Shown one piece after another: positions 1 through 29,117 of a stretch of DNA of 29,117 nt (the first letter of the stretch is position 1; each line of letters opens with the position of its first letter). This stretch comes from Candidatus Eiseniibacteriota bacterium (lineage in GTDB: Bacteria > Eisenbacteria > RBG-16-71-46 > DASYSL01). The stretch lies in contig JANPEF010000056.1 in assembly GCA_031431875.1 (NCBI GenBank), forward strand, positions 1 through 29,117, in the 5' to 3' direction. A program made the translations under genes and the position numbers. Under the pieces are notes generated by a model. The model was not told the DNA's origin. It saw nothing but the letters and a program-made list of their open reading frames with translations, and did not search any database.

Positions 1-1051
1 GAAGGCCGCCGTAACGCCGCCGACGAGGTCGACGCCGCCGCCGACACATGCGGCGAAGCTCACTCCCGCTGCGCCGTCGCTCCGTCCGAACGTGGCCGCG
101 GCGAAGCCGATGGTGAGCCCCGCGAAGCAGTCGCTGGCGGCCGCGGCCGCGAGCCAGCCGGGCTGGTCGTTCCGCAACACCCAGGCCGGCGGCGCCAGCA
201 CGACGAAGGTCGTGGCGACGACGGTGGCGGGTGGTCCGCCTGCGGCGACGAAACCCGCCCCAGTGAAGCCCGCGACGAAGGTGGCCGCGAAGCCCGTGGC
301 GAAGCCCCCGGTCCAGGCGGCGGTGGCGGCGAAGCCTGCCGTGCCTGCAGCGAAGCCCGTGGCGGTGGCGGCGAAGCCTGCCGCCCCTGCGGCAAAGCCC
401 GTGGTGATCGCCGCGAAGCCGGCGGCGCCCGCGGCGAAACCGTCAATGAAGCCCACGGCCGTCCCGACGAAGCCGATGCCTGGCGTCCGGGTTGCCGGTT
501 CGTCGACGGCGGCCGCGATCGCGAAGCCGAAGACGAAGCCGCCGATCCCGATCGCGGCGAAGGTTGCGGCCGTGACGGCCGGCGCGACGGTCACCGCCAA
601 CCCCGTGAAGGGAGCCCCGAAGCCCGTGGCCGCCCCGCAGCAGGTCGCCGCGCAGACCAGCAATAAGGGCACGCCCATCGTGCCCGCCGTGCAGACGCTC
701 GGCGCGGCGTTCATGGAGCAGCGCGAGATGTACGTCTACAACAGCCTTGACCGTCGCGACCCGTTCCAGTCGCTGGTCTCGGGTTCTTTTGAGGGCACGG
801 CCGGAACGCCGATGCTCGATGTCTCGAGCATGAAGCTCGTGGGCATCGTGTGGGGAGGCGCCGACAAGTTCGCCCTGGTGGAGGACAGCCATGGACACGG
901 CTACGTCCTGCGGGTCGGGGATCCGGTGCTGAACGGCTACATCGCGGGGCTCACGAAGGAAGAGCTTATCGTGAAGCAGTCGTCGTATGGCGATACCCAG
1001 ACGATCACGATTCAACTCCAGCGGAAGGATGGTGTCTCCAATGCGAACTGA
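1..1051 (+). CDS. pilP: Type IV pilus assembly protein PilP-like, 5'-truncated by the window, with long Ala/Lys/Pro-rich N-terminal region
   Basis: Frame is open from position 2. C-terminal domain has the PilP-type YxxxxRRDPF motif (YVYNSLDRRDPFQSL) followed by KLVGIVW...ALVED...GYVLRVGD. Overlaps the downstream secretin start by 11 nt. Confidence 0.8.
   Translation, partial: KAAVTPPTRSTPPPTHAAKLTPAAPSLRPNVAAAKPMVSPAKQSLAAAAASQPGWSFRNTQAGGASTTKVVATTVAGGPPAATKPAPVKPATKVAAKPVAKPPVQAAVAAKPAVPAAKPVAVAAKPAAPAAKPVVIAAKPAAPAAKPSMKPTAVPTKPMPGVRVAGSSTAAAIAKPKTKPPIPIAAKVAAVTAGATVTANPVKGAPKPVAAPQQVAAQTSNKGTPIVPAVQTLGAAFMEQREMYVYNSLDRRDPFQSLVSGSFEGTAGTPMLDVSSMKLVGIVWGGADKFALVEDSHGHGYVLRVGDPVLNGYIAGLTKEELIVKQSSYGDTQTITIQLQRKDGVSNAN
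323..448 (+). repeat. Three imperfect 42-bp tandem units encoding (V/I)AAKPAxPAAKPxx
   Basis: Units 323-364, 365-406 and 407-448 encode VAAKPAVPAAKPVA / VAAKPAAPAAKPVV / IAAKPAAPAAKPSM. Confidence 0.85.
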
Positions 1052-2453
1052 CGTCCTCGTCGCGACCGCGGTCCTGGCCTTCGCGGCCGTCGTGGACCCG
1101 GCGCTCCCGATCTTCTCTCCCGTGTCGGTGGCGTATGCCCAGACGCGAAACGCCCCGACGGGCGTGACGCGGACGGGCTCGGGCCGCATGTCCCTTGACG
1201 TGCAGGGCGCCGAAGTCCGCACCGTCTTCAGGAGCATCGCCGAGTTCTCCGGCCGCAACATCGTGGTCGGCAAGGACGTCAAGGGGCAGGTGTCGCTGCA
1301 GCTCAAGGACGTGCCGTGGCGTGAGGCGCTTAACTCGGTCTGCCGCACGCAGGGCCTCGATGTCGTCGAGGAGGGCAGCGTCCTCCGCGTCGACGAAGCC
1401 GCCAAGCTGCAGGGTGAGGTGCTCGCCCGCCAGCAGAACGAGTCGCAGCGCGAGACCGTCGCCCCGCTCGACACGCGCGTGGTCAAGGTCAGCTACGCCA
1501 AGGCCGACGAAGTGCGCAACGCGGTGCAGTCCGTCCTGACCCCTCGCGGCAAGGTCGAAGTCGATGATCGCACCAACTCGCTGATCATCTCGGACCTCGC
1601 CTACAAGCTCGATGTCGCGGAGGCGATGGCGAAGCAACTCGACACCAGCTCGCCGCAGATCGAAATCATGGCCAAGCTGGTCGACATCGACCTGTCGGCG
1701 TTGCGCGACCTCGGCGTCAAGTGGGGGGTGACCAACCTCGACATCAACAACATCTCGAACCCGACCATCGTCGACAACCAGATCGGCGTCGACGCGCGGC
1801 CGGCGGATGCGGTCGGCAACATCGCCGGCATCCTGACGCGGCCGTGGGGCCAGATCGAGTTCCTGATCGAGGGCATGGAGCAGAAGCGCCAGGCCACGAT
1901 CATCTCGAATCCGCGCATCACGACGATCGACAACCGCCAGGCGACGATCCTGGTGGGGCAGAAGATTCCGCTCATCGTGCAGGACGTCGCGGGCAACGCG
2001 GTGTCGCAGCTGCAGACGATCGGCATCAAGATGACGGTCACGCCGCACCTGACCGGCGACAACCGGATCATGATGGACCTGCGTCCCGAGATCTCGGACC
2101 TGTCGACCCAGTCGACGGTCCAGGGCGGTGTCATCATCAACACGTCGGAAGCCGACACGCGGGTCATGGTCGAGGACGGCCAGACCGCGGTCATCGGCGG
2201 ACTCATCCGCACCAACACGGGCGAGGTGCACACCGGTGTGCCGATCCTCATGAACATCCCGTTCCTCGGCGCGCTGTTCCGCAGCACGTCGAAGGTGACG
2301 CAGCAGCGTGAACTGGTCATCTTCGTCCGGCCGAAGCTGGTCGAGCGTTTCGCCGATGCCTCGGGGGATCCGCTGAACGTCGAACCCCGGGTCATGCCAC
2401 GCGACCTGCTGTTCGATCCGACGAAGCCGTACGTTCCCAAGGTGATCCAGTAG
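1041..2453 (+). CDS. pilQ: Type IV pilus secretin PilQ (signal peptide, N0, N3, secretin domain; no AMIN domains)
   Basis: ATG 1041 with signal peptide ending AYA-Q. N0 motif SLDVQGAEVRTVF..IAEFSGRNIVV...LKDVPW; N3 VDDRTNSLII; secretin motifs ISNPRITTIDN and VEDGQTAVIGGL...VPILMNIPFLGALF...ELVIFVRP. Confidence 0.93.
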   Translation: MRTDVLVATAVLAFAAVVDPALPIFSPVSVAYAQTRNAPTGVTRTGSGRMSLDVQGAEVRTVFRSIAEFSGRNIVVGKDVKGQVSLQLKDVPWREALNSVCRTQGLDVVEEGSVLRVDEAAKLQGEVLARQQNESQRETVAPLDTRVVKVSYAKADEVRNAVQSVLTPRGKVEVDDRTNSLIISDLAYKLDVAEAMAKQLDTSSPQIEIMAKLVDIDLSALRDLGVKWGVTNLDINNISNPTIVDNQIGVDARPADAVGNIAGILTRPWGQIEFLIEGMEQKRQATIISNPRITTIDNRQATILVGQKIPLIVQDVAGNAVSQLQTIGIKMTVTPHLTGDNRIMMDLRPEISDLSTQSTVQGGVIINTSEADTRVMVEDGQTAVIGGLIRTNTGEVHTGVPILMNIPFLGALFRSTSKVTQQRELVIFVRPKLVERFADASGDPLNVEPRVMPRDLLFDPTKPYVPKVIQ

Positions 2454-2482
2454 TCGCCTCCGATCCATGCTGCAGGAACCAT

Positions 2483-2520
2483 CCGAACGCCCCGGCTTCA
2501 CGGCCGGGGCGTTCGGCGTT
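2483..2520 (+). terminator. GC-rich hairpin after pilQ, probable intrinsic terminator
   Basis: Perfect 14-bp inverted repeat ccgaacgccccggc (2483-2496) / gccggggcgttcgg (2503-2516), 6-nt loop; U-tract is weak. Confidence 0.65.
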
Positions 2521-2552
2521 CGGGGTCGGCACCCCGGCTCCTCCGGCGCGCC

Positions 2553-2581
2553 TTGACGCCCGTCAGGCGGCCCCGTAGCTT
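2553..2581 (+). promoter_or_regulatory. Putative sigma70 promoter for the lol-like operon
   Basis: TTGACG (2553-2558), 17-nt spacer, TAGCTT (2576-2581); SD GGAG at 2620-2623 before ATG 2629. Confidence 0.6.
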
Positions 2582-2628
2582 CGAAGGTAGGATTGGTCCC
2601 GTCATCCCGCCCGTCGCGTGGAGTCGCC

Positions 2629-3435
2629 ATGTTCCATCCCCATCGAATTGCCGCCGTCGTGCTGCTTGCCGTCCTTGCCGCGGGCGGGGGCGGGGCCGTC
2701 GCCACGCCGGCCGCAGCCTCCGCCCCGACCGCCGACGCGGCCTTCCTGGCAAAGGTCGAGTCCGCGGCCCGCACGCGCCGCACGACGCTGCGCCAGCTCG
2801 AGGCCGACGTCGTGGTGCGCATTGCGGCCCCGCTGTGGAGCGGTGCCGGCACCTGCGAGGGCCGACTGGTGGCGCGGCGCCCGGGCGCCCTGCGCCTGCG
2901 CGGCTATGCTGCGGTGGCCACGGTGTTCGACGCGGTCACCGACGGGGAGCGCTTCGCCGTCCACCTGCCGGGGCCCGACCTCCTGTGGGTCGGCCCTGCC
3001 GGGCGGGAGTCCGAGCTGGTCGGCCTGCCGGTCGATCCGGGCACGATTGTCGGCGCCCTGTTCGGCGAGCCCTATGGCGCACACGGAGCGCCGCGCGCCA
3101 TCGCCGGCGCCGCCGGGTGGGTTGCCTACGACCAGGCCGACGATGCCGAGGTGCGCGCCCGCTGGGGCGGCAGCCCGCTGCGCCTCGAGGAGGCCGAACT
3201 GTGGTCGGGGGGGGAGCGCACCGCGCGCCTGCACTATCGCGATTGGCGCAAGCGCAAGGGCGTGTGGTGGCCGACGCAGATCGACTTCGATGGCGGCCCC
3301 GATCGGGGCTCGCTCGGGCTCGAGTTCACCGACGTGCGCTTCGATCATGTCCCGCCCGATGCCGCGTTCGAGCCGCCGACGGCGCCCGATGCCACCGTGC
3401 TCGACCTGGGCGCGCTTGCCCCGGACGCGCGATGA
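2629..3435 (+). CDS. Secreted LolA/LolB-fold protein (DUF4292 / LolB-like)
   Basis: ATG with SD and signal peptide. CEGRLVARRPGALRLRG...FD...DGERFAVHLP and YRDWR....WWPTQI...VPPDAAF patterns resemble LolB/DUF4292-like sorting proteins. ATGA-coupled to lolA. Confidence 0.55.
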   Translation: MFHPHRIAAVVLLAVLAAGGGGAVATPAAASAPTADAAFLAKVESAARTRRTTLRQLEADVVVRIAAPLWSGAGTCEGRLVARRPGALRLRGYAAVATVFDAVTDGERFAVHLPGPDLLWVGPAGRESELVGLPVDPGTIVGALFGEPYGAHGAPRAIAGAAGWVAYDQADDAEVRARWGGSPLRLEEAELWSGGERTARLHYRDWRKRKGVWWPTQIDFDGGPDRGSLGLEFTDVRFDHVPPDAAFEPPTAPDATVLDLGALAPDAR

Positions 3436-4073
3436 GCGGAGACTTCGCCTGTCGCGTCCGGCGCCTCGTCACGACGGTCGTGCTCGCGTCCTTGCTGGCG
3501 CCCTCCGCCGTGGCCGCGGGTCCCGCCCGCGATCGTCTCGATCGTGCCCTCAAGGGACTGCATGACGCGCGCGCATCGTTCACCCAGACGCGCAGCTCGT
3601 CGCTCCTCGGCGCGACCCTCAAGCCGACGACCGGCACGCTCGCCTACCGCACGCCACGGCTGCTGCGCATCGAATTCGCCGGTGCGGTCCCGACCAACGT
3701 CCTGGTCCGCGGCGACACGGCGTGGATCGAGCAGCCGCGTGCCGGCCAGGTGATCCGCACCTCGGCGCGGGCGTCGGGAGCGCCGCCGCTGCCGTTCCTC
3801 GAGGAGTCGGTGGCCATCATCGAGCGCAGTTACGTGGTGAAGGAGACCGGCGCGTCCTCGCTCGTGCTCGAGCCGCGGGCCAGCGGCGGCGCCGTGCGCG
3901 CGATCGACCTGGTGCTCGAGACGAAGTCGGGCCTGCCGCGCCGCGTCGTCGTTCGCCAGCGCGACGACGAGACGATCGCCTTCGAGTTCGCGCGCTGGAC
4001 GATCAACGCCGGGATCGCGAGCGGGCAGTTCGCGCCCGTGTTCGCGCCGGGCGTGAAGCTCGTCGAGCTGTGA
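3432..4073 (+). CDS. lolA: Outer-membrane lipoprotein carrier LolA family
   Basis: ATGA overlap and signal peptide. ASFTQ...GTLAYRTPRLLRIEF...VRGDTAWIEQP...QV and terminal F...INAGI....F....PGVKLV match LolA. Confidence 0.8.
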   Translation: MSGDFACRVRRLVTTVVLASLLAPSAVAAGPARDRLDRALKGLHDARASFTQTRSSSLLGATLKPTTGTLAYRTPRLLRIEFAGAVPTNVLVRGDTAWIEQPRAGQVIRTSARASGAPPLPFLEESVAIIERSYVVKETGASSLVLEPRASGGAVRAIDLVLETKSGLPRRVVVRQRDDETIAFEFARWTINAGIASGQFAPVFAPGVKLVEL

Positions 4074-4813
4074 GGCCCGCGCCAAAGCACTGGCTCCTCG
4101 ACCTCGACGACACGTTGTACCCGGCCGAGAGCGGCTTGTTCGCCCACGTCTCGCGGCGGATCACGGCCCGCATCGCGCGCACGCTCGACCTGCCGGAGGA
4201 CGAGGCGCGGCGCGTGCAGAAGGACTTCTGGCGGCGCTACGGCACCTCGCTGCGCGGCCTCGTCGTCGAGCACGGCATCGATCCCGAGCCGTTTCTTGCC
4301 GACGTGCACGACGTGCCGGTGGAGGCGATCCTCGCGCCGGATCCCGTGTTGCGGTCGGCGTTGCGCGCCTTGCCGGGGCACCTGCACGTCTTCACCAACG
4401 GCCCGCACGAGTTCGTCGCGCGCGTGCTCGTCCGCCTCGGCGTCGACGACCTGATCGAGCGCCGCTTCGACATCCGCCACGCCGAGTTCGTGCCCAAGCC
4501 CGATCCGCATCCGTACCGCCGAGCGCTGTCGGCGCTCGGTGTCGGCGGCGAGCAGGTCGCCCTGGTCGACGATTCGCCGCAGAACCTGGCGACCGGACGG
4601 ACCTTCGGAATGTGGACCGCATGGCTGCGCTCGCCCCACTCGATGGCGGGCGGCGCGACCGGCAACTCGGTCGCACTGGGTGCAGCGGGGGGCGGGGACG
4701 CGATGCCGCGCGAGGTCGACGGGCCGGCGGTGATCCTCGATCGCCTCAGCGACCTGCCCGCGGCGTGGACGGCGTGGGCGGCGGATCCGTCGCCCGTGGC
4801 GCCGCCGGCCTGA
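4070..4813 (+). CDS. HAD-superfamily pyrimidine 5'-nucleotidase
   Basis: GTGA overlap. HAD motif I DLDDTLYP, family motif YGTSLRGL, motif II FTNG, motif III PKP, motif IV VDDSPQNL. Confidence 0.88.
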   Translation: MRPAPKHWLLDLDDTLYPAESGLFAHVSRRITARIARTLDLPEDEARRVQKDFWRRYGTSLRGLVVEHGIDPEPFLADVHDVPVEAILAPDPVLRSALRALPGHLHVFTNGPHEFVARVLVRLGVDDLIERRFDIRHAEFVPKPDPHPYRRALSALGVGGEQVALVDDSPQNLATGRTFGMWTAWLRSPHSMAGGATGNSVALGAAGGGDAMPREVDGPAVILDRLSDLPAAWTAWAADPSPVAPPA

Positions 4814-5678
4814 GCGCATCTTCGGGCGCGCGCAAGGGCGCGAGGTACGCCACCGGCGTGCGCCGCGCGACGAGCACGAGTTCGCGCGGTCGCGGCGGGT
4901 GGGCGTCGGACGCGCGGCCGGGAACCGCCCATGCCGCGGGCAGCCCGAGGGCCGCGAGCACGAGCTCACCCAGAGCGTGGCGCGAGATCGTGCGGGGTCC
5001 GGCCAGGTGGACCACCGGTGGGGGCGCGGGCAGCGTCGAATCGCCGGCCAGCGCCCGGGTCACGAGCGCGAGCGCCGCACCGACGTCGACCGCGTGCGCG
5101 GGGCGGCGCAGCTCGTCGACGAACAGCGGATACGGTGCGCCGTCGTGGGCCCCGGCGAGCCATGCGGCGAGCCCGCGATCGAGCGGATCCAGGGAGTAGA
5201 GCAGCGGCAGGCGAGCGATCACCGCCGCCGGGTGCGCCGCGCGCACCATCCGCTCGGCCGCGGCCTTGGCGACCCCGTACGGCGTGATCGGCGACGGAAC
5301 GGCGTCCTCGTCGTACGGTCCGCTCGCGCCGTCGAACACCATGTCGGTCGACAGGTGCACGCATGCCGCACCCGTCGCGTGCGCCGCTTCGGCGATGTGG
5401 GCGGCGGCGTCGACGCTGACCGCGCGCGCGTCAGCCGGCCGGGTCGAGACGGCGGCATTGACGACGACGCGCGCGCCGGAGGCCGTGACGAGCGCGCGCA
5501 CGGCCGCGACGTCGGTGACGTCGAGCCGCACATGGCGCAGCGTCGTGTCCGGGCCGGGCCCCGGATCCGGGGCGTGCGAGAAATAGGTGCCCAGGCGCGC
5601 CCGACCACGAGCCGCGGCAAGCAGGGCGCCACCAACCAGCCCGCTGCCGCCGATCACCAGCAATTCCACCGATTCCAT
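4746..5678 (-). CDS. RmlD-like (dTDP-4-dehydrorhamnose reductase family) extended SDR oxidoreductase
   Basis: ATG 5678, MESVELLVIGGSGLVG (Rossmann fold), HLSTDMVFDG, PITPYGVAK (YxxxK), LFVDELRRP. Confidence 0.85.
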   Translation of the reverse strand: MESVELLVIGGSGLVGGALLAAARGRARLGTYFSHAPDPGPGPDTTLRHVRLDVTDVAAVRALVTASGARVVVNAAVSTRPADARAVSVDAAAHIAEAAHATGAACVHLSTDMVFDGASGPYDEDAVPSPITPYGVAKAAAERMVRAAHPAAVIARLPLLYSLDPLDRGLAAWLAGAHDGAPYPLFVDELRRPAHAVDVGAALALVTRALAGDSTLPAPPPVVHLAGPRTISRHALGELVLAALGLPAAWAVPGRASDAHPPRPRELVLVARRTPVAYLAPLRAPEDALRPAAPRATDPPPTPSTPRAGR

Positions 5679-5684
5679 CCGTGC

Positions 5685-5753
5685 AGTCTCCCGAGTGCCG
5701 GGCGTGCGGTCAAGGGGGCTCCCTTGACCCTGCGCGCCGCGCGCGGGCATACT
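5685..5753. promoter_or_regulatory. Back-to-back divergent promoters (rsmD and SDR) with palindromic -35 boxes
   Basis: Plus strand: TTGACC 5724-5729, 18 nt, CATACT 5748-5753. Minus strand: TTGACC 5713-5708, 17 nt, GAGACT 5690-5685. Each -10 ends 6 nt before its start codon. Confidence 0.6.
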
Positions 5754-5759
5754 GCGCGC

Positions 5760-6320
5760 GTGCGGATCATCGCGGGGTCGTTGGGAGGACGTCCGCTCGT
5801 CGCGCCGCGCGGTCGTGCCACGCGGCCCACGGCCGATCGCGTCCGCGAGGCGTTGTTCTCGATCCTCGGCGACGTCGCCGACCTCGACGTGCTCGACCTG
5901 TTCGCGGGGAGCGGTGCCTTCGGCCTCGAAGCCCTGTCGCGCGACGCGGCCACCGCGACGTTTGTCGAGATGTCGCGTCCGGCTCTCGCGGCGCTGCGCG
6001 CCAACATCGAGGCGCTCGCCGTGGGTGAGTGCGCGACGATCGTGGCCGACGACGTGGAGAGCGCACTGGGACGGCTGGCCCGGAGCGGACGCCGCTTCGG
6101 GCTCGTCTTCCTCGATCCGCCCTACTCCGCCGGTCGAGGTGCGGCGACCCTCTCCGCGCTGATCGCGGGTGGGCTGCTCGTTCCCGGCGCGTGGGTGGTG
6201 GTCGAGCGTTCGTCGCGCGATCCCGGGCCGACCGCACCGGCTGGCTTGCCGCAACGCTTCGAGCGCGAGTACGGCGCCGCCACGTTATCGTTCCATCGTT
6301 TCGACCCGGAGGGTTCATGA
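5760..6320 (+). CDS. rsmD: 16S rRNA (guanine966-N2)-methyltransferase RsmD
   Basis: GTG start. RIIAG...[37 protein letters not shown]. Confidence 0.95.
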
Positions 6321-6838
6321 GCGGAACGCCCGCCCGCACCGCGCTCTTTCCCGGGACCTTCGATCCCTTCACCAACGGTCACCTTGACCTCGCCGAACGC
6401 GCGGCGAGGATGTTTCCGCGCGTCGTCATCGCAGTCGCCTCGTCGCCGAAGAAGGGAACGCTGTTCCCGCTCGAGGAGCGCGTCGAACTGACGCAGCTCG
6501 CCGTCGCCCACCTGGTGAACGTCAGCGTCATCGGCTTCGATGGCCTGGTCGTCGACTGCGCGCGTCGCGCCGGGGCCGAGGTGATGTGCCGCGGCATCCG
6601 TGCCGTCTCCGATTTCGAGTTCGAGTTCCAGATGGGGCTGATGAACCGCCGCCTCTCGCCCGACCTCGAGGTCGTGTTTCTCATGCCGAGCGCCCGCTAC
6701 ACGTTCCTCAACTCGACGCTGGTCAAGGAGATCGCCCGCCTCGGCGGTGACATCACGGGGCTTCTACCGGCGCACGTCGAGGCGCGGCTGCTGGCGCGCG
6801 TCGCCGACGAGCGCGCGCGCTACACGGCGCAGGGCTGA
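6317..6838 (+). CDS. coaD: Pantetheine-phosphate adenylyltransferase
   Basis: ATGA overlap. [35 protein letters not shown]. Confidence 0.96.
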
Positions 6839-6846
6839 GGGCGCGC

Positions 6847-7860
6847 ATGGCGCTGCTCGACACCGTCGCGCGCCGAGCCGCCGTCTCGGGCGGACGGATC
6901 GTGCTGCCGGAGGGCGAGGATCCGCGCGTCGTCACGGCGGCGTCGAGGCTCGCGGGGCAGCATCGCGCCATGGTGTCGATCATCGGCGATCCCGCCCGCA
7001 TCACCGCGGCCGCCCGCGCCGTGCAGGCGAGCCTGGTCGGCGTGACCGTGCTGGCGGTGACCGAACGTGGTCGCATCGAGCAGACGAAGGCGATGCTGCT
7101 GGCCGCGCGCGGCGAGCGACTCGCGCCCGCGGAGGCCGACCGCCACGCCGCGACGGCGGTGATGCAGGCTGCGGCGCTGGTGCGCGCGGGCCAGGCCGAG
7201 GCGTTCGTCGCCGGCGCCACGCACACGACCGGCGACGTGCTGCGCGCCGCCCTGTGGCTGATCGGCACCGCACCGGGCGTGAACACCGTCTCGTCGTACT
7301 TCGCGATGGTGAAGGCCGATGCCGCGGGGGCCGAGCGCGTGCTGTTCTTCGCCGACTGCGCGGTCGTGCCCGATCCCGATCCGGCCCAGCTCGCCGACAT
7401 CGCCATCGCCACCGCCGACAACTTTCGGGTGGTCACCGGCGGCGAGCCTCACGTCGCGTTGCTGTCGTTCTCGACCAAGGGGAGCGCGAAGCACCCGCAC
7501 GCCGACAAGGTGATCGAGGCCACCGCGCGCGCCCGCGCCCGCCGCCCCGACCTGCACATCGACGGCGAAATGCAGGCCGATGCCGCGCTGGTCGAGAGCG
7601 TGGGCAAGGCCAAGGCGGCCGGCTCGATCGTCGCCGGCCACGCCAATGTCCTCATCTTCCCGGATCTCGACGCGGCGAACATCGGCTACAAGCTGCTGCA
7701 GCGTCTCGGCGACTGGTCCGCCTTCGGGCCAATTCTCCAGGGCCTGGCGCGGCCGGCCAACGACCTGTCGCGCGGTTGCTCGGCCGACGATATCGTCAAC
7801 ACGTCCCTCTTCGCGCTCGCCGCGGCGTCTGCTCCCGCGGCGCGCGGCGCGGCGACCTGA
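6847..7860 (+). CDS. pta: Phosphate acetyltransferase (short, class I)
   Basis: [68 protein letters not shown]. Confidence 0.95.
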
Positions 7861-7879
7861 GAGCCCGAAAGGAGTTCCC

Positions 7880-9094
7880 GTGCGACTCTCCCGGCTGGCG
7901 CAGGATGCGAAGCCCTCGGGCACGTTGGCCATCGACGAGGAGTACCGGATGCGCAAGGCGCGCGGCGAGGACGTGATCTCGCTCGGCGCCGGCCAGCCCG
8001 ACTTTCCGTCGCCGCCGGCCGCGCAGCACGGCGGCGAGGAAGCGATCCGCGACGGCCGTACGCGCTACACCGACGTCGCCGGAACCGAGGAGCTGCGCGC
8101 CATGATCGCCCGGAAGCTGAAGGAGGAGAACGGGCTCGCCCTGACGGCGCAGCAGGTCGTCGTCACCGCGGGCGCCAAGCAGGCCCTCTACCACGCGCTC
8201 TGCGCGCTGGTCGACGCCGGTGACGGTGTGCTCATCCCGACGCCGGCGTGGCCGTCGTACGGGCAGATGGTGCACCTGCTCGACGCGCGGGTGGTCCCCG
8301 TGCCGCTGGCCGCGGCCGACGGCTGGAAGCTCACCGTCGACGGCCTCATGCGGGCGCTCTCGGGCGCATCGCGCCGCGCCGGGGTCTTGATCCTCAACCA
8401 GCCCGCGAACCCGACCGGCGCCACGTACTCCGCCGACGAACTAGCGCGCCTTGCCGAGGTCGTTCGCGGCGAGGATCTCACGGTGATCAGCGACGAGATC
8501 TACGAGCGTCTGGTCTACGACGCACCCTTCACCTCGTTCGCCACGCTCCCGGGGATGCGCGGCCGGACGGTGACCGTGAACGGCTTCTCGAAGGCTTTCG
8601 CCATGACCGGGTGGCGCATGGGGTACGCTGCAGGTCCGGCGCCGCTGATGGCCGCGATGACGGCGATCCAGGGCCACACCTCGGGCAATGCCTGCAGCGT
8701 CTCGCAGCACGCGGCGCTCAAGGCGCTCGCAGCCTCGCTCGACGGGGGAGAGGGCCGGGAACCGCTCGACGCCATGAAGGCGGCGTTCCGGACCCGACGG
8801 GACCTGGTGTGCCGCCTGCTCGCCGACATCCCGGGCGTGACGTTCCTGCGACCGGGCGGGGCGTTCTACGTGTGGGTCGACGTATCCGCCCACTACGGCC
8901 GGCCGCTCGGCGAGGGACGCGGCGAGGTGCGCGATTCACAGGCCATGGCCGAGTACCTGCTGGAGTGCGCGGGGGTGGCGGTCGTGCCCGGGCGCGCCTT
9001 CGGGGACGATCGTTGCATCCGACTGTCATTCGCCGCCTCGGCCGAGGATCTCACGGTGGCCCTCAAGCGCATTGCGAAGGCGCTGGCGGGTTGA
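7880..9094 (+). CDS. aspC: PLP-dependent class I aminotransferase (aspartate aminotransferase-like)
   Basis: SD AAGGAG before GTG 7880. GQPDF, GAKQAL, PANPTG, SDEIY, NGFSKAFAMTGWRMGY (PLP lysine), PGGAFY, IRLSFA. Confidence 0.9.
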   Translation: MRLSRLAQDAKPSGTLAIDEEYRMRKARGEDVISLGAGQPDFPSPPAAQHGGEEAIRDGRTRYTDVAGTEELRAMIARKLKEENGLALTAQQVVVTAGAKQALYHALCALVDAGDGVLIPTPAWPSYGQMVHLLDARVVPVPLAAADGWKLTVDGLMRALSGASRRAGVLILNQPANPTGATYSADELARLAEVVRGEDLTVISDEIYERLVYDAPFTSFATLPGMRGRTVTVNGFSKAFAMTGWRMGYAAGPAPLMAAMTAIQGHTSGNACSVSQHAALKALAASLDGGEGREPLDAMKAAFRTRRDLVCRLLADIPGVTFLRPGGAFYVWVDVSAHYGRPLGEGRGEVRDSQAMAEYLLECAGVAVVPGRAFGDDRCIRLSFAASAEDLTVALKRIAKALAG

Positions 9095-9119
9095 CGCCTG
9101 CCTGAAAGGACCCTGCTGC

Positions 9120-9446
9120 ATGCCGACGTACGAATACGAATGCCAGAAGTGTGGCCACAAGTTCGAGGAGTTCCAGTCGATGAAGGATGCCCCGCTCACC
9201 AAGTGTCCTGCGTGCAAGGGCAAGGTGAAACGCCTCATCGGCGCCGGCGCGGGCTTCATCTTCAAGGGCTCGGGCTTCTACATCACCGACTACCGCTCCT
9301 CGGGCTACCGCGACAAGAAGAAGAAGGAGAGCGGCGACTCGGCCCCAGCGCCCGCGTCGTCGAGCCCGCCGCCGGCGACGCCGAGCGCCGCGGCTCCTGC
9401 CGCCGAGAAGCCGAAGAAATCCCCGGAGAAGAAAGGCAAGGCCTGA
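9120..9446 (+). CDS. FmdB-family zinc-ribbon protein with Lys/Pro/Ala-rich tail
   Basis: MPTYEYECQKCGHKFE...CPACKG...FKGSGFYITDY is the typical FmdB signature. Confidence 0.92.
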   Translation: MPTYEYECQKCGHKFEEFQSMKDAPLTKCPACKGKVKRLIGAGAGFIFKGSGFYITDYRSSGYRDKKKKESGDSAPAPASSSPPPATPSAAAPAAEKPKKSPEKKGKA

Positions 9447-9447
9447 C

Positions 9448-10446
9448 GTGTTCGCTGATCGCGCGAGCATTCGCGTCGAGGCCGGCAAGGGCGGCGCGGG
9501 GGCGATCTCGTTCCGCCGCGAGAAATTCGTTCCCAAGGGCGGGCCCGACGGAGGCGACGGCGGCGACGGTGGAAGCGTCGTCTTCGTGGTCGATCCGAAC
9601 GTCAAGACTCTGCTCGACTTCCAGTCGGCGAAGCTGTTCCGCGCCACGCCCGGCGCGCCCGGCAGCTCCAAGCGCTCGAGCGGCAAGGCCGGCAAGGACC
9701 TGACGATCCGCGTGCCACCCGGCACGCAGGTCACCGACGCCGACACCGACGAGCCGCTGGCCGACCTGGTCGAGCCCGGCACGCGGTGGATCGCCGCAGC
9801 GGGGGGCAAGGGCGGTCGCGGCAACGCGCAGTTCAAGACTGCCACCAACCAGGCGCCGCGGCGCGCCGATCCGGGCCTCCCGGGAGCGGGGCGCAACCTC
9901 GACCTCGAGCTCAAGCTGGTCGCCGATTGCGGGCTGGTCGGCTTTCCCAACGCGGGCAAGTCGACCTTGCTGGCCGCGGTCTCGAGCGCGCGGCCCAAGA
10001 TCGCCGCCTACCCGTTCACCACCCTGCGTCCGGTGCTCGGCGTCGTGCGCCTCGACGAGGAGCGCGTGTTCGTGCTCGAGGACATCCCGGGCCTGATCGA
10101 GGGCGCCTCCCAGGGGCGCGGCCTGGGCCACGAGTTCCTGCGCCACATCGAGCGCACCCGGATGCTCGCCTTCGTCATCGACGGGACCACCGAGGACCCG
10201 GCGGCCGCGCTGGCCGTGCTCGAGCGTGAACTGGCGGCGTGGTCGGCGGAACTGGTCACCAAGCCCCGGATCCTCGTCTATTCAAAGGCGGACCTGCAGC
10301 CTTCGGGCGAGGCCCAGGCCCGGGCCGCGGCCGACGGGGCCATGGCGATCTCCTCGGCAACGGGTGCGGGGCTCGACGAGTTTCGCCAGACGATCGGGGC
10401 GATGCTTGACGTCGCGGCCCGGGCGGAGCAACCTGACGAGGTCTGA
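9448..10446 (+). CDS. obgE: GTPase Obg/CgtA
   Basis: FRREKFVPKGGPDGGDGGDGG, GLVGFPNAGKST, AYPFTT, DIPG, GLGHEFLRHIER. Confidence 0.97.
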   Translation: MFADRASIRVEAGKGGAGAISFRREKFVPKGGPDGGDGGDGGSVVFVVDPNVKTLLDFQSAKLFRATPGAPGSSKRSSGKAGKDLTIRVPPGTQVTDADTDEPLADLVEPGTRWIAAAGGKGGRGNAQFKTATNQAPRRADPGLPGAGRNLDLELKLVADCGLVGFPNAGKSTLLAAVSSARPKIAAYPFTTLRPVLGVVRLDEERVFVLEDIPGLIEGASQGRGLGHEFLRHIERTRMLAFVIDGTTEDPAAALAVLERELAAWSAELVTKPRILVYSKADLQPSGEAQARAAADGAMAISSATGAGLDEFRQTIGAMLDVAARAEQPDEV

Positions 10447-10493
10447 GTCTGCATGCGCCCCCTTGGGCCCATCCCGAGAAGGAACCGATCGCC

Positions 10494-11123
10494 ATGGCCG
10501 AAGAATCCTTTACCCCGCTACGCTCCTTCGACGCGTTCTCCCCGCGCGGACTCGCCGGCAAGCGCGAGTACGTCCAGGGTCTCGAGGCCCGGGGCGATCG
10601 CGAAGCCGCCGCCCTCCTCGTCGAGTGCCTCAGTGACGAGTCCGGCTACCTGCGCGACCTTGCCGAGGCGGCGCTGATCCGCCTCAAGGCCGTGGCCACG
10701 CCGGTCCTTCCCATGCTCGCCTCCGGCCTGTGGTACACGCGGGTCAGCGCCGCCCGTACGCTCGGTCGCCTCGGGGCACGCGAAGCGATCGGGCCGCTCA
10801 TCGAGCTGCTCGCCGACAGCAACCAGTCGGTGCGCCGTGCCGGTGCCGACGCGCTGCAGGCGATCGCCCAGGGCGACGGCGCGTTGTTCGTCGCACGCAT
10901 GCTCTATCGGCGTCCCGAAGGCGAGCGCACGCGGCTCGTGCGCGAGATCGCCGGCGGCGCGCGCGATGTCGAGGCCCGCCTCGCCGACCTGCTTCGCCAC
11001 GATGAGGCGATGCGCGCCGACGAGGACGAACTCCTCAGCCACGACGCCGACGTCGTGCGGGCGAGCGCCGACGGCGTGGCCTGGGAGCTGCTCACCGGCC
11101 CCGGTCGCGGCGGAGCCCGCTGA
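10494..11123 (+). CDS. HEAT-repeat (PBS-lyase-like) protein
   Basis: SD AGAAGGA. Repeated LxDxxxxVRxxAAxAL-type units, e.g. WYTRVSAARTLGRLG...AIGPLIELLADSNQSVRRAGADAL. Confidence 0.85.
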   Translation: MAEESFTPLRSFDAFSPRGLAGKREYVQGLEARGDREAAALLVECLSDESGYLRDLAEAALIRLKAVATPVLPMLASGLWYTRVSAARTLGRLGAREAIGPLIELLADSNQSVRRAGADALQAIAQGDGALFVARMLYRRPEGERTRLVREIAGGARDVEARLADLLRHDEAMRADEDELLSHDADVVRASADGVAWELLTGPGRGGAR

Positions 11124-12016
11124 GCCCCCGCGGCGCTCCCGACGATCGCTCGCTTGCTCCCGATCATCCCGACTATCCGACCCGACTGCGTGCCGCCGGT
11201 CCGGGCGGCGGCCCTGTGCTGTCCCTGCGGGGCCATGGCCCGTGGCCCGCGCGACCGGCGGTCGCCATCGTCGGCGCCCGGGCCGCGACGGCGTACGCCC
11301 GACGCGTCGCGTTCGAGGTGGCGCAGGCCTGCGCCCACGCCGGGGTCTGCGTGGGGAGCGGACTGGCCCGCGGCGTCGATGCCGCCGCGCACGCGGGGGC
11401 GCTTGCCGGGCAGGGCACGACCGTCGCGGTCCTCGGCACCGGCATCGACGTCGTCTATCCTCCGGAACACGCGTCCCTCTACGCCGCTGTGCGCGCGAAC
11501 GGAACGCTGGTCACGGCGTTGCCCGCGGGCGCGCCGCCGCGCCGTGGCCACTTTCCCGCGCGCAATCGCGTGCTCGCCGCGCTGTGCGACGGCGTCGTGC
11601 TGGTGCAGGCCGACGCGAACAGCGGCGCCCATCACACCGTGCGCGCGGCGCTGGCCGGTGGCGCCTGGGCGAGGATCGCGCCGTGGCCGCTCGACGACGT
11701 GCGCTACGCCGGAAACGCCGGGTGGCTCGCGCGCGGCGCTGCGGGCGTCGCACCACTGCTCGACTCGGCGGAGCCCGCGCGGTCTGCCCGCATCTCCCGC
11801 ACGGCCCGCGCAGCGGAGGGCGGAGGGGCTGCCGCAAGCGATTCGCCGTCGGCCCGCCTGCAGGCGGCGCTCGGCTCGCGGGGTCGCACGCTCGACGCCT
11901 TGGCCCGCAGCGCCGGGCTCGGTCCGGCCGAGGCCGCAGTCGCCGCACTCGAACTGGAACTGGCCGGCATCGCGCAGCGCATGCCGGGCGATTGCTATCG
12001 GCGGGGGAGAGGATGA
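11120..12016 (+). CDS. dprA: DNA-processing protein DprA/Smf (no N-terminal SAM domain; C-terminal winged helix); start probably CTG
   Basis: DYPTRLR...L.LRG lies upstream of the first GTG (11216). VAIVGAR, SGLARGVDAAAH, TVAVLGTGIDVVYP, FPARNR; C-terminal LELELAG....PG. CTGA overlaps the HEAT stop. Confidence 0.88.
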   Translation: MSPRGAPDDRSLAPDHPDYPTRLRAAGPGGGPVLSLRGHGPWPARPAVAIVGARAATAYARRVAFEVAQACAHAGVCVGSGLARGVDAAAHAGALAGQGTTVAVLGTGIDVVYPPEHASLYAAVRANGTLVTALPAGAPPRRGHFPARNRVLAALCDGVVLVQADANSGAHHTVRAALAGGAWARIAPWPLDDVRYAGNAGWLARGAAGVAPLLDSAEPARSARISRTARAAEGGGAAASDSPSARLQAALGSRGRTLDALARSAGLGPAEAAVAALELELAGIAQRMPGDCYRRGRG

Positions 12017-13995
12017 GCGGCTCGCCGGTGCGCTTCGCGCACCGTCTCGAATATGCCGCGGTGCTGGCGCTCAGTGCGCTGGCTGGGGCATTGCCGCTGC
12101 GCGCCGCGCTCGCCCTGGGGCGTGGACTCGGCGCCGGGGCGTTTCGGCTCGGCGTCCGGCGGGGCGTTGCGACGGCGAACCTGGCGCGGGCGTTCCCCGA
12201 GAAGAGCGCCGGCGAGCGCGCGGCGATCCTGCGCGAGGCGTACGGGCACGCCGGCATGACGGTGGTCGAGCTGCTGCGCGCCGGGCGCATGGGGGAAGGC
12301 GAACGCGCCGCGCTCGTCGGGGCGATGCGGGGTGTCGAGCTCGTGACGGAGGCGCTGCGGCGCGGGACCGGAGTGGTGATCGCGTCCGCCCACTTCGGTG
12401 CCTCGGAGCTGATGGCCGTGCAGGCGGTCGATGCCGGCGTCCCCATCCACTTCTTCGTGCGCGCCCAGTCGAATGCACTGGTCGATCGCCTGCTCACCGC
12501 GCGGCGTCGCGCGCTCGGTGCGGGGATCGTCGGCCACGGCGAGCGTGGCGTGCGCGAGGCGTTGACCCAGTTGCGCCGGGGCATCTGCCTGGCGGTCATG
12601 GCCGACCAGGACGCGGGAAGGGACGGCGTCTTCGTGCCGTTCTTCGGCCAGCCCACATCGACGCCGCCTGGCCCGGCCGAGTTCGCGCTCCGCACCGGGG
12701 CGCCGCTGTTCTTTGCCGTCCTGCACCGCACTGCTGGCGGCGGATACGCCGGTGTGGTGGAGCCAATCCGCGCACCGCCACGGAGCGGGGACCACGCCGC
12801 CGACGTGCGCGAGCTCACGCGCCGCCACGCCGCCGCGCTCGAGCGTGTCATCCGGGAGCATCCGGCCCAGTGGATGTGGACGCATCGCCGGTGGAAGACA
12901 TCGCCGCCGGCGGCGCTTCTGCTTGCCGTGGCGGCACTGGTGATCCTGGTCGCGCTCGCCCCGGGCGGAGCCGTGGCTGTGCCTGCCGACTCCACGTCGG
13001 GGCTCGCCGGGCGCGCGCCGGAGAGTACGTTCGACGGCGCCGGCAGCACGGTCTTTCCGCTCGAGCGGGCGCGCGTACGGCGGCTGTTCGAGGACGTGCG
13101 GATCCGGCGCGGCGACGAGGGATGGTCGATTGTCGCCGACGAGTGGTTCGAGGCGGGCGTGGCGCCGGCGACTGTGGTGTTCGCGTTGCCCGACTACCGG
13201 GCAAGTCTCGCCGGGGCGGGCGACACGAGCATCGTGCGCGGCACGCTGCGCGACCTCGAGGTCACCGTCGACGGATTGCCCATGGCGATCGAAGCCCTGC
13301 CCGGCAACGCCGCGCCCGGCGCCGACCTCGGCGGAATCGAGCGCATCCTTCGCTTCAGCGTTCCGTTCGCTGCCGGGGAGAAACGCGGCATCCGTCTGGT
13401 CTACCGCATCGGCGAGTCGCACACCGACGCGGGGGAGCCACTCCTCTTCTACTACCGCAATCCCGGATCACTGTGGGAAGGGGAAAGCCCCAAGTCGACC
13501 GTGCGTGTCGATCTCGGCGCATGGTCCGCCGACGACCTGGTCATCGGTTGGCTGCGCCCGCGGGGCTATCGTCTGTACGCGGATTGCGTGCTGTGGCATC
13601 GCCCGGCGGGGGAGGAGCTGGCCGACATCGCCCTCGGGGCGCGGCCGCTCGGGGATCCGCTCGGTGCCTTCAGCGACCGAAAGCTCGGCCCGCTCGGTCT
13701 CGGCCTCGAGGCGCGCGAGGAGTGGATCGAGCGCCTGACGGCGAATCAGCTGCGCTACTTCATCGCCTGGTTGCCGGCGCGGCGCGGCGGGACCCCGCCC
13801 GGCAGCGGTCCCGGCTCGGGGCTGACGGGCGAGGTCTGGTGGAAGCCGGTCCGCGACTTCCGCGAGGAGAAGCTGTCGACCGACGAGCGCCGGCTCCTGG
13901 CGCGACTGCGCGAGCGGCTTGATCGCTGGGAGCGGTCGCGGATTCCATTTTTTGCGGGGCCGCCCTTCCTTCCGGGCGATCCTTCTGCCCCCTGA
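12013..13995 (+). CDS. LpxL/HtrB-family lipid A (lysophospholipid) acyltransferase fused through a TM/signal segment to a DUF4424-like plus YARHG-like module (660 aa)
   Basis: ATGA overlap. NLARAFPE, SAHFGASE (HxxxxE), ADQD, VPFFG, PAQWMWTHRRWK; then hydrophobic 12910-12978 and about 340 further residues with no stop. Confidence 0.85.
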   Translation: MSGSPVRFAHRLEYAAVLALSALAGALPLRAALALGRGLGAGAFRLGVRRGVATANLARAFPEKSAGERAAILREAYGHAGMTVVELLRAGRMGEGERAALVGAMRGVELVTEALRRGTGVVIASAHFGASELMAVQAVDAGVPIHFFVRAQSNALVDRLLTARRRALGAGIVGHGERGVREALTQLRRGICLAVMADQDAGRDGVFVPFFGQPTSTPPGPAEFALRTGAPLFFAVLHRTAGGGYAGVVEPIRAPPRSGDHAADVRELTRRHAAALERVIREHPAQWMWTHRRWKTSPPAALLLAVAALVILVALAPGGAVAVPADSTSGLAGRAPESTFDGAGSTVFPLERARVRRLFEDVRIRRGDEGWSIVADEWFEAGVAPATVVFALPDYRASLAGAGDTSIVRGTLRDLEVTVDGLPMAIEALPGNAAPGADLGGIERILRFSVPFAAGEKRGIRLVYRIGESHTDAGEPLLFYYRNPGSLWEGESPKSTVRVDLGAWSADDLVIGWLRPRGYRLYADCVLWHRPAGEELADIALGARPLGDPLGAFSDRKLGPLGLGLEAREEWIERLTANQLRYFIAWLPARRGGTPPGSGPGSGLTGEVWWKPVRDFREEKLSTDERRLLARLRERLDRWERSRIPFFAGPPFLPGDPSAP

Positions 13996-13999
13996 GCCT

Positions 14000-14039
14000 G
14001 CGGGCATTCTGCAACAGGTGCGGCACATTGCCCCACCTG
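14000..14039. promoter_or_regulatory. Paired dyad sites, candidate enhancer (UAS) for a sigma54 activator; could alternatively be a terminator hairpin
   Basis: CAGGTGCGGCA-CAT-TGCCCCACCTG (14015-14039; 11-bp arms, one mismatch) plus a related GCGGGCA-TTC-TGCAACA (14000-14016). Confidence 0.35.
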
Positions 14040-14186
14040 CCGGCCCGCCGTGCGCCGTTGATTCCGGACAGCGGTTCCGAGAACCCATCCAATGCGGTGT
14101 TTCAAACGTAAAGCCAACAGCGACTTGAGGTCTCCATCGAAGGTGCTTTCTAGACCAGGCTCCGGGTCCGGCAAGGCCCGGCAAAG

Positions 14187-14202
14187 TGGCCCGGCCCTTG
14201 CA
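14187..14202 (+). promoter_or_regulatory. Sigma54 (RpoN) -24/-12 promoter
   Basis: TGGCCCGGCCCTTGCA has the exact GG-N10-GC spacing of TGGCAC-N5-TTGCA. SD AGGAGG at 14231-14236 before ATG 14244. Confidence 0.7.
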
Positions 14203-14243
14203 CTTCAGCGTTCCGGTCACGGTCCGATCCAGGAGGGATCCGC

Positions 14244-16217
14244 ATGCCCGGTTCACGCGCTCCGATGAATCCATTGTCCCGCTGGGCCTCGCCCGACGCT
14301 CAGCGCACCCTCGCTCTCTCCGCGCTCCTGCTCGAACCCGTGGAGGAACGGGCCATCCTGCGTCGCACGGTGGCGGCACTGGCCGCGCCGGGTGGCCTCG
14401 GGTTCACCCGGTCGTTCCTGTTTGTCTACGATGCGGCGCACGGCACCTTCGTGGGTCGCCATGCCGTCGGCCCCGCGGACGCGAACGAAGCGCGACGGGT
14501 CGCCCACCTGGCGCTCGACGAAGGCGAATTGCTCGCCGCGCTGCGGGACCTCGACGACGACGCTCTCGAAGCCGCCGCCCCCGAGTCGACCGCGCGCGTG
14601 CGGACTCTCGCGCTGCCGCTGGAGCCCGGCGTGCATTCGCTGCTCGACGAGTGCCTGGCCAGAGGCGCCGGTCGCCTCGGCGCGAGCCCACCGGGGCCCA
14701 CCGGCGCGGTTGCGACCACGACGTGGGGCGATCGCCTCGCGCTCGGCGGTTGTGCGGCGGCGCTCGTGCGGGCATCCGACGAGCCGGTCGCGCTGCTGAT
14801 CGCCGATTGCGCGTTCACCGGAGCAGGAGTCAGCGACGACGACGTGGCGCGGCTGGGCCACGTGGCACGGCTCGCGGGCGCGGGCGTCGAGCGCGCCCGC
14901 GCGTCGCGCCTGCTCGCCGAGCGCGGCGGCCAGCTCGCCACCCTCGACGAGGCGGGAAAGAGCGCCGTCCAGACGACCAGCCTGCGCACCGAGCTCGCGC
15001 TCCTGGTCCGCGCCGCGACGCAGACCCTGTCCTGTCGCGGCGGCGTCCTCTGGCGCACGGCGGGTGAGCGCGCCACGCTGCTGCTCGAGAGCGTGCACGT
15101 CGCGGATGACACCTGTGACCCGCTCCGCGAGGCGCATGCGCTCGAGCCGCTGGTGCGCGACGCGCTGCGCGAGCGGGCGGCGCGTGTCGTGCGCGACGTC
15201 AGCCGCGATCCGCGGGTCGATGCCGACCGGGCACGCGGCTTCGGCCCGGCCCTCCTGGCGCCGGTGATGACGCCGGGCAGCGCGGCGCCCGCCGGCTTCC
15301 TGGTGCTGTGGAACCCGGCGGCGCACGGCCCGGGCGAGGCGGCCGGCTTCGATCGCGACGACCTGCGTTTCGCCGAGGCGATGGCCGGCACGATTGGGGC
15401 GGTGCTCGCCCAGTCGGCGCTGTCCGATCGCGTGCGTCGCGCCGAGGAACGCGCGGGCGACACGCGCAAGCAGCTGGCGACGGCCGAGCGCCTGGCGGCG
15501 CTTGGCGAGCTGGCGGCGCGCGCCGCGCAGGAGGTGAAGGCACCGCTCGCCTCGATCGGCGGGTTCGCCCGCCGCGTGCACAAGGGACTGGCCGAGGACG
15601 ATCCGCAGCGCGAGTACGTCGAAATCATCCTGCGCGAATCGGAGCGGATCGAGCGCCTGCTCGCCGAGCAGATGCAGTTCGTCCGCCTGTCGCGGCCGCG
15701 ACTCGCCATCGAGAGCGTGAACCAGCTCCTGACCGCGGCGCTGACCGGGCGCGGCGAGGCGCTGGCGAAGAAGCGCGTGCGCGTGCTCAAGAAGTTCGCA
15801 CCCGACGTGCCGCCGCTGCTGCTCGACGCGGAGAAGATCTCGCAGGTCGTCGCCAACATGCTCGACAGCGCGCTCGACAACATGCCCGGCAATGGGCGCC
15901 TGCGCGTCGAGTCGCGCCGGGCGCAGGGTTACATCGTGGTCGAGATCGCGGGGGAGGGTCCGCCGCTGGCGGGGGAGATGCTCGAGCAGCTGTTCGTGCC
16001 CTTCACCACCTCGCGCCGCTCGGGCGAGTCGGTCGGGCTGGCGCTCGCCCAGCAGGTCGTGCAGAGTCACGGCGGCGAGATCCGGGTGCGCTCGGAGGGG
16101 GACTGGGGGGTGATCTTCTCGTTCACGCTGCCCGTGTCCGAGAATCAGGATCGACGGCGCGCCAACGACCGGCGCGGTGTCCGGAACGATCGCCGGAACC
16201 GCTTTCCGGCGGCCTAG
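14244..16217 (+). CDS. Cytoplasmic GAF-GAF-HisKA-HATPase protein with degenerate catalytic motifs (pseudo-histidine kinase) and DRR-repeat tail
   Basis: ERLAALGELAARAAQEVKAPL (H-box, H replaced by Q), NMLDSA, AGEGPPL, LFVPFTT, GESVGL, HGGEIRV; N-terminal GAF-like regions; no TM segment seen. Confidence 0.88.
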   Translation: MPGSRAPMNPLSRWASPDAQRTLALSALLLEPVEERAILRRTVAALAAPGGLGFTRSFLFVYDAAHGTFVGRHAVGPADANEARRVAHLALDEGELLAALRDLDDDALEAAAPESTARVRTLALPLEPGVHSLLDECLARGAGRLGASPPGPTGAVATTTWGDRLALGGCAAALVRASDEPVALLIADCAFTGAGVSDDDVARLGHVARLAGAGVERARASRLLAERGGQLATLDEAGKSAVQTTSLRTELALLVRAATQTLSCRGGVLWRTAGERATLLLESVHVADDTCDPLREAHALEPLVRDALRERAARVVRDVSRDPRVDADRARGFGPALLAPVMTPGSAAPAGFLVLWNPAAHGPGEAAGFDRDDLRFAEAMAGTIGAVLAQSALSDRVRRAEERAGDTRKQLATAERLAALGELAARAAQEVKAPLASIGGFARRVHKGLAEDDPQREYVEIILRESERIERLLAEQMQFVRLSRPRLAIESVNQLLTAALTGRGEALAKKRVRVLKKFAPDVPPLLLDAEKISQVVANMLDSALDNMPGNGRLRVESRRAQGYIVVEIAGEGPPLAGEMLEQLFVPFTTSRRSGESVGLALAQQVVQSHGGEIRVRSEGDWGVIFSFTLPVSENQDRRRANDRRGVRNDRRNRFPAA

Positions 16218-16237
16218 TTGGGGGTGACGCGGGCCGG

Positions 16238-16267
16238 TTGACGCGAGCGCGTCGCCGCTGGTATAAA
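16238..16267 (+). promoter_or_regulatory. Sigma70 promoter for the tRNA / glmM-glmS transcript
   Basis: TTGACG 16238-16243, 18-nt spacer, extended -10 TG-G-TATAAA ending 16267. Confidence 0.7.
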
Positions 16268-16330
16268 CCTGTCGTGGACGACGCAGGCTCGGGGGTCGAC
16301 CCCGAGCCTCTGCCGTTGTGGAGCAAACGG

Positions 16331-16406
16331 GCGACCCTAGCTCAGTTGGTAGAGCACTAGACTGAAAATCTAGGTGTCCCCGGTTCGATTCCGGGGGGTC
16401 GCACCA
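16331..16406 (+). tRNA. tRNA-Phe (GAA)
   Basis: 76-nt cloverleaf: acceptor GCGACCC/GGGTCGC, anticodon arm CTAGA-CTGAAAA-TCTAG, T loop TTCGATT, encoded CCA. Confidence 0.97.
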
Positions 16407-16425
16407 CCTTCGGGTCGGGAAACGG

Positions 16426-16501
16426 GCTGGTGTAGCTCAGCTGGTAGAGCAGCGCACTCGTAATGCGCAGGTCAGCGGTTCGATTCCGCTCACCAGCTCC
16501 A
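16426..16501 (+). tRNA. tRNA-Thr (CGT)
   Basis: 76-nt cloverleaf: acceptor GCTGGTG/CACCAGC, anticodon arm GCGCA-CTCGTAA-TGCGC, encoded CCA. Confidence 0.97.
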
Positions 16502-16536
16502 TCCCCCCCGGGTCCGCCCGCGCGCGAAAGGTCCCC

Positions 16537-17880
16537 GTGTCCACCTCTCCCCTCATGGTCAGCGTCTCGGGCATCCGGGGCGTGGTCGGCGATTCCCTCA
16601 CCATCCCGGTGCTGGTCGACTACGCGGCGGCCTTCGGCCGTTTCGTCGGGCCGGGCTCCGTCGTGATCGGCCGGGATTCGCGGCCGAGCGGCGAGTGGGT
16701 GTTCGCCGTCGTGTGCTCGGCGCTGCGCGCCGTCGGTGTCGATGTCATCGACGTGGGCCTCGTGCCCACGCCTGCCGTCCAGGTCGCCGTGCTCGATCAC
16801 GGTGCGGTCGGCGGCATCGTCCTTTCGGCCAGCCACAATCCCGCTTCCTGGAACGCGCTCAAGCTGCTCGATGCGCGCGGCGAGTTTCTCGACGCCGAGG
16901 CCTCGTTGCGCTATCGCGAGAGCGTCGGGGCGGCCGGCCCGTGGGTCGGCCACGAGCGGCTCGGCACTCTCCGCGCGGCCGACGGTGCGGTCGCCGCGCA
17001 GGTCGCCCGCGCGCTCGCGCACCCGGCGCTCGAGCGCGCAGGCTGGCCGCGGGCGCCGATCGTCGTCGTCGACGGTTGCCGCTCGGTCGGTGGTCTCGCC
17101 ACGCCGCAGGCGCTGCGCGCCCTTGGCGCGACCGTGATCGAACTCGATTGCACGCCCGACGGCTGCTTCACGCGCGGGCTCGAGCCGGTGCCCGAGAACC
17201 TCGGGGAACTCGGGCGCCTCGTGGTCGCCCACGGCGCCGACTTCGGGATCGCCCACGACCCCGATGCCGACCGCGCCGCACTGGTCGGCCCCGACGGTGT
17301 TCCGCTCGGCGAAGAGGCCACCCTGGCCCTGGCGGTTCGCGTCGTCCTGGCCCGGACCAAGGGCCCGGTGGTCACCAACCTGTCGACCTCGCGCATGGTC
17401 GAGGACCTGGCCGCCGCGGCCGGCGTCGCCTTTCACCGGACGGCCGTGGGCGAGGCCCACGTGGTCACCGGGATGCGGCGTTTTGGGGCGGTGATCGGCG
17501 GGGAGGGCAACGGGGGCGTGATCGCGCCGGAGGCCCACCTGGGCCGGGACGGGACCGTCGCCGCCGTACTCGTCGCCCAGGCCTGGGCCGATGCGGGCGG
17601 GGATCTCGCGGCGGCCGTGCGCGATCTGCCCCACTATGTCATGATGAAGCAGAAGCTGGAAGGGGTCCGGGACTGGCCCGCGCGGGCCCGCGACCTGACC
17701 TCGCTGTTCGCGGATCACGCCCTCGATACCACCGACGGCCTGCGCTTCGCGCGGGATCGGGCGTGGTTGCACGCCCGGCCGTCGGGCACGGAACCGATCG
17801 TCCGGCTCATCGCCGAATCCCCCGACGAACTCACGACCCGGGCCCTGCTCGAGCGTGCCCGCCGGGCGTTTGCGGCCTGA
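16537..17880 (+). CDS. glmM: Phosphoglucosamine mutase / phosphohexomutase family
   Basis: SVSGIRG, IGRDSR, SASHNP (phospho-Ser), DPDADR (metal loop), GGEGNGG, RPSGTEP. Position directly upstream of glmS suggests the substrate. Confidence 0.85.
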   Translation: MSTSPLMVSVSGIRGVVGDSLTIPVLVDYAAAFGRFVGPGSVVIGRDSRPSGEWVFAVVCSALRAVGVDVIDVGLVPTPAVQVAVLDHGAVGGIVLSASHNPASWNALKLLDARGEFLDAEASLRYRESVGAAGPWVGHERLGTLRAADGAVAAQVARALAHPALERAGWPRAPIVVVDGCRSVGGLATPQALRALGATVIELDCTPDGCFTRGLEPVPENLGELGRLVVAHGADFGIAHDPDADRAALVGPDGVPLGEEATLALAVRVVLARTKGPVVTNLSTSRMVEDLAAAAGVAFHRTAVGEAHVVTGMRRFGAVIGGEGNGGVIAPEAHLGRDGTVAAVLVAQAWADAGGDLAAAVRDLPHYVMMKQKLEGVRDWPARARDLTSLFADHALDTTDGLRFARDRAWLHARPSGTEPIVRLIAESPDELTTRALLERARRAFAA

Positions 17881-17908
17881 CCGGCATCCCTCGACGAAGG
17901 AGTTCGGC

Positions 17909-19735
17909 ATGTGCGGCATCGTGGGGTACCTCGGGGACAAGGACGTGGTTCCGCTCCTCATCCGCGGGCTCGAACGGCTGGAGTATCGCGGCTACGATTC
18001 GTCCGGCGTGGCGATCGTCGACGGCGGCATGACGATCGTCAAGGCCGTGGGCAAGATCAAGAACCTGAAGGAACGCATCGAGGGGCGCACCTTTAGTGGA
18101 CGCCTCGGCATCGCGCACACGCGCTGGGCCACCCACGGCGAGCCGAGCGACGTCAATGCGCATCCCCACACCGACTGCAAGGGCCGCCTCGCGCTGGTGC
18201 ACAACGGCGTCATCGAGAATCACGTGGCGCTCAGGAAGTTGCTCGTCGCCGAGGGCCACCGCTTCGAGTCCGAGACCGACACTGAGGTGCTGGCCCACCT
18301 GATCGAACGCTCGCTGCCCGGCCGCTCGCTCGGCGACGCGGTCTCGACCGCGCTGCAACTGGTCGAGGGGACGTATGGAATCGCGGTCGTCTCGGCCGAT
18401 CATCCGGGCGTGCTGATCGGCGCACGCCACGGTTCGCCGCTGGTGATCGGCGTCGGCGACGGCGAGACGTTTCTTGCCTCCGACGGCGCCCCGCTGCGCG
18501 AACACACGCAGCGCGTGGTGTACCTCGACGAGGGGGAAATGGTCGTCATCGACGAGGACGGCTACCGCACCTTCACCATCGAGGGCGTGGCGGTCGACAA
18601 GCAGGTCGACGAACTGAACTGGGACCTCGAGCAGATCGAGAAGGCGGGGTTCCCGCACTTCATGCTCAAGGAGATCCACGAGCAGCCGGACACCGTGCGC
18701 AACGCGATGCGCGGGCGATTGCTCATGGATGAGGGCACCGCCAAGCTGGGCGGCCTCAACCTGGATGAGGACGAGCTGCGGGCCATCAAGCGCATCGTCA
18801 TCACCGCCTGCGGTACGTCCTACTACGCGGGGCTGATCGGCGAGTACCTGCTCGAGGAGCACGCGCGCATCCCGGTCGAAGTCGAGTACGCCTCGGAGTT
18901 CCGCTACCGGAACCCGATCCTCGACGAGGGCACGCTGGTGATTGCCATCTCGCAGTCGGGCGAGACCGCCGACACGCTCGCCGCGCTGCGCGAGGCGCGG
19001 CGGCGCGGCGCGACCGTGATGGGCATCGTCAACGTGGTCGGCTCGACCGTGGCGCGCGAGGCGGGCCGCGGCGTCTACATCCACGCCGGCCCCGAGATCG
19101 GCGTTGCCTCGACCAAGGCGTTTACCTCGCAAGTCACGGTGCTCGCGCTGCTCACCATGCACCTGGGGCGCTTGCGGGTGATGTCGCAGGAGCAGGGGCG
19201 GCGCATGGCCGTCGAGCTCGATGCGCTGCCGGGAAAGATCGAGCGCATCCTCGCCGCGGCGCCCGCCATCAAGGAGATCGCCGCCCAGCTCCAGCACCAC
19301 AACAATTTCCTGTACCTGGGGCGCGGGGCGAACTTCCCCGTGGCGCTCGAAGGCGCGCTCAAGCTCAAGGAGATCTCGTACGTCCACGCCGAGGGGTATC
19401 CCGCGGCGGAGATGAAGCACGGCCCGATCGCGCTGATCGACGAGAACATGCCGGTCGTCTTCATCTGCCCCAAGGACGGCGCGTACGCGAAGGTGATGAC
19501 GAACATGCAGGAGGTGCGGGCCCGCCACGGCAAGATCCTCGCGATCGCGACCGAGGGCGACGCCGACATCCACGCGCTCGCCGACTTCGTGATCCCGGTG
19601 CCGGCCACGCACGACGCGTTCGTGCCCCTGCTGTCGGTCGTGCCGTTGCAGCTTCTTTCGTACTTCATGGCGGTGCTACGGGGCTGCGACGTCGACCAGC
19701 CGCGCAATCTCGCCAAGTCCGTCACCGTCGAATGA
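17909..19735 (+). CDS. glmS: Glutamine--fructose-6-phosphate transaminase
   Basis: SD AAGGAG. MCGIVG, LEYRGYDS, HTRWATHG, SQSGETADT, EGALKLKE, PRNLAKSVTVE. Confidence 0.98.
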   Translation: MCGIVGYLGDKDVVPLLIRGLERLEYRGYDSSGVAIVDGGMTIVKAVGKIKNLKERIEGRTFSGRLGIAHTRWATHGEPSDVNAHPHTDCKGRLALVHNGVIENHVALRKLLVAEGHRFESETDTEVLAHLIERSLPGRSLGDAVSTALQLVEGTYGIAVVSADHPGVLIGARHGSPLVIGVGDGETFLASDGAPLREHTQRVVYLDEGEMVVIDEDGYRTFTIEGVAVDKQVDELNWDLEQIEKAGFPHFMLKEIHEQPDTVRNAMRGRLLMDEGTAKLGGLNLDEDELRAIKRIVITACGTSYYAGLIGEYLLEEHARIPVEVEYASEFRYRNPILDEGTLVIAISQSGETADTLAALREARRRGATVMGIVNVVGSTVAREAGRGVYIHAGPEIGVASTKAFTSQVTVLALLTMHLGRLRVMSQEQGRRMAVELDALPGKIERILAAAPAIKEIAAQLQHHNNFLYLGRGANFPVALEGALKLKEISYVHAEGYPAAEMKHGPIALIDENMPVVFICPKDGAYAKVMTNMQEVRARHGKILAIATEGDADIHALADFVIPVPATHDAFVPLLSVVPLQLLSYFMAVLRGCDVDQPRNLAKSVTVE

Positions 19736-19766
19736 AGTCCGTGTCGCTGGGAAAGGAGTCCCGCCC

Positions 19767-20165
19767 GTGAGCCGATCCGCCGTCGCCTCGCCCGACGCCC
19801 CGAAGGCGCTGGGCCCGTACTCGCAGGCCCAGGTGGTCCTCTCGGGCGCGAACCGCTTCGTCTATACCTCGGGCCAGGTCGGCCTCGATCCGAAGACCGG
19901 CGCGCTGGCCGACGGGATCACGGCGCAGACGAAGCAGGTGCTGGCCAACCTCGAGGCGGTGCTCGCTGCGGCGGGCGTAACCCTCGGGGACGTCGTGAAA
20001 ACGACTGTGTTCCTCGCCGAGATGAGTGATTTCGAGGCGATGAACAAGGTGTACGGGGCGGCATTCGAGTTGCCCTATCCGGCGCGGAGCACGGTTGCCG
20101 CGAAAGGCCTGCCGAAGGACGCGCTGGTCGAGATCGAGGCGATCGCGATTCGCGCGGGGCTCTGA
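19767..20165 (+). CDS. ridA: RidA family enamine/imine deaminase
   Basis: APKALGPYSQA, SGQ, VVKTTVFL, PARS (catalytic Arg), LP...LVEIEAI; SD AAGGAG. Confidence 0.93.
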   Translation: MSRSAVASPDAPKALGPYSQAQVVLSGANRFVYTSGQVGLDPKTGALADGITAQTKQVLANLEAVLAAAGVTLGDVVKTTVFLAEMSDFEAMNKVYGAAFELPYPARSTVAAKGLPKDALVEIEAIAIRAGL

Positions 20166-20176
20166 GATCGAGACGC

Positions 20177-20274
20177 GGGAGCGCATGGGATCTGGTGGTC
20201 CCCGGGGACTTCAAATCCTTCGGTCGGTCGCGGATCGCGGCCGAGGTGGGTTCGATTCCCACACGTTCCCGCCA
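20177..20274 (+). tRNA. selC: tRNA-Sec (TCA)
   Basis: 98 nt. 8-bp acceptor GGGAGCGC/ACGTTCCC plus GCCA, 6-bp D stem with TGGT loop, anticodon loop CTTCAAA, 9-bp variable arm, 5-bp T stem GTGGG/CCCAC: the bacterial 8/5 tRNA-Sec fold. Confidence 0.95.
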
Positions 20275-20282
20275 GTTGAACT

Positions 20283-20324
20283 GTCAGCGCTTGCGCTGAC
20301 CTGTTCGTCAGCGCTTGCGCTGAC
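20283..20324. repeat. Two identical 18-bp palindromes GTCAGCGC-TT-GCGCTGAC
   Basis: Copies at 20283-20300 and 20307-20324, spacer CTGTTC. Confidence 0.95.
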
Positions 20325-20328
20325 GGGG

Positions 20329-20943
20329 GTGTTGCTTCTGGTTGCGATGATGGCACCGACCGTCGTGCAAGCAGAGGGAAGCGGCGCGGCGGCCGACACC
20401 GTCGCGTTGGCGCCGGTGGCGCCGACATCGATGACGCCTTCTTCCGCGTCGCCTCCGGCGCCACGGAATCAAAGAGGCGAACTCGAGCGGCCGTGGCACC
20501 GGCAACCGTGGTCGATCATGACACGCTCGGCGATCCTGCCGGGCTGGGGCCAGTGGACGAACGGGCGACCGTGGAAGGCGATCGGCGTGACCGCGATGGA
20601 ACTGGGCGCGGGCTGGGCGACGCTCTCTGCGCACCAGGATGCGAACGACGCGCTGGCGCGCCTGGACGCCGCCAACGCGGCGCTCGATGACCAGGCCGCC
20701 GCGCAGGCGACCGCCGACTACGACGCGGCGTACAACCGCCGCAGCACGTGGGCGTGGATCCTCGGGACGACGCTCGCGTTGTCGATGCTCGACGCCTACG
20801 TCGACGCGCACCTCCTGCAGTTCGACGCGGACTTCGGTCCCGACCCCGAACCGCTCTCCGACCTGGATGCGGCCACGGGCCGTACCCTCGGTGGACGTCC
20901 CGACCTTCGGGTCGGTGTCCGCCTGAATTTCACGGGCCCCTAG
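20329..20943 (+). CDS. DUF5683-like membrane/secreted protein (start uncertain)
   Basis: RSAILPGWGQWTN...WKA and LSMLDAYVDAHL..FD motifs. Possible starts CTG 20281, GTG 20329, TTG 20332, ATG 20347. Confidence 0.72.
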   Translation: MLLLVAMMAPTVVQAEGSGAAADTVALAPVAPTSMTPSSASPPAPRNQRGELERPWHRQPWSIMTRSAILPGWGQWTNGRPWKAIGVTAMELGAGWATLSAHQDANDALARLDAANAALDDQAAAQATADYDAAYNRRSTWAWILGTTLALSMLDAYVDAHLLQFDADFGPDPEPLSDLDAATGRTLGGRPDLRVGVRLNFTGP

Positions 20944-20973
20944 GCTCCGCGCACGCGAACGAAGGACGACGAC

Positions 20974-22785
20974 TTGAGCCGGATTCCGCCCTCGTACACC
21001 CGCAACTTCTGCATCATCGCGCACATCGATCATGGCAAGTCGACGCTCGCCGACCGCCTGCTCGAGATCACCGGCACGGTCTCGGGCAAGGACATGAAGG
21101 CGCAGGTGCTCGATGCCATGGATCTCGAGCGCGAGAAGGGCATCACCATCAAGTCGCACCCGATCTCGATGGACTACAAGGCGCGCGACGGAAATCTCTA
21201 CCAGCTCAACCTGATCGACACGCCGGGCCACGTCGACTTCACCTACGAGGTGTCGCGCAGCCTCGCCGCCTGCGAGGGGGCGATCCTGCTGGTCGATGCG
21301 TCGCAGGGGGTGGAGGCGCAGACGCTGTCGAACTTCTACCTCGCGGTCGAGAACGGGCTGACTATCGTGCCGGCGCTGAACAAGATCGACATGCCCGCGG
21401 CCCGGCCCGAGGAGGTCGGACTCGAGCTCGCGCACCTGACCGACGTGAACCCGGGCGACATCCCGCGCGTGTCGGCCAAGGCGGGCATCGGCGTCCAGGA
21501 CCTGCTGGAGCACGTCATCGCCCACGTGCCGCCGCCGAAGGCCGCCACGCCGGGTGCCCCGCTCCAGGCGCTGATCTTCGACTCGCAGTTCGACACCTTT
21601 CTCGGCGTGGTTGTCTACGTGCGCGTGGTCGAGGGCCGGGTGAAGGCCGGGGACGTGATCCAGTTCGCGTCCAACCGCAAGAAGTTCGAAGTCGGCGAGG
21701 TCGGCGTGTTCAAGCTGCGCCGCGTGTCGACCGACGCGCTCGAGGCCGGGCAGGTCGGCTACATCATCGCCGGGGTGCGCGACGTGCACGACGCGCGCGT
21801 GGGTGACACGGTGAGTGACGGAAACGTGGTCGATCCGGTGCAACTCCCGGGCTACCGCGAGGTGAAGCCCATGGTGTTCAGCGGGCTCTACCCGATCGAC
21901 TCCGTGCAGTACGAGGACCTCAAGGACTCGCTCTCCAAGCTCAAGCTCAACGACGCCGCGCTCATCTACGAGCCCGAGACTTCGGTCGCGCTGGGCTTCG
22001 GCTTCCGCTGCGGGTTCCTCGGCCTTCTGCACATGGAGATCGTGCAGGAGCGGCTGCGTCGCGAGTACGGCGTCGACCTCATCGCCACCGTGCCGAGCGT
22101 GGAGTACAAGGTCCTGCTCACCAGCGGGGAAGTCATCACGGTCGACAACCCGACCGCGCTGCCGTCGCCGACCAATATCGAGCTGATCGAAGAGCCGTTC
22201 GTGCGGGCCCATGTGCTGGTGCCGACCGAGTACGTCGGCAACATCATGAAGCTGTGCCAGGAGAAGCGCGGCGTGTACATCAAGATGGACTACATCGAAG
22301 ATCGCCGGGCCCGGCTCGAGTACCGCCTGCCGCTGTCGGAGATCGTCATCGACTTCTACGATCGCCTGAAGAGCATCTCCCGCGGCTACGCCTCCCTCGA
22401 CTACGAGTACGACGGTTACGAGCCCGCCGAGCTGGTCAAGCTCGACCTGCTCCTGAACGGCGAGCCCGTCGATGCGTTGTCGTGCATCGTCCACCGGGAC
22501 CGCGCCTACGAGTGGGGGCGTGACCTGACGACCCGGCTCAAGGAGCTGATCCCGCGTCAGATGTTCACCATTGCGATCCAGGCGGCGATCGGCGGCAAGA
22601 TCGTGGCCCGCGAGACGATCTCGGCCCTGCGCAAGAACGTCACCGCGAAGTGCTACGGCGGCGACATCACCCGCAAGCGCAAGCTGCTCGAGAAACAAAA
22701 GGAAGGGAAGCGACGTATGAAGCTGGTCGGAACCGTCGAAGTGCCGCAGGAGGCGTTCCTGGCGGTGCTCAAAGTGGACCGTTAG
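20974..22785 (+). CDS. lepA: Translation elongation factor 4 (LepA)
   Basis: [63 protein letters not shown] start. Confidence 0.98.
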
Positions 22786-22795
22786 GAGAACCCCC

Positions 22796-23425
22796 ATGAA
22801 CGCCACGCGTCCGGCCCTCCGGCCCAAGTCCCCGCTTCGCGAGTACGTCGAGGCGATCCTCTACGCGCTCGTCCTCACCGCCGTGCTGCGCGCCTTCATC
22901 CTCCAGGCGTTCCGCATCCCGTCGGAGTCGATGCTCGACACGTTGCTGGTCGGGGACTACCTGTTCGTCAACAAGCTCGACTACGGCCCGATGGTCCCGT
23001 TCACCACGGCGCGCCTGCCGGGGTTCCGCAAGCCGCAGTCCGGCGACGTGATCGTGTTCCAGTTCCCCGATGATCCGCGCCGCGACTACATCAAGCGTTG
23101 CGTCGCCGTCGGCGGGCAGACCGTCGAGGTCCGCGAGAAGCAGCTCTACGTCGACGGCGTGAAGCAGATCGAGCCCTACGTGCAGCACATCGACCCGACC
23201 GTGCATCCGGCCGGCTACGACCCGCGCGACAACTTCGGGCCGTACACCGTGCCGGCGGGCAACCTCTTCATGATGGGCGACAACCGCGACAACTCGAACG
23301 ACAGCCGTTGGTGGGGCCCGGTCAAGATGGACCTGGTCAAGGGTCGGGCGATGTTCCTGTACTGGTCGTGGGATGGGGAGCGCAAGTGGCCGCGCTTCCA
23401 TCGCATCCTCACCGCGATCCGCTGA
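22796..23425 (+). CDS. lepB: Signal peptidase I
   Basis: IPSESM (catalytic Ser), DYIKR (catalytic Lys), MMGDNRDNSNDSR; SD AGGAG. Confidence 0.96.
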   Translation: MNATRPALRPKSPLREYVEAILYALVLTAVLRAFILQAFRIPSESMLDTLLVGDYLFVNKLDYGPMVPFTTARLPGFRKPQSGDVIVFQFPDDPRRDYIKRCVAVGGQTVEVREKQLYVDGVKQIEPYVQHIDPTVHPAGYDPRDNFGPYTVPAGNLFMMGDNRDNSNDSRWWGPVKMDLVKGRAMFLYWSWDGERKWPRFHRILTAIR

Positions 23426-24648
23426 GCGCCGCCGCGGGGCAGTCGCTCGCGCCGCTTGCGGAGCCGCTCGGCGCGGGTGTCTACGTGCACGTGCCGTTCT
23501 GCCGCGTGCACTGCCCGTACTGCGACTTCGCGGTGCGGCCGCACCGGGCGGACGAGGAACCCGCACTCGTCGCCGGCGTCCTCGCCGAGGCCGATCGCCG
23601 CGCGCCGCAAGGCGGCAACGGGCCCGACGGCCGGTCGTGGGGCAGCCTGTACTTCGGCGGCGGCACGCCCAGCCGCCTGGCCCCCGTGCACTTCGGCGCA
23701 CTCGTGGATGGGCTCGACGCGCGGCTCACGTTCGCGTCCGCGCACGAGCGCTCGCTCGAGGCGAACCCGGAGGATGTCGACGCCGCACACGTCATCGCCT
23801 GGCGCGCCGCGGGCGTGAACCGCGTCTCGCTCGGCGCGCAGTCATTCCACGATGACGAGCTGCGCCGCCTCGGTCGCATGCACGGTGCCGCGGGGATCGG
23901 CGCCGCGGTCGCCTGCCTGCGCGCGCACGGCGTGACGAACTGGAGCCTCGACCTCATGTACGCCTACCCCGGGCACACCCGCGAGCGCTTCGCCGCGTCG
24001 CTCGAGCGGGGGCTCGCGCTCGAGCCGCCGCATATCTCGGCCTACGCCTACACGCCCGAGCCGGGCACGCCGATGGGCGAGAAGGTGAACGCGGGACGCC
24101 TCGCGCGGCCCGACGGCGACGACGAGGCCGCGTGCTTCGAACTCGCGCACACGATGCTGGGCGCGGCCGGCTATCGGCACTACGAGATCTCGAACTTCGC
24201 GCAACCCGGATACGAGACCCGACACCACCTGCGTTACTGGCGGCGGGGGAGCTGGCTCGGGCTCGGCCCCTCGGCGGTGAGCTTCCTCGCCGGGCGGCGC
24301 GAAACCGCGCCACGCGACCTCCTGGCCTGGGCCGCCGCGGTACCGCAGGCGCCGTTCGGGTGGGAGGTCGACGACTCGCGGGCGCACGCCTTCGTCGAGA
24401 CCGTGTTCCTGGGCCTGCGCCTCGACGCGGGCATGCGCTTTTCCGACCTGCCCGGGGACGTGCCTGCCGACGAGCGCGCGCGCTGGCAGGCGGCGGGGGA
24501 GGTCCTGGTCGGGCGCGGCCTGCTCGTGCGCACGGACCAGGGGTTTCGCCTGCCGGAGGCCGAGCGGGTGCGCACCGACGGCGTCGTCCTCGCCTGGCAG
24601 TCCGAGGTTGAGCGGGCCGCGGCGTCCCGTATACTGCCGGAACCATGA
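23422..24648 (+). CDS. hemW: Radical SAM heme chaperone HemW (HemN-like); start CTG 23422 or GTG 23386
   Basis: YVHVPFCRVHCPYCDF (CxxxCxxC), YFGGGTPS, EANP, NRVSLGAQS, YEISNF, YW...GLGPSA; lies between lepA/lepB and hrcA. Confidence 0.9.
   Translation: MSAAAGQSLAPLAEPLGAGVYVHVPFCRVHCPYCDFAVRPHRADEEPALVAGVLAEADRRAPQGGNGPDGRSWGSLYFGGGTPSRLAPVHFGALVDGLDARLTFASAHERSLEANPEDVDAAHVIAWRAAGVNRVSLGAQSFHDDELRRLGRMHGAAGIGAAVACLRAHGVTNWSLDLMYAYPGHTRERFAASLERGLALEPPHISAYAYTPEPGTPMGEKVNAGRLARPDGDDEAACFELAHTMLGAAGYRHYEISNFAQPGYETRHHLRYWRRGSWLGLGPSAVSFLAGRRETAPRDLLAWAAAVPQAPFGWEVDDSRAHAFVETVFLGLRLDAGMRFSDLPGDVPADERARWQAAGEVLVGRGLLVRTDQGFRLPEAERVRTDGVVLAWQSEVERAAASRILPEP
24608..24635 (+). promoter_or_regulatory. 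Putative internal promoter for hrcA inside the hemW 3' end
   Basis: TTGAGC 24608-24613, 16-nt spacer, TATACT 24630-24635; ATG follows 9 nt later with no SD. Confidence 0.5.
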
Positions 24649-25691
24649 ATTCCCGGATCCCGCGGGCGGGGCGCCCTGCGCCACGCCGCATCAGCGACCT
24701 CACGCCGCGCCAGCAGCAGGTCCTCGAGCTGCTCGTCCGCCAGTTCCTCGCCACGGCCCGCCCGGTCGCGTCGCAGGCGCTGGCCGTCGAGGGCGGTTTC
24801 GCGTGGGCTCCGGCGACGCTGCGCCAGGCGATGAACGAGCTCGAGGAGCTGGGCCTGCTCGAGCAGCCGCACTCGGCCGCGGGGCGCGTGCCCACCGACC
24901 GCGGTTACCGCCTGTTCGTGGATGCGCTCGCGGCCCCGGCGCCGCCGACGCCCGACGAGGTGGCGACGATCGATCGCGTCCTCGCCGCCTCGGCCCGCGA
25001 CGTCGAGCAGATCCTCACCCAGGTGTCGCGCATCCTCGCCGATCTCTCGACCCAGGTCGGCTTCGCGCTTGCCCCGTCGCTCGACGACGTCGAGCTCTCG
25101 GGTCTCGAGCTGGTGCCGCTCGCCGAACGGCGCGCGCTGCTCGTGCTCGCACTGGGCGAAGCGCCGGTGCGGCCGCTGACGGTCGAGCTCGATTCCGCGC
25201 TGGGCCGCGACGAGCTGGGGCGCGTCGCGGCGCTGCTGCGCGAGCGCCTGCTCGGCCACACGCTGCGCGAGGCGCGACGGCGTCTCACCGGCGACGAGGC
25301 CCTGGTCAAGGACGGCGCGGTCGCGCTGGTCGCGACCGCGGTGCAGACCGCGCTGGCCCTGGCGGGCCGACCCGGCGTGTTCGTCGGCGGCACCGCGCAC
25401 GTGGCGCGCCATCCGGAATTTCGTGAGGCGCAGTCGCTGCGGCCGCTGCTCGACCTCATCGATCGCTCCGAACCGTGGCGCGAGCTGGTCCATGGCGAGG
25501 AGCCCGGGCTCGCGGTGACGATCGGTCGCGAGCATGGTCGCCCCGAGTGGGCGCATCTCAGCCTCGTGAGCTTCCGCCTGCCCGGACCGGGCGACGCGTC
25601 CATCGGGCTGCTCGGCCCGCGACGCATGGACTATGCCCGGATCATGGGGCTGGTCGACTACGCGGGACGGCGACTGCCGTCCTACTTCTGA
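24645..25691 (+). CDS. hrcA: Heat-inducible transcription repressor HrcA
   Basis: LTPRQQQVL...PVAS...PATLR..M..LE..GLLEQPHSAAGRVPTDRGYRLFVD, IGLLGPRRMDY. Confidence 0.95.
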   Translation: MNSRIPRAGRPAPRRISDLTPRQQQVLELLVRQFLATARPVASQALAVEGGFAWAPATLRQAMNELEELGLLEQPHSAAGRVPTDRGYRLFVDALAAPAPPTPDEVATIDRVLAASARDVEQILTQVSRILADLSTQVGFALAPSLDDVELSGLELVPLAERRALLVLALGEAPVRPLTVELDSALGRDELGRVAALLRERLLGHTLREARRRLTGDEALVKDGAVALVATAVQTALALAGRPGVFVGGTAHVARHPEFREAQSLRPLLDLIDRSEPWRELVHGEEPGLAVTIGREHGRPEWAHLSLVSFRLPGPGDASIGLLGPRRMDYARIMGLVDYAGRRLPSYF

Positions 25692-25722
25692 ACCGAACCA
25701 CCACCCCTTTCGAGGTCCCGAC

Positions 25723-26337
25723 TTGAAGCCTTCGCATCCGTTGCACGCCGACGAGCCCGGGTTGCCCGCCGCGTCCGTCGACCCTCGCCCCGACGCCGTC
25801 GCGCCCGTGGGCGCGGAGTCCGCCGCCGGGCATGAGGCGGCCGACCTCTCGTCGCTCGATCCGGCGGAGGCGCAGCTCGCCGCGCTGAGTGCCGAGCTCG
25901 AGCACGCCAAGGACGCGCGCCTGCGCGTCGAGGCCGACCTGCAGAACACGCGTCGTCGCCACCTGCGCGAACTCGACGACGCCGAGCGGGCCGGCGCCGA
26001 GCGCCTGCTGACGCCCGTCCTGTCGCTGGTCGACGATCTCGATCGTGCGCTCGAGGCCGCCGCTGCCACAGGTGCGGGCGAGAGCCCGCTGGCGCAGGGT
26101 GTCGCGCTGGCGCAGCAGCGCCTGCTCGACACGCTGGCCGCGCTCGGCCTGGTCCCCATCGCCCCGCTGGGCGAGCCGTTCGATCCCCACGCCCATGAGG
26201 CGCTGCTGCATGCGCCGCATGCGACGGTGCCGGCCGGACACGTGAGCCAGGTCGTCGCCCGCGGGTTCCGCCAGGGGGAACGTGTCCTGCGCGCCGCGCG
26301 GGTCATCGTCTCCAGCGGCACGCCGGGGAAGGACTGA
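25723..26337 (+). CDS. grpE: Nucleotide exchange factor GrpE
   Basis: SD GAGG then TTG. LRVEADLQNTRRR, VDDLDRAL, GEPFDPHAHEAL, GF....RVLRAARV. Confidence 0.93.
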   Translation: MKPSHPLHADEPGLPAASVDPRPDAVAPVGAESAAGHEAADLSSLDPAEAQLAALSAELEHAKDARLRVEADLQNTRRRHLRELDDAERAGAERLLTPVLSLVDDLDRALEAAAATGAGESPLAQGVALAQQRLLDTLAALGLVPIAPLGEPFDPHAHEALLHAPHATVPAGHVSQVVARGFRQGERVLRAARVIVSSGTPGKD

Positions 26338-26340
26338 CGC

Positions 26341-27504
26341 GTGGCGACCAAGCGCGACTACTACGCGGTGCTCGGCGTCGAGAAGGGCGCCGACGACGAG
26401 ACGATCAAGAAGGCCTACCGCAAGCTCGCCATGGAGCACCACCCGGACCGCAATCCGGGCGACGCGTCGGCCGAGGAGAAGTTCAAGGAGGCGACCGAGG
26501 CGTACGAGGTCCTCAAGGATGTCGAGCGGCGCGCCCGCTACGACCGCTTCGGCCACGACGGCGCGGCGGCGGGCTTCCCCGGTGCCGGCGGCGGCATGGG
26601 CGGTGCGGCCGGCTACGAGGGCTTCGATCTGGCCGATGCGCTGCGTGCGTTCATGCGCGACTTCGGCGGCGGCGGCGGCGGCTTCGAGGACATGTTCGCC
26701 GCGGAGGGTGCCGGTCCACGCCGCGGACAGGACCTGCGGGTTCGGCTCAAGCTCTCGCTCGAGGAGATTGCCGCCGGCGTCAAGAAGACGATCCAGGTCA
26801 AGCGCAAGGTGGCCTGCGAGACGTGCTCGGGATCGGGCGCGCAGAAGGGCGGATCGACCACGTGCGCGCAGTGTGGTGGGCGCGGGCAGGTGCGCCAGGT
26901 CCGCTCGTCGCTGTTCGGGCAGTTCGTCAACATCGGTCCGTGCGGCCGTTGTCACGGCAGCGGGACGATCATCGAGAAGCCGTGCCTCAAGTGTCGCGGC
27001 GAGGGCCGCCTCGTCGACGCCTCGACGGTGACCGTCGACGTGCCCGCCGGCGTGGCCGAAGGGAACTACATTCCGCTCCGCGGCCTCGGCGATGCCGGGC
27101 CCAATGGTGGGCCCGCGGGCGACCTGCAGGTGCACATCGAGGAGAAGGAGCACGACATCTTCGAGCGCGACGGCGACGACCTGCATGTCGAGGTGCCGGT
27201 GTCGATGAGCCAGGTCGCGCTCGGCGGCGACATCGATGTGCCGACCCTCGGCGGGAGTGCGCGCCACAACGTCCCTGCGGGCACGCCCAGCGGCAAGATC
27301 GTGCGCCTTGCCGGCCAGGGACTGCCGCGGCTGCGCGGTCGTGGGAAGGGCGACCTGCACGCGCACCTGCGGGTGTGGACCCCGGCGAAGCTGTCGGCGC
27401 GCGGCAAGCAGCTGTTCGAGGAACTGGCGAAGCTCGAGGAGGGCAAGGCGCCGAAGCCGGGCAAGAGCCTGTTCGATCGCGTCAAGGGCGCGTTCGGGAA
27501 CTGA
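26341..27504 (+). CDS. dnaJ: Chaperone DnaJ
   Basis: J-domain with HPD, G/F-rich region, four CxxCxGxG motifs, C-terminal domain. Confidence 0.98.
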   Translation: MATKRDYYAVLGVEKGADDETIKKAYRKLAMEHHPDRNPGDASAEEKFKEATEAYEVLKDVERRARYDRFGHDGAAAGFPGAGGGMGGAAGYEGFDLADALRAFMRDFGGGGGGFEDMFAAEGAGPRRGQDLRVRLKLSLEEIAAGVKKTIQVKRKVACETCSGSGAQKGGSTTCAQCGGRGQVRQVRSSLFGQFVNIGPCGRCHGSGTIIEKPCLKCRGEGRLVDASTVTVDVPAGVAEGNYIPLRGLGDAGPNGGPAGDLQVHIEEKEHDIFERDGDDLHVEVPVSMSQVALGGDIDVPTLGGSARHNVPAGTPSGKIVRLAGQGLPRLRGRGKGDLHAHLRVWTPAKLSARGKQLFEELAKLEEGKAPKPGKSLFDRVKGAFGN

Positions 27505-27508
27505 CGCC

Positions 27509-28234
27509 ACGGACTACGCGCATCCCTTCGGCCAGCCGCCGACCCAGGCGGTCGTCGACTCGCTCGCAGCCGACGCGCTGCGCATCGAGGGCGACGAGGC
27601 GAAGCACCTGGCGAAAAGCCTGCGTCTCGGGCCGGGCGACACGTGCGTCGCCACCGATGGCGAGGGGATGGTGGCGCGCCTGGAACTCACCGCTGTCGAC
27701 CGCCGCGGCCTCGACGCGCGGGTGCTCGAGCGCGCGCACGTCGACCCGCCGCCGTTTCGTCTCTGGCTCGCCGCCGAGGCCGACGGGGCCCGCGGCGACT
27801 GGCTGGTCGAGAAGGCTGTCGAGCTCGGGGCCTGGGGGTTCTGCCCGCTGCGGGTGCCCGAGCCCAAGCGGCTCGAGCGTTGGCGCCGCCTCGCCCGGGC
27901 GGCTCTCAAGCAATCGCTGGGGGGGTGGAGTCTCCGCTTCCAGAGCGAGCAGCCGGCGCGCGCTCTGGCCGGCTCCGGAGCTTTCGACGGGCTCTGGCTG
28001 GGGGACCCGGCCGGTAGGGACCCGCTCGCTGAAGCTCTTCCCCCACAAGGAGATTGGCTTCTTGTCTCAGGTCCCCCGGGAGGCCTGAGCCCGGCCGATG
28101 AAGCGGCGTTCCTGGGCGTCCCGGGGGCGCGCGCGATCCGCCTCGGACGGCGACGCCTGCGGGCCGAAACGGCGGCCCTGGCTCTGCTCGTCACGGCAGC
28201 CCTTCGGGCTGGCATGGAGACGGAAACGGGTTGA
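27509..28234 (+). CDS. rsmE: 16S rRNA (uracil1498-N3)-methyltransferase RsmE (start codon not evident)
   Basis: [51 protein letters not shown]; follows dnaJ. The start coordinate is approximate. Confidence 0.85.
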
Positions 28235-28259
28235 CCGGACGGCACTTGCAGCGTAGTTT
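28231..28259 (+). promoter_or_regulatory. Putative sigma70 promoter for rpsU
   Basis: TTGACC 28231-28236, 17-nt spacer, TAGTTT 28254-28259. Confidence 0.6.
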
Positions 28260-28350
28260 CCACTTCGAGTATCGACCCACGCGTACGTTGTCTGCCGGAC
28301 CCGCAGTCTCCCCTTCGGGGCGTGGGTTTGTGCCTGAGAGGGGGGTTGGA

Positions 28351-28542
28351 ATGCCCGGCATCAGGGTGAAGGATGGAGAGTCCTTCGAGAGCGCCCTGCG
28401 CCGCTTCAAGAAGAAATGCGAGAAGGCCGGGGTGCTGGCGGATCTACGACGCCATCAGCACTTCGAGAAGCCTTCGGAGCGGCGCAAGCGCAAGCTCAAC
28501 GCCGCCAAGCGGAAGAATCTCGCGCGCAAAGTCGAAGCCTGA
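28351..28542 (+). CDS. rpsU: 30S ribosomal protein S21
   Basis: [27 protein letters not shown]...[12 protein letters not shown]. Confidence 0.97.
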
Positions 28543-28589
28543 CCGCGAGGCGTGAACTCCGCAGCGCGCAGGAACCTCGGCAGCACCGC

Positions 28590-28630
28590 GGGGCGGGGGG
28601 GTGCAACCCACCCCCTCGCCCCTTGCTTGT
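28590..28630 (+). terminator. Intrinsic terminator after rpsU
   Basis: 14-bp stem 28590-28603 / 28609-28622 (one G-U pair), 5-nt loop, followed by TTGCTTGT. Confidence 0.75.
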
Positions 28631-28655
28631 CCGGGGCCTGTGGCCGAGGGCGTCC

Positions 28656-29054
28656 ATGACCTTCCGGGATTCGACCAGCATGGCATCCACCGACCGCACG
28701 AATCCGGGCATCACGCCGACCGTCCTCGAGTTGCTCGAGTATCCAAAGATCACCGGGTGGCTCGCCGAGTTGACGAGTGCGCCCACCTCGGCGGCGCAGG
28801 CGCGCGCGCTCACCCCGGCCGTCGACCTGGCCGACGTGCGCACGCGCCTCGTCGAACTGGTCGAGGGCAAGCGCCTGGCCGAGACGAAGGGCCCGTGGCC
28901 CGGACCGCCGCCGTTCGCGGTCGCCGCCGCGATCGAGGACGACCTCGAGCAGGGCGGCGTGCTCGGCGCCCGGGCGCTGTACCAGGTTGCGGAGTTGCTC
29001 GCCGCGACCGCGGGCGGCGCCCCCGAAGTGGGCGGTGGGCGCGTACAAGGGTAA
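28656..29054 (+). CDS. mutS2: N-terminal fragment of endonuclease MutS2, ending early near the window end
   Basis: SD GAGGG. VLELLEYPKI...L.P..D...VR.RL.E..E and GGVL....L.QVA.LL resemble the MutS2 N-terminus; TAA at 29052-29054. Confidence 0.65.
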   Translation: MTFRDSTSMASTDRTNPGITPTVLELLEYPKITGWLAELTSAPTSAAQARALTPAVDLADVRTRLVELVEGKRLAETKGPWPGPPPFAVAAAIEDDLEQGGVLGARALYQVAELLAATAGGAPEVGGGRVQG

Positions 29055-29117
29055 TAACCGCGGCCGCGGGGCGACGGGGTTGTTGGCCAAACATTACACG
29101 AATAGCCGCCGGGGCTC

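Follow-up and report, generated by a model that had tools for sequence, protein, structure and literature searches.

An acyltransferase fused in frame, through a signal-like linker, to a DUF4424/YARHG-like module in a family of Candidatus Eisenbacteria

The analysed window was a stretch of 29,117 nucleotides from Candidatus Eiseniibacteriota bacterium (contig JANPEF010000056.1). A single open frame on its forward strand was found to encode one 660-aa chain, which ended with a TGA stop at 13993-13995 and consisted of a PF03279 acyltransferase (residues 16-296), a 44-aa linker and a module homologous to lpg2210. The start codon was the ATG at 12013, sharing an ATGA with the dprA stop, and the ribosome-binding site GGGGGAGAGG lay ahead of it. 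The database names of the fused proteins referred to the acyltransferase only. The following features were recorded at the locus:

11216..12016, forward strand: dprA, the upstream neighbour outside the fusion, part of a conserved obg-HEAT-dprA-acyltransferase block
12003..12016, forward strand: purine-rich ribosome-binding site, with the dprA stop and the start codon overlapping in ATGA, from the sequence
12013..13995, forward strand: fused gene in a single open frame, acyltransferase, internal signal-like linker and DUF4424/YARHG-like module
12058..12900, forward strand: PF03279 domain of the lipid A secondary acyltransferase type over residues 16-296, from Pfam, structure and alignment
12391..12408, forward strand: HX4E catalytic motif, H127-E132, from alignment to A. 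baumannii LpxM
12883..12897, forward strand: HRRWK, the conserved enzyme end, which would be the basic n-region of an internal signal
12910..12960, forward strand: hydrophobic core, residues 300-316 (17 aa), predicted to serve as an internal signal for export or as a signal anchor
12961..12978, forward strand: PGG-AVA turn, with cleavage by signal peptidase I predicted after Ala322, from a pattern match and as a prediction only
13018..13647, forward strand: DUF4424-like beta-sandwich of the lpg2210 fold, residues 336-545
13705..13938, forward strand: degenerate YARHG-like helical domain, approximately residues 565-642, from the profile and outside the structural alignment
14244..16217, forward strand: GAF-histidine kinase, the downstream neighbour, also present at sister-family loci that lack the fusion

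A terminator-like hairpin at 12902-12915 was rejected, as such hairpins were within chance (2 found vs 1.2 expected). Below, the host family is the family of the source bacterium, whose relatives are titled Candidatus Eisenbacteria.

The N-terminal half matched PF03279 with an E value of 1.3e-49 and 169.4 bits against a cut-off of 22.3, covering model positions 18-295 of 295, and the same domain was found in 10/10 fused members scanned. The motifs HFGASE, ADQD and WMWTHRRWK were present. H127, E132, R165 (12505-12507) and D198 (12604-12606) aligned with H122, E127, R159 and D192 of A. baumannii LpxM, so that all four catalytic positions of LpxM were kept; the numbering offset of 6 was counted by hand and the LpxM residues were taken from a review. 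H127, R165 and D198 were invariant across the family alignment and E132 nearly so, while HX4E/D and DQD occurred in 30/30 full-length fused proteins.

The domain called LpxL in the earlier note was retained as an LpxL-type enzyme with all its motifs, whereas the specific name LpxL was not borne out. The top NCBIfam match, TIGR02207, reached 119.3 bits against a cut-off of 297.8, all 17 models listed were below their cut-offs, and the fold comparison was a tie between PatA (Z 22.2) and LpxM (Z 21.9). The fusion shared its fold (Z ~22 to both A. baumannii LpxM 5KN7 and mycobacterial PatA 5F2T), HX4E, the conserved Arg and Asp, an N-terminal helix pair and the WxWxHRRWK end with the LpxL/LpxM/LpxP and PatA enzymes. 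Those characterised are, however, standalone monotopic enzymes of ~300 aa, whereas the fused chain carries on into another hydrophobic segment, followed by a module of 340 aa. The LpxC, LpxB, LpxK and KdtA genes were present in the genome. Of the three other own-genome PF03279 matches, the one scanned against NCBIfam scored best with the PIM acyltransferase model, and two sat at contig ends. By analogy with E. coli LpxM, as described in the accessible part of PMC6133551, the enzyme half was predicted to be cytoplasmic and bound to the membrane by its N-terminal helix pair. It would attach a secondary acyl chain, with Kdo-lipid A as the most probable acceptor.

A direct scan of the C-terminal half gave no Pfam families at E<=0.1, no DUF4424 or YARHG match was obtained for 10 members scanned at E<=10, and no DUF4424 (PF14415) match was found in the source genome. 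The DUF4424 assignment was nevertheless borne out by profile and fold. A profile of 10 members matched lpg2210/4G2A over both of its domains (E 1.1e-6, positions 3-299 of 322), and the modelled DUF4424 part superimposed on 4G2A with Z 21.4 and an rmsd of 2.2 A over 198 residues; the next fold matches were the OST subunit ribophorin I (Z 12.3) and LTA4H (Z 11.6). Comparison of the module with P0025 gave an hhalign probability of 97.3, and PF14415 was detected at E<=0.001 in 33/39 distant matches scanned. In the ESM Atlas, clusters of DUF4424/YARHG proteins scored 0.88-0.89; this is short of the 0.9 line used there and was treated as a lead only.

The two-domain order was that of lpg2210-type proteins, in which DUF4424 (PF14415) is followed by YARHG (PF13308) (4G2A; accessible part of PMC3848476). 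According to the same text, nearly all DUF4424 proteins have signal peptides. In contrast, the signal-like segment of the fused protein was internal (residues 300-322) rather than N-terminal, identity to lpg2210 was 17-18%, and both Pfam cut-offs were missed. The degenerate YARHG domain claimed earlier was supported by the profile spanning both 4G2A domains and by the standalone P0004, which matched PF13308 with E 0.0064 and 16.9 bits, below the cut-off of 27. The model contained a confident helical domain at the YARHG position, although the 4G2A alignments stopped at its residue 262 (YARHG being 263-349). LPARRG at 13771-13788 occupied the place of the lpg2210 YAQYG. In fused members the motif was mostly LxARRG, with the Tyr and His of YARHG replaced, against YARHG/YAQYG in lpg2210-type proteins; the Gly cap, a small residue, the Arg, a downstream W-[WY]-x-P and the Glu were kept in most members. 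Approximately 20-25 residues after the motif were missing in 4/39 aligned fused modules (P0078, P0079, P0082, P0084).

The structure of DUF4424/YARHG has been solved, but neither a function nor recurring gene neighbours are given for it in the accessible parts of PMC3848476 and PMC3355149; among the architectures described there, none had an acyltransferase partner, and the word acyltransferase does not appear in PMC3355149. The nearest in layout were kinase-TM-YARHG and zinc-ribbon-TM-YARHG proteins (PMC3355149, accessible part), which, like the fusion, have a cytoplasmic domain, one membrane segment and an outer YARHG. Their inner domain is a signalling output, whereas the fusion carries a biosynthetic enzyme, an intervening DUF4424 and a signal-peptide-like linker. 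Sensing is a hypothesis for these proteins as well.

The fusion is real, in frame and family-wide. The junction was in frame in 9/9 other host-family genomes, and two collection scans returned the fusion in 23/24 loci, nine of which overlap the host-family set and are not independent of that count; the 24th ended with its contig inside the module. Around 12880-12920 the junction was crossed by contigs of two runs from another study: the X7 contig spanned 11849-14200 with 89 substitutions and 0 gaps, and the X8 contig, from a second run, spanned 12785-13736 with 28 substitutions and 0 gaps. None of the study P2 contigs (X5) spanned the junction.

Outside the host family the enzyme was separate. 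At 18/18 syntenic sister-family loci it stopped no more than 32 residues from the aligned end, soon after HRRWK, and was followed by a thioesterase gene, and at 18/19 further loci, mostly of other families, it ended within 44 aa of the end motif. Sister-family frames of 590-645 aa over the acyltransferase were rejected as fusions, as they extended upstream across the dprA region and the enzyme stopped after HRRWK. The acyltransferase was present in 197/206 phylum genomes. The module was confined to the host family (9/9 there, and 1 weak match in the remaining 196 genomes). Host-family genomes yielded no unfused copy at identities down to ~38%, which suggests more than a neutral join. Both halves were under purifying selection; in most pairs the DUF4424 part was the most constrained region (dN/dS 0.06-0.15) and the linker the least (0.16-0.88).

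The hydrophobic segment AALLLAVAALVILVALAPGGAVA was found at 12910-12978, exactly as the earlier note had placed it. Its core was modelled as a helix over residues 300-314, with pLDDT mostly <50 at residues 290-302 and 314-338; pTM was 0.47 for the whole chain and 0.79 for the module alone. The linker was Pro/Ala-rich and disordered in the model. Across relatives it varied from 42 to 70 aa, and the core position shifted by up to 31 residues. In 41 distinct linkers, not counting P0085, where DprA is linked to the enzyme, and P0011, both apparently riddled with frameshifts, the core measured 11-28 aa (median 15 aa), with a spacer of 0-31 aa before it and 12-41 aa after. A core was present in 41/41 linkers despite low identity and length change, and hydrophobic residues were clustered beyond shuffles in 35/41.

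The best 13-residue hydropathy of the linkers (median 2.50) was close to that of the N-termini of 33 standalone homologues (2.44); from the 41 distant matches this control had dropped 8, namely 2 low-complexity non-homologues and 6 with apparently truncated or mis-called starts. The resemblance suggests that the linker is akin to the cleavable signal peptides of standalone homologues. In the protein described here the basic n-region, h-region, turn and AxA site all matched the pattern. A strict AxA-after-turn site was detected in 23/41 linkers, including this one, against 17.9 expected, with 39 of 1000 shuffles scoring as high. This enrichment is weak because the rule was self-made after the sequences had been seen and the linkers are related by descent. 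The site was missing in the other 18/41. No other core of the set was as hydrophobic as that of this protein (19-residue mean 2.66), and 31/41 linkers reached the usual membrane-helix level of 1.6 in the same window; an uncleaved anchor is therefore quite possible. Cys was absent from the linker of this protein, and a loosely lipobox-like Cys occurred in only 4/41.

A lipobox-like Cys was carried by 4/4 of the closest standalone relatives (P0004, P0057, P0096, P0097), which look like lipoproteins, suggesting that the module may need a membrane tether that cleavage would remove. In quick module trees these lipoprotein-like forms fell among the fused forms, and a single fused clade was not rejected (p-AU 0.076). 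The history may have been fusion followed by fission, or fusion from a lipoprotein ancestor. The same enzyme end motif was also followed, through a hydrophobic segment, by an unnamed domain in P0088, P0098 and P0104 and by PCMT in P0092, the same junction design with different partners. The present junction thus seems to exemplify an arrangement that recurs, with a PF03279 enzyme end and an internal export signal preceding an unrelated exported protein. No domain fusion of an LpxL-type or lipid A acyltransferase, and no relevant bacterial polyprotein precedent, was found in the literature searched, which was mostly non-subscription and without supplements; YARHG or DUF4424 was mentioned in 7 papers there, 2 of which dealt with the domains themselves. 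Bradyrhizobium FbcH is a bacterial polyprotein precedent.

Based on these data, it was proposed, with a probability of about 0.6, that in this family-wide fusion a mid-chain signal exports the module while the enzyme stays cytoplasmic, and that the halves work largely independently, with signal peptidase I probably separating them in this organism. The N-terminal half would work on the inner membrane's cytoplasmic side, in line with its family. HRRWK would provide the basic n-region and residues 300-316 the h-region of a signal by which Sec would thread residues 317-660 out. Cleavage after Ala322 was predicted for this organism at about 55%, and in many relatives without a clean site the module would stay tethered as a type II membrane protein. 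The fusion may have been kept for one-to-one co-expression and for delivery or anchoring of the module rather than for allosteric control. The topology of the earlier note, with the enzyme inside and the module outside, is predicted to be the most likely arrangement.

An internal cut by type I signal peptidase is described for the envelope enzyme LtaS in the accessible part of PMC12260438, and the fusion resembles LtaS in being an envelope-lipid enzyme with such a site, here predicted. In the fusion, however, the cut would part two unrelated proteins and leave the catalytic part inside. The cut in LtaS separates parts of one enzyme, and its catalytic domain lies outside.

An unlikely but serious alternative is that the linker is an uncleaved tether and that the periplasmic module, close to where lipid A is completed, serves as an accessory or chaperone domain for lipid A, LPS or an envelope enzyme, to which it binds without regulating catalysis. 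The lipoprotein-like standalone relatives, the 18/41 linkers with no clean site and the strong constraint on the DUF4424 part are consistent with it. So are the next fold matches, which are non-catalytic luminal or accessory domains (ribophorin I, LTA4H), the same fold serving as an accessory domain in ribophorin I and M1 peptidases, and binding of a hydrophobic lipid or LPS is proposed in the accessible part of PMC3848476. Yet the module has no known ligand, and lipid A synthesis does not depend on it, since the enzyme is phylum-wide and the module restricted to the host family. Core assembly and flipping by MsbA come before LPS enters the periplasm, so there is no evident benefit in placing the module beside the acyltransferase.

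It is doubtful that the chain is a transmembrane sensor-enzyme, as the earlier note had it. On such a reading, an envelope ligand bound by the YARHG-like domain would switch the acyltransferase, either via the membrane helix or via controlled cleavage at the junction. Equally doubtful is a related reading, that the chain stays whole and its periplasmic module detects lipid A, LPS or some other component of the envelope and controls lipid A acylation from outside by tethering or ligand-gated signal-peptidase cleavage. Such a protein would be a one-protein envelope sensor on a Raetz-pathway enzyme and would give DUF4424/YARHG a first function. The family-wide retention of the fusion agrees with sensing, as do proteins in which a membrane helix separates an outer YARHG domain from a kinase or zinc-ribbon domain in the cytoplasm (PMC3355149) and the ligand-controlled signal-peptidase cleavage of RsiV and RsiP (PMC4183432, PMC8844934), as far as the accessible parts of these sources go. 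However, no fixed register was kept on either side of the helix (0-31 and 12-41 aa), and the linker was disordered and, in most pairs, the least constrained region. The motif was degraded, Tyr and His being replaced and part of YARHG being deleted in four members. An enzyme-free module existed inside the same clade of the tree, and the similar junctions with other partners lower the chance of a dedicated sensor in this pairing.

It is highly improbable that the hydrophobic stretch is a non-exporting relic and the module a cytoplasmic attachment of the enzyme. Some cores were short or Ala-rich (11-13 aa), 10/41 fell below 1.6, and the export machinery might miss an internal signal that is weak and preceded by a folded domain of 295 aa. 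On the other hand, the core persisted and was clustered as described above, and signal peptides are the rule among DUF4424 proteins (PMC3848476, accessible part). An assembly error, an artefact of read-through or a pair of overlapping genes, the second with an internal start, can be practically dismissed: this genome and two close relatives did have an in-frame ATG in WMW just ahead of the junction, but it was not conserved and lacked a ribosome-binding site, 18 distinct junctions held no conserved in-frame start (one held no ATG, GTG or TTG in the examined stretch), every complete host-family locus examined was in frame, and contigs from an independent study spanned the junction without gaps.

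Returning to the proposed exported module with largely independent halves, the family-wide fusion links DUF4424/YARHG to an acyltransferase of the lipid A type. This agrees with the published suggestion of an outer-membrane lipid or LPS as the ligand of YARHG, although the pairing ties DUF4424/YARHG to outer-membrane lipid assembly only loosely. If the chain is cut, it would be a bacterial two-compartment polyprotein that annotation has overlooked.

The fused gene that the earlier note placed at 12013-13995 was confirmed as a single open frame (+), running from ATG 12013 to TGA 13993-13995 and encoding 660 aa. The start codon overlaps the dprA stop and is preceded by a purine-rich ribosome-binding site. 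The Pfam scans placed PF03279, a lipid A-type acyltransferase domain, at residues 16-296 (E 1.3e-49) and gave no direct match for the approximately 325 residues following the spacer. The gene belongs to an obg-HEAT-dprA-acyltransferase block, followed downstream by a GAF kinase and glmM, that is common to the family of the organism and to a sister family.

Residues 291-295: HRRWK motif, then TSPP
Residues 300-316: hydrophobic core of 17 residues, then PGGAVA and a short polar spacer
Window 10494-11123: HEAT-repeat gene between obg and dprA, conserved in both families
Window 14244-16217: GAF-histidine kinase gene before glmM, conserved in both families

The join between the enzyme and the C-terminal module is real. 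The C-terminal half was present in 9/9 other family genomes, all sharing one open frame with the enzyme (whole-protein identity 39-92%). Outside the family it was recorded in one of 31 other genomes, weakly (E 3e-4). Scans of sequence collections yielded 15 metagenome loci and 9 genome loci, the latter overlapping the family set (8 from Candidatus Eisenbacteria or Eiseniibacteriota, 1 from an uncultured bacterium); 23 of these 24 loci were fused and the remaining one was cut by a contig end. Of 8000 candidates scored in a protein search, 39 matched, and 30 of these covered at least 72% of the query. Two runs of another study gave contigs that spanned the junction without gaps, four runs marked as possible sources having been left out of the count. 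All complete family loci that were examined carried an intact fusion.

In the sister family, the enzyme stops shortly after HRRWK and is followed by a thioesterase gene in 18/18 syntenic loci (20 were fetched, 2 being non-syntenic paralogues); in loci L023-L042 this is an acyl-CoA/ACP thioesterase gene (4HBT) directly after the acyltransferase. A thioesterase homologue (48%) was found on another contig of the organism's own genome, G000 (G000:C131:12075-12455). Among 19 further loci, mostly of other families, the enzyme ended no more than 44 aa from the motif in 18, and the 19th carried 98 aa more of non-homologous sequence. The enzyme itself was found in 197/206 genomes of the phylum, and the module profile matched the 10 family genomes and, weakly, one other. 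Three genomes of family f2 (G010, G012 and G014, 90-98% complete) had no close match to the enzyme at E≤1e-20 and showed weaker PF03279 matches only, when nearly all other genomes of the phylum have a close match. Four standalone close relatives of the module (P0004, P0057, P0096 and P0097) all have a signal at the N-terminus that ends with a lipobox-like Cys. They fell among the fused forms in quick trees, but a single fused clade was not rejected (p-AU 0.076). In the simplest history, the module gene would have been placed behind the enzyme in the family ancestor and then fused.

Three other features of the window were recorded.

Window 16331-16501: tRNA-Phe and tRNA-Thr
Window 20177-20274: tRNA-SeC (ARAGORN), flanked by genes of the RidA family and of DUF5683
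Window 28416-29054: ORF of 212 aa without a Pfam match, after the hrcA-grpE-dnaJ-rsmE cluster

By structure comparison, the enzyme model was as close to PatA (Z 22.2) as to A. baumannii LpxM (Z 21.9). Residues H127, E132, R165 and D198 aligned, with the offset counted by hand, with LpxM H122, E127, R159 and D192, whose catalytic roles are described in PMC6286764; the catalytic site is intact in a conserved ORF. The top NCBIfam model was TIGR02207, far below its cut-off. The genome also encodes LpxC, KdtA, LpxK and LpxB, and has three other PF03279 matches. The one scanned scored best with a PIM acyltransferase model, as did two sister-family paralogues, and the remaining two lie at contig ends and are incomplete. 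Based on TIGR02207, the Lpx genes and the PIM-like paralogue, the fused enzyme is the genome's best candidate for a late lipid A acyltransferase, a presumptive substrate assignment. A second PF03279 gene seems to be split between the end of G000:C64 and the start of G000:C158 (loci L082 and L083), with the N-terminal part after a MerR-type gene and the C-terminal part preceding surE and a GT2 gene; this is probably one gene broken by assembly.

The assignment of the C-terminal half to DUF4424 and a degenerate YARHG domain, made earlier from sequence, was right, with both domains below Pfam membership cut-offs. The top Foldseek match of the whole model was lpg2210 (4G2A, E 4.6e-17), a DUF4424 and YARHG protein. 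When the module alone was compared with 48,161 chains, lpg2210 scored Z 21.4 (rmsd 2.2 Å, 198 residues; next best Z 12.3), a match covering the DUF4424 sandwich only. A profile of 10 members matched 4G2A across both domains (E 1.1e-6), pairing LRARRG with YAQYG and also aligning the WY-x-P motif and the terminal Glu. PF14415 was detected at E≤0.001 in 33 of the 39 distant matches scanned (out of 55 found), and the standalone P0004 gave a weak YARHG match. A second, distant DUF4424-like gene of the same genome (G000:C28:54708-55565 (-), profile E 1.9e-21) stands alone, lacks a YARHG part and carries a signal-like segment at its N-terminus; a similar gene occurs in locus L108 of genome G205.

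The 41 distinct linkers were 42-70 aa long, and every one contained a hydrophobic core, 11-28 aa in length (median 15). Spacers of 0-31 aa and 12-41 aa separated the core from the preceding HRRWK and from the following module, respectively. Clustering of hydrophobic residues exceeded shuffles in 35/41. The best 13-residue hydropathy (2.50) equalled that of the N-termini of 33 standalone homologues (2.44; 8 of 41 matches dropped). The linker was disordered in the predicted model (pTM 0.47 for the whole chain, 0.79 for the module). Across nine non-independent pairs, dN/dS ranged over 0.12-0.37 in the enzyme and 0.06-0.15 in DUF4424. The YARHG part, which is truncated in some pairs, gave 0.09-0.33 and the linker 0.16-0.88; judged from all these values, both halves are functional and the linker is looser.

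It was proposed, with a probability of about 0.6, that the enzyme resides on the cytoplasmic face, the module is exported and the halves work largely independently. The N-terminus of E. coli LpxM and likewise its globular domain are described as cytoplasmic (PMC6133551), and the C-terminal end of the enzyme half is therefore expected to be cytoplasmic by analogy. The enzyme would acylate Kdo-lipid A at that face, and HRRWK with residues 300-316 would act as an internal signal exporting the module. At slightly better than even odds, signal peptidase I would then cut the window's protein after Ala322, resembling the internal cut by this peptidase in LtaS (PMC12260438). The protein has a textbook PGG-AVA site, and a strict signal-peptidase-I pattern, our own rule, occurred in 23/41 linkers against a shuffle mean of 17.9 (39/1000 as high). 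Against cleavage, 18/41 linkers lack the pattern, 31/41 have a 19-residue hydrophobicity sufficient for a membrane helix, and the core of the window's protein is the strongest of the set (2.66). Other members of the fusion probably stay tethered.

PF03279 enzymes fuse readily. Different partners follow the same motif via a hydrophobic segment in P0088, P0098, P0104 and P0092. A second, unrelated fusion family (P0088, P0090, P0098, P0104 and P0105) joins the enzyme through a signal-like segment to a domain of ~200-280 aa without a Pfam match; the segment is weaker in P0090, P0105 looks frameshifted, and P0099-P0103, close relatives of the P0088/P0098/P0104 group, are unfused. In P0092 and P0166 the enzyme is fused to protein-L-isoaspartate O-methyltransferase (PCMT); the P0092 junction holds a hydrophobic segment that ends with Cys, and P0166 has none. 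In precomputed Pfam data, P0091, P0093, P0094, P0095, P0133 and P0176 were also fusions, with an ABC transporter (PF00664/PF00005), GT9 heptosyltransferase, LpxK, polysaccharide deacetylase, PF01648 and PF06258 as partners.

A tethered accessory or lipid-binding domain was considered unlikely. The sensor-enzyme of the earlier note, coupling envelope state to lipid acylation across the membrane, seems less likely still. Cytoplasmic kinases or zinc ribbons are known in combination with a YARHG domain on the outer side of a membrane helix (PMC3355149), and this domain was proposed to bind peptidoglycan, outer-membrane lipid or LPS (PMC3355149, PMC3848476), and no complete family locus examined had lost the fusion. 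However, the linker has no fixed register, the motif Tyr and His are replaced in fused members, a stretch of ~20-25 residues behind the motif is absent from 4/39 aligned fused modules and in part from members ending GPP/PGA, the module also occurs without the enzyme, and other partners occupy the same position behind the PF03279 motif. A dead signal was regarded as highly improbable. The chance of an artefact or internal start was put at very low. No conserved in-frame start was found among 18 distinct junctions, hence the module is not translated from a start of its own.

The acyltransferase and the DUF4424/YARHG module are each of a known kind, and their combination was not found in the main text of the open-access papers searched. 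The fusion most likely does not amount to a new regulatory system; its family-wide architecture offers a testable handle on DUF4424/YARHG.

Follow-up and report, generated by a model that had tools for sequence, protein, structure and literature searches.

The window, that is, the whole 29,117-nt stretch of DNA that was analysed, contains a gene for a protein with the domain order of a HisKA kinase and degenerate catalytic motifs, followed by two tRNA genes. The features of the locus are:

14231..14236, + strand: AGGAGG, a Shine-Dalgarno-like sequence with the ATG 7 nt further on (from the sequence; same start in close homologues).
14244..16217, + strand: pseudokinase reading frame, GAF-GAF-DHp-CA, 657 aa, no internal stop, AlphaFold model with a mean pLDDT of 91.
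14340..14888, + strand: GAF-type domain 1 (about residues 33-215) with a helical insert and a GLGFTRS motif, from the GAF domain of orthologue L090 and a fold match.
14976..15407, + strand: GAF domain 2 (residues 245-388; Pfam GAF_2, E 4e-9).
15501..15689, + strand: DHp/HisKA domain (residues 420-482; Pfam), with a conserved PLASIGGFARR segment and helix 2; omega 0.043 relative to genome G002.
15528..15530, + strand: CAG, Q429 at the phospho-His position of the H-box AQEVKAPL; His in 28/133 orthologues.
15540..15542, + strand: GCA, A433 at the E-x-x-N/T phosphatase position (from the sequence).
15825..16139, + strand: CA/HATPase_c domain (residues 528-632; Pfam); the nearest solved fold is the ThkA CA domain (phmmer to 3A0T, E 2e-14; VIA, Z 21.9, rmsd 2.0, 148 residues).
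15867..15869, + strand: AGC, S542 at the second Asn of the N-box, here NMLDSA (alignment to ThkA and ZraS).
15951..15965, + strand: G1 box GEGPP, with Gly570 at the adenine-binding Asn/Asp position and an ancestral PP (alignment to WNSGPPIP of ThkA).
16023..16040, + strand: G2 box GESVGL, aligned to GTGLGL of ThkA and the intact orthologues.
16143..16214, + strand: C-terminal tail N634-x-DRR-x3-DRR-x4-DRR, predicted disordered (133-row alignment; pLDDT below 50 over most of residues 634-657).
16218..16330, no strand: 113-nt gap, where intact relatives have a TrrA-type receiver gene in a gap of 450-700 nt (locus comparison).
16331..16406, + strand: tRNA-Phe, a phylum-wide landmark at a fixed place behind the gene (tRNA call and neighbourhoods).
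16426..16501, + strand: tRNA-Thr, followed by glmM and glmS (tRNA call and neighbourhoods).

The DHp and HATPase_c folds of a HisKA kinase are recovered by Pfam, in the model and by fold search. However, the phospho-His is missing, and alignment to ThkA and ZraS shows an ATP site broken at the second N-box Asn (S542), the G1 Asp/Asn (G570) and the GxGxG of G2 (S596), residues whose roles are described in the accessible parts of PMC5633905 and bioRxiv 2022.12.12.520123. The first N-box Asn (N538), E430, G594/G598, the F-box LFVPF and the HGG motif are unbroken, and H446 is the only His near the H-box. The predicted fold is intact: the model, generated from a 115-row alignment, is of low confidence only in the ATP lid (residues 587-591) and most of the tail, and its residues 16-405 match the tandem GAF domains of PDE5A (Z 20.2, rmsd 5.1, 330 residues). 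Pfam returned no match over the N-terminal 220 residues of this copy; in the intact orthologue L090 it recognises a GAF domain (E 1e-10).

The original prediction had placed losses in the H-box, N-box and G2 box within an otherwise intact gene (reading frame, F-box, HGG motif and Shine-Dalgarno sequence), with no response regulator in the window. Each substitution was recovered at its coordinates (Q429, A433, S542, GESVGL), the frame is open over its 657 codons with AGGAGG 7 nt before the ATG, and no receiver gene was found in the window. Its reading of GEGPP as a ruined DxGxG stands for the change of Asn/Asp to Gly570, but overstates the damage, since the missing second Gly is ancestral: G1 reads NDGxxIP, NEG or TDG in the His-intact orthologues and WNSGPPIP in ThkA, which autophosphorylates. 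The accessible part of a preprint on VanS describes a hydrogen bond between the Asn and adenine in ThkA and a second Gly apparently without nucleotide contact (bioRxiv 2022.12.12.520123), which makes the intact members of the phylum plausible active kinases and leaves Gly570 as the only G1 loss here. The notion that G1 is degenerate phylum-wide, and hence that no member is active, was rejected, because this Asn variant also occurs in ThkA and VanS. The G1 position is occupied by His in 84 of the 105 His-less orthologues, alike in families f13, f8 and f3/f7, and N542 is often replaced by Tyr or His; these side chains may fill the emptied pocket.

The nearest genome, G002, is 95% identical and has the same residues at the motif positions, and a contig from run X2, which may be the source sample, spans the whole stretch and differs only at 14528 and 15449, neither of them in a motif. 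Sequencing error is therefore ruled out. Between 13900 and 16600, no sigma-70-like promoter was found (0 expected). Short contigs from one metatranscriptome cover 14233-14448, 14482-14754 and 15463-15639; as contigs, they do not demonstrate expression, and the material may include DNA.

The named homologues, 59-65% identical, belong to Ca. Eisenbacteria, which is therefore probably the phylum concerned. Orthologues were detected in 38 of 41 close genomes and in 132 of 151 genomes phylum-wide (E<=1e-60), in single copy except in G021 (two) and G016 (split). Searching the 19 misses with a broader profile added seven orthologues that have the tail and are followed by tRNA-Phe, as well as an N-terminal half cut off by a contig end, raising the total to at least 139/151; G058 holds one further candidate. 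Both copies in G021, the only genome with two (L013, L152), are His-less. The 41 neighbourhoods share a recurring order of kinase, (receiver), tRNA-Phe, tRNA-Thr, glmM, glmS and ridA, with the glmM cluster in 38, glmS in 33 and ridA in 31. Just upstream of the kinase, 24/41 loci have a divergent DUF3467 gene, which is absent here (13996-14243) and was not found in this genome. The preceding frame, 12013-13992 (+), joins a lipid A acyltransferase (PF03279, residues 16-296) via a hydrophobic segment to a 360-residue domain without a Pfam match, a fusion that is a single frame in all six family-f1 relatives fetched (L265-L270). Elsewhere, the window carries a tRNA-SeC gene at 20177-20274 (+) and, at 1-2453 (+), a type IV pilus cluster with pilP-like (weak, E 0.086) and secretin-like genes.

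In the intact relatives, a stand-alone receiver gene directly follows the kinase. The best PDB match of this receiver family's profile is TrrA of Thermotoga maritima (E 2.4e-38; next structure 1.5e-24). The core of an intact orthologue matches ZraS (3.9e-42) and ThkA (2.3e-38), the CA domain of the present protein matches ThkA first, and kinase-TrrA pairs without the DRR tail also occur in Myxococcota and Calditrichota (4/80 loci). These matches identify a ThkA/TrrA-type kinase-receiver pair as the ancestor. The ThkA-like core is retained here by descent, with the Asn of the NxG variant lost; the adjacent TrrA-like receiver, present beside 34 of the 133 orthologues, is missing at the locus, and a genome-wide profile search found no TrrA orthologue in this genome (98% complete). 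A relocated orthologue was considered and rejected, the best receiver scoring 73.5 bits versus 95-173 bits for six adjacent orthologues outside the profile. Nor did the 32 f7 genomes searched yield a TrrA orthologue at E 1e-24, and the matches near 1e-25 to 1e-29 in f1, f3, f4 and f5, which sit off-locus in frames of 260-1065 residues, are read as longer regulators. Several relatives have a longer receiver-bearing regulator 20-25 kb from the kinase. Two observations concern degenerate receivers: in this genome, a stand-alone receiver (G000:C131:43043-43429, +; 53 bits on the TrrA profile) has Glu at the phospho-Asp position (EAIVLEPAADG), and at two f13 loci (L075, L145) adjacent TrrA-type receivers without the phospho-Asp (VVLASEL, VILGINL) lie beside His-less kinases, forming pseudokinase/pseudo-receiver pairs.

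After exclusion of three broken or truncated copies (G016, G038, G125) from the 136 fetched, 133 orthologues were compared. His and receiver are both present in 23 and both absent in 90; 11 have the receiver without the His (ten of f13 and G046), four, all of f3, have the His without the receiver, and five at contig ends are undetermined. All five catalytic marks are kept in 23/133, and all five losses (His, N/T433, N542, G1 Asn and middle G2 Gly) are combined in 21/133. Only three of the 105 His-less proteins keep all three ATP boxes, and 60 keep N433. Some degeneration goes further: GAF1 is absent in f4, f5 and part of f10, and the DHp is almost unrecognisable in L238, L239 (f12) and L242 (f4), where the F-box region and the DRR tail remain; in f12 the C-terminal half of the CA domain and the tail persist despite DHp decay. 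This genome also encodes a second degenerate kinase (G000:C147:49049-51982, -), a hybrid whose H-box reads SMSGELRAPM, with Gly for His, whose N and G1 boxes are broken and whose receiver domains are weak.

On a tree computed without the motif columns, the His state changes at least eight times and the receiver state twice. When 48 of the 133 rows and 5 other proteins were rooted with 13 outgroup kinases, the intact lineages fell at the base and the His-less forms were nested at four points: G046, three genomes of f10, f13, and the f1/f3/f4/f5/f7 group. Inheritance is vertical; the family groups reappear when GlmM+GlmS from 31 loci are used for the tree, with three receiver changes. These trees, built quickly, supported by SH-aLRT alone and containing long branches, suggest that the His was lost separately at least four times and the receiver two or three times, depending on whether f1, f2 and f3 are one clade. 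Both orders of loss are seen, the receiver going first in f3 and the His first in f13. His loss and receiver loss agree in 2/7 independent pairs (the other five do not differ), which is not significant, and with so few pairs no association of His loss with loss of the receiver, N, G1 or G2 reached significance in independent-pairs tests. A close metagenomic homologue, P0006 (71%), has His at 429 with the same broken N, G1 and G2 boxes and is nested among Gln-bearing proteins; its His, like that of the four f3 proteins, could be a retention or a reversion.

Omega values were obtained by the Nei-Gojobori method on hand-picked close pairs. Between this gene and that of G002, omega is 0.062 for the core, 0.058 for the CA domain and 0.13 for the sensor region. 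The 17 His-less pairs have core omega values of 0.004-0.19 (median 0.05) and DHp values of 0-0.23, and the seven His-intact pairs have core values of 0.04-0.21 (median 0.12; dS above 1 in four). The gene is thus under strong purifying selection, and the pairs give no sign of relaxation inside the His-less clades. Four copies look broken (G016, G038, G125 and G031), by mutation or assembly error. The earlier proposal of a conserved protein with clade-conserved substitutions and dN/dS below 1, as opposed to a sequencing error or decay, agrees with the identical motif residues in G002, with the 105/133 orthologues that lack the His and with the low omega in 17/17 His-less pairs. The picture that it had named as contrary evidence, of relatives keeping H, N and DxG around one relaxed copy, is not observed: 9/9 family-f1 genomes are His-less. 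Clade-wide motif loss and purifying selection are both features of pseudokinases of the DivL/PsmA kind.

The DRR tail is conserved throughout the orthologues as N-x-DRR-x3/4-DRR-x3/5-DRR, with variable spacing between units. Tail residues N634, R638, R643, R644 and R650 are invariant in 133/133, as are E465, F587, H609 and P630; W621 and R637 are kept in 132/133 and R651 in 131/133. The tail is absent from the 13 outgroup kinases and from one protein placed in the ingroup (P0132). In this genome, the triple motif occurs in 1 of 3013 proteins called with a simple gene caller, with 0.05 expected from shuffles. Among the 90 proteins lacking both His and receiver, R513, R552, E556, R558, R614 and R616 are kept in 82-89 (82-90 with W621), counts that are inflated by the shared ancestry of f1, f3 and f7. 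Judging by strand alternation in the model, this charged strand stripe would be solvent-exposed, on the same side as the exit of the tail from the last strand. To the original prediction, the comparison adds descent from a ThkA/TrrA-type pair with the receiver gene deleted right after the reading frame, recurrent loss, and a triple-DRR tail that is the best-conserved element.

A related motif is known from Cle/CSP, in which, according to the accessible parts of PMC7382256 and PMC5677366, a disordered C-terminal DRR-x11-(R/K)RxxD segment binds dimeric c-di-GMP; the authors of the Cle study speculate that the Arg-rich extension replaced phosphorylation control (PMC5677366). For CckA, a c-di-GMP site is described at the CA sheet edge (Y514/K518/W523; PMC5026420, in part). 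The spacing [DE]RR-x11-[RK]R is found in 83/133 orthologues, including this protein, and the full motif DRR-x11-[RK]RxxD in 7/133, not including it. The tandem [YF]xGP[DE][RK]R is absent from this tail by inspection, which has neither an aromatic residue nor a Cle-like GP; the basal lineage L155-L164 has one GP[VI]DRR. GGDEF domains were found in 151/151 genomes, with two strong ones in this genome; being so common, their presence is weak support for a c-di-GMP ligand.

Taken together, the strong selection on a dead gene, the recurrent loss and the constant survival of the tail make a second, non-catalytic signalling job exerted through the tail likely. The protein is probably a pseudokinase kept for a role that needs no catalysis and centres on the CA sheet and tail. 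The tail would have been acquired in the group's ancestor, when the kinase was still active, and may have supplied a second function in ligand or partner binding. The phosphorelay to an output-less receiver could then have become dispensable and been dropped in several lineages, outlived by this second function; signalling would proceed without phosphoryl transfer via the CA beta-sheet face and the triple-DRR tail, in a protein presumably dimerised via GAF, coiled-coil and DHp as in other HisKA kinases. By its resemblance to the Cle/CSP DRR peptide, the likeliest ligand would be a guanine-nucleotide messenger such as c-di-GMP. We regard c-di-GMP itself as a candidate with somewhat more against it than for it; otherwise, the partner of the tail would be an acidic protein. 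A bolder extension, which we hold more tentatively still, is that the triple-DRR tail forms a linear c-di-GMP-binding module of a kind not described before and that, on the ThkA-type kinase of the phylum ancestor, messenger binding replaced phosphotransfer in several independent conversions to a c-di-GMP receptor. If this is true, the intact, receiver-less, His-less and DHp-decayed intermediates are all still alive. The tail is equally conserved in the intact kinases and therefore does not by itself explain the loss of catalysis.

In this protein, the DHp is as constrained as the CA domain (omega 0.043 and 0.058), which would fit a receiver- or kinase-binding role too. The strongest alternative, which we consider unlikely yet worth serious attention, is that the dead kinase uses its DHp to bind a phosphorylated receiver from a different system, or to pair with and block a second kinase, with the GAF or CA domains relaying state. 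This use of the DHp would resemble that of DivL or RetS, and the fold search returned 7N0E, by its title a RetS structure. The PLASIGGFARR segment and helix 2 (REYxEIIxRE..R.ER) remain conserved in f1, f3 and f7 long after the loss of TrrA; the His-less pairs have a DHp omega of 0-0.23; this genome has 31 HisKA matches and many receivers; the receiver gene is retained beside a His-less kinase in f13 and G046 (11/133); and DivL, which in the accessible part of PMC4211667 has no kinase or phosphatase activity and binds DivK~P, provides a precedent. Set against this are the cognate receiver not found in this genome, a SIGGFARR helix seen by inspection in no other kinase of the genome, and the decay of the DHp in f12 and part of f4/f5 where the tail stays; moreover, dimerisation alone would lead to DHp conservation too.

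It is distinctly less probable that the tail, instead of binding a small ligand, acts as a signal (nucleic-acid, membrane, localisation or proteolysis) in a dead kinase that serves as a structural or localised hub. Its Arg-rich, predicted disordered sequence and variable DRR spacing would suit such a role, and PsmA, a His-less kinase, is described as a cell-pole scaffold partner (PMC12963549, in part). However, with strict D/E-R-R triplets and, two positions ahead of the first, an Asn that never varies, the tail looks more like a specific site than bulk charge. We give little credence to residual enzyme activity, whether as ATP binding, as a phosphatase or through phosphorylation of a different residue. 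The fold, N538, E430, the F-box and G594/G598 are intact, N433 is kept in the 60 His-less orthologues mentioned above, and a VicK double N-box mutant retains some autokinase activity (PMC5633905, in part), but five catalytic residues are lost together here, a state seen in 21/133 orthologues, His-less proteins with three whole ATP boxes are rare, and the H-box has no His nearby except H446. Least probable of all is a decaying relic retained merely for its position before the tRNA and glmM/glmS genes, for which the four broken-looking copies, the long basal branches of some His-less lineages and the loss of GAF1 in f4, f5 and part of f10 could be cited, and which is largely refuted by the low core omega of all His-less pairs, the full reading frame in 133/136 fetched copies and the invariant tail.

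Retention for a non-catalytic role of the CA sheet and tail remains our preferred reading. The orthogroup is a natural experiment: a phylum-wide core gene exists in intact, half-lost and fully dead states, both orders of loss are represented, and the transition from kinase to pseudokinase is testable by comparing sister proteins. It is tied to ThkA/TrrA, a structural model pair, and the 24-residue tail is synthesisable for nucleotide-binding tests, though the organisms are uncultured. Among the literature matches listed, with subscription journals largely outside the search, no description of this family or its tail was found.

Judged by these motifs, the protein is apparently neither an active HisKA kinase, nor part of a complete ThkA/TrrA pair, nor a member of the Cle/CSP motif class. 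With ThkA/TrrA (TM1359/TM1360; PDB 3A0R, 3A0T, 3A0U) it shares a kinase core for which ThkA is the best or second-best solved relative, and its intact orthologues share the NxGxxIP variant of G1 and an adjacent receiver resembling TrrA up to the SWAADxYVVKS segment. ThkA has a PAS domain, the His, the N-box, the G1 Asn and GTGLGL, and no DRR tail, whereas the pseudokinase is without all these catalytic marks and without the receiver gene. Like Cle/CSP, it is a two-component protein with a short disordered DRR-bearing C-terminal extension; unlike them, it carries three DRR units without the tandem [YF]xGP[DE][RK]R, stacking Tyr or terminal Asp, and on a CA domain, whereas the extension of Cle is attached to a receiver.

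To our knowledge, few bacterial histidine pseudokinases have been characterised (DivL, PsmA). DivL of Caulobacter is likewise a His-less HisKA fold under selection (model versus 4Q20: Z 21.6, rmsd 6.8, 219 residues), but it has Tyr at the His site and PAS domains, binds ATP weakly and still has DivK as its receiver partner, whereas the present protein has had its cognate receiver gene deleted and its ATP site damaged more completely. In PsmA of Streptomyces, too, the residue at the His site varies, the phosphatase motif is gone, the ATP boxes are degenerate, the gene context is conserved and no partner lies nearby; PsmA differs as a PAS-containing hybrid that also has a receiver and a long disordered linker (PMC12963549, in part). 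While the accessible text of that report describes no intact orthologues of PsmA, intact, intermediate and dead forms coexist here in one orthogroup.
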